Shown one piece after another: positions 1 to 40,093 of a stretch of 40,093 nt of DNA. Numbering within the stretch: the first letter of the stretch is position 1; each line of letters opens with the position of its first letter. Below the pieces are notes generated by a model that saw nothing but the letters and a program-made list of their open reading frames with translations, was not told the DNA's origin and made no database searches. Location of the stretch: IMG/VR virus record IMGVR_UViG_3300017971_000135, one strand, 5' to 3'. The translations under genes were made by a program, and so were the position numbers. The stretch comes from a virus.

Positions 1-123
1 CGAAGTAGCACTTCGCGTCTGTCACGAACTCCTTGCGCTGCATCCGTGCGCGATGTACCCTTCAGTGTGAACTCATGCACGGAGGTGCCCCATGCGGATC
101 GCCGCGACGTTCCTCATCCTCGC
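1..123. repeat. Terminal direct repeat, copy 1 (identical to 39971-40093)
   Basis: Read directly: cgaagtagcacttcgcg...ttcctcatcctcgc occurs at both ends. The repeat cuts through the start of the lipoprotein gene. Confidence 0.95.
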
Positions 124-478
124 TTTCCTGCTCAGCTGCTCCGACTCCACCCCGACCGGCGCCGGGGATGAGGAGCCCACGCACACAATCCCGGTGACCG
201 TAATCGTGAGAGAGCCAACCGGCGACCATGCAGGCTGGTTGTTGGATGATACCGGTACCATCGAGTACGCACACCCCGGCGACACTGAAACGGCCTACTT
301 CTTCGACCTCCCCGACACCCACACCTTTGTGCTTGACACCTCGGAGGAGTACTGCATCTACGTGCGCGCACGCATTTGCTCCCCCGCCAGCCCGCTACTC
401 TGCGTATCCACCGGGGGCTCGGACTGTGACTCAGGGCGTAGTCCCGAGGACACTCTCCGCTTCCTCGGGTACGACTGA
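92..478 (+). CDS. Putative lipoprotein (moron / superinfection-exclusion candidate)
   Basis: ATG at 92 with GGAGG at 81-85. The N-terminus MRIAATFLILAFLLSC reads as a signal peptide with an L-L-S-C lipobox. Confidence 0.7.
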   Translation: MRIAATFLILAFLLSCSDSTPTGAGDEEPTHTIPVTVIVREPTGDHAGWLLDDTGTIEYAHPGDTETAYFFDLPDTHTFVLDTSEEYCIYVRARICSPASPLLCVSTGGSDCDSGRSPEDTLRFLGYD

Positions 479-506
479 TTCCCACACCAACCACCAGGAG
501 GCCACC

Positions 507-986
507 ATGGCCAAGCTGATCAAGTGCAAAGACTGCGGACACGAGGTGAGCAAGTCCGCAAAGGCATGTCCAAACTGCGGGGCGAAACTGCCCGGCCGTC
601 ACCCCATCCTAATCACGCTGCTCGCCTTGATCATCATTGGGGTGTTCGGGTCACTCATCGGCACAATATCGGAGACGGACACGGGCCCGGTGAGTACCGT
701 CTCCTCGGCAGTGGCCCAACCGAAGCTCGAGCTGCTCGAGGGGTGGAAGGTGACGCGGGGCGAGTACGGCAATGTGAAGATCACTGGCAAGGTCAGGAAC
801 AACAGCTCGAAGGAATATGGATACGCCCAAATCTCGTTCAATCTCTACGACCGCGAGAACGCGCAGATCGGCACCGCCCTCGCGAACGTGAGCAACCTTG
901 AGGCGAACGGTGTCTGGAAATTCGAAGCCATGTGTCTCGAGGACAACGTCGCCACCGCAAAGTTCAAGGATTTGACCGGACTCTGA
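507..986 (+). CDS. Zinc-ribbon / single-TM / FxLYD-type domain membrane protein
   Basis: ATG at 507 with AGGAG at 496-500. Contains a CKDCGH...CPNCG zinc ribbon, a TM helix ILITLLALIIIGVFGSLIG, and a C-terminal ISFNLYD...WKFEA block typical of FxLYD domains. Confidence 0.8.
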   Translation: MAKLIKCKDCGHEVSKSAKACPNCGAKLPGRHPILITLLALIIIGVFGSLIGTISETDTGPVSTVSSAVAQPKLELLEGWKVTRGEYGNVKITGKVRNNSSKEYGYAQISFNLYDRENAQIGTALANVSNLEANGVWKFEAMCLEDNVATAKFKDLTGL

Positions 987-989
987 AAC

Positions 990-1673
990 TCACGTCTGTC
1001 TGGCGATCTGCTGGATGTAGCAGCGGATGTCGTGACGGCAGCGCAGGCCCGTCCCGGCGACCACGTGCCGGTACCCGAACAGTGCCGGCGGCACCTTTAC
1101 GACGATATCCCACCAGCCCCAGTATCGCCACGTCCGCGGCACCCGGCGCCGGTAGGAACGCCCGAACGATCCATTGCCCACACGCGGGCTCCCAAACGTG
1201 TAGGCGTGGATGATGCGGGCATGCTCGAACAGCTCCCGGCCGGGCTGCATGCAGTACTGCAGGTCGACGGCGCACAGTGTTGCCAGTGCCCCGCCCAGGC
1301 TGTGGCCGAGAACCACTACCGGCTTGCGGTCGTGTACGTAGGCACCCACGGCCTCGTGAACCTGGTCCCGCACCGACTTGTACGCCCCGAGGAACCCACG
1401 GTGCACGCGGATGCGGCTGCCGGTGTTGCCGTAGGGGATGACACGCTGGCGGAACATGAGGTCTGTCAGCCAGTCCCGCGCCTTGCGCGGTTCGGTACCG
1501 CGAAAGAGGATCAGGTAGGCATACGGCAGGTCGAGGAAGAACCACTGCGTATCGGTCCGTTTGCTCTCGAAGGCTGCCGGCCGGTACCCCAACCAGTCAC
1601 CGCCCGGCCGGGCCCGCCGGCACAGGTCTGCGAGTACCACCCGCCGGGAGTAGATGCTCTCGGACTCGGCCAT
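990..1673 (-). CDS. Class-3 lipase family alpha/beta hydrolase
   Basis: ATG at 1673 with AAGGAG upstream. Motifs LFRGTE...DW, VHRGF, nucleophile elbow VLGHSLGGALA, and TFGSPRVGN match the Lipase_3 pattern. Confidence 0.8.
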   Translation of the reverse strand: MAESESIYSRRVVLADLCRRARPGGDWLGYRPAAFESKRTDTQWFFLDLPYAYLILFRGTEPRKARDWLTDLMFRQRVIPYGNTGSRIRVHRGFLGAYKSVRDQVHEAVGAYVHDRKPVVVLGHSLGGALATLCAVDLQYCMQPGRELFEHARIIHAYTFGSPRVGNGSFGRSYRRRVPRTWRYWGWWDIVVKVPPALFGYRHVVAGTGLRCRHDIRCYIQQIARQT

Positions 1674-1678
1674 GGGGC

Positions 1679-2224
1679 TCACTCCTTGCCGTTGTAGACG
1701 TAGCGCATGATGCCGCTCACGATGGCCCAGGCGGACCGGTGCTGCCGGCTGCGCAGCATGAGCGCGGCCTCCTCCTCGCGGTTGCTCAAGAACCCGCACT
1801 CGACCAGGACGCACGGAAACGCTGTCTGGCGCAGGATGTACAGGTCTCGCCGGATATGCACCTGCCGGGCACGGTCCGACACCACGGACATGGCAGCGTC
1901 GATCGCGTGCGCCAGCTCCCGGTCCCTGGCGTCGCCGTTGTAGATGACATGGTAGCCGTGCACGCGACGCACCGGCAGCCAGTCAGCATGGATGCTCACA
2001 CCCAGGTCACAGTCGCGGGTGTCGCGGATACGGTCGTCGAAGGGGCCGATGCCGACGGTGTGCTCAATGCCCATGTCGCCGAGCAGGCCGGCGACCTTGT
2101 CGGCGATCGCCCAGGAGATGACTGCCTCGATCGTGTGCAGCTGGTCCCCGGTGGCCGCGTCGGTACCGTCAACGGCGCCCGAGTCCTTGCCCACGTGGCC
2201 GGGATAGATTGCGACCTTGGCCAT
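1679..2224 (-). CDS. N-acetylmuramoyl-L-alanine amidase (Amidase_3-type endolysin)
   Basis: ATG at 2224 with GGAGGA upstream. Motifs YPGHVGKDSGA, VSIHAD and LVECGFLSNREE. It is the second-to-last gene of the late operon. Confidence 0.85.
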   Translation of the reverse strand: MAKVAIYPGHVGKDSGAVDGTDAATGDQLHTIEAVISWAIADKVAGLLGDMGIEHTVGIGPFDDRIRDTRDCDLGVSIHADWLPVRRVHGYHVIYNGDARDRELAHAIDAAMSVVSDRARQVHIRRDLYILRQTAFPCVLVECGFLSNREEEAALMLRSRQHRSAWAIVSGIMRYVYNGKE

Positions 2225-2226
2225 GG

Positions 2227-2688
2227 CTACACGTCCTCCAGGTGGAACTGCAGCCACCAGCCGGTTTCGATGTCTCCCACCCCCGCGGCGGCGTTGTTCT
2301 TGAGGGCAACGTCGCAGTATGCGTACTTGTCGCTCCCGGTGCTGTTCGAGTAGGCAGTCACAGCCTTGTCCTCGTCGGCGTAGTAGCTGCTCGACTGCTC
2401 GTACGTGCCGAGGTAGCCGACCCCGACGACGTACCAGTAGAGCAACAGCAGCATGTCCGAGTCGTCGAGATAGAACCGCCAGTGCGAGAGGACCAGCTTC
2501 TGGCCGTCCGGCACTTTGACGAGACACTTCTGCGGGTACGCGTAGTCCCACCCGCCCAGTGATCCCCGCCAGCGGCCGGAGTAGACGATACGATTCAGGA
2601 ACACCAGATTCGCACCGATGGCGTTCAGCTGCGTGTGGGTGACCGGGTCGGTCGCACCCCAGTTGGTCTTCGGTTCCGTCCATGCCAT
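2227..2688 (-). CDS. Small tail-fibre-associated protein, paralog 1
   Basis: The N-terminus MAWTEPKTNWGATDPVTHTQLNAIGANL resembles the conserved N-terminal motif of phage tail fibre proteins. Shares LVKVPD..LVLSHWRF..GVG.LGTY..GWW..F..ED blocks with 2711-3175. Confidence 0.75.
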   Translation of the reverse strand: MAWTEPKTNWGATDPVTHTQLNAIGANLVFLNRIVYSGRWRGSLGGWDYAYPQKCLVKVPDGQKLVLSHWRFYLDDSDMLLLLYWYVVGVGYLGTYEQSSSYYADEDKAVTAYSNSTGSDKYAYCDVALKNNAAAGVGDIETGWWLQFHLEDV

Positions 2689-2710
2689 GGTGACAGTCCT
2701 CTCTGCTGTC

Positions 2711-3175
2711 CTACTGGAGATCCTCGATCGCGAACCGCATCCACCAGCCCACCGATATCGGACCGGTCGACGCGCCCGCGGTGTTCCTCAGACGGATGAG
2801 CCCGCGGACGTATTTGTCCACGCCGGTTGTGTTCTGGTACGCCGCATCCGTCAGGGCTTCGTCACCGTAGTAGTCGTCGGACTCGTTGTACGTACCCAAC
2901 AGACCAACCCCTTCGAGATGGTACAGCACGTGCAGGCGCATGTCGGGGTCGTGCAGGTGGAACCGCCAGTGCGAGAGCACGAGTGTGTGCAGGTCCGGCA
3001 CCTTCACGAGAGCGTACCCAATGTTCCGGCCGGTGTGGGCCCCGAACGTGCCGTAGTACCGGCCCGAGTACTCGACACCATTTAGGACAAGCATGTCCTC
3101 ACCCCACACGTTCGGCACCGTGTGGGGGATGGCTTCCGTACCGTCGAAGTCGATCTTCGGGTCCGACCACGCCAT
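2711..3175 (-). CDS. Small tail-fibre-associated protein, paralog 2
   Basis: Tandem paralog of 2227-2688 with the same length class and the same conserved blocks. Confidence 0.75.
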   Translation of the reverse strand: MAWSDPKIDFDGTEAIPHTVPNVWGEDMLVLNGVEYSGRYYGTFGAHTGRNIGYALVKVPDLHTLVLSHWRFHLHDPDMRLHVLYHLEGVGLLGTYNESDDYYGDEALTDAAYQNTTGVDKYVRGLIRLRNTAGASTGPISVGWWMRFAIEDLQ

Positions 3176-3178
3176 CGA

Positions 3179-3412
3179 CTACTCCTGGTCCAGCGGCGCC
3201 GGGTCGGCCGGGGTGGTCGCGCGGATCTCCTGCAGGGCAGCGATCTCGCGCTCAAGGCCGGTGGCTCTTTTCAGGGCCGCCTCCATCTTCTTGGCCTCGC
3301 CGCATTTCTCCGACACCATCTTGTTCAGGTTGGCGTCGTACAGCAGGACGTTCAGCCGGCGCAGGTTCTCGTCGATGATGTCCAGCTTGTCCGTGTTGCT
3401 CAGGTCCTGCAT
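3179..3412 (-). CDS. Hypothetical small coiled-coil protein
   Basis: ATG at 3412 with GGAGGAG upstream. Charged, heptad-like sequence with no TM segment. Confidence 0.6.
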   Translation of the reverse strand: MQDLSNTDKLDIIDENLRRLNVLLYDANLNKMVSEKCGEAKKMEAALKRATGLEREIAALQEIRATTPADPAPLDQE

Positions 3413-3414
3413 AC

Positions 3415-3963
3415 CTACTCCTCCGGGTTGGGGTTGGTGACCGCTTTCGCTGCGCGCTGCAGCTGGCGGCGTTTGTTGGTCGAGTACATGAGGTGCTCGT
3501 AGTACGACGGGTCGATCTGTTTGATGCCGGGCCAGTCCCGCAGCACCTTACGCGGCCAGCAGTACTGGTCGAGGCCGCAGTATGCTTGGGCCTTCTCCAG
3601 TACGTCAATCGCGAACTGCGCCGGGACGTACATCAGGAACGAGTCGGGCTGCGGGTCGGCGGTGTAGCCATCGCCGGGCAGCGGCCAGTATGGCAGGTTC
3701 GGTTCGCTCTCGACCAGATCCGGCATTGTGAGCAGCTTGCAGTCGAGGTCTACGTACAGCTCCGGCTCCGTTGCGCGGGCTGCTCGCTCCCACCTGTACA
3801 CGTCGCTCGCTACCGTGTGCGCCTCGGCCAGCGCGATCGTGTCAGTGACACCCTCGACGGCGGGCTGCTCGACGAGCACCAGCCCGTACTCCCGCTCATT
3901 GTGTGTGATGATTGGCTCCAGCTCTGCCGGGACCGTGCCGTAAACAATAGAATAGATGTGCAT
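3415..3963 (-). CDS. Hypothetical protein (tail-fibre region)
   Basis: ATG at 3963 with AGGAG upstream. I recognise no motif securely. Confidence 0.65.
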   Translation of the reverse strand: MHIYSIVYGTVPAELEPIITHNEREYGLVLVEQPAVEGVTDTIALAEAHTVASDVYRWERAARATEPELYVDLDCKLLTMPDLVESEPNLPYWPLPGDGYTADPQPDSFLMYVPAQFAIDVLEKAQAYCGLDQYCWPRKVLRDWPGIKQIDPSYYEHLMYSTNKRRQLQRAAKAVTNPNPEE

Positions 3964-3974
3964 TGGTCAGGCTC

Positions 3975-5693
3975 CTATGTAACGTTGTTGTTGGCTAGGT
4001 CATTGTCGCCAACCACCACATTGCCGTCCTCATCGCAGTATAGCAGGCGGTACTTGCCAGCAGCAGCAGCGGCGTATGACACGTCATCTGCACCGACCCC
4101 CAACAGCGTCAGCGCGCCGTCGCCGAGCAATTCAAGCAACTGAGTGGTGTTGTTCTTGATTGAAAACATCTTACTCGCCGCCGAAAACGCCTCTGTGCCG
4201 CCAGCACCGTCGTGCTTAATCCCGCGAAAATGGAAAAGCCCATCGCCTCCGTCTGGCTCATTCTCAGCATACGCCAATGCGTAGATCGTCTTTTCTGAGT
4301 CTGTCGCCTTGTTGTACCCCACTAGCGCAGCACCACCATTGTCTCCGTTTGCGGAGAACAGCTTGGCAAAGTTCCCGTCATCAATACCAAACACGAACCT
4401 TTGGTCTGCCGTCCATGTTATTGCCGCACGGCTCCACACCTGTTTTCCATTGCTCGCGAACCGCGCTACCTCCCCGATGCTCCAGCCATTCACCAGCCTC
4501 ACCACTATGTTAGCATCCCCGCTGCTCTCGTCCTCCCACTCGACAGCCAGCGTCCCGGCGACAAAGTTGGTGGCCTGCGTTGAAGACTCCAGCTCGAACT
4601 GCATGCCCACACCGAACCCGTCGCCAACCGTATCGCCACACGTCTCCGTCAGGCGCAGCAGATACTGCACCGCATCTGTCGTGGCGGTGTCCTGCTCGAT
4701 GTGCACGAACACATCGGGAGTCCCATGCCCAAAGGCGAACTTGTCCTCCGAGCCGTCGAGGAAGAAGGCATGCGTCAGGTTGTCTGACTCCATCCGCACG
4801 TCCATCGGCAGACCGCCCTCGTTCAGCACGAACTGGACAGTCGACCCACCGTCGCCGGAGCTCGCCCGCCACACCTCTTTCTCAGCGGTCGGCGCGAGAG
4901 TACATTTCCACGCGAACGTCTGAGCATCGAAAAACACCTTGCCGCCGTAGTTGATGTCGTCGATGACGTACAACCCTGCTTTCTTCGTGCCAGCCCCGTC
5001 GACGAGTAGGCTGATCCACGTGTCGGCGTCCTGCTCGAGGGTGAGAAGGGTGCCGGCGATCGGCGAGACGCCCGTGTCGGCGTCGTACAGGTGGAGTAGA
5101 GACGCCGGCGAGGTGTCATTCCCGATGAGCACCTTTCCTGCCGTGGTCATGTGTAGCCCGGTCACCCACGTGATCGGGTTGTCGGCCGTCCCGCTCGCGG
5201 CGTACGTCAGCGCAATCGTGCCTGCCGTCTGCACGATCCGCGTCGCGTACCCGGTGCCGATGTACTCCCAGCGGTCATCGGTGTCGTCGTAGTAGGCGTT
5301 CTCCTCGAGTCCGAGCTCGGCCGCCCCGTAGGAGAGGGCACCCTGGGAGCCGATGTCGAACGCCGAGTGAGTGCTCTTCCAGGAATGTAGTGTCTCCAGA
5401 CCGAGTCCGAGCACGTCGGTGTCGTTGTCGTACAGCAGCTTGCTGTTCGTGTTCGCGGCGCCGTTCGCGTCGGTGAACAGCACCCGTTTCTGTGCGTGAT
5501 TGCTGGTCGTCGAGGCGTCAGCCATCGCCTTGACCACCGTCCCCGCGGCGTTCTTCCAGATCAGACGATGGGTGCTGGTGCACAGCTTCATCCGTAGGGT
5601 CTCTCCGCTCGCCGCGAAGTCGGCATAGGAGTAGTTCCCCAGCCAGAAGTCGAACGGGCTGGCACCCGAGACGGTGGTTACGTTGCTAGGCAT
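3975..5693 (-). CDS. Tail fibre / receptor-binding-like protein (assigned by position)
   Basis: 572-aa Gly/Thr/Ala/Asp-rich protein directly after the large tail-tip protein. GGGAG RBS. Confidence 0.65.
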   Translation of the reverse strand: MPSNVTTVSGASPFDFWLGNYSYADFAASGETLRMKLCTSTHRLIWKNAAGTVVKAMADASTTSNHAQKRVLFTDANGAANTNSKLLYDNDTDVLGLGLETLHSWKSTHSAFDIGSQGALSYGAAELGLEENAYYDDTDDRWEYIGTGYATRIVQTAGTIALTYAASGTADNPITWVTGLHMTTAGKVLIGNDTSPASLLHLYDADTGVSPIAGTLLTLEQDADTWISLLVDGAGTKKAGLYVIDDINYGGKVFFDAQTFAWKCTLAPTAEKEVWRASSGDGGSTVQFVLNEGGLPMDVRMESDNLTHAFFLDGSEDKFAFGHGTPDVFVHIEQDTATTDAVQYLLRLTETCGDTVGDGFGVGMQFELESSTQATNFVAGTLAVEWEDESSGDANIVVRLVNGWSIGEVARFASNGKQVWSRAAITWTADQRFVFGIDDGNFAKLFSANGDNGGAALVGYNKATDSEKTIYALAYAENEPDGGDGLFHFRGIKHDGAGGTEAFSAASKMFSIKNNTTQLLELLGDGALTLLGVGADDVSYAAAAAGKYRLLYCDEDGNVVVGDNDLANNNVT

Positions 5694-5708
5694 GGCATAT
5701 CTCCCTTG

Positions 5709-7871
5709 TCACGAATCCGAATCCTGCAGGCTCAGCAGGCCGCTGTCGTCGGTGTCCTGCAGGTCGTAGCCGCTGTCGTCGGTGTCCTGCATTTCGAGCA
5801 CCGTGACCTCACGCACCCGGCGCCCGCTGAGCATCGAGCGCAGCGTGCCGTCGAACTGGAGCTTCTGCTTGTACACCTCGAAGTCTGACTTGTTGCTGAC
5901 CGCCCCGCGGACGTACTCAGGCGCCCGGACGACAGTCTCGAGACCGATATTCGGGTTGCCCCGCCAGTTGAGCTCGACGTCCCTGGCCGGGTCCTTGTAC
6001 GTCTCCAGGAGGGTGGCCGCGATGAGGTCCGCCAGGGCGCGCGTCTGCACGAGCGGGTTCTCCTTGAGCTCGTACCGCTGCAGTCCATACTGGAACTGGC
6101 TGTCCGAGTCCTCCTGGACGACCACCTCCTTGCCCTGGATCGCGTACAGGTCGCCGTCGATGACGATCTCCATCTCACCACCAGTTGTACACTGCACGAC
6201 CACCTCGGCGCCCCAGGCATAGTAGTCGGTACTGGCACTGACTATGCTACCGACAAAGCTCGACCCGTCAGTTGCTTCAGCACTTGCGGTTGCGTCGTAG
6301 ACAGGCTTGTCGCTGTAGACGATGGTGAACGTCCGCTGCTCATCGGCCGCCATCGTGATGGCCTCGCTCGAGCGGTACACTTCGGTTGCCGGCGCCCCGC
6401 CTTCGGGAGGCACTATCCGCAGCGGCTGCGTACAGACTTCGATGCGGTTCTCGACGCTCTCGGCCTCCTCGGGCTGCGTGCGCTCGTAGTAGTCGTCGGC
6501 CGTGAGCTCGTACTCGTGGCTGCCCACCGCGGCCGGCGCCTTGAACTGAATCACGTCGTCGCGGTCCACGTACACCCGCCCCAGACACGCCCCCGCGAGC
6601 TGCTTCAGTGCGTCGAAGTAGCTCATGCGATCGAACCAGGCCACGGGCACCGTGTACTCCGACCCGTACAGGGCGTCGTCGATGGAGTATGTCAGGTCAC
6701 CCATGCCATGCTCGAGCATGGCCGCGTCGAGGACCTGCGCGGCCAGCGTGCCGATCGTCTCGCTGAGCTGGACCGTGCTGCCGCTGTATGTGATCTTCTG
6801 CAGCCGGCCCATGCGGTCGTAGGCCGTGGTGCTCGCCGTGGTACCCTTCTCCGATACCTTCCAGTCGCCCGACCAGAACGTCCCCATGTCAACGTAGGTC
6901 TCGCCCACACCGGGGATATTGAACCCGAGCTCGACTTCTATCTTGCGGCCCTTGCGCACCATGGCGTGGTACGGGGCGTCGTCGTTGGCCGGGAAGAACT
7001 TGTCGTCGACGTTGTTCAGCTGCAGCTCGAGCTCGTTGGCAGAGATGTTCCCGGCCGGCAGCGTGGCGTCCTTGATCTCGTTCTCCTCCAGGACGTTGAT
7101 GCTCATGATCTCGTCGCCGTCGTACACCTCGACCGCGGAGCTGAAGAGCTCGGCCATCTTCACGACCGCGTTCGCGGCCGACCACTTGGTGATGGCCAGC
7201 ACGATCGCCGTGGCCTCGGACACCGGCCCGACCGACACGTCGCGACTGACCTGGGCGTTGGCAGTGATCTCGACACTGTCCTCGAGGACGGCGCCGCCCG
7301 GCCCGCTGAACACCATCACGGTGAAGTCAACCGGGTACTCGCCCAGGGCTGAGTCACCGGTGACACTCACAGTCGCAACCGCCTGCTCGACCAGGCGCAG
7401 CCGCAGGTACTGCGTACTCGAAAACACGCCTGCGCCGTCTGAGAACGTCCCGCCCCACCAGCCGAACTGGTACAGGGCCGCGGCAGCCGCGTCTCCCGGC
7501 GCCAGGACCATATCGTTGAGGGTGGCAACCCCGTCGCACCGGAACCACTTGTGGGAGACCGTCGTGATGCCGTCGGCAACGTGTCCCTGCAGCTCCGGCA
7601 CCTGGCTGTGTATCCAGTTGGCCGTAGTCGAGGGCCAGGTGACCTCGAGGTTGTCCAGGTTCGCCCCGCCCCAGTGCACCGTCACCCGGCCGATGGGCTT
7701 GCGCACCGTGGCGATCGCCGCCTGGTCGAAGGTCATCTCGCCCGAGCCGTCACCCGAGACCAGGCCGTGCGACATGTAGGAGTACCACTCGCCGACGACA
7801 ATGGACCCCGTCGCGTTGGTGATGACACCCCCGCTCAGGTACGCATAGTAGTCGCCGGCCGTCATTGCCAT
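5709..7871 (-). CDS. Large tail-tip/baseplate structural protein (distal-tail-protein-like core with extensions)
   Basis: 720 aa, with its ATG overlapping the upstream stop (ATGA). The central region NELELQLNN..KGRKIEVELGF..GTFWSGDWKV resembles siphovirus tail-family proteins. The acidic C-terminus is repeated (QDTDDSG twice). Confidence 0.7.
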   Translation of the reverse strand: MAMTAGDYYAYLSGGVITNATGSIVVGEWYSYMSHGLVSGDGSGEMTFDQAAIATVRKPIGRVTVHWGGANLDNLEVTWPSTTANWIHSQVPELQGHVADGITTVSHKWFRCDGVATLNDMVLAPGDAAAAALYQFGWWGGTFSDGAGVFSSTQYLRLRLVEQAVATVSVTGDSALGEYPVDFTVMVFSGPGGAVLEDSVEITANAQVSRDVSVGPVSEATAIVLAITKWSAANAVVKMAELFSSAVEVYDGDEIMSINVLEENEIKDATLPAGNISANELELQLNNVDDKFFPANDDAPYHAMVRKGRKIEVELGFNIPGVGETYVDMGTFWSGDWKVSEKGTTASTTAYDRMGRLQKITYSGSTVQLSETIGTLAAQVLDAAMLEHGMGDLTYSIDDALYGSEYTVPVAWFDRMSYFDALKQLAGACLGRVYVDRDDVIQFKAPAAVGSHEYELTADDYYERTQPEEAESVENRIEVCTQPLRIVPPEGGAPATEVYRSSEAITMAADEQRTFTIVYSDKPVYDATASAEATDGSSFVGSIVSASTDYYAWGAEVVVQCTTGGEMEIVIDGDLYAIQGKEVVVQEDSDSQFQYGLQRYELKENPLVQTRALADLIAATLLETYKDPARDVELNWRGNPNIGLETVVRAPEYVRGAVSNKSDFEVYKQKLQFDGTLRSMLSGRRVREVTVLEMQDTDDSGYDLQDTDDSGLLSLQDSDS

Positions 7872-8593
7872 CAGCTTATGGTCCTGCCCGAATCGCTCAG
7901 TGTGTGTGTGGTCTCCGTGGAGGCCGCCTTGTTCTTGATGGTGTGGATTTTCTTCGTCCCGTCGAGCGTCACAGTGCCATCGAGAACCGCCAGCATGCGC
8001 TTCACGGCGGTCTTGAGCGTGAACCCGGTGTCGATGCAGCTGGCCGTGACGATGTCGGCGATCAGCTGGTCGACGAGCGAGTCGACCGTTGCCAGGGCGG
8101 CCGCGGTGGCCAGGTCTGTCAGCGCGCCACCGTTCGGCAGGTTGTCGGTCACAGCCTTGATTGCTGCCACCTCAGTGTCGATGTACTCTGCAATGGTGGA
8201 GAGGGTACTGGGTAGGGTGGTCCCCGTGTCGACGAGTATCGCGTCGACGTTCCCGTCTACCGTGGCAACGTCGTCGACCAGCTCCGCGTGCGTCTTGTCC
8301 ACCACGTCGACATAGAAGCGGTACTTCTTTGCGACGGCGGCGGAGACGCTCACCTCCCAAATGCCCTCGCTGTCGAACTCGCTGGCCCCGATCTGAAGCG
8401 AGTAGATTCCCTCTCCCTTCTCGTCCCAGTTGCCCGACGCGACTGAGTAGGTGGCGAGGGTGTCGGTGCCATCCATCTTGACGTATTTCACCGTCAGGTC
8501 ACTGTACGCGACCCCCGTCTCTTCGGTGTCGCCATCCGTCGCATCCAGGAGGACCACCGGAAACCATGTGTCTGTCGATATCTTGGCTTGCAT
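7871..8593 (-). CDS. Hypothetical tail-module protein
   Basis: 240-aa ORF coupled to its neighbours. No recognisable motif. Confidence 0.65.
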   Translation of the reverse strand: MQAKISTDTWFPVVLLDATDGDTEETGVAYSDLTVKYVKMDGTDTLATYSVASGNWDEKGEGIYSLQIGASEFDSEGIWEVSVSAAVAKKYRFYVDVVDKTHAELVDDVATVDGNVDAILVDTGTTLPSTLSTIAEYIDTEVAAIKAVTDNLPNGGALTDLATAAALATVDSLVDQLIADIVTASCIDTGFTLKTAVKRMLAVLDGTVTLDGTKKIHTIKNKAASTETTHTLSDSGRTIS

Positions 8594-8595
8594 GG

Positions 8596-9636
8596 TCAGT
8601 TACCTTGTCCGATGAAGTGTGCCCGGCCGGCGCCAGAGTTCCCGTAGTAGTCGGGAAGATACCCAGCCGTGATAAACAGCTGGTTGATACTGTCAGGCAA
8701 GTCGAGCGGGTCATTGAATATCGCTGCTGGGGGGATGACAGCGTAGTCGTCTGAGGCGGTATCGCGCCATCCCTTGTCACCAGACTCTTCATTCCCTTCC
8801 AGGACCTCGATTGTGTCTGCCGTCGGGGTGAGGTCGTCGGTGGTGTTACCCAGGACCGCGTTGTACGCCACCATTGACCAGTAGTCCGCTGTTCCATACG
8901 CGATGCCGTAGTCGTTGTCCGTACATCTGTTGAGCACCACCGTTGACGACTGTCCGACAACGATACCCCCACTGCCAGCGTTCCCATAGCAGCGGTTCAT
9001 CACCGACACCCCTCTGAGGGAATGGCCGATTCCATCCGTCGCGTTGTCATACGTAAGACAAAGAATGGCCTCCGACGCAGTCGTCACCCCATAGATGCCG
9101 TATGTCCCGTTTCCCTCGGCCACACACAATATGGCCTTACAGTACGCACTGAGGACAATGCCAGATAGCCCGTTGTCATAGGCGTAGCACAACAAGTACA
9201 TCCAGTTGCTGATCGTCGACGTTGTCGCTGGCCCGAACCCAGATAGCCCATTGTCATGCGCGATGCACCTGAAGAGACCGAGCTCGACGACGCCAGCGAC
9301 GGCGTCAAATCCGTCGCCAGTCGCGTTCTTAAATTCCAAGTACTCGAGGAGAGACCCGTCACACGCGGTATCGTTAGCTACGAGACAGTTCGTCTGGCCG
9401 GTGCCGTCGATAGCTGGTGTCGCGGCACCGACCGTCCATGACGTGTTGCAGCCGTGGATGAATAGCTTCTTGGTGAAGGTGTCGGACCTCCCAGACGGGC
9501 TGTCCTCTGCTACGTAGACATGGTCAAGCGCAGACGCGACGGTGTCGACCTTCGTGATCGTCTTGTACGGGTTCCCGCTGGAACCGTCGCCAGTCGAGTC
9601 GTCGCCAGTACTCTGTTTGACATACCAGTTGGCCAT
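8596..9636 (-). CDS. Right-handed parallel beta-helix repeat protein (tailspike / depolymerase candidate)
   Basis: The N-terminus MANWYVKQSTGDDSTGDGSSGNPYKTI is typical of pectate-lyase-fold proteins. Repeated C..DNG.SG / GNG.YG units follow. Confidence 0.7.
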   Translation of the reverse strand: MANWYVKQSTGDDSTGDGSSGNPYKTITKVDTVASALDHVYVAEDSPSGRSDTFTKKLFIHGCNTSWTVGAATPAIDGTGQTNCLVANDTACDGSLLEYLEFKNATGDGFDAVAGVVELGLFRCIAHDNGLSGFGPATTSTISNWMYLLCYAYDNGLSGIVLSAYCKAILCVAEGNGTYGIYGVTTASEAILCLTYDNATDGIGHSLRGVSVMNRCYGNAGSGGIVVGQSSTVVLNRCTDNDYGIAYGTADYWSMVAYNAVLGNTTDDLTPTADTIEVLEGNEESGDKGWRDTASDDYAVIPPAAIFNDPLDLPDSINQLFITAGYLPDYYGNSGAGRAHFIGQGN

Positions 9637-9998
9637 TAGGGTATCTCCACCGCTGTTTCGTCCTTCAGGGACAACTCGCTCTTCGCCGCCTCCTTCAACG
9701 CGTCTTCCCCGAGGTCAGCCTTGAGCCACCCAAGGTGTATCCGAGCCTCTACCACCGGATCCGGCCGGGGCTTCTCAACCATATCAGCATGAATACCGAC
9801 CAGCGAGCAGTCCTCAACCACGGCCTCCGGCCACAGCTCGACGTTCTTCATGTTGCACCGTCTGAACGTGACGCTCCTGTCTTCGCACGCCAGACGTGTG
9901 TGAGCCTTCTCTTGGCTCACGTTACACCGTGTCAGGATGTCGCCATCCCTCAGTTCGGCGCAGTCCTTACGCGCGAAGTTTCTATGGTACTCAGCCAT
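9636..9998 (-). CDS. Hypothetical protein with repeated Cys-containing short units
   Basis: ATG at 9998 with GGGAGG upstream. Repeats RCNVSQ / RRCNMKNV / EDCSLVG. Its stop overlaps the next start (TAATG). Confidence 0.55.
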   Translation of the reverse strand: MAEYHRNFARKDCAELRDGDILTRCNVSQEKAHTRLACEDRSVTFRRCNMKNVELWPEAVVEDCSLVGIHADMVEKPRPDPVVEARIHLGWLKADLGEDALKEAAKSELSLKDETAVEIP

Positions 9999-10000
9999 GT

Positions 10001-10234
10001 CTACCTCCCGCCTGTCTGGTCGTCCGGCTGCCGCTTCGGCACCAGGCGGACCTCGAACGTGTAGGACCCCCCGGTCAGCGCGTCCTGAATCGCGTCTATT
10101 CGAGCCCAAACCGTCTCGCGTGTCCGGGCACATTCGCTGCGCGCGACAAACCTGAGGCTGAACATGCCAACGGCGATCCCCGCGGAAAACGCCATCGACG
10201 CGATCGCTATGACAATGCCGAGCTCCACCTGCAT
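10001..10234 (-). CDS. Small membrane protein (one N-terminal TM, charged C-terminus)
   Basis: LGIVIAIASMAFSAGIAVGMF followed by an Arg/Glu/Asp-rich tail. It lies inside the tail module. Confidence 0.55.
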   Translation of the reverse strand: MQVELGIVIAIASMAFSAGIAVGMFSLRFVARSECARTRETVWARIDAIQDALTGGSYTFEVRLVPKRQPDDQTGGR

Positions 10235-10235
10235 G

Positions 10236-10604
10236 CTACACCTCCTCCACCTCGATGGTCACCCCGGTCCAGTAGTCCATGCCGACGCTCTTCGCCCGGG
10301 TCTTGTCGAACGGCTGCAGGAGCACGGTGTACGAGTCGATGGTACTATCCGGTCTGGTCACGAGCAGGCTGAGCTCGTCGTCGAGGGCGTACAGCGTACC
10401 GAAGGTGTCAAGGTCATCCTGGTGTATCAGTTCGTATGCCATGGTGAACTTGCGCTTCGTGGCAATAACGTCGCGGACGAGTCGCCCGGACGCCGTCCTG
10501 TCCTCCCGGGTGACCGCGACTAGGTGCTCGGAAAACTCGCGCGCGAATGCGCTCAGCAGGACCTCAGAGCCGCTCTCGCCGAGCTTTATGTCGTTCAGCG
10601 CCAT
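10236..10604 (-). CDS. Small tail protein immediately after the tape measure
   Basis: 122 aa, with its ATG overlapping the tape-measure stop (ATGA). The function is assigned by position only. Confidence 0.65.
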   Translation of the reverse strand: MALNDIKLGESGSEVLLSAFAREFSEHLVAVTREDRTASGRLVRDVIATKRKFTMAYELIHQDDLDTFGTLYALDDELSLLVTRPDSTIDSYTVLLQPFDKTRAKSVGMDYWTGVTIEVEEV

Positions 10605-13024
10605 CAGGACTCACCTTTCCGCTGCTGTTCCTGATTGCGGAACCGCAGCAGCACCCGCTCGAGCTGCTTCAGACCGCTGTCGTCGGCGATGAGCATCCCG
10701 ACGTGCAGGTGCATGCCCCCGCCACCGGCGCCGGCTGCAGCGGCGGCACTCGCCCCACCCATCGACGCCGGCAGGGCCGGAGCCGCCGCCAGCCCGCGAA
10801 TCCCCTGCACGACCTGGTCGACTACCTTGCTGACACCGCTCTGCATGGGCAGTATCATCTCGTCCTGCCCACCCTCGCCGGCAACCACCGCGGTACCGCT
10901 GTTGCTGCGTCTCACTACTCCACCCTGGGCCAATGGCGGCAGTGGCTCCGCAGCGATGAGTGCGATCTGAGCCACAGCCAGCGCCCCAAACAGAATGGCC
11001 ATGATGAGCCCCAGGGGGAACCCCAGCGTCAATGCCTTACTTACCGCCTGGAACCCGTTGATAATGGCCGAGAAGACGGCGGCGGCCTTGTCCCGCTTCG
11101 CCTGCTCCCGCATGAGCTCACGCTTCTTCTTGTCGGCGTTCTTGTCGATCTCCTCTTTGCGCTTCGCCTTCTCTTCCTCGCCCAGAGTGCTCGCGTCGAT
11201 TGCCGCCTTCTTCGCGGTCGTCTCCTGGTCCAAGCGGGCGAGCTCGTTGTCGGTCGACTGAGACATGAGGCTGAATATCTGGTTCACCGCCTCGACCGCC
11301 ATACCATACGTCGCCTGGGCCGTCTCTCGGCGCTTCTGGACCTCCTGTTCGGCCAAGCGGGCCTTCTCCTTCGCCTCATCCTCAGCGAGCTTCAGGCGCT
11401 GGATCTGGTAGTACGCCTCGATATCCTGCCGGCTGGCGCCGTACTCGGAGGCCTTCGCGAGGGCCTGCTCATACTCGTACTCGAGGAGCTCTGCCCGGGT
11501 CATGGTTTCGCCGCGCAGCTTGTCGGTCCATCCCGCTTCGAAGTCCGCGCGGGCTTTGGCCAGGTCCTCCTCGGTGTCGATCTGCTCCTTCGTGGCCTTC
11601 GCGTCCTTCTTCCTCAGCTCGATCTCGCCGAGTGTGGAGGTCTTGTACTTCTCGGTCTCCTGCTTCGCCTTCTCGATTGCGTCGGCCAGCTCCTTCTCGG
11701 CCTTGATCTTGGCGACGGTCTCGGCCCGGGCCCGCCGCCGGATCTTCATCTCCGCGTCTTCCTCGGCCCACAGCTGCCCGAGCTTCAGGCGCAGCCCGTC
11801 TATCTTCTTGCTCAGCCCCGGAATGAACTTGGCCATTGAGGAGACGGCGCCGAGGACCGCGTGCGCGAGGCGAAACGCGAGCTTTTTGACGTACCCGACC
11901 CCCTGCTTCGCAGCGTAGACAATCCCGTCCCACACTTCGAGCATCTTCTCCTTGACCGTATCCCAGTTGCGGTACAGCGCAATGCCGGCGACCACGAGAA
12001 GGCCGATGAGGGTGATGATGAGCCCGATGGGGTTCGCGCGCAGGACCATGTTGAACGACTTGAACACCATCACCGCGACCTTCACCAGGCCGAGCATCTT
12101 TCCGACACCGATGAGCAGCGGCCCGAGGGTGACGGCGAAGATGCCCAGACCAACCGCCAGGTCTTTCACGAACGGGTTGAGATTGTTGAACCAGTCGGCC
12201 GCGGTACCGATCCACTCGATGATCTTCCGGAACGCCGGTATGACGCTCTCGGTGATGAGGGGAACGATGGTGTCCTGCAGGATCGGTACGAACTTCACCG
12301 CGAGTTCGCGGCCGAGGCTGATGAATTGCCCCTTGACCTTCTCGAACGACCCGCGCAGCTTGTTCGCGGCCTCGATGCTGTCCTTGCTCATCACCAAGCC
12401 CATGCCGTGAGCCTCGCCGCGAATTTTGTTCAGCTGCTCCTCGGTCATGCCCAGGACCGGCGCCAGATCCTGCATGCTGCGCCCGAACAGCTGCATGGCA
12501 ATCGCGTTACGCTCCGACACATTCGGAATACTCTGTAGTCGGGCAATCATCTCCGGAAACAGATCGTTCATGTCCCGAACTTCGCCGTTCGCGTCGAACA
12601 TGTTCACCCCGAGGGCCTTGATAGCGTCGCTGGCCGCTCCTTCCCCCTTCACCAACTGCGGCAGCCGCTGCACGAGTTTTGAGGCCGTGCCTGTCAAGGC
12701 CTCGAAATTGACGCCCGCTGCGCGCGCAACGTGCTCCATTTCTTGGAGAGTGTCGGTTGACAAGCCGGTGATCTGCTCCAGATCAAGCAGCTTGTCGGCA
12801 TACTGGCCCGTCTTCGTCGCCAGAAGCACCATCCCGCCAGCGGCCGCGGCCAGGGGCGCCGTCAGCTTCGTAACACCCACCCCAACCTTCTGCACTTGGC
12901 GGCCGAAACGATCTATACGCTTCGCTGTCTTCTCGACAACTTTTCCCGCTTTGTCCAGCTTCGTGCCGAGATCCCCGAAGCCCTCGGTGGTGATGCGCCC
13001 CACCAATTTGAATACTTCTCTCAT
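10604..13024 (-). CDS. Tail tape measure protein
   Basis: 806 aa. The N-terminal region (LQEMEHVARAAGVNFE...AIKALGV..FDANGE..RNAIAMQLFGRS) resembles the TP901-type tape-measure domain. Central hydrophobic segments and a long coiled coil follow. It sits after the chaperone pair. Confidence 0.9.
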   Translation of the reverse strand: MREVFKLVGRITTEGFGDLGTKLDKAGKVVEKTAKRIDRFGRQVQKVGVGVTKLTAPLAAAAGGMVLLATKTGQYADKLLDLEQITGLSTDTLQEMEHVARAAGVNFEALTGTASKLVQRLPQLVKGEGAASDAIKALGVNMFDANGEVRDMNDLFPEMIARLQSIPNVSERNAIAMQLFGRSMQDLAPVLGMTEEQLNKIRGEAHGMGLVMSKDSIEAANKLRGSFEKVKGQFISLGRELAVKFVPILQDTIVPLITESVIPAFRKIIEWIGTAADWFNNLNPFVKDLAVGLGIFAVTLGPLLIGVGKMLGLVKVAVMVFKSFNMVLRANPIGLIITLIGLLVVAGIALYRNWDTVKEKMLEVWDGIVYAAKQGVGYVKKLAFRLAHAVLGAVSSMAKFIPGLSKKIDGLRLKLGQLWAEEDAEMKIRRRARAETVAKIKAEKELADAIEKAKQETEKYKTSTLGEIELRKKDAKATKEQIDTEEDLAKARADFEAGWTDKLRGETMTRAELLEYEYEQALAKASEYGASRQDIEAYYQIQRLKLAEDEAKEKARLAEQEVQKRRETAQATYGMAVEAVNQIFSLMSQSTDNELARLDQETTAKKAAIDASTLGEEEKAKRKEEIDKNADKKKRELMREQAKRDKAAAVFSAIINGFQAVSKALTLGFPLGLIMAILFGALAVAQIALIAAEPLPPLAQGGVVRRSNSGTAVVAGEGGQDEMILPMQSGVSKVVDQVVQGIRGLAAAPALPASMGGASAAAAAGAGGGGMHLHVGMLIADDSGLKQLERVLLRFRNQEQQRKGES

Positions 13025-13796
13025 GTCGCCTTCTTCGCCTTGAATGCCGCGCTGATCTTCTTCGCCGTCGCCAGGGCCCGGGCTGTAACCGCCTTGCGCT
13101 GCTCAGGGTCCAGGGGCGGGGGGTCGTCACTCAGCCCGAACAGCCGCAGGTATTTCGAGAACGGCAATTCCTTCTTCAGAGACCCCGATTGCTGTCCTAG
13201 TTGCCAACCCACGAAAGCGGCGCCGGTCATCGTGTTCTTAAACCGCTCCGCCCGCTCCGCCTCGATCATGTCAACGCGGAAAACGAACTCCTCCCACCTC
13301 AGTCCTTCGAGCTGCTCTGTAGAGATCCGCTCACGGAACCGAACGCGTCTTTCGCTCTCGACAACGCTGTCTGAAACCACCCGGTCCCGCTGAACAGCTG
13401 CAATGCACCAGTAAAAAAACGCTCGACTTCCGGGGCCTCCTTCATCTGGTTCAGGATCTGCACGTCGATATCAATCGGCAGCTCCTGGTACTGCTCCGGA
13501 GTGACGCCGATAAGCTCGGCCAGCCACGCCTCCACGTCGGCCGTCATCTGCACCAGACAACGACGGAAAAGCGCGAAGAACACCTCCACAACCCGAGCCC
13601 GCTGCACTTCGGCGGAACCGGCACCCTCGCCGTCCCCGGCAGTACTGCGGGTGCTGGAGATGATATCGCGCAGCGTCGACTCGTCGAACTCGTCAGCCAG
13701 CTTGCTCAGCATACCCGCAACCACCCGCTGGTCACGTTTGATCAGCGGGCGGATGCGGTACTTGGCCGCGGTAACTGCGGACTGCGTCTCACTCAT
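13021..13796 (-). CDS. Tail assembly chaperone, -1 frameshift fusion product (GT-like)
   Basis: From the T7 run the -1 frame stays open through 13021 (FFYWCIAAVQRDRVVSDSVVESERR...). It ends in an ATGA overlap with the tape-measure start. Confidence 0.7.
13299..13796 (-). CDS. Tail assembly chaperone (G-like, zero-frame product)
   Basis: Located between the major tail and tape-measure genes. Contains the slippery run T7. Confidence 0.8.
   Translation of the reverse strand: MSETQSAVTAAKYRIRPLIKRDQRVVAGMLSKLADEFDESTLRDIISSTRSTAGDGEGAGSAEVQRARVVEVFFALFRRCLVQMTADVEAWLAELIGVTPEQYQELPIDIDVQILNQMKEAPEVERFFTGALQLFSGTGWFQTALSRAKDAFGSVSGSLQSSSKD
13413..13419 (-). promoter_or_regulatory. Programmed -1 ribosomal frameshift slippery heptamer T_TTT_TTT
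   Basis: The minus strand reads cgT TTT TTT act in the zero frame of 13299-13796. The plus strand shows gtaaaaaaac at 13411-13420. Confidence 0.7.
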
Positions 13797-13827
13797 GGCG
13801 TCCCCTTCTCCTCGGTTGGTGGTGTCA

Positions 13828-14400
13828 CTACGCGATAATCGGGCTGTATATCTCCCAGGGCTCCGTTGTCAGGGCGCTCGGGTCGAAGTGGGCCCGGAAC
13901 GTCACCGGCAGCACCGACTCGTCCTTGTCCGCGAACGAGACCTCGAGGTTGCCGTCGGAGATGACGTTCTTGATCAGGCATATCACGTAGTTCGTTTCCG
14001 ACTGCGTCGACTCCCCGACAATGGCGATGTTGGTCAGGTAGTCGGTGGTGGCGATATCGGCCGCCCGCGTGATCAGGTCGTGGGTCTTCGTTGCCGGCGC
14101 AACAGGATGGTCCGCGGCCGTGGCGCCCGGAAGCGCGTACAGCAGCAGCTCCTTCTTCACTTCGACGAAGTTTGCGGTGATGCTCGCGATGACGCTTACG
14201 ATGCGTTCCCCGCCCTTCACCGGACCGCGTGCGCCGTCCACATCCATCTGCCGGATCTCGGTCTCGATCTTGAACGTGTTGCCCCCGCGGGTGGCGCCGA
14301 GGAGGAGCTCGTTGGCCTCCCCGTAATTTTTGTACACCGCACCCGAATCAATGATAAACCGGGTGTAGGTGTTGGCAGTGATGCCGTGTGTCTGTGCCAT
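13828..14400 (-). CDS. Major tail protein
   Basis: 190 aa, positioned upstream of the chaperones, with a GGAG RBS. The sequence style is typical of siphovirus tube proteins. Confidence 0.8.
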   Translation of the reverse strand: MAQTHGITANTYTRFIIDSGAVYKNYGEANELLLGATRGGNTFKIETEIRQMDVDGARGPVKGGERIVSVIASITANFVEVKKELLLYALPGATAADHPVAPATKTHDLITRAADIATTDYLTNIAIVGESTQSETNYVICLIKNVISDGNLEVSFADKDESVLPVTFRAHFDPSALTTEPWEIYSPIIA

Positions 14401-14444
14401 GATCTATGCTCCATTCTCCGCGCCAACCGGCGCGAGGTTGGCGG

Positions 14445-14780
14445 TTACAGGCTGAACACCTCGACCGTCACGTCGGTGTGGGCGTCGTACGTCAGCTGGA
14501 CGTACCCATCCTCGTCATTGTACCGATCAGTCGGGAACGGGCCGGCGAGACGCTGCTCACCTGACTGCACCACAACGTCAACGTCGTGGGTTTCCCCCTG
14601 GCTGCATTCCACCTGGCTTGCAACCGTCATGGTCGGCGCCGTGGTACCGGTGTCGGTGATGCGGATGTAAGTTCGCCCGTTGTTGGTGAAGTAGTTGCCG
14701 TCGGCGTTCGCCGAGGCAGCCGCGGCCGCCTCGAGGCCCGTGTCGACAATCTGTTGAACTGTGAGTTCTGACGCTGCCAT
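14445..14780 (-). CDS. Hypothetical protein (neck/tail region)
   Basis: 111-aa ORF with an ATG and an AAAGGGG RBS, lying between the tail-terminator-like gene and the major tail gene. Confidence 0.6.
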   Translation of the reverse strand: MAASELTVQQIVDTGLEAAAAASANADGNYFTNNGRTYIRITDTGTTAPTMTVASQVECSQGETHDVDVVVQSGEQRLAGPFPTDRYNDEDGYVQLTYDAHTDVTVEVFSL

Positions 14781-14800
14781 GTTACACCCCTTTCGTGGTG

Positions 14801-15229
14801 CTACGTGAGCTGTGCCGCCCAGGCCTTGCGGCCGGCGCGGGCTGTGAATTGCAGGTTGTAGTGAATCTTCTGCGAGTCGGGCTCCGGAACGGGCCCTGCC
14901 GAGAAGAGGTACGTCCGTATCGTGTCGTGCCTGGCGCGGGGGTCGGTGAGTGTCGCGTGGTCGAGCAGAAACTCGACGCGCTCCGACGCCGAGCGGACCT
15001 GGGCCCGGGTGGAGGAGCGCCCGTACAGGTCGACCATTACGTTGAACGCCATGATGGCCAGGTTCTCGTCAGCCAGGCGGTCGATGGTGTACACCAGGTA
15101 CATCTCCTCAGCGTCCTCCGGCGCCGCGTCACTGAACACCGCAGGCAGCCCGCCGTAGCTCGACAGGTATCCCGTGAGGGTCCCGTCCCCGCTCAGTTTC
15201 GTGTACATTGCAGCCTCGAACACTGTCAT
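14801..15229 (-). CDS. Tail terminator / neck protein (assigned by position)
   Basis: 142 aa, directly after the gp10-like gene. The assignment rests on gene order. Confidence 0.6.
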   Translation of the reverse strand: MTVFEAAMYTKLSGDGTLTGYLSSYGGLPAVFSDAAPEDAEEMYLVYTIDRLADENLAIMAFNVMVDLYGRSSTRAQVRSASERVEFLLDHATLTDPRARHDTIRTYLFSAGPVPEPDSQKIHYNLQFTARAGRKAWAAQLT

Positions 15230-15601
15230 CTACCCTGCGAGCCAGTCGCCGTCTGTGAGGATCTTCTTGACCGTTGGTGCCTCCTCCGCAAACGTCGGAA
15301 ACAGCACCGGCCGAGCTGCCATCTTCGATGTGCCGAACTCAAGCATCCGGGCATGGTACGCCGGCGCCTTGAACCCCACCAGTGTAGTCGAGGGGTGCGT
15401 TTTCACAGCCAGCCCCTTCAGCAGGTTTCCGGTCACCTTGCCCGGTGGTTCTCCGGGGATCGATGTTCCGCCCTTGTTGATCTTCGCCTTCACCTGGGCC
15501 TTCACATGCAGTCCCGCCTTCTGGCGCAGCCGCCTGTCAGACCGCTGCAGATCCTTCATGATCGCATCGGTGAAACTCCGAACTCGTGCGAACCCTGGCA
15601 T
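15230..15601 (-). CDS. HK97 gp10-family tail-completion protein
   Basis: Internal ATG at 15601 overlapping the upstream stop (TAATG). The C-terminal MLEFGTSKMAARPVLFPT block is typical of the family. Confidence 0.75.
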   Translation of the reverse strand: MPGFARVRSFTDAIMKDLQRSDRRLRQKAGLHVKAQVKAKINKGGTSIPGEPPGKVTGNLLKGLAVKTHPSTTLVGFKAPAYHARMLEFGTSKMAARPVLFPTFAEEAPTVKKILTDGDWLAG

Positions 15602-15948
15602 TATCGTCTCTCCAGGCACGTACACACCTTCTCGAACGACCGCTCCTGCAGGTTCTCGACAGTCAGGACCTCGAGATGCCGAGTCCCGAACCGGATGCGA
15701 TCCTTCTCCTCCACCTCCACGTACCCGTCGACCCGGACCAGGTGCGTCGCGTCCACGCCGACCGTCTTGTACTGCGTCTGGTTGCGGGCCTGGATGGGGG
15801 AGATGCTCGCCCATACCTGGGCCCCTGTGCGCGCCGCCCACTGCTCAGACATGCCCCCCTCGCCGTCAGAGACCCGGGTAGGTGTCTCCACCCAGACCAA
15901 GTGTCTGGCGGCGGTACGGAGGGTCTTGCGTGGCTGGCGGTCCATCAT
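15601..15948 (-). CDS. Head closure / head-tail adaptor protein (SPP1 gp16-like)
   Basis: 115 aa. The pattern W..VWASI.P....E......V..THLVR.. is typical of head-tail joining proteins. Confidence 0.8.
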   Translation of the reverse strand: MMDRQPRKTLRTAARHLVWVETPTRVSDGEGGMSEQWAARTGAQVWASISPIQARNQTQYKTVGVDATHLVRVDGYVEVEEKDRIRFGTRHLEVLTVENLQERSFEKVCTCLERR

Positions 15949-15962
15949 GGGTACACCTCAGC

Positions 15963-16544
15963 TCAGCATGTCGTGTGCACGCGATCTGCCCGCAGCAAAC
16001 CATAGAACGCTTCCGGAACCTGGCCTGACTCGGCCGCCCGGTTCTCATATCGCCACCCGCAGTACAGCCTGATGGCGTCGCGGACAAACCCCGGTACATC
16101 AGTTGCCGCATCTCCGTAGCCGGCCACGTACCGCACGTGCACGGCGTCGATGGAGCGCAGCGTTACAGCTGGCCAGCTCTCGCCCCAGGCCAGATCGATG
16201 CGCCCTGGTTCACCCGCGGTGTCGATGATGAACATGTCCTCGGTGCCCGACTCGTACAGCGTCGTCTCGGAGCCCTCGTAGTCGGTGTATTTGATGCTGG
16301 TAACCGACTGCAGCGGCGCCCGGGGCAGATAGATGGGCATGTCCGGGAAGGCGTCGAACGACAGCTCGAGCGTCTGCTCGATGTAGGCCCGCCCCTGGTA
16401 GTCCTCGGCCAGCTGGCGCGCGGTCTTGATCCACGCGGCGATCAGCGAGTCTTCCACCGAGTGGCTCACGTGGGTGTAGGTCTTCACGTCGTAGGTCTCG
16501 ACGGGCTCATCCGTCGGACCGGTGACCACGCGCAGTCGGCTCAT
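15963..16544 (-). CDS. gp6-like head-tail connector protein
   Basis: 193 aa. Contains ..D.LI...I..AR...E.Y..RA.I.QT..L..D.F, the usual pattern of the gp6-like family. Confidence 0.8.
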   Translation of the reverse strand: MSRLRVVTGPTDEPVETYDVKTYTHVSHSVEDSLIAAWIKTARQLAEDYQGRAYIEQTLELSFDAFPDMPIYLPRAPLQSVTSIKYTDYEGSETTLYESGTEDMFIIDTAGEPGRIDLAWGESWPAVTLRSIDAVHVRYVAGYGDAATDVPGFVRDAIRLYCGWRYENRAAESGQVPEAFYGLLRADRVHTTC

Positions 16545-16690
16545 TTTGCCTTCCTCCGCCGCTTCGCAACCGGCTCATCGTGGTCGGGCTCAGCCAACCC
16601 GGCCGAGATCAGCCGCTTCGCCAGGGCCTCGGGATACTCCCCGTTCTCATCCGGCCGGACGGTCAACCTGTAGCGCAGTTTCAGTCTCAT
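16541..16690 (-). CDS. Hypothetical small basic protein
   Basis: ATG at 16690 with GGAGGGA upstream. 49 aa, overlapping the next start. Confidence 0.45.
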   Translation of the reverse strand: MRLKLRYRLTVRPDENGEYPEALAKRLISAGLAEPDHDEPVAKRRRKAK

Positions 16691-16770
16691 CGTCTTCCCT
16701 CCGCGGGAATCCCGCGGGAGCATCTCTGCGCCCGCGGGTTGCTTTCCTTGATCCTGCTTTGCAGGTCCCC

Positions 16771-17241
16771 TTACGCCGCGGCGATGCTCGCTCCGTCATC
16801 CAGCGGGATGTACGTTATCATCCAGGAAATCGATCCGGTGTTCGTGGCGGCGCAGTCGAGCTCGATGTCACCCTCGGAAAAGACGATCGGTCTCTCCAGC
16901 AGCGCGTCGGTTTCGAGGCAGAGAAGCCCGGCCACCATCCCGTCCGAGAAGTCGCCAGTGATGCTGTACAGCGTTCCGACCGCATCGCCGCTGATGTCGA
17001 GCACGGCACAGAGGTCCGTGTCGGCGCCGGCCGCCGTCGGATTGAACTTCAGTTTGGTGTTGTTGGCTTGGGTCTGGATTACGGTCGTGACCTCGCCCAG
17101 AATGGACGTGACCATCACGCGGCCGCCGGTGATGGTGAACAACGCCTCATCGGTTCCTGCCGGCAGGGTGTCGGTCGCCCGGTACACGCGCTCGCCCAGT
17201 ACCGCCTTTCGGAAGGACTGGAGATCGTTGAGTACTGACAT
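16771..17241 (-). CDS. Hypothetical head-module protein
   Basis: ATG at 17241, 156 aa, with beta-rich composition. Function unknown. Confidence 0.6.
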   Translation of the reverse strand: MSVLNDLQSFRKAVLGERVYRATDTLPAGTDEALFTITGGRVMVTSILGEVTTVIQTQANNTKLKFNPTAAGADTDLCAVLDISGDAVGTLYSITGDFSDGMVAGLLCLETDALLERPIVFSEGDIELDCAATNTGSISWMITYIPLDDGASIAAA

Positions 17242-17301
17242 GTGGTGATCCTTTCGGTGAGCTGGCGGGAGCTCAGAAGCCCCCGCCGACTCGGTCAATG
17301 G

Positions 17302-17760
17302 TTACACAATCGCGCTGTCCTGGACGGCCTGGTCGTACCGGGGGCCACGCAGGATAGCAAGGATGCCGCCGAGCACAGGGTCATTCGCGACCTCGACTGC
17401 CTGGAGCCGCACGTAGCTGTCGTCGCTCGCCAGGCTCTGTGCCTTGACCCGCACCAGGTACAGCTGCGAGCTGCCAGCCGTGGTTGTAAACCCGGCAGTC
17501 GTGGCGGCCGTCATTGCGCCGTGGGTGTCGCCGCTGGTAATAGCCTGGTACTCGAAGGCAATCGCCGTTTCCGTCGAGGGTGTCGTGTCATCACAGCTGT
17601 TCACCGTGATGGTGGAGGTGCCGGTCGTGCCTACGCCCTTGTAGATCACGAACACCACCTCATCGTGGTGCTTCAGGTTGATAACGTCGCTGTACACGGT
17701 GCCGGCGAACGCGTCGGCAATCGGGTCCAGTCCCTTGACAAGGTGCAGATAGCTGTCCAT
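17302..17760 (-). CDS. Hypothetical head-module protein (possible decoration/cement protein, by position)
   Basis: 152 aa, directly after the capsid gene and Thr/Ala-rich. The assignment is by position only. Confidence 0.65.
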   Translation of the reverse strand: MDSYLHLVKGLDPIADAFAGTVYSDVINLKHHDEVVFVIYKGVGTTGTSTITVNSCDDTTPSTETAIAFEYQAITSGDTHGAMTAATTAGFTTTAGSSQLYLVRVKAQSLASDDSYVRLQAVEVANDPVLGGILAILRGPRYDQAVQDSAIV

Positions 17761-17830
17761 TGTGTCTCTCCTTCTCGTTTTGGGTTTGGGTGGGCGGCCA
17801 CAATGGACCGCCCTACACCCCTCTCAGTGG

Positions 17831-19108
17831 TTACGACCGGGTTGCCAGACGCACAAACGGGCTGAGCGTGTTCGACCCCTTCGCCGGTGTCAGGGCGCTC
17901 TGCCACTTGGGCTGTCCGTCCACGCGGTAAATGAACCGGAACGCGTGCTGGTCGGTGGCGAACTGCACGTGAATGGAATCGGCCCGCTTCAGACCGCCCT
18001 TGTCCACGAGCAGATACTGGCTCATGTCCGCCAGCACGATATCGCCGACGGTCCCAAGTGTCTCACAGTGCTCGCACGGTATGACTGGGCGACCCATGAG
18101 TGTCGAGTACGGGCTCGCGGAGAGGCCGTTCGCCGGCATGTACACCGAAACACCACCCGTGCCGACAGTCTGTGCCATGGTCATAAGCTCGGGTTCGATG
18201 TCCTGGTTGATGAACCATGCCGCGTTGGCACGGCTCCTGCCCCACATACGGGCCCACATCTTCACGATGTTTTCGAACACGATAGTGGCAGCAGTCTGTC
18301 CGGCCTCGATCGCAACGTCAACCTTGCAGCCGGCGTTGAAAACACCCAAAGGCTCCTGCGTACCGGAGCCGCTGAAGACCGCCTCGTCAAGCAGGAAGGC
18401 GAACTCATCAGCAAACGCCTGAGTGGCAAACGACTCGAGCGCCACGGCGTCCTCGAGGACCTCCTCACTGGCGTAGTAGAGCCCGGCCAATTTCTTGAGC
18501 TTGAGCTCCATCTGTCCGAACTTCGGGGTCGATGCCGTGATGGTTCCGGCCTCGGGTATCCAGTACCCGAGGACTCCGCCCTGACGGTACCCGTTGGCAC
18601 GTGAGGTTTCCTTCACATAGTTCAGCGTAACCCGGTTGCTCGAGATGGAGTTGCGCGTGCAGCGACTCGCAACCTGCGACAGTTCGTATGCCCGCTTCAG
18701 AATAGCCGGGGCATGCTCAGGCTCGACGAGAAAAGCACCGTCCTCGCCAGACCCCTCGTTGCTGCCCAAAGCAGCGTTCTGAACGAGACGCGGGTCAGTG
18801 TTCGCCGGGTTCAGCTTTGCGTTACGCACGGCGATCAGGAACTCACCGAAGCCAGCCTTCCACTTCGGGCCGTCATCCTTCGGATCGACGCGGGGCGCCG
18901 GCGGATCGGCCGGGTCGTTCAAGTGTTTGTTCGTGGCGGCAACCTTCTTCTCCGCCTCGATCATGGCCTGCGCGTTCTCGATCTCCGCCTGGTGCTCCGC
19001 GAACTTCGCCTTCTCCTCGTCGGTGAAGGCCCGGTTCTCTTCCTTCGCCTTGGCCAGCAGGGCCTCCTGCTTTGCCTTGGCGTCCTTCATGACAGTCAAC
19101 CAGTCCAT
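17831..19108 (-). CDS. Major capsid protein, HK97 family
   Basis: 425 aa with an N-terminal coiled-coil delta-like region, followed by a core typical of HK97-family capsids. It follows the protease gene. Confidence 0.9.
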   Translation of the reverse strand: MDWLTVMKDAKAKQEALLAKAKEENRAFTDEEKAKFAEHQAEIENAQAMIEAEKKVAATNKHLNDPADPPAPRVDPKDDGPKWKAGFGEFLIAVRNAKLNPANTDPRLVQNAALGSNEGSGEDGAFLVEPEHAPAILKRAYELSQVASRCTRNSISSNRVTLNYVKETSRANGYRQGGVLGYWIPEAGTITASTPKFGQMELKLKKLAGLYYASEEVLEDAVALESFATQAFADEFAFLLDEAVFSGSGTQEPLGVFNAGCKVDVAIEAGQTAATIVFENIVKMWARMWGRSRANAAWFINQDIEPELMTMAQTVGTGGVSVYMPANGLSASPYSTLMGRPVIPCEHCETLGTVGDIVLADMSQYLLVDKGGLKRADSIHVQFATDQHAFRFIYRVDGQPKWQSALTPAKGSNTLSPFVRLATRS

Positions 19109-19139
19109 TTCGCTCCTCCTTCGGGAGTGTGGTTTGGTG

Positions 19140-19913
19140 TTACTGTGCCTTGTCGAGGACCTCCTGCGTGTTCTGCAGGGCGGTCTCGTACTCTGAGTAG
19201 TCGATGGGATCCGCCGGCGGCGGCTCCGGGTCCTGCTGCGGGCGCGGCGCCGGCTGCGCCGTAGCGGTGATGCCGAACCGCGACGCGTCGAAATTCTTGA
19301 ATCGGCCGACGTCGAACGTCATGCCATTGACGACGAGGCTTGACCCCTTGGCCGTGGCCGAGGCGAACGTCGACTCGTCGATCCTGTCCGCGAAGCCCTT
19401 CTCGACCGCCTCCTCGGCGGTCATCCAGGTCTCGGCGTCCATCATAGCCTTGACCTCGTCGTCCGAGACGCTCACCCGGTCGCTGTATGACTTCACGATC
19501 GGCTCGCGGATCTTGTCCAGGTCGTCGGCGACCTTGCGCAGGTCCTCGGCGTAGCCGAGCGCGATCGCCATCGGGTTGTGTATCATCACCATCCCGTTTG
19601 TGGCCATGACCCGCTCGTCGGCGCCCTGCAGCACCACCGACGCGATGCTGGCAGCCATGCCGTCGACATGGGTCGCCACCGCGGCCGGGTGCCGCTTCAG
19701 GATGTTGTACAGCGTGAACCCGGCGAAGACGCTCCCGCCGGGCGAGTTGATATGCACGTTGAGCAGGTCGATATCGCCGAGGGCGTCGAGCTCCGCCTTG
19801 AACTCGTTTGGCGTCACGTCGTCCTCGTACCACTTCTCATCGGAGATGACGCCGTAGATCTGCACCTCCGCGGTCTTGTTGCCCTGGTTGGTGATTCTCC
19901 ACCACTTGGCCAT
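19140..19913 (-). CDS. ClpP-like prohead (head maturation) protease
   Basis: INSPGGSVFAGFTLYN and GMAASIASVVL..AD.R.M..N..MMIHNP are ClpP-family motifs. Confidence 0.9.
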   Translation of the reverse strand: MAKWWRITNQGNKTAEVQIYGVISDEKWYEDDVTPNEFKAELDALGDIDLLNVHINSPGGSVFAGFTLYNILKRHPAAVATHVDGMAASIASVVLQGADERVMATNGMVMIHNPMAIALGYAEDLRKVADDLDKIREPIVKSYSDRVSVSDDEVKAMMDAETWMTAEEAVEKGFADRIDESTFASATAKGSSLVVNGMTFDVGRFKNFDASRFGITATAQPAPRPQQDPEPPPADPIDYSEYETALQNTQEVLDKAQ

Positions 19914-19916
19914 GGG

Positions 19917-21191
19917 TTACTCCCTTCTCGACTCGATGAGGGCATGCACCTCATCGGTGAGCTGTTTCAGCTGGTCATCGGCGCCAGTCGTCCCCGCCGC
20001 CGTCATGTTAACCGGCTGCAGGTAGATGTCGCCGTTCTCGATTCGGTTCATGTTGAGCAGCCGGCGGATGTCGTTCACCGACAGCCAGCCCCACTGCCGG
20101 CCGCGGGCGAACGCATCGGCCATGCTTTTCGAGTCGCCGCGCAGCAGCGCCGCCATGTTGTACTCGAGGTAGTAGCCGTCCTGGCGCTGCTTGTGGCTGA
20201 GCAGCTGCGCGTTCGCGCAGGACTCCCACCGCTTGAACCAGGGCAGCATCGTGTACATGGCGAACTCGAGGGACTGGTGCTCGATGTTGTTGTTTGTCGC
20301 CCGGTCCAGGTTCTGCACCATGTGCATCGGCACTCGGTAGATTCGGCAGATGTCCTCGATCTGGAATTTCTTGCTCTCGAGCAGTTGCGCGTCGACCAGG
20401 TTCAGCTGGAAGGGGATAAAGTCGAGCCCATCCTCGGCGAGGATCGGCTTGCCCTTGTTCAGAAAAGAGCCGTAGTTTCCCTCGAGGTCTTTTTTCAGGC
20501 GCTTGTACGCTTCGGGCTCCAAGCTCTTCGGGTGTTTGAACAGCCCCGACGGCGCTATGCCGTTTTGGTAGTACTTGATCCCGAACGTCTCGTAGCTGAG
20601 CCCGAGTTTAATCGCTTGGGTGGCGTAGGAGATCGGCGACATGCCCGTGATGCCATTCATGGTCGGGCCGGGCACGTGAAACACCTGCCGACGGTCATAG
20701 GATCGTTTCTCGGCACCGGGCCCGCCTTGGCTGTACCGATAAACAATGCCGCCCGACTCCTTGCTCCGCTCGATGGTCAGGTTGTTCATGAGGAGCGGAG
20801 ACAGCGAATGCAGCCCGCCGCCGTTCGTGCGTCGCACCAGGGCCACGAAATTGCCCCCGGTGTTGAGCTGATACATGCCCATCTCGGCCAGGTGATACGC
20901 GCTCATCTCCTCATTCGGCACGTTGTGCAACAGTTCGTACGCGTCCGTATCGCGGGTCCGCTCGCGGTCCCGGTCGTCGATGCGCTTGTATTCCATCACC
21001 GGCACGCTCGCAAATGTCTCGGCGAGGACCCGGCAGCAACCGAACACGGCCGAGAACTTCATGGCGCGATCCTCGGTGACCGCAATCTCTCCGTCGCCAT
21101 CCGAGGGGTCCTTGCCAGACAGCCAGTCCCGCATGTACTGATCCCACGAGGCCTGGTTCAAGGCGATCTTCATGCGACCGAAGACGTTCAT
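19917..21191 (-). CDS. Portal protein, HK97 family
   Basis: 424 aa, with its ATG overlapping the TerL stop (ATGA). Both the position and the sequence style fit HK97-type portals. Confidence 0.9.
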   Translation of the reverse strand: MNVFGRMKIALNQASWDQYMRDWLSGKDPSDGDGEIAVTEDRAMKFSAVFGCCRVLAETFASVPVMEYKRIDDRDRERTRDTDAYELLHNVPNEEMSAYHLAEMGMYQLNTGGNFVALVRRTNGGGLHSLSPLLMNNLTIERSKESGGIVYRYSQGGPGAEKRSYDRRQVFHVPGPTMNGITGMSPISYATQAIKLGLSYETFGIKYYQNGIAPSGLFKHPKSLEPEAYKRLKKDLEGNYGSFLNKGKPILAEDGLDFIPFQLNLVDAQLLESKKFQIEDICRIYRVPMHMVQNLDRATNNNIEHQSLEFAMYTMLPWFKRWESCANAQLLSHKQRQDGYYLEYNMAALLRGDSKSMADAFARGRQWGWLSVNDIRRLLNMNRIENGDIYLQPVNMTAAGTTGADDQLKQLTDEVHALIESRRE

Positions 21192-22957
21192 AGACTCCGC
21201 ATCCCCCGCTTTTCGTACACGCTGACCTCGGCCAGAATGGCGCGAGTCATGGCGTTCATGAGGGCGGCCGCCAGATCAATCCGCTGGCTGTCGTCCTTCG
21301 TCTTCTTATTGAGCTTGATGTTGTCGTTGCTGTCCGACACCTCGCGGGCATTGGACAGACACCAGGTCAGCAGCGGGCTGCCATCGTGCACAACCCGGTC
21401 CTGCAGCACGAGCTCGCGGAATTTCTTCGTCGGCTCGCTCAGCGTCTGGACACCCTGGCGCACCTCCACGCACTCGTACCCATCATCATCCATCACGTTC
21501 GCGAGCTGCCGGGCGCCGTACGGATCGAAGCAGAACTCCACCACGCGCCAGCCAGCTTCGAGCTCGCGGTCGTGTATGTACTGCTTGATGTACCGATCGT
21601 CGGTTACGTTGCCGGGGGTCAGTGTGCACCATCCCTCCGCGGCCCAGTCTTTGTACGGCACCCGGTCAGTGTGCTCGTGTTTCGTCGCCGTCTCCTCGGG
21701 CATGAATCCGTGGGCGCACACCGCGAACCGCTCATCGTCCAGGGGAAACACGAACGCAGCTGCGGTCAGATCAATGCTCTTCGACAGGTCTACCCCGACG
21801 TAGGCTCTCTTATCTCGGACCAGGTTGGCGAACTTGCGACGAGACACAGCCAGGCCCTTCCACCGCCCCATGTGTCCACTCATGTACCGGTCCTCACTGT
21901 CCACCTGCCAGAGGTTTGCGCGCTTTATCATCCACTGGCGCTTCTTGGAGTTGTCGCCAGAATTGAACGCCAGGTCGTGCTCCTCCTTGACCTCCTCGCG
22001 CAGCAACGTCGAGTACTCGCTGCCAGCGCGAAAGAGCGGGTTCGCCTTCTCCCAGACCTTCTCGTTGTGGGGGTCATCGTCGGAGTCGAGCTCGAAGATG
22101 ACGCCGAAGTAGGACTCGTTCGAGATGGTGCCGTCGAGGACCTTCTTGACGATGTCGTCCTCGATCTTGCACGGCTTGTTCTCGGCGTCCTCGCCGGCGG
22201 TCGTGATAATGAACTCGAGGCACTGAGCGCGCTTACCCTTGCCCGAGCTCGTCACGTCTTTCACCATGGAGGTGGGGTGGGCGTGGTACTCGTCGATGAT
22301 GATGATGGTCGGGGCGCCGCCGTCCTTGTTCTTCGTATCGCGGGACAGCTTCACCATCTTCCCGCCGCGGGTACGGTGTTTCACACTCGTCTTGCGCAGG
22401 TCCAGGCGCTTCACGATCTCCGGCGATGCCAGGCCCATCTCGCGCGCATCGCCCCACACGATGCTCGCCTGCTCGCGGTCGACGGCGCCGATGACCACCT
22501 CGGGGGCCCGCTCGAAGATGTACGACTCAGTGTCCTCAGCGTCGGCGGGCGGGTAGTAGGCATCACTGCACATGCCGTAATTGGCGATGGCGCTCATCAT
22601 GGTGCTCTTCGTGTTGCCACGAGCCACCCGGATGTACGCCGTCCGGAACCGGCGCCGGCCGCTCTCCTTGTGGACCCACCCGAAAACGGCGCCGAGAACG
22701 AACTGCTGCCAGGGCTCCAGGTCAATCGGCTGGCCAGCGTACGGCCCGCGGACGTGCCGACAGAGCCGGAACCACTGGAAGATCCTGTTCGCCCGGGTCT
22801 CATCGAAGGTCCACGCGAACCACTTGTCGCCCTTCGCGCACTTCAGATCGCGCAGGTGCCGCTCACAAGCCAGGCGCTCCCACTTGCACGCCACGTACTT
22901 GCCCGCAACCACATCACGGGCGTACTGCGTTGTGGGGTGCACGCGGCGCCTGCTCAT
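21188..22957 (-). CDS. terL: Terminase large subunit
   Basis: 589 aa. The N-terminus ...YARDVVAGKYVACKWERLACERHLRDL is typical of Terminase_1-type TerL. Contains a Walker-like GNTKST and an acidic IIIIDEYH. Confidence 0.95.
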   Translation of the reverse strand: MSRRRVHPTTQYARDVVAGKYVACKWERLACERHLRDLKCAKGDKWFAWTFDETRANRIFQWFRLCRHVRGPYAGQPIDLEPWQQFVLGAVFGWVHKESGRRRFRTAYIRVARGNTKSTMMSAIANYGMCSDAYYPPADAEDTESYIFERAPEVVIGAVDREQASIVWGDAREMGLASPEIVKRLDLRKTSVKHRTRGGKMVKLSRDTKNKDGGAPTIIIIDEYHAHPTSMVKDVTSSGKGKRAQCLEFIITTAGEDAENKPCKIEDDIVKKVLDGTISNESYFGVIFELDSDDDPHNEKVWEKANPLFRAGSEYSTLLREEVKEEHDLAFNSGDNSKKRQWMIKRANLWQVDSEDRYMSGHMGRWKGLAVSRRKFANLVRDKRAYVGVDLSKSIDLTAAAFVFPLDDERFAVCAHGFMPEETATKHEHTDRVPYKDWAAEGWCTLTPGNVTDDRYIKQYIHDRELEAGWRVVEFCFDPYGARQLANVMDDDGYECVEVRQGVQTLSEPTKKFRELVLQDRVVHDGSPLLTWCLSNAREVSDSNDNIKLNKKTKDDSQRIDLAAALMNAMTRAILAEVSVYEKRGMRSL

Positions 22958-23454
22958 CCGTCCCCGAACATGCTCTGCATGGCCGGGTCCTCCTTGTCCT
23001 TGTTGCTGGACCGCGTCAGCCCACTAATCCGAGACAGCGGAGTGAGGAGTAGCTCGCGATCCATGCGCTGCAGGGACTCGTTGAGCCTGTTGAGCATCGT
23101 ATCGACACGGTTGGTCGCCCGGATCTTCTCCTCGAAGGTCAGGCTGCGCTTCCGCATAAGCTTGTCCCGCATGTTGCGGACCTGCTCATAGTCGGCATGG
23201 GTGAGGCAACGCCGCTCGAGGAGCTTCACGTCGGCGTCTGTCAGGAAGGTCGCGCTACTGTCGCGGTAGAGTTTGACGATGCGCCGCCACTCGGCGAGGG
23301 CGGTTTTGTTGGCGCGAAGGCGGGCTGACTCTTTGAGGTCGACACTGCCGAGTACAATCTCGCCAGCCTGGCGGTCGGCGAGCTGCTTCTTGGTCCTGCG
23401 GTTCGGATTGCCCTCGAGGACCTGGAGCTGTACGGGTGTCGCTGGCCGTGCCAT
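22954..23454 (-). CDS. terS: Terminase small subunit, P27 family
   Basis: The N-terminus MARPATPVQLQVLEGNPNRRTKKQL is the characteristic P27-family opening. GGAGAGGG RBS. Confidence 0.85.
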   Translation of the reverse strand: MARPATPVQLQVLEGNPNRRTKKQLADRQAGEIVLGSVDLKESARLRANKTALAEWRRIVKLYRDSSATFLTDADVKLLERRCLTHADYEQVRNMRDKLMRKRSLTFEEKIRATNRVDTMLNRLNESLQRMDRELLLTPLSRISGLTRSSNKDKEDPAMQSMFGDG

Positions 23455-23483
23455 GCTGCCCTCTCCGCGCCCCGGATAAGGAA

Positions 23484-23518
23484 CGGGGCATGCAGGCTTG
23501 TGGGCCCCACATGCCCCG
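23484..23518 (-). other. Inverted repeat (hairpin) in the terS leader
   Basis: CGGGGCATG (23484-23492) and CATGCCCCG (23510-23518) are separated by a 17-nt spacer that holds an inner GTGGG/CCCAC palindrome. Confidence 0.4.
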
Positions 23519-23582
23519 CCCTACCAGGAGGTGAAGAAGTCGAACGCCGGCCAAGCGTCCGATGTTGCACATCCGCAACTTC

Positions 23583-23611
23583 AATATACCACCGTGGCGG
23601 GCAAATGTCTA
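23583..23611 (-). promoter_or_regulatory. Sigma70-like promoter facing terS (candidate late/packaging promoter)
   Basis: The minus strand reads TAGACA, a 17-nt spacer, then TGgTATATT (-35 at 23611-23606, -10 at 23588-23583, with an extended TG). Confidence 0.4.
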
Positions 23612-23825
23612 CTGTTTTGTGTAATTCTTACCGAGAAACGTCAGGGGTTCTGCGATACTTTCAAAAATTTGAGGTCAGCATACGGTCCGGCCGCCCAGAC
23701 TGGAAGGATTTCACCCCCCTATCCCCTCAAATGGTCGCATGTGTGCGTCTGTGTTGCGGTGGTGCAACGTAGTGGTCTAGCAGGATTGTACAGCGTGGGA
23801 GATACAGGAGCAGAGGGGTCTCTCT

Positions 23826-23853
23826 CCCCACCCCCCTATAGTCCCCCCTCCCC
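23826..23853. repeat. C-tract mirror repeat (G-rich on the minus strand), G-quadruplex / i-motif / H-DNA candidate
   Basis: The plus strand reads C4-A-C6-TATAGT-C6-T-C4, giving four G-runs of at least 4 on the minus strand. It lies 18 nt downstream of the HNH stop. Confidence 0.6.
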
Positions 23854-23871
23854 TCTCACGGAAACAGGGGG

Positions 23872-24240
23872 TCAGTCCATGTCCAGGTTCTCGTCCCACC
23901 GCCTGTGCTTGCGCCCATGGAGGCGCTCGTGGCAGTCGCGGCAGAGGGCCTCGAGGTTCTCGTCCCTGTTGTCGGTCGGGTCTCCGTTGATGTGGTGGAC
24001 CACGGTAGCAGGTACACCACGCCTGCCTGCAGCCGTGCACCGCCTGCACATCTGGTTCTCTGGGCGCCCCAGGAAGACACCCCTGCGCTTCTCCCAGAGC
24101 CTATCGTATCCTCGCTCCCTAGCCGAGGGTCTGCGGTCCTGCGGCTTCTCTCGTGGCCTGGTGTGCTCCTCGCAGTAGGGGGCACTGCAGAGGTTGTGGC
24201 AACCAGGGCGGTTGCACTCATGCAGGGCACGTCTAGCCAC
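23872..24240 (-). CDS. HNH endonuclease (terminase-associated)
   Basis: HHINGDPTDNRDENLEALCRDCH is an HNH motif, and the gene sits immediately upstream of terS. The start is uncertain. I prefer GTG at 24240 (GGGGAGG at 24252-24246, overlapping the upstream stop). The longest ORF starts at GTG 24276. Confidence 0.85.
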   Translation of the reverse strand: MARRALHECNRPGCHNLCSAPYCEEHTRPREKPQDRRPSARERGYDRLWEKRRGVFLGRPENQMCRRCTAAGRRGVPATVVHHINGDPTDNRDENLEALCRDCHERLHGRKHRRWDENLDMD

Positions 24241-24502
24241 CACGGCCTCCCCTGAGTAGGTTCTCAACGTCCTCACGACTCAGCACACGCTCGCCCTTCT
24301 TGGGCTGTACCACGATACCACCAGATGGGTACTCGGCCTGGGCCAGTACGCACCGCACAGATACTCGGGCCATATGGCAGGCCCACTCGACCATGATCAC
24401 GCGTGCTGCATAGGGCAGGCTCCGGTCAGCCATGATTGCGACTACTTGGCGATACCAAAAGACAATCACTCGGGCTACCTCGAGGGCTTTGTTGTAGTTC
24501 AT
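24233..24502 (-). CDS. Hypothetical protein
   Basis: 89 aa, with its ATG overlapping the ASCH stop (ATGA). Confidence 0.6.
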   Translation of the reverse strand: MNYNKALEVARVIVFWYRQVVAIMADRSLPYAARVIMVEWACHMARVSVRCVLAQAEYPSGGIVVQPKKGERVLSREDVENLLRGGRGG

Positions 24503-24978
24503 GACTCCCCCACTAGGGGCCTGTGCACTGGCCGGTGTATCCCGCCCTCAGCCAAGGGCCCATCGCCCACCGTGGTCACCCAGTCTACCTCGAACAACCC
24601 CTGCTTCCCACACACAGGGAACGGCTTGATGGGGGTGATGTTGTCCAATACCCATCCGTAGCGGTCCTGGGAGAAGTCACCGAACGGCCATTGGTCACGG
24701 TGCCGGCGGCTGGCCTCAACGTCGTTTGTTGAGAAGATGTCCACCAGGGCGGCGAGTGCAACAGCCTGACCGAAGTGGAGATCGTAGCGGCTGATATACA
24801 ACCCGTCGTCCATGAAGCTGTTGAGGACCGTCGCGAGCTCACCCTTCGGCAGACCACCCTTCGATGCGCATATCAGCAGCGGACCGCGGTATGCCGTGCT
24901 CCAGGATCTGGTTTCTATCCTCTTGTGCCCAAGGCGAATCAGGGTGGCCCACGGTTCCCACAGCGATAGTGCCTTCAT
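24499..24978 (-). CDS. ASCH domain protein
   Basis: ATG at 24978 (ATGA overlap with the upstream gene). MKALSLWEPWATLIRLGHKRIETRSW is the typical ASCH/PUA-like opening. Confidence 0.8.
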   Translation of the reverse strand: MKALSLWEPWATLIRLGHKRIETRSWSTAYRGPLLICASKGGLPKGELATVLNSFMDDGLYISRYDLHFGQAVALAALVDIFSTNDVEASRRHRDQWPFGDFSQDRYGWVLDNITPIKPFPVCGKQGLFEVDWVTTVGDGPLAEGGIHRPVHRPLVGES

Positions 24979-25241
24979 GCAGTTCTCCCCCGGTTCCTGA
25001 TATGCCGCTCCTGGTCCAGCCGCAGGTGACACCGCTGGCACAGAGCGATCAGGTTGAGCTCGCTGTTGTTGGTGCGGTCCCCGTCGATATGGTGGACGGT
25101 GAGGACCACCTTGCTCCCCGTCTTCCAGTGGGGCTTGCCCTGCTCTGCAGGACACAGCTCGCACTGTCCGTTGGCTCGCTTCCGGACCTGCTTCGACAGC
25201 CACTCCCAGTTGTCCGGGTAGTCGCTACGCTTCATCGGCAT
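24975..25241 (-). CDS. HNH endonuclease (second copy)
   Basis: CELC...LTVHHIDGDRTNNSELNLIALCQRCH is an HNH motif. Confidence 0.85.
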   Translation of the reverse strand: MPMKRSDYPDNWEWLSKQVRKRANGQCELCPAEQGKPHWKTGSKVVLTVHHIDGDRTNNSELNLIALCQRCHLRLDQERHIRNRGRTA

Positions 25242-25271
25242 GCGGGTACTCCCCCTTGTCCTGTGCGGTCC

Positions 25272-25568
25272 CTATGACGCACGGCTTATCCGGGCACATC
25301 TGGCCTGTCTGGCCGGGCTTGGCGAGCATGGGGCAGTCTGACACGTATACTCCTGCATCGTGGTGGCGGCATACTGTACTGGTGGCGGGCTGGACAACCA
25401 TACGTGGATTGCCACACCCGTCATCGCGCACCCACCCCTCAAAACCTCAGAACGATTCACCGGGCGGCCATCCGCCACAGCACTACACAACAACACGTAT
25501 AGCTTTGCCTGTCCGGTGCGCAATCGTGGGCGGTTCGGAACTCGTGAAAATGCTATCATGCCTGCCAT
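25272..25568 (-). CDS. Hypothetical protein (frame uncertain)
   Basis: ATG at 25568 with AGGGGG upstream. The competing ORF 25225-25431 in another frame has similar third-position GC by hand count, so this call is weak. Confidence 0.3.
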   Translation of the reverse strand: MAGMIAFSRVPNRPRLRTGQAKLYVLLCSAVADGRPVNRSEVLRGGCAMTGVAIHVWLSSPPPVQYAATTMQEYTCQTAPCSPSPARQARCARISRAS

Positions 25569-25601
25569 AGTTCACTCACCCCCTGTTACGTTGGTGGTGG
25601 G

Positions 25602-25913
25602 TTACTTGACTACCTTAACGTTGTACCCCAGCCTCTCGCTGATTTCGGCAACGGTCAACTCCTGGGCCTTACTGGTGGCTGCGGCGTGCTCGGCTTCGGT
25701 GAGGAGCTTGCCGTTGAGGTACCACTCCTTGCCACCGTCGGCGTACTCAATTGCAGGTCCGTCCTCCCGGTGGCGCTTGCCGTTGAGCCACCACACCCTG
25801 TTCCCGCTGGCGTCCTCAACTGCTGGTCCGTCCTCCCGGTGGAGTTTCCCGTTAAGCCGCCACGACCTGTCACCGTTTTCGTACACCCTGACATCGTAGG
25901 TTGTGTGGTTCAC
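25602..25913 (-). CDS. MORN-repeat-variant (YwqK-like) repeat protein
   Basis: GTG start at 25913 with GAGGAGGGAG upstream. Three repeats of W.LNGK.HREDGPA.E. Confidence 0.75.
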   Translation of the reverse strand: MNHTTYDVRVYENGDRSWRLNGKLHREDGPAVEDASGNRVWWLNGKRHREDGPAIEYADGGKEWYLNGKLLTEAEHAAATSKAQELTVAEISERLGYNVKVVK

Positions 25914-25937
25914 TCGTCTCCCTCCTCTGGTGGTGTG

Positions 25938-26264
25938 CTATGCCGTGACCTGTGCAATGGCCTGCCAGCATGCCGCATGGTACTGCTTCCATGCTGGCTG
26001 CTCGATGGCATGGTACTGCTTCCATGCTTGCCGCACGATGGCTAGGTACTGCTTCCATGCTCGCTGCCTGATGGCTAGGTACTGCTTCAGCTGTGCCGTG
26101 GTTAGCAGATACTGCGCAGCCCACTCAGCCTCCAGCCCAAGATCGTGTGCCTGAGCACAGGTCTCAGGGGTGATCTCTACGGACTCTCCCCAGCAGATAG
26201 CCACAAGTGCCACCTGATCCCCACAGGCACCCAGTTGCTCCAGCTGCTTAACGGTTACGCGCAT
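25938..26264 (-). CDS. Hypothetical protein with an internal 11-aa AWKQY repeat
   Basis: ATG at 26264 with AAGGAGAG upstream. The N-terminus has VKQLEQLGACGDQ, and the C-terminal half has RAWKQYLAI / QAWKQYHAI / PAWKQYHAA. Confidence 0.65.
   Translation of the reverse strand: MRVTVKQLEQLGACGDQVALVAICWGESVEITPETCAQAHDLGLEAEWAAQYLLTTAQLKQYLAIRQRAWKQYLAIVRQAWKQYHAIEQPAWKQYHAACWQAIAQVTA
25975..26093. repeat. 33-bp tandem repeat, about 3.5 copies, inside CDS 25938-26264
   Basis: Units at 25975-26007, 26008-26040, 26041-26073 and a partial fourth share ggtactgcttccatgc. Confidence 0.85.
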
Positions 26265-26296
26265 GGTTACTCTCCTTGTGTGACGCACCCGTGCGC

Positions 26297-26503
26297 CTAG
26301 CTCCCGGCGTACTGCGTCTGTTGGGTGCTGTTCGGCTGTGCATCCTTAGGCAGGGCGCGGAAACGTTCTGCGAGCGCAAGGAACGCCGATTCATCATACG
26401 CAAGCGACATGTTGGCATCTTCTCGCTCACGGTTCAGCGCACGCATACCCTCGCGCTCGCAAATCAACGCCTCAAACTCACACCAGAACACTCGCTCGTT
26501 CAT
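26297..26503 (-). CDS. Hypothetical small protein
   Basis: ATG at 26503 with GGAGGG upstream, 68 aa. Confidence 0.55.
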   Translation of the reverse strand: MNERVFWCEFEALICEREGMRALNREREDANMSLAYDESAFLALAERFRALPKDAQPNSTQQTQYAGS

Positions 26504-26521
26504 CGCGCCCTCCAATCGCGT

Positions 26522-26638
26522 TTACAGCCGAATTGCACCCAACGTGTGGCGAACGGGTGAAGTAAGAGTACCGCCACGCAGTATGGTATATCCCCGGCAA
26601 ACCTGCGCACGACCCTGGGACACCACGACGGTACTCAT
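26522..26638 (-). CDS. Hypothetical very small ORF (38 aa)
   Basis: ATG at 26638 overlapping the upstream stop (ATGA), with AAGGG upstream. No other support. Confidence 0.3.
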   Translation of the reverse strand: MSTVVVSQGRAQVCRGYTILRGGTLTSPVRHTLGAIRL

Positions 26639-26808
26639 ATTTCACCCTTCGCCTGTTGGTTGATGTGGAGACGGCTTCCGCAAGTTGCGGCGGCACGATT
26701 CCGCGAATCGGGACCGGACACGTCTGCCCGGCAGGTGGAGTGGAGACCACCAACATCGCTTCGTGTCTTCAACGAGAGGGCACGCTTACGAGCTAGTGCA
26801 CTAGCCAT
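26635..26808 (-). CDS. Hypothetical small ORF
   Basis: ATG at 26808 with a weak RBS. It fills the gap after the Dam-type gene. Confidence 0.35.
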   Translation of the reverse strand: MASALARKRALSLKTRSDVGGLHSTCRADVSGPDSRNRAAATCGSRLHINQQAKGEI

Positions 26809-26862
26809 GTCCTGAATGATGCCGCCGCCCCTATACAAAAGCCGCCTCCATTTCAACCAACG

Positions 26863-27339
26863 TTAGCCAAACGGACGCAGGTTGTAGTTCACTTGCGATC
26901 CTTTGCCTGTTGCCTGCTGTGTTTGCGCTTCCTTATTCTCCTGCGGCGCATTTCCACGCAGTATGAAAAGGCAACAAGGCGACGGGCTACGCCAAGGCTC
27001 ACCCGTATCTTTCTCCAAAAACCGAACCCTCCCTGCGGACCTGATTTCGGCCCCTGCCGCCGCCAGCAACATCACATACGACTGACAGGGCAATAACAAT
27101 ACAGAGCCATTTCCGCGCTGCTGCTCAGCAATAGCCTTGTGAACAAAGGCAGTAGGACCGCAATTGTTCAACCCATCGTGACGGCGGAACGGCGGATTCA
27201 CATAATTCATTTTGCCCCACGACGCTTCGAGACTATTATAGCCATCCGGCCTCGGACACGGGCAGGGGTCGAAATCGAAATGAAACTCCCGGTCCAGCGA
27301 CTCGTACAGTGCGGGAGGGGTGAGCCAGTAACTTGACAT
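26863..27339 (-). CDS. Phage Dam-type DNA N6-adenine methyltransferase (small NPPF type)
   Basis: W.TPP.LYESLDREFHFDFDPCP and the catalytic YVNPPF motif. Confidence 0.8.
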   Translation of the reverse strand: MSSYWLTPPALYESLDREFHFDFDPCPCPRPDGYNSLEASWGKMNYVNPPFRRHDGLNNCGPTAFVHKAIAEQQRGNGSVLLLPCQSYVMLLAAAGAEIRSAGRVRFLEKDTGEPWRSPSPCCLFILRGNAPQENKEAQTQQATGKGSQVNYNLRPFG

Positions 27340-27434
27340 ATTAAACCTTTCTTTATGCGCCGCCTACAACACTCAAAAGTAAACATTGCAGGCAACGGTT
27401 CCGCGCACCCGCACGAAGGCCGGTACGCTTTCAT

Positions 27435-28073
27435 TTATTCCCCACCGGCTTTTGTGCTGCGCGTGTTGGCAGATGTAAAGCCGGATTCCTTATTCAAAAG
27501 TGCGCCCCACTGCTCCGCAAAGGCAAGCGCGACACCCTGGTAAGTACGACTACGCTCTCTTGAGCGATTCGGGCCGGGAGGCAACCTGTGAATACGCCCC
27601 TCGCGACCATCAACAATATTTGTAGGCTGCAACGACGGCAGATTGCGCAACCACAGACAGGTTGCCTTGCTCTCGCCATGCCCAAACTGCCACGGCTGAA
27701 CGATCTGCGTATACCGCTCGCCAATCAATTCCATAGCGTACCTGTGCGGGATGGGATTTTCCACCGCTACGGCACGGGCGTTGGCTCCGAGACAGCACCG
27801 GAAAAACTCGGCAGCACGCTCCATCTCAGCCCAACGCCCAGGCACGGTTCGGAGCCAACGCACACCAGAATTGCACAGGAAGGTACACGGCGGATGCGCT
27901 ACCACCAAATCCCATCCCGCACCTAACAACTCTGAAACGTCCCCCCGAACGTGGCGGTGAGTCCCCCGGTCCGAATCGCTCGGCTGTAGATCGCACGATA
28001 TGGCATCGTGCCCCGCATCCAGAAAGGCATCGCGGACCCTTCCGCTACACTCACACGCTACGAGTACTCGCAT
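27435..28073 (-). CDS. C5-cytosine-MTase-fold protein, paralog A (short form)
   Basis: ATG at 28073. LVACECSGRVRDAF, AHPPCTFLCNSG (PCQ-like motif IV), AVENPIP (ENV-like motif VI) and QPWQFGHGESKATCLWL. The family assignment is tentative. Confidence 0.7.
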   Translation of the reverse strand: MRVLVACECSGRVRDAFLDAGHDAISCDLQPSDSDRGTHRHVRGDVSELLGAGWDLVVAHPPCTFLCNSGVRWLRTVPGRWAEMERAAEFFRCCLGANARAVAVENPIPHRYAMELIGERYTQIVQPWQFGHGESKATCLWLRNLPSLQPTNIVDGREGRIHRLPPGPNRSRERSRTYQGVALAFAEQWGALLNKESGFTSANTRSTKAGGE

Positions 28074-28122
28074 AGGCACGCTCTCTAATTCAAAAGTTGG
28101 CGAATGGCTTACAACGTTCGGC

Positions 28123-28368
28123 CTACGCCTGCTGCGTGCTGTCCGTGGCAGGCTTGGCCTGTTGTACGGTGTTCGTGCGCACATCCTCAGCTTTGGCGGC
28201 GCGAAAACGTTTGACCAACTCTGACACCAATATGTCGGAATCACGTTCCGTATCCACCGGAACACTCATGCGCCAACCTCGCGCACCAGTATCGCACATA
28301 CGGGACACCAGCGCAACAACTGCATCACACAACTCAGTGTCGCTCAACCTACACATTGCATCGCCCAT
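28123..28368 (-). CDS. Hypothetical small protein
   Basis: ATG at 28368 with GGAGG 5 nt upstream, 81 aa. Confidence 0.5.
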   Translation of the reverse strand: MGDAMCRLSDTELCDAVVALVSRMCDTGARGWRMSVPVDTERDSDILVSELVKRFRAAKAEDVRTNTVQQAKPATDSTQQA

Positions 28369-28434
28369 TGCCGCCTCCAATCCTGTTTGCGCACGAATGC
28401 CGTACAACGTTCCCGGCAAAGTGCGAAGTGTTCC

Positions 28435-29046
28435 TCATTTTGCACTTGCCGTGTTAGGTGCTGTTGCGCCGGACTCCACAGTGTTCTGTGCGCCCAGCGC
28501 GACATCACACGGAACTTCGTTCCCCCACACATCCCAGCCGTGGCGCTTTGGGAACAATGGGGTCCAGGGCCGCGCAAACACTTCGAGACGCGGGGCGGCG
28601 GACACCCTCTCGATATACCGATACGTCTCCTCGGGTTTGGCGGAATGCGCGGACGGGATAGAAGTCTCAATCACGTTCGGCAAATAACGCTCACCCGGAA
28701 ATACACACTTGCGCCGATACCCAAATAGAACAGTCTGAGTGCGATGAACGAACCAATTACCCAGCCCACTCGGCTTGATCCAGTGAATCGGCGCAAGATA
28801 GCGGAATCCCCACGAGCGCATTACGTCAAACCCGTCACGCAAAAACTCATTCGTGGTCCACAGCCACAGATGGCAATCGTCCGCCGCCATTTCTCCGATT
28901 GGCAACGCGGCTATCTGAGACACAGACATAGTTGGGTACGGTAGTTGCGCGGCACGCTTTGGACGCCTGCCCCACTTGCCTGTCATGGTTTGACGCCACG
29001 GCGGGTCGGCAAGGATTGTCCGGTACTTCACAGGCGCACTATTCAT
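28435..29046 (-). CDS. MT-A70 family adenine methyltransferase
   Basis: ATG at 29046 with GGAGAG upstream. Catalytic ILADPPW, followed by LWLWTTN and SAKPEE. Confidence 0.8.
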   Translation of the reverse strand: MNSAPVKYRTILADPPWRQTMTGKWGRRPKRAAQLPYPTMSVSQIAALPIGEMAADDCHLWLWTTNEFLRDGFDVMRSWGFRYLAPIHWIKPSGLGNWFVHRTQTVLFGYRRKCVFPGERYLPNVIETSIPSAHSAKPEETYRYIERVSAAPRLEVFARPWTPLFPKRHGWDVWGNEVPCDVALGAQNTVESGATAPNTASAK

Positions 29047-29104
29047 ATCGCTCTCCGGCGCAATTGCACCTAACGGTTCGCAGCACGTGCGAAGTGCCGC
29101 ATAT

Positions 29105-29998
29105 TTATTCAACTTCCGCAGTGTCCAGCGGCATTTTGCACTGCTGCTGTTGTACGCCGTTTGTAAACCTTCCACCAGTTCCAGCGGCGCTTCCCGCATG
29201 AATGATTGAGGGCCGAGCCCACCGCCTCTGAAACCGTTTCCATTCGTTATCTACACTACCGTTTTTGTCGCGCCACAGCATCGCCATAGGAGTAAATCCC
29301 AGTTCAACGCATAGGCTCAGCCGTTTCTCGGCATCGGCAAAGGTGTCTCTAGGGTGCCCGATCAGCACGTAACACCGCAGCCGGTGGCTTGCCACAGTGA
29401 ACCCCGCAGCCAGCAGCTTACGGGAGGCTGCTCTGAGCGGCTCCTCATCGTCTGGCGTATCCAGTGCGAAGAACATCTGCGCGGGCTTCAAGTCGACAAG
29501 CAAATCGACATGCCAATCTTGCAACCGTGCAGCTTCAAGACCACCAGTAAACTCAACACGCCGCCCGCGCTGCCGCTTGAGCATGGCAAACACCTCGCGA
29601 ACGTGCCGCTCAGAGCATGCAAGGATGTTATCATCGAGGACGTTCCAGCCATCCACGATCGGTAGCTCCAAGAGGCGGGGTTCTCGTTTCGGAACAGCAC
29701 AGAACCAGCAATTATTGGGGCACCCTCTCGACGTAATCACGTAACCGGGCTTAACGTACCGACCTGGCACAAAGGCTGAGCCGGGCCGGTTAAGTCCAGG
29801 GCCGCCAATTTTGACGGGCGCGACCGACGACCAAGCCTCGGCTAACTGCTCGGCCCGGTGCATGTGCCAAGTAAAGGCCACGCTGACGTGTACCTCGTCT
29901 ACCGCTGGTGGCAGCAACCCCGGCTCGCAGTCCACAAATGCCAGTTCATCCACTGGCGTGGCCTTCGTCCGATACGGAAACACTCTTGCGATTCTCAT
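29105..29998 (-). CDS. Radical SAM enzyme
   Basis: ITSRGCPNNCWFCAV gives CX3CX2C at residues 93-100. A radical-SAM core style follows (VEFTGG, YVLIGHPRDT). Confidence 0.85.
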   Translation of the reverse strand: MRIARVFPYRTKATPVDELAFVDCEPGLLPPAVDEVHVSVAFTWHMHRAEQLAEAWSSVAPVKIGGPGLNRPGSAFVPGRYVKPGYVITSRGCPNNCWFCAVPKREPRLLELPIVDGWNVLDDNILACSERHVREVFAMLKRQRGRRVEFTGGLEAARLQDWHVDLLVDLKPAQMFFALDTPDDEEPLRAASRKLLAAGFTVASHRLRCYVLIGHPRDTFADAEKRLSLCVELGFTPMAMLWRDKNGSVDNEWKRFQRRWARPSIIHAGSAAGTGGRFTNGVQQQQCKMPLDTAEVE

Positions 29999-30047
29999 GC
30001 GCCGCCTACAATCTCCAATGGTTTACACATGGCGTACAACGTTTTCG

Positions 30048-30296
30048 CTACTGGCGCTGTGCGGCGCGATACCCGTTAATTATACCGACAACCTGCTTCA
30101 CGCAAGCATCCTTGTCATGGCAATGGTCTATCGTTACACCCAAGCGTCGCATGGCATCCATAGCGCTGTTGGTTGATGCGGAGCCGGGAGCTACCATTAG
30201 TTCGGTTATCCTCGGCTCGCGGAACATCGCTACCTTGACGCCACCAACCTCACACTCTACTACTGGCCACTCGCTTGACACTTCGTATAATTCCAT
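30048..30296 (-). CDS. Hypothetical small protein upstream of the radical SAM gene
   Basis: ATG at 30296 with GGAGGG upstream, 82 aa. Contains VECEV and DHCHDKDAC. Confidence 0.5.
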   Translation of the reverse strand: MELYEVSSEWPVVECEVGGVKVAMFREPRITELMVAPGSASTNSAMDAMRRLGVTIDHCHDKDACVKQVVGIINGYRAAQRQ

Positions 30297-30348
30297 TCGC
30301 CCTCCAGGCGGAGTTTCAACCAACGTCCCGGCAAATGTGCGCCGTGCT

Positions 30349-30984
30349 TCATGGCGTCACTTTGCCTGTTGTAAGCTGTTCGCCAACTTCCTCCATTTTG
30401 AGTGTGCCCCACTGCTGCGCCATGGCAAGAGCGATGCCGCTGTACGTAACGGCACGAATCTTTGAGCGATTCGGACCGGGGGGCAACCTGTGACACCGAC
30501 CGACCCGACCGGCAACCACATCGGTAGGCCGCAACGGTGGCAGGCCACGCAACCACAGACAGGTTGCCTTGCTCTCGCCATGCCCAAACTGCCACGGCTG
30601 TATAACCTGTGAATACCGCTGCTCAATTATTTCCATAGCGTAACAGTGAGGAATGGGATTCTCGACGCAAACGTGCGCCGCGTTGGCTTCAAGGCACTTG
30701 CGAAAGAACATTGCCGCCTGTATCATTTTCCACCATCGGCCAGGTTGAGTATGAAGCCAACGCACACCTGAGTTACATAGATAGGTACACTCTGGATGAG
30801 CAATAACCAAATCCCATTCATCACCTATAATATCCAACACATTCCCTTGATAGTGGCGAGACTTACCACGGTCTGAATCGCTCGGGTGAAGATCGCACGA
30901 TATGGCATCAAAGCCACGATCCAAGAATGCGTCGCGCACTCTCCCGCTCCGCTCACATGCTACTAAGATTCGTTTTTGGCGCAC
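30349..30984 (-). CDS. C5-cytosine-MTase-fold protein, paralog B (short form)
   Basis: Proposed GTG start at 30984, giving (M)RQKRILVACERSG, which aligns with the MRVLVACECSG start of paralog A. AHPECT, VENPIP and QPWQFGHGESKATCLWL. Confidence 0.65.
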   Translation of the reverse strand: MRQKRILVACERSGRVRDAFLDRGFDAISCDLHPSDSDRGKSRHYQGNVLDIIGDEWDLVIAHPECTYLCNSGVRWLHTQPGRWWKMIQAAMFFRKCLEANAAHVCVENPIPHCYAMEIIEQRYSQVIQPWQFGHGESKATCLWLRGLPPLRPTDVVAGRVGRCHRLPPGPNRSKIRAVTYSGIALAMAQQWGTLKMEEVGEQLTTGKVTP

Positions 30985-31132
30985 TTTACAATCTCGCTTT
31001 CCGGCTTTATTTATGCCAACGTATCTAGTGATCACTTTTCTCCCGCCTAGCCCCGCTCCCGGCCCTCTCCCGGCTCGTCCTGCGGCAATCAGAAAAGCCC
31101 CCACGGCCAGACCGGCCGCAGGAACTTGGGTG

Positions 31133-31624
31133 TCAGAACTCTGGAGGCACCAGCTCGCCGTCGGGCATGACCAGCGACATGGGCTCGTAATTCGCTGCCA
31201 GTGCTGCGTCCACGCCGTCGGCGAACAACTCTGATGGGTGTCCGTACCTGTCAACGATCCAGATTCGCAGGTGCCAGTACAGGGACTCGTCGAATGCGAA
31301 CCAGAGCCGTCCGTACCGGGCCATCTTGTTCGGTGTGAGAAAACTGGTGTCTTCGACCTCGACTAGTTCGAGTACCAGCATGTCTTGACCCCAGCCTTCC
31401 TTCGTGCCCTCAGCCTTGAACCGCCAAGCGTCGGGTAGCACTCGGATAGTAGTGAGAGAATGGGCGATCTCCTCGTCGCACCAGTCGTCAGTTGCATCGG
31501 CCGACAGGCACTTCTTGGCCTCGATGGCTGCACGGACAGCCTGCTGCATCCCGCCCTTGCACCATCCACGCTTCAGCAGTTCATCGACGTACCGTTTGCT
31601 GGTGCCCCACGACTTCATGTTCAT
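31133..31624 (-). CDS. Hypothetical protein
   Basis: 163 aa, ATG with GAGGAGAG upstream. No motif recognised. Confidence 0.7.
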   Translation of the reverse strand: MNMKSWGTSKRYVDELLKRGWCKGGMQQAVRAAIEAKKCLSADATDDWCDEEIAHSLTTIRVLPDAWRFKAEGTKEGWGQDMLVLELVEVEDTSFLTPNKMARYGRLWFAFDESLYWHLRIWIVDRYGHPSELFADGVDAALAANYEPMSLVMPDGELVPPEF

Positions 31625-31642
31625 GCTCTCCTCACACAGAAA

Positions 31643-31674
31643 GAGCCCCCGGGCCGTGAAAGGCCAAGGGGCTC
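31643..31674 (-). terminator. Intrinsic-terminator-like hairpin downstream of int/attP
   Basis: The minus strand reads GAGCCCC-tt-GGCC-tttcac-GGCC-cg-GGGGCTC, followed directly by TTTCTGTG. Confidence 0.45.
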
Positions 31675-31688
31675 AGGTGTTCCACCGG

Positions 31689-31709
31689 ATTCGCCACAAA
31701 TTCGCCACA
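31689..31709 (+). repeat. Two direct copies of ATTCGCCACA with 11-bp periodicity (candidate arm-type recombinase/RDF site)
   Basis: Copies at 31689-31698 and 31700-31709, about 80 bp from the tRNA-like core. Confidence 0.4.
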
Positions 31710-31735
31710 CGTCTGGCGGTTCGCGGTCGTTTTCG

Positions 31736-31765
31736 TTGACTCTCGTGCGCAGGAATCGCTATATT
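31736..31765 (+). promoter_or_regulatory. Near-consensus sigma70 promoter directly upstream of the tRNA-like segment
   Basis: TTGACT (31736-31741), an 18-nt spacer, then TATATT (31760-31765). The tRNA-like 5' end lies 20 nt further on. Confidence 0.45.
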
Positions 31766-31784
31766 CTGGCACTGAAAAGCACGA

Positions 31785-31823
31785 GCCAGCATAGCTCAGT
31801 TGGTAGAGCGACGCATTCGTAAT
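31785..31823 (+). other. 5' half of a tRNA-Thr(CGT)-like gene; putative attP core region
   Basis: GCCAGCA-TA-GCTCAGTTGGTAGAGC-G-ACGCA-TTCGTAA-T reads as acceptor strand, canonical D-arm, 5' anticodon stem and a loop with CGT. The downstream sequence cannot form the anticodon stem, the T-arm or the acceptor 3' strand. Confidence 0.6.
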
Positions 31824-31867
31824 TGAAGGCTCCGGTTGGTAAATCTGCCGATTCCTGCACAGAAAGC

Positions 31868-33055
31868 TCATTTTTCGCCTCCTGCCACAGCATCAGTCGC
31901 TACAGATTCGCTCGACTCCCCCCACTGCACCAGCTCCAGCGAAGCCGCGTCCTGGTGGTAGTAGGTCTGCATCATGTTGGTGCGCCAGCCAGCTACCTGC
32001 ATGATCACATTGTCGGGGGTACCTGCGTTAGACAGGTTCGTTACCGCCATGTGCCGCAGGTCGTGGAACCGGAAGCCAGGCCTTCGCTTCCGGTCCTTCC
32101 CCTTCTCCTTCTTCGGTAGCGGCTGTTTCAGTCCCGCCTCGACCATACACCCCAACCAGGCCCGCTTGAAGTCTCCGAGCGGCTGGGCAATGCCATCGAG
32201 ATCCCGGCGATAGAACAGGTAGTCTGTATCCTCCGGAAGTGTGCGGAAGTAGTCTTTCTGTTCAGGAGGGATCGGCTTGTACATCATCCGGCCCGACTTC
32301 GACATTGCGCCTGGTACCATGATCCTGTTCCGGAACAGGTCAAGGTGTTCACGACGCATGCCTACGAGTTCCTTCGTACGCGAGGGAACTCTCACAGCGA
32401 ACCGGGTGATTGCTGACAGGTGGGGAGCCCTCTTGTCGATCACCGTCAGTAGATTCTGCAACTGCTGGTCGGTCAACACATAGTCTCGAGCAGGGACAGA
32501 AGAGATTCCCCAGTGGCGAATCGGAACAGTCTCAATGCGCTCCTTCAGCACGGCGTGTTGCAGCACAGCCCGAAGGATTGCCGCCATCTTGTTGACCGTG
32601 TGCTGGTTCTTCGCCTTTCGCAGCCGGGCACATTCACCATCCCACCATCGACGCAATGGCTTGCCGATCTTCAACGTGCCAACTGAGGTCGACAGGTGCT
32701 CCAGATACCACTTCGCACTATCGGACACGCCCTTTCCTCGGGCGCCGCCGTCGCGCTTGTACTCCTCAATTGCTTCTCCGAGTGTCCAGACTGTCAAAGA
32801 ACAGCCCTGCATCTTCGCGACCCACTCTGCGTACAGCTGCGCGACGCGGGCGGTGTGTGTCTGACTTCCGGGACGACCGGGTACCTGCGTAGTGTGCTGT
32901 CGTGCTGACGAGTAGGTTTTACCAGGCTTCCTGGGGTCTGACACACGAAAGTGACCCCGCATCTTCACCGTTCCATTGGCCTCGACGGTCCATGGCACGG
33001 CTGCCTCCATTTCTGGAGGAACACCCGGACGGAAACTAGGGAATGGGGTGGTCAT
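31868..33055 (-). CDS. int: Tyrosine integrase
   Basis: The C-terminal catalytic region has FRFHDLRHMAV...AGW......YYH (HxLRH box and Tyr). It is adjacent to the tRNA-like site. Confidence 0.9.
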   Translation of the reverse strand: MTTPFPSFRPGVPPEMEAAVPWTVEANGTVKMRGHFRVSDPRKPGKTYSSARQHTTQVPGRPGSQTHTARVAQLYAEWVAKMQGCSLTVWTLGEAIEEYKRDGGARGKGVSDSAKWYLEHLSTSVGTLKIGKPLRRWWDGECARLRKAKNQHTVNKMAAILRAVLQHAVLKERIETVPIRHWGISSVPARDYVLTDQQLQNLLTVIDKRAPHLSAITRFAVRVPSRTKELVGMRREHLDLFRNRIMVPGAMSKSGRMMYKPIPPEQKDYFRTLPEDTDYLFYRRDLDGIAQPLGDFKRAWLGCMVEAGLKQPLPKKEKGKDRKRRPGFRFHDLRHMAVTNLSNAGTPDNVIMQVAGWRTNMMQTYYHQDAASLELVQWGESSESVATDAVAGGEK

Positions 33056-33058
33056 GGG

Positions 33059-33298
33059 TCAACTCTCCGCGCGCCGTCTGGACTCCAGCAGCTCCTCGAG
33101 GAACCGGTTGCGGTTCTCCAGCGTCTTGATCTGCCGCTGCAGCTCCGCAATGGTGGCCTCGAGTCGCCCCACCTTCGTGTCGGCATACGGGCTCACGGCA
33201 TCCTCACGAATCAGATTTACCTTGGTCTGGTCGTCGCTCTGCATGTGATACCCCGCTGCTCCCATGCCGCCGAAGTACTGCTGGCCGCCGGTGGTCAC
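33059..33298 (-). CDS. Hypothetical coiled-coil protein (start uncertain)
   Basis: GTG at 33298 overlaps the upstream stop (GTGA). Alternative ATGs lie at 33265 and 33244. The C-terminus has the heptad-like LEATIAELQRQIKTLENRNRFLEELL. Confidence 0.55.
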   Translation of the reverse strand: MTTGGQQYFGGMGAAGYHMQSDDQTKVNLIREDAVSPYADTKVGRLEATIAELQRQIKTLENRNRFLEELLESRRRAES

Positions 33299-33690
33299 TG
33301 CTCCAGCTCGATGTCGATCTCCTCGTCGAACGCCCCGGTCTGCATGTCCGCATCGGTCGGCTCGCGCTGCTCAAGTACGTCGCCGGTGTCCAACCGCACC
33401 ACGCGCACCATGTGGCGCTCCGAAATGAACTGCTCCTGGCAGGCGACCGTCTCGCTCTTGCCGTCGATGAGCGTTCCCACCAGCTTCTCCTTCTCACCCT
33501 CGTCCTCTTTCAGGTCGGCCTTGAGACTGGCGATCTCGCTGTTGAGCTCGGTGATGTTGCTCCGAACGAACTTCAGACGATGCACCGTCTCTGTGTACTC
33601 ATCGTCGCCGGGCTCGAAGGCTGTCCGAATCTGCCGCTCTGCGGGTCGGACTGCTGCCTTGCACTTGGTGAGCTTCTTCTGAGTCGACAT
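33295..33690 (-). CDS. Hypothetical protein
   Basis: 131 aa with an ATG start. Its central part is a coiled coil. Confidence 0.65.
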   Translation of the reverse strand: MSTQKKLTKCKAAVRPAERQIRTAFEPGDDEYTETVHRLKFVRSNITELNSEIASLKADLKEDEGEKEKLVGTLIDGKSETVACQEQFISERHMVRVVRLDTGDVLEQREPTDADMQTGAFDEEIDIELEQ

Positions 33691-33705
33691 ACCGCTTCCC
33701 CTTTC

Positions 33706-34167
33706 TCAGCGCACAACCGTGCGCCGGGCATATTCGAGCAACAGCAGCGCGTCAGCTGTTGCCAGTGTGATTCTCTGTTCGGGGTAAAGTCGCTGCGCAT
33801 GCTCACGCAGGTGGTTCTTCCACTGCGTCTTTCCCCACGCCTTCGGCTTCGGCTGTATGCCGAGGCCCTTCTGCCAGACGCGCGGCGACACGCTCTCATA
33901 CGGCACGCCAGCAGCAGTCAGTGCCATCTCGAGGTGCCCCACCCCGCGCCCGAATGCGAATGTCGACGCCACCCCCTGCTTCGGCATGGCATGCACCCGC
34001 TCAATCACCGCGAAACACGGCTCGCCGTCACCGTAGACCGCACGCTCCTCGTTGACCGCACACCAAATGTCCCGCAGCGTGCCGGGCATAGGCTCGGCGA
34101 TCAGCTTGCCGCTGTCGTACAGCACGGCAATGCCGCCGCTCTTGCCTGGGTCAATGCCGATAAGCAT
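33706..34167 (-). CDS. RuvC-like Holliday junction resolvase
   Basis: MLIGIDPGKSGGIAVL opening (catalytic Asp), followed by AVIERV and ADALLL. Confidence 0.8.
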   Translation of the reverse strand: MLIGIDPGKSGGIAVLYDSGKLIAEPMPGTLRDIWCAVNEERAVYGDGEPCFAVIERVHAMPKQGVASTFAFGRGVGHLEMALTAAGVPYESVSPRVWQKGLGIQPKPKAWGKTQWKNHLREHAQRLYPEQRITLATADALLLLEYARRTVVR

Positions 34168-35081
34168 TACACCACCTCCACGCTGAAGCGAAAAGCGCCG
34201 CGACTGTCAGGCTTGCCGGTGCACACGTACTTGCCGACCATCATGTTGAGCTCGCCCGAGTCACCCGCCTGCGCCTTCGCCTCGCTGCGAACCTTGTCCC
34301 ACAGCCGTTTGTACTCATCGGCCGCGTCTTTCAACTCTGCCGCCTGGTCCAGCTTCCGCTCGAACTGCGGATCGTCCACGATGCGCAGCGGCACCCCGAA
34401 GTCAATGTCGGGCAGGCATATCGCCCGGAACGGACAGCTCTTGCACTTCTCGCGGTCGTCAATGCGTTCCGGCAGCTCCTCGCGCTCGACATGCTCATTG
34501 ATGGTCTGCGCAGTTCTGATGCAGGCCTCGCCGAGATCGTAATCGAGGGGCACCTCGATCTGGCGCATGGTCCCGTTGCTCTTGTCTTTCAGCAGAAACA
34601 CCATCCGGTCACAGTTCTGCATCAGCATGTAGACGGTGCCCTGCGCCTTGTATGCCCGCGTCCACGGCTTCTTGTCGAAGTCCTCGAACGTGTGCATACG
34701 GGCGAAGATGTTCGGATTCATGCTCTTGATCTCCAGCGGAATCGCGGTCCCGTCCGTGAGGATCTTGCCGTCGATGTGCCCCGTGATGTTGTACTCGGGC
34801 CACTCGTACATCGTCTGCTGCTCGATGATATTGACACCGGCCGCTGCGAGATCCTGCAGGACGCGCTCCTCTTGGTAGTGCCCTTCGTCGAACACGAGCT
34901 GCGTCTGCGCGGTATACAACTCCTTCTCCTGCCAGGCCACGCGCTCATAAACGCCACGGCGCAAACACCCGCCGAGAACGGGTACGAAATAGCCGAGCGA
35001 GCTGGCCCGGTTGCTCTTGCATGGGTAGCGCTTGATGTCGCGGGCCTTGTGATCGAGTACCGCCTGCACCATATCAATCAC
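34167..35081 (-). CDS. PD-(D/E)XK nuclease, Cas4/RecB-like exonuclease
   Basis: GHIDG...LEIKS (D...ExK) plus the C-terminal cysteines CKSCPFRAIC. GTG start with a GTGA overlap. Confidence 0.8.
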   Translation of the reverse strand: MIDMVQAVLDHKARDIKRYPCKSNRASSLGYFVPVLGGCLRRGVYERVAWQEKELYTAQTQLVFDEGHYQEERVLQDLAAAGVNIIEQQTMYEWPEYNITGHIDGKILTDGTAIPLEIKSMNPNIFARMHTFEDFDKKPWTRAYKAQGTVYMLMQNCDRMVFLLKDKSNGTMRQIEVPLDYDLGEACIRTAQTINEHVEREELPERIDDREKCKSCPFRAICLPDIDFGVPLRIVDDPQFERKLDQAAELKDAADEYKRLWDKVRSEAKAQAGDSGELNMMVGKYVCTGKPDSRGAFRFSVEVV

Positions 35082-35950
35082 TGCTCGCCCCCTTCCGCCT
35101 GCGGTGCATCCCGTTCGGCCAACAGCTTGTCAACCTCGCGTTCCACCACGGCGAGCTGCTTCTCGCTGCAGTTCTCGACATTCGTCTTGCCCTGGATGGT
35201 CTTGCCGTCCTTGGTGGTAAACGTGGTGAGATCCTTCAGGATGGTTTTCGCGGCGTTGCTCTCACCGTCGGCGAGGTCGAGGATTTTTTTCCGCACCCGC
35301 GTCCGCGCTTCGCCAGCATTCGCCGACTCCTGCCGCCCGCCCCGGCCACCGCGGTTGTACGTGAAGTGCGTGCACGCGGCCTTCGTGATCTTGCCGTCGC
35401 TAACGTCTTCGATCTCCTGCCACGTAAACGACAGCCCGAGAACACATTTGATCGCGCGGTTCAAGAAATTGGTGAACGATTTCTTGTACACGTTCGTGAT
35501 GTCGATTTCCGACAGCGGCAGTACATACTTCTCGTTGGTCTGTGGGTTCGTGCGCTGCGCGATGAACTTGTCGCGGCTCGTGCATGTGCCGACCTGCGGC
35601 TGTATCCTGCCGTTCCAGACCGCCTCGCCCTCGGTGGTGACCATGATGTAGTCGCCGCCCACGTCGCTCAGCTCTTCCTTCGTCTGGTGGGTGTTGCGGA
35701 CCGACAGGCCGAACGCATTCGAGATTTTGGTTGCCCCCGTGTTCTGCAGATACGGATGGTCGGCCTGGTCGATCCAGTCGTTCGGGTTCGTCAAGCACAC
35801 CGCCAGCCGGCGAATTCTGTCGTGCAGTTGGAAGTACTTGTCGGCACTCTCGACGGCCTGCTCGAGCGCCTGGGTGCTGCCCGGCTGCAACGGCGCCAGC
35901 CCGGTTTCTTGCGTCACCGTTTCGATGTCGGTGATCTCTGTGTCTGCCAT
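35078..35950 (-). CDS. Putative recombination / ssDNA-annealing protein (function inferred from position only)
   Basis: 290 aa, directly upstream of the exonuclease, with a Gly/Arg-rich segment NRGGRGGRQ. I cannot assign a family by eye. Confidence 0.6.
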   Translation of the reverse strand: MADTEITDIETVTQETGLAPLQPGSTQALEQAVESADKYFQLHDRIRRLAVCLTNPNDWIDQADHPYLQNTGATKISNAFGLSVRNTHQTKEELSDVGGDYIMVTTEGEAVWNGRIQPQVGTCTSRDKFIAQRTNPQTNEKYVLPLSEIDITNVYKKSFTNFLNRAIKCVLGLSFTWQEIEDVSDGKITKAACTHFTYNRGGRGGRQESANAGEARTRVRKKILDLADGESNAAKTILKDLTTFTTKDGKTIQGKTNVENCSEKQLAVVEREVDKLLAERDAPQAEGGEQ

Positions 35951-35968
35951 AATGGCCCCCTCTCCTGG

Positions 35969-36556
35969 TTATGCTGCCTGTCGGGCAGCGGATATTCGTT
36001 TTCTGAGTGCAACCACACATGCCTCTAGGTAGTTCGTCACGGACGCCACATCTCCGTAGTCTATCTCGCGGCGCCATGCCTTGTAGTATCCCAGCAAAAA
36101 CTCGTCGTGGTAATCGCTCCATGTTGGCGAACAGCCCGCAGCATACCACTCGTCTATCGCTGGAAACGGCCGCCCCACCGAGGACACGCGCACAGTGATG
36201 ATCCCCAAGTGCACCGCATCGTACATGGCACCGAGCATTTCGCCCATCAGATACCCCACCCGCCGGGTATCGTATTTTGGCACATCGTCGGCACGTCTGT
36301 CAGACGGGCCTTGGACACCCCGTATGTAGCGCCGGCGCCGCTCCTCGCTCACCAGCCGGTGTATGCAGCCGAGCAGGTTAGACGGAATACGGTCCATGCC
36401 CATCGTCGTCTTAAGAACCTCGTGCGCCACGTCCCACCCCGCGTCCTCGAGCTCGCGCTGGCACTCGTCCTGTACATCGGCGGGCACCCTGCGGGCGCAG
36501 CACAGCAGTATCTGCCGCCAAAGGCCATCCCAGTCGCCAACCCTAGCGTTGAGCAT
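35969..36556 (-). CDS. Hypothetical protein
   Basis: 195 aa with an ATG start. No motif recognised. Confidence 0.65.
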   Translation of the reverse strand: MLNARVGDWDGLWRQILLCCARRVPADVQDECQRELEDAGWDVAHEVLKTTMGMDRIPSNLLGCIHRLVSEERRRRYIRGVQGPSDRRADDVPKYDTRRVGYLMGEMLGAMYDAVHLGIITVRVSSVGRPFPAIDEWYAAGCSPTWSDYHDEFLLGYYKAWRREIDYGDVASVTNYLEACVVALRKRISAARQAA

Positions 36557-37244
36557 CGGACCCGTCCCGCTTGCGGTAGTGGATAAACAGGTCGCCAGAC
36601 CCCTCGTCGCGCTTCAGGCGCCGCTCCCATGTCCGCACCGCTGCCTGCCAGTTTTTCATCGGCGCCTTCCCACCAACCCGCCAGCCGTTTGACTCGTAGT
36701 GGTCCACGAACTGCTCGGCGTCGATCCCGTTGTTGCGCTCCTCGCAGTAGGCAGCGACCTCCTCAACTGTGGGCGGACGAAAACGCTTGGTGGTGGCGGC
36801 CTTCTCCCCCCCTGCACCCCCCTTCTTAGAAGCAGAAGTAGAAGCAGAAGAAGAAGCAGAAGCAGAGCAGTCCGGACGTAGTCCGGACGTTTTCCCCTTT
36901 GCAGCACGTGCGAGCCTTTTTCTCTCTGCTTCGCCCTCCTTGTGAGATGTACCACGATAGTGCCAATAGTTGAGGATCAGATACCCCCCCAGAACCTTCC
37001 GAATCCGACGCCCTTCGTTGTCCGGGGTTCTGCTTGTTGGGTCAGGAGAAGAGAGCCGGAGCAGGCACTTATTGATCACGTCAGAGGGTTGTTTTGTGAT
37101 GGCCTGGAGGAAGTCCTTAGACACCGGCGCAATGCCATCCGACCCACACAGGGACAGCAGTACGACGAACACGCGAAACGTCTCGGCGTCCTCGCGCATG
37201 AGTGACGAGAATACCAGGCGTGAATCCAGCTTCGTGAAGGGCAT
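36543..37244 (-). CDS. Replisome-organizer-like / replication initiation protein
   Basis: ATG at 37244. The C-terminal PTVEEVAAYCEERNNGIDAEQFVDHYESNGW..G....KNWQAAVRTWE is a module widespread in phage replication proteins. A Ser/Ala-rich linker is present. Confidence 0.7.
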   Translation of the reverse strand: MPFTKLDSRLVFSSLMREDAETFRVFVVLLSLCGSDGIAPVSKDFLQAITKQPSDVINKCLLRLSSPDPTSRTPDNEGRRIRKVLGGYLILNYWHYRGTSHKEGEAERKRLARAAKGKTSGLRPDCSASASSSASTSASKKGGAGGEKAATTKRFRPPTVEEVAAYCEERNNGIDAEQFVDHYESNGWRVGGKAPMKNWQAAVRTWERRLKRDEGSGDLFIHYRKRDGSDAQR

Positions 37245-37245
37245 A

Positions 37246-37425
37246 TTACTCAACCATCTCCAGGGTGTCAGATACGGGCCACTGGTCGCGCCATGCGTCA
37301 ATTACCCGCTGGTCGGCGCCGGAGATATGGGCTGTGCACTCGGCCAACGCCAGAGCGACCACCCATGCGGTCACCACCAGCATAGTCCAGAAGCAGGCTT
37401 TCTCAAACGGGCTGTAGTGGTTCAC
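37246..37425 (-). CDS. Small hydrophobic protein (59 aa)
   Basis: GTG at 37425 overlaps the upstream stop (GTGA), with GAGGAGG 7 nt upstream. TM-like MLVVTAWVVALALA. Below the size cutoff of the supplied ORF track. Confidence 0.4.
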   Translation of the reverse strand: MNHYSPFEKACFWTMLVVTAWVVALALAECTAHISGADQRVIDAWRDQWPVSDTLEMVE

Positions 37426-37745
37426 CCCGGGACCTCCTCACGCTCAGATTGCATCAACGCGCGCAGCGCAGGCCGCAGGAGACGTTTGGCGGACTCGAGG
37501 TATGGCGTTGGGTCCTCATCCCTGTAGAAAGCCTTGTAGGCCGTCTGGATGGCACCACAGACTGCGCCCTCAAGGGGACACTCGACACAGTTGCGGTCGG
37601 CCAGCCCGGTGTAGGCCTCGCAGGCCGGGCTGTTCCAGACCTCGAGGTCCTCGGGAGTGAGTGTCCGCGCACGCGCCTTGACCACCAGCATGAACATGTG
37701 GGCGTAGATCCGGGCCGCGAGCTCGCGGCGTTCGCACTTATCCAT
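37422..37745 (-). CDS. Hypothetical Cys-containing protein
   Basis: ATG at 37745, 107 aa. Confidence 0.6.
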   Translation of the reverse strand: MDKCERRELAARIYAHMFMLVVKARARTLTPEDLEVWNSPACEAYTGLADRNCVECPLEGAVCGAIQTAYKAFYRDEDPTPYLESAKRLLRPALRALMQSEREEVPG

Positions 37746-37998
37746 GACGGCGCCCCGCCGGCTGCTCCACAATCATCCGACCAATCCGCCCAGACGGGAG
37801 CCGCTCAACTAGGACCGCCGGGATGCGGATGGAGCGGATCGCGAAGCTCAACTGCGCCCGGGCGTACTCCTCGCGCTCGCCTTCGTACAGCCGGTCGGTG
37901 CCGTACCGCTCGCGCATGTCCCGCCGGTCGCTCTCCCGGGACGGGTACACCAGGTAACTGACCCGCGTAGGGTGGAACAGGCTCGTCTGTGCCACCAT
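37738..37998 (-). CDS. Hypothetical protein
   Basis: ATG at 37998 with AGGAG 6 nt upstream. Confidence 0.55.
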   Translation of the reverse strand: MVAQTSLFHPTRVSYLVYPSRESDRRDMRERYGTDRLYEGEREEYARAQLSFAIRSIRIPAVLVERLPSGRIGRMIVEQPAGRRHG

Positions 37999-38000
37999 GA

Positions 38001-38222
38001 TCACCTCCTGTTGATCTCGTCCAAGTGCTCGGCAGCCTCATCCAGCAGGCGCCGCATGGTATCAACGGTCAATTTTGCGAGCAGGGCGTTGAGCTCCACG
38101 GCCGCCGATAGACACGCCAACACAATTGTCAGCGCGATGCTGCGAACCTGGGTGTGCTGCCACAGCAGCAGCCCCGCGGTGGTGCCGACGCGCAGCAGGA
38201 TCACCGCAACGCTCTTCAGCAT
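38001..38222 (-). CDS. Small membrane protein (two TM-like segments)
   Basis: ATG with GAGGAGGGG upstream. Hydrophobic segments SVAVILLRVGTTAGLLLW and IALTIVLACLSAAV. Confidence 0.6.
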   Translation of the reverse strand: MLKSVAVILLRVGTTAGLLLWQHTQVRSIALTIVLACLSAAVELNALLAKLTVDTMRRLLDEAAEHLDEINRR

Positions 38223-38737
38223 GACCCCTCCTCGCCGCGGTCCACCGCCGATCCCACCGCCTCGATTACCCGCCGCTCGATGTAGCTACAGAGGGTCGGG
38301 CCGAAATAGCAGGGTCGATAGACGATGAGTGCAGACGGTTTCGTGGCACATGACGGTGCCGGGGTCCCATCGACCTCGTCGAACCGCAGCCGCCCGACGA
38401 TAGCCCGGATCTCCGCGGCCTGCCCGAACACATGCTGCGTCCAGCTCTGGCCCGGGTCGAGGGGCACAAGCACCACGGATGTCACCCCACGGCGCCGCTG
38501 CTCTGAGGCCGCCTGTAGGAACCGTGGGATGTTGCCGGGGGAGTAGGGGGGGTTACACCATGCCACGCCGCCAGACGGGCCCCAGTCGCGCTTGAGCGCG
38601 TTCTCCGCGGGGCACAGATAGTCGGTGCAGAGGGTGTTCTGGACCGTGGCGGCCACGTCAATCGTGAAGTGAAGCTCAGCGTCCAGCCCGTCGAAGAACG
38701 GGCGGGGGGTCCGGTACTCGTCGGCGCTGCCCTTCAC
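38216..38737 (-). CDS. Phage Dam-type DNA N6-adenine methyltransferase (NPPY type)
   Basis: EYRTPRPFFDGLDAELHFTIDVAA and the catalytic WCNPPYS. I prefer the GTG start at 38737 (GTGA overlap with the upstream stop, GGAG 8 nt upstream). Longer in-frame starts exist up to 38857. Confidence 0.8.
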   Translation of the reverse strand: MKGSADEYRTPRPFFDGLDAELHFTIDVAATVQNTLCTDYLCPAENALKRDWGPSGGVAWCNPPYSPGNIPRFLQAASEQRRRGVTSVVLVPLDPGQSWTQHVFGQAAEIRAIVGRLRFDEVDGTPAPSCATKPSALIVYRPCYFGPTLCSYIERRVIEAVGSAVDRGEEGSC

Positions 38738-38949
38738 GACCGGATCTCCGCGACACCCTCCAGCGGCCGTGTTGGTGGGCGGGTGCATGCCAACTTCACC
38801 ACAGCCAGACGGCGCCGCATCCACGCGGCATCCTCTTGGCAGACCCGGCAGTTGCATTGCTCGGTATTGTCAATCATCCGCTGGGCGATATCGTATGCAC
38901 CCTCTGCGAGCGCATCGTGGAACGCATCGTGTGTCTCATGTGGCAGCAT
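38734..38949 (-). CDS. Hypothetical small protein
   Basis: ATG at 38949 with GGGAGGGG upstream, 71 aa. Confidence 0.55.
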   Translation of the reverse strand: MLPHETHDAFHDALAEGAYDIAQRMIDNTEQCNCRVCQEDAAWMRRRLAVVKLACTRPPTRPLEGVAEIRS

Positions 38950-38969
38950 GTGCGGCCCCTCCCGGTGGG

Positions 38970-39278
38970 TTAGTTGTGGGTTTTGTCGGATATTGCTTTG
39001 ATCTGGGCCTGGAGCTCGTCGAGCCGCGCCCGGACTGACGCCTTGAGCTCCTCGTAGTCCTTGCCGGCCTGCAGCAGTATATCGGACTTCCCTGCGAGCC
39101 ACTCAAGGCTGACTCCGATGTCATGCAGTATCGACAGGGTGTTCAGATCCGGCTCGCGTGTTCCGTTCTCCCATCGCGCAACCGTCGACCGCGCGATTCC
39201 AAGCAGAAGGGCCAGATCCCCTTGCGAGATCCGGCCCAGATGTGCTCTCAGCACCGCAACCCTGTCCGCTGCCACCAT
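38970..39278 (-). CDS. XRE-family helix-turn-helix (HTH) regulator (Cro/CI-like, first early gene)
   Basis: ISQGDLALLLGIARSTVARWENGTREP is a classic HTH_XRE segment. AGAGGAG RBS. Confidence 0.85.
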   Translation of the reverse strand: MVAADRVAVLRAHLGRISQGDLALLLGIARSTVARWENGTREPDLNTLSILHDIGVSLEWLAGKSDILLQAGKDYEELKASVRARLDELQAQIKAISDKTHN

Positions 39279-39309
39279 AGTGAGTACTCCTCTGCGTGGT
39301 CCTACGCCA

Positions 39310-39337
39310 TATATAGGGTGTTGACACTTGGCTACAA
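39310..39337 (-). promoter_or_regulatory. Candidate early promoter for the Cro-like gene with an operator core in its spacer
   Basis: The minus strand reads TTGTAG (39337-39332), a 16-nt spacer, then TATATA (39315-39310). The spacer contains GTGTCAACAC (plus strand GTGTTGACAC at 39318-39327). Confidence 0.4.
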
Positions 39338-39450
39338 TCTGAGTACGCGGTTGCAGCCGCGCCAGGCATGACTTTCGTATCCCACCTTCGGACTGAGGGC
39401 AGACCTACTTGGCGGTCGCCTGCCTGACAGTCACCTCCATTGTCAAACGT

Positions 39451-39482
39451 AAGATAGTCAATGTGTGGCCCCGTGTCAACAC
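39451..39482 (-). promoter_or_regulatory. Second leftward sigma70-like promoter overlapping the inverted copy of the operator core
   Basis: The minus strand reads TTGACA (39479-39474), a 17-nt spacer, then TATCTT (39456-39451). The core GTGTCAACAC lies at 39473-39482 on the plus strand. Confidence 0.35.
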
Positions 39483-39536
39483 TTTGGGGTCATTATTGTG
39501 GGCAAAAGGAAGCCTAGCCGGGAGAGATTTGTAGTC

Positions 39537-39944
39537 ATGGGCCGCCAAGTCATTGATTTGCAGGCAATATTCGAACGGCTCTGCGACTGGTTTCGCGTGA
39601 ACCCGCGGACCAGAACCGTCGCCGCGCTCATGGCTGAGAATCTTCACATGGAACGGAAGACACTCGGACAAGCACTGAAGCGGGCGAAGGATCGACCGTC
39701 CGCGCAGTTTCTCTGGAACATGGTCGAGGTCGCCGCAGAGCAGGGCCTCGATCTGAACGCCATCATACTGGGACAACCGCACGACACCCCGGAACACTCA
39801 ACGGAACGGCTTCTCGAGCAGCAGGCGCAGCGGCTCACGAGCACCCTGGACAAGCACCTGGACGAACGGTTCAGCCGATTGCAGCAGGGCCTGGAGGCCG
39901 GGAGGAGGCTTCAAGAGGATCGCCTGGATGCTGGTGGGGTATAG
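39537..39944 (+). CDS. Putative regulator divergent from the Cro-like gene (repressor candidate)
   Basis: ATG at 39537 with GGGAGAG upstream. One of only three plus-strand genes. A possible HTH lies around TVAALMAENLHMERKTLGQALKR, but I cannot confirm the function by eye. Confidence 0.65.
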   Translation: MGRQVIDLQAIFERLCDWFRVNPRTRTVAALMAENLHMERKTLGQALKRAKDRPSAQFLWNMVEVAAEQGLDLNAIILGQPHDTPEHSTERLLEQQAQRLTSTLDKHLDERFSRLQQGLEAGRRLQEDRLDAGGV

Positions 39945-39970
39945 TATAGCCGGCGGCTTCAGCCAAAAAA

Positions 39971-40093
39971 CGAAGTAGCACTTCGCGTCTGTCACGAACT
40001 CCTTGCGCTGCATCCGTGCGCGATGTACCCTTCAGTGTGAACTCATGCACGGAGGTGCCCCATGCGGATCGCCGCGACGTTCCTCATCCTCGC
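39971..40093. repeat. Terminal direct repeat, copy 2 (identical to 1-123)
   Basis: Same 123 nt as the window start. It contains a duplicate of the ATG and first codons of the 92-478 gene. Confidence 0.95.

Follow-up and report, generated by a model that had tools for sequence, protein, structure and literature searches.

Classical attachment sites in the anticodon loop of tRNA genes are those of the phages P22 (thrW, a tRNA-Thr(CGU) gene), HP1 and L5, all of which carry the loop together with the 3' half of the gene and keep the host promoter.

Integration on the 5' side of a tRNA gene makes up a smaller class, rare but with published cases (Zhao & Williams 2002, J Bacteriol 184:859, as cited in PMC6563490 and PMC1635311); in Islander, islands with a 3' tDNA fragment number 3,760 and those with a 5' fragment 159, or ~4% (PMC4383910). 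When an element carries the 5' part of a tRNA, the promoter has to come from the element as well. This is the case for the pTN3-like archaeal integrases, which use the 5' half of a tRNA gene and have the rebuilt gene expressed from element DNA, an arrangement seldom seen in bacteria (PMC8371274). The same review notes that the 7-nt anticodon loop has the size of a tyrosine-recombinase overlap, and that the palindromic anticodon stem can act as a pair of core-type sites (PMC8371274).

Here we describe a locus that we assign to this rarer class, found in a stretch of viral DNA of 40,093 nt (IMG/VR record IMGVR_UViG_3300017971_000135; the whole stretch is called the window below). We put at roughly 70% the probability of the following reading: a temperate phage has its attP here, and its tyrosine integrase targets the anticodon loop of a host tRNA-Thr(CGT) gene for recombination, with a polarity that is the reverse of the usual one. 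Read in this way, the locus shares with the P22, HP1 and L5 sites a tyrosine integrase gene beside attP, a 7-nt loop as overlap, an anticodon stem as core-type inverted repeat and a tRNA that would be rebuilt, and with P22 also the target species, tRNA-Thr with the anticodon CGU; unlike all three, this phage carries a predicted promoter and the 5' half. As far as the 5'-side elements are described in the citing papers and in the Islander account, they resemble it in having the 5' part of the tRNA on the element, a target orientation towards the integrase gene that is reversed relative to relatives, and an anticodon-loop sublocation. Set against those same descriptions, the present case differs in being a complete tailed phage from an uncultured lineage, seen in the free circular attP state, and in that both polarities occur within one small integrase clade at the same tRNA-Thr(CGT). 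With the pTN3-like integrases of Thermococcales (Cossu et al. 2017, as summarized in PMC8371274) it would share an attB in the 5' half of a tRNA gene and element-driven expression, whereas in that summary the integrases are archaeal and have attP within their own gene ('suicidal'), and here an intergenic attP lies downstream of an intact integrase gene of bacterial type. Finally, actinobacteriophages with tRNA-dependent lysogeny likewise integrate in a tRNA gene and compensate for the damage, but there the host tRNA is lost and a whole spare gene is supplied by the phage (PMC10865867), while this phage has a half only.

A half-tRNA beside the integrase gene of a circular phage genome

The window begins and ends with an exact 123-bp direct repeat (1-123 = 39971-40093), so the assembly is circular and the genome is 39,970 bp long; a 38,980-bp ENA contig of this phage begins at the same point. 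The phage is present in SRR6963591 and in ENA ERZ27256798. Nearly all genes lie on the minus strand. Right of the att region are genes for recombination, which encode a Cas4-like exonuclease and a Holliday-junction resolvase; to the left, the DNA methyltransferase and radical-SAM genes come before the terminase gene, and the structural genes lie beyond it. Since the genome is circular and phage genes flank the site on both sides, the site is an attP and not a prophage end. The complete 40-kb genome that carries it is that of a temperate phage. Megablast with the att and integrase region as query found no close relatives among GenBank phages, and TerL homologues gave no host signal, being ~60% identical to Paenibacillus and Moorella prophages alike. 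Several repeats were seen in the genome to the left of the attP: a 205-nt direct repeat with 81% identity (27560-27764 and 30462-30666) lies inside two paralogous DNA-methyltransferase genes (phrog_757), which bracket an MT-A70 methylase gene and the radical-SAM gene just left of the attP, and two tandem arrays lie upstream of the packaging genes, one of two 69-nt units with 81% identity (25703-25840) and one of three overlapping units with a 33-nt period and 89% identity (25979-26088).

The integrase gene (31868-33055, minus strand, 395 aa) is transcribed toward the att site. Its product matches PF00589 (E=8.8e-17, residues 193-370) and phrog_1 (E=3.7e-28), and the residues R190, K253, H331, R334, W357 and Y365, which make up the R-K-H-R-[H/W]-Y set of a tyrosine-recombinase catalytic domain, are invariant in an alignment of nine sequences (the window and eight relatives). 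The protein is rare: there are ~15 clear relatives in 5.8 billion protein clusters, the best identity among 50,697 GenBank phage records is about 26% or less by tblastn, and a scan of genome contigs with the window integrase returned no relatives.

Convergent with this gene, on the plus strand at 31785-31823, lies the sequence GCCAGCA TA GCTC AGTTGGTA GAGC G ACGCA TTCGTAA T, which comprises, in order, the acceptor strand, U8-A9, the D arm, nt 26, the 5' strand of the anticodon stem, a loop with the anticodon CGT and one extra base. Its 3' end is about 44-45 nt from the integrase stop codon. The bases that follow (TTGAAGGCTCC... / TGAAGGCTCC...) cannot pair as the 3' strand of the anticodon stem, and there is no T arm after them. 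The first-pass annotation had read these 39 nt as the 5' half of a tRNA-Thr(CGT) gene that the downstream sequence is unable to finish, and had expected ARAGORN to call no full tRNA here; both readings hold, with 0 complete tRNA genes called by ARAGORN in the entire window and, from the Rfam tRNA covariance model on 31785-31831, a partial match of 16.2 bits against a gathering score of 29 in place of a complete fold. No complete, foldable tRNA gene is thus encoded at this place. A matching 3' half (a T arm followed by TGCTGGC) was looked for throughout the window, as in a split or permuted tRNA, and none was found; a split or permuted tRNA with its other half elsewhere in the phage was therefore rejected. 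What remains is a block that matches tRNA nt 1-38 and ends at the anticodon loop next to an integrase gene, the composition of an attP for a tRNA gene.

A trivial origin of such a block would be the mis-joining of host tRNA reads into a phage contig, and one observation fits this: the Logan contig L002, which derives from the same phage, breaks off within the half-tRNA (window position 31791), as it might if the assembly graph branched where the phage and a cellular tRNA have k-mers in common. An independent ENA contig (L001) spans the entire junction with 99.99% identity, however, the same architecture occurs in four other contigs from other samples, and the contig closes into a circle. An assembly chimera is effectively refuted by these findings.

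The remaining parts of the region are laid out around the half-tRNA. Upstream of it lies TTGACT-N18-TATATT (31736-31765, plus strand), a sigma-70-like site that matches the consensus at 10 of 12 positions and whose -10 element ends 19 nt before tRNA position 1; it is the only promoter-like site in the 900 bp from 31300 to 32200, where shuffled sequences give 0.2. At this suitable distance, it is the predicted promoter of a rebuilt tRNA gene. Further out on the integrase-distal arm, two tandem copies of ATTCGCCACA with 11-bp spacing (31689-31698 and 31700-31709, plus strand) are the sole exact copies in the window. The 9-mer CACAGAAAG also occurs exactly twice in the 40 kb, against 0.17 expected, once at 31635-31643, where it overlaps the tail of a terminator, and once at 31858-31866, just before the integrase stop codon (both plus strand). 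The ATTCGCCACA copies are candidate arm-type integrase sites, and the first-pass annotation had proposed the same for CACAGAAAG. The terminator itself, a hairpin followed by CUUUCUGUG (31643-31674, minus strand; -29.5 kcal/mol, z=-2.6), was also picked by a terminator scan and is likely that of the integrase strand; it forms the outer end of the attP region. The promoter-like site and the paired ATTCGCCACA copies (31689-31709) had been named in the first-pass annotation and were recovered as described there, as was the direct repeat of CACAGAAAG, whose coordinates had been given one base off. On the other side of the half-tRNA, the integrase-proximal arm (31824-31867) is non-tRNA sequence as it stands and includes the conserved block GCCGATTCC...CAGAAAG; TTGAAGGCTCC overlaps the half-tRNA by one base, as it begins at 31823. 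A 79-aa ORF that covers the whole attP region (31632-31871, minus strand) is annotated as a gene in the ENA record and is probably spurious, since it matches no Pfam family and the relative L126 lacks a counterpart.

Relatives with either half of the same tRNA

Two sets of related contigs, L126/L182 (integrase 45% identical to that of the window) and L123/L183 (51% identical), share this anatomy. In L126 and L123, the sequence GCCAGCG TAGCTCAGTTGGTAGAGCAACGCA TTCGTAA lies directly after the integrase gene and convergent with it, in the same place and orientation as in the window, and is followed on its far side by four CATAGCWC-type repeats, a terminator with a 13-bp stem and phage genes that include a DUF5131 gene. 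In all three phages the identity to tRNA ends at the 3' edge of the loop; right after it they diverge from each other, and their arms are alike in layout alone. Upstream of the tRNA start, L126 and L123 have a conserved TATATT at 10 nt; a simple scan found no sigma-70 match in either, so that a good match is seen in the window alone. The L123 integrase ORF is called through the tRNA half, giving 419 aa vs 347 aa.

A natural variant of the L126 phage was also found (L124/L131, IMG/VR 3300035208_003303; 46.8 kb, CheckV 97% complete; the end of the IMG/VR contig is the Illumina adapter AGATCGGAAGA). It is without 1,726 bp (L126:1255-2980), which hold the tRNA half, the promoter, the repeats, the terminator, the DUF5131 gene and three small genes, and across the deletion a break within the anticodon loop (TTAC|GAA) is fused, at a 3-bp microhomology, to the beginning of a MazG-like gene. 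We had considered it as an alternative junction or an integrated form and rejected this, as it is the L126 phage minus those 1,726 bp. The deletion fits an aberrant break made by the integrase at the core, and a phage of this kind should not be able to integrate normally.

The mirror image of this arrangement occurs in L190 (integrase 47% identical), in which the integrase gene is followed by a 38-nt arm, then TTCGTAA + TGCGTAGGTCGGGGGTTCGAGTCCCTTCGCTGGC, three repeats (CATAGCAC, placed after the 3' half), a terminator and a DUF5131 gene. The tRNA part reads TTCGTAA-TGCGT-AGGTC-GGGGGTTCGAGTCCCTT-CGCTGGC, which is the loop and 3' half of a tRNA gene, co-directional with the integrase gene. Because its acceptor 3' strand CGCTGGC complements the GCCAGCG of L126 and L123 exactly, this is the same tRNA, represented by the opposite half in the opposite orientation. 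An integrated relative is seen in L186 (48% identical, in a Chitinivibrionales MAG), where the integrase gene and its arm are followed by TTCGTAA and the 3' half of a host tRNA-Thr(CGT) gene, and then by CsgG-like and GH57 genes; the junction of phage and host lies exactly at the 5' edge of the loop.

The convergent layout of promoter, half-tRNA and integrase gene might also be thought to serve regulation, in a manner similar to retroregulation: in the free phage, the promoter and half-tRNA would send a short RNA, tRNA-like or antisense, into the distal part of the integrase gene at its 3' end, integration would rewire this, and repair of the tRNA would be a by-product. The promoter does face the integrase gene, 102 nt from its stop codon, with no terminator-like site on the plus strand between them, and the convergent arrangement is present in all three phages with a 5' half. 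A lysogen, however, would have the promoter of the host tRNA gene at that position, which leaves nothing to be rewired; in the mirror-image L190, no comparable promoter points at the integrase gene; and the conservation of exactly tRNA nt 1-38 is left without explanation. We regard such a regulatory role as improbable.

A further integrated relative, L189 (45% identical), has a baseplate J gene and a truncated integrase gene followed, after 47 nt, by an intact tRNA-Thr(CGT) gene, convergent with the integrase gene, and a TPR gene. The acceptor of this tRNA is GCCAGCA, identical to that of the window. L180 has an unoccupied tRNA-Thr(CGT) gene of the GCCAGCA type, and the gene upstream of it is an ortholog of the L189 TPR gene (55% aa identity, E=7e-124), so that the two contigs represent the occupied and the empty site in related organisms. 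As L189 has the 3' half on its integrase-proximal arm, the att anatomy of this integrase family is plastic. The proximal arms of L189 and the window align with z=4.0, a score reached by 5 of 3000 shuffles, and have AATC-GCCGATTCC-GC-CAGAAA in common, so that the CAGAAA part of the second CACAGAAAG copy is kept in the L189 arm. In this alignment the TTGAAGGCTCC of the window lies opposite TTGCTGGCTCC of L189, which is the 3' acceptor strand of the tRNA with its discriminator; TTGAAGGCTCC may therefore be a relic of a tRNA 3' acceptor end. The alignment suggests that the window attP descends from one with a whole tRNA or with a proximal 3' half, of which ~27 nt were then lost.

The same alignment bears on the proposal that the half-tRNA is a passive relic. 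In that view, an ancestor with an ordinary 3'-half or whole-tRNA attP would have excised aberrantly and taken the promoter and 5' half of the host gene with it, after which the 3' half of its own decayed. The fragment would then merely be tolerated, and the phage may have lost integration or, if it still inserts, may leave no functional gene behind. The homology of the window arm to the arm of L189, which an intact 3' half separates from the loop, would be expected from such a history, as would the alignment of TTGAAGGCTCC with the tRNA 3' end, as if ~27 nt had been deleted, and L124/L131 does exist without the entire distal arm. Against it, the 5' half is intact, with canonical features of the D arm and anticodon stem, in three lineages at 45-51% integrase identity, all of which keep the loop boundary though their flanks have fully diverged; conservative recombination in the loop would in any case yield a complete gene, as the ARAGORN calls described below indicate, and an origin of this kind is compatible with a present function. 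We therefore consider it unlikely, if somewhat less so than a regulatory role, that the fragment is a relic and nothing else.

Proposed recombination in the anticodon loop

We return to the reading that we prefer, that of a functional attP. Because the phage carries the predicted promoter and the 5' half, and not the 3' half, insertion would take place in the anticodon loop and the gene would be rebuilt from its front. The integrase-distal arm would consist of the candidate arm-type repeats, the promoter and tRNA nt 1-38, and the proximal arm of non-tRNA sequence. The position of the crossover is suggested by the relatives: the attPs with a 5' half match tRNA positions 1-38, the L190 attP and the L186 junction match from position 32 on, and the sole tRNA segment common to attPs of both kinds is the 7-nt anticodon loop. 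The crossover would accordingly be placed within the 7-bp loop TTCGTAA, the probable overlap, at 31816-31822 (plus strand) in the window.

At the junction on the integrase side, host upstream DNA, the host promoter and the host 5' half would be joined through the loop to the proximal arm of the phage, so that the host fragment there would be displaced and dead. At the far junction, the phage repeats, promoter and 5' half would be joined through the loop to the host 3' half, and this would give a full tRNA-Thr(CGT) gene whose expression starts in phage DNA. The expected attL is non-phage upstream DNA followed by GCCAGCA...TTCGTAA + TTGAAGGCTCCGG, and the expected attR is ...ATTCGCCACA...TTGACT...TATATT..., the 5' half and TGCGT...TGCTGGC. 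In silico, ARAGORN calls tRNA-Thr(cgt) when the window half is joined to the 3' half of any of three GCCAGCA-type genes (L180, L189, L179), and calls no tRNA on the native window sequence in the same test. The model put forward in the first-pass annotation, in which integration replaces the host promoter and 5' half with a crossover in or near the anticodon loop, is supported by the loop boundaries of the relatives, by the mirror-image L190, by the L186 junction and by the equivalent repeats and terminator. The contrast drawn there with the usual 3' portion goes too far in one respect: the arrangement, going by the accounts in PMC6563490 and PMC4383910, is rare and already described.

When genome, viral and metagenome contigs were scanned, neither an att junction (attL or attR) nor a lysogen turned up for the window phage or for any relative with a 5' half. 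Among genome contigs, a 32-nt pattern running from the D arm to the loop gave at least 120 matches, and none among the matches listed has the acceptor GCCAGCA. Viral contigs gave nothing with the window half, the L126 half or two 3' halves as queries, and the metagenome scan gave attP forms and unoccupied tRNAs only. tRNA-Thr(CGT) genes of the GCCAGCA type do exist (L179-L181 and L189), and the search for integrated copies of the phage that had been proposed at the outset brought up none in these contigs. None of these genes is identical to the window half over all 38 nt; the nearest among the matches listed is L180, which differs at nt 26. L180 was considered as a possible attR and rejected, since the host TPR gene upstream of it marks an empty site. 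These negative results weigh against the preferred reading, as do the poor promoter match in L126 and L123 and the plastic att anatomy that L189 reveals.

A contig from an uncultured Rickettsiales MAG (L078:3571-3839, CAZFKP010000021.1) has an orphan 5' half of a tRNA-Thr(CGT) gene, with the acceptor GCCGTCT and cut after the loop, 145 bp upstream of an intact tRNA-Thr(CGT) gene with a different acceptor (GCTGCTT/AAGCAGC), which is preceded by two tandem GTGTCAGCA repeats with 11-bp spacing. This arrangement resembles a remnant left by a cassette or by integration on the 5' side.

Polarity of integration within the clade

In the window, the 5' portion of the tRNA is carried and its orientation to the integrase gene is reversed relative to the wider family. 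Four more distant relatives (L191, L192, L188 and L127; 34-41% identical) have the loop and 3' half of other tRNAs right after the integrase gene and co-directional with it. These segments (L191:5100-5180, L192:1370-1440, L188:2500-2565 and L127:11110-11165) have the loops CTCTTAA, TTCCCAA and TTCCTAA, with the apparent anticodons CTT (Lys), CCC (Gly, twice) and CCT (Arg). In an integrase tree, the window, L123, L126 and L190 form one clade with 100/100 support, the order within which is weakly resolved; a co-directional 3' half after the integrase gene is the common state of the wider clade, and the 5'-half state is confined to the small one.

Read along the integrase strand, the window, L126 and L123 have arm-TTACGAA-(reverse complement of the 5' half), and L190, L186, L191, L192, L188 and L127 have arm-loop-3' half. 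Both types at tRNA-Thr(CGT) then take the form arm-TT[NNN]AA-TGCGT, with the centre CGT in one and ACG in the other, and differ in sequence past the stem. Since the types differ in the three central bases of the overlap, it would have to be the asymmetric centre of the overlap that sets the direction of insertion. A tentative reading, to which we give somewhat less than even odds, is that this one small clade uses both polarities at the loop of tRNA-Thr(CGT) through a switch in which the central three bases were inverted and the distal gene half was swapped, with the relic 3' end pointing to an attP with a whole tRNA as the intermediate, and that these phages form a natural series of polarity flips. 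The palindromic anticodon stem would permit both the inversion of the central bases and the swap of halves.

This att site leaves the current understanding of integration unchanged. It adds a clear phage example, with a free attP form and three lineages, to the rare class of 5'-side elements that rebuild a tRNA gene, and prophage finders that use 3' tRNA fragments alone will misplace the ends of such prophages. The most interesting further point is the occurrence of both polarities on one tRNA inside one integrase clade, where paired relatives with the 5' half and the 3' half of the same tRNA, and related integrases, would offer a compact system for the determinants of integration polarity. 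In a lysogen of the window phage, a host gene of an essential type would be transcribed from phage DNA.
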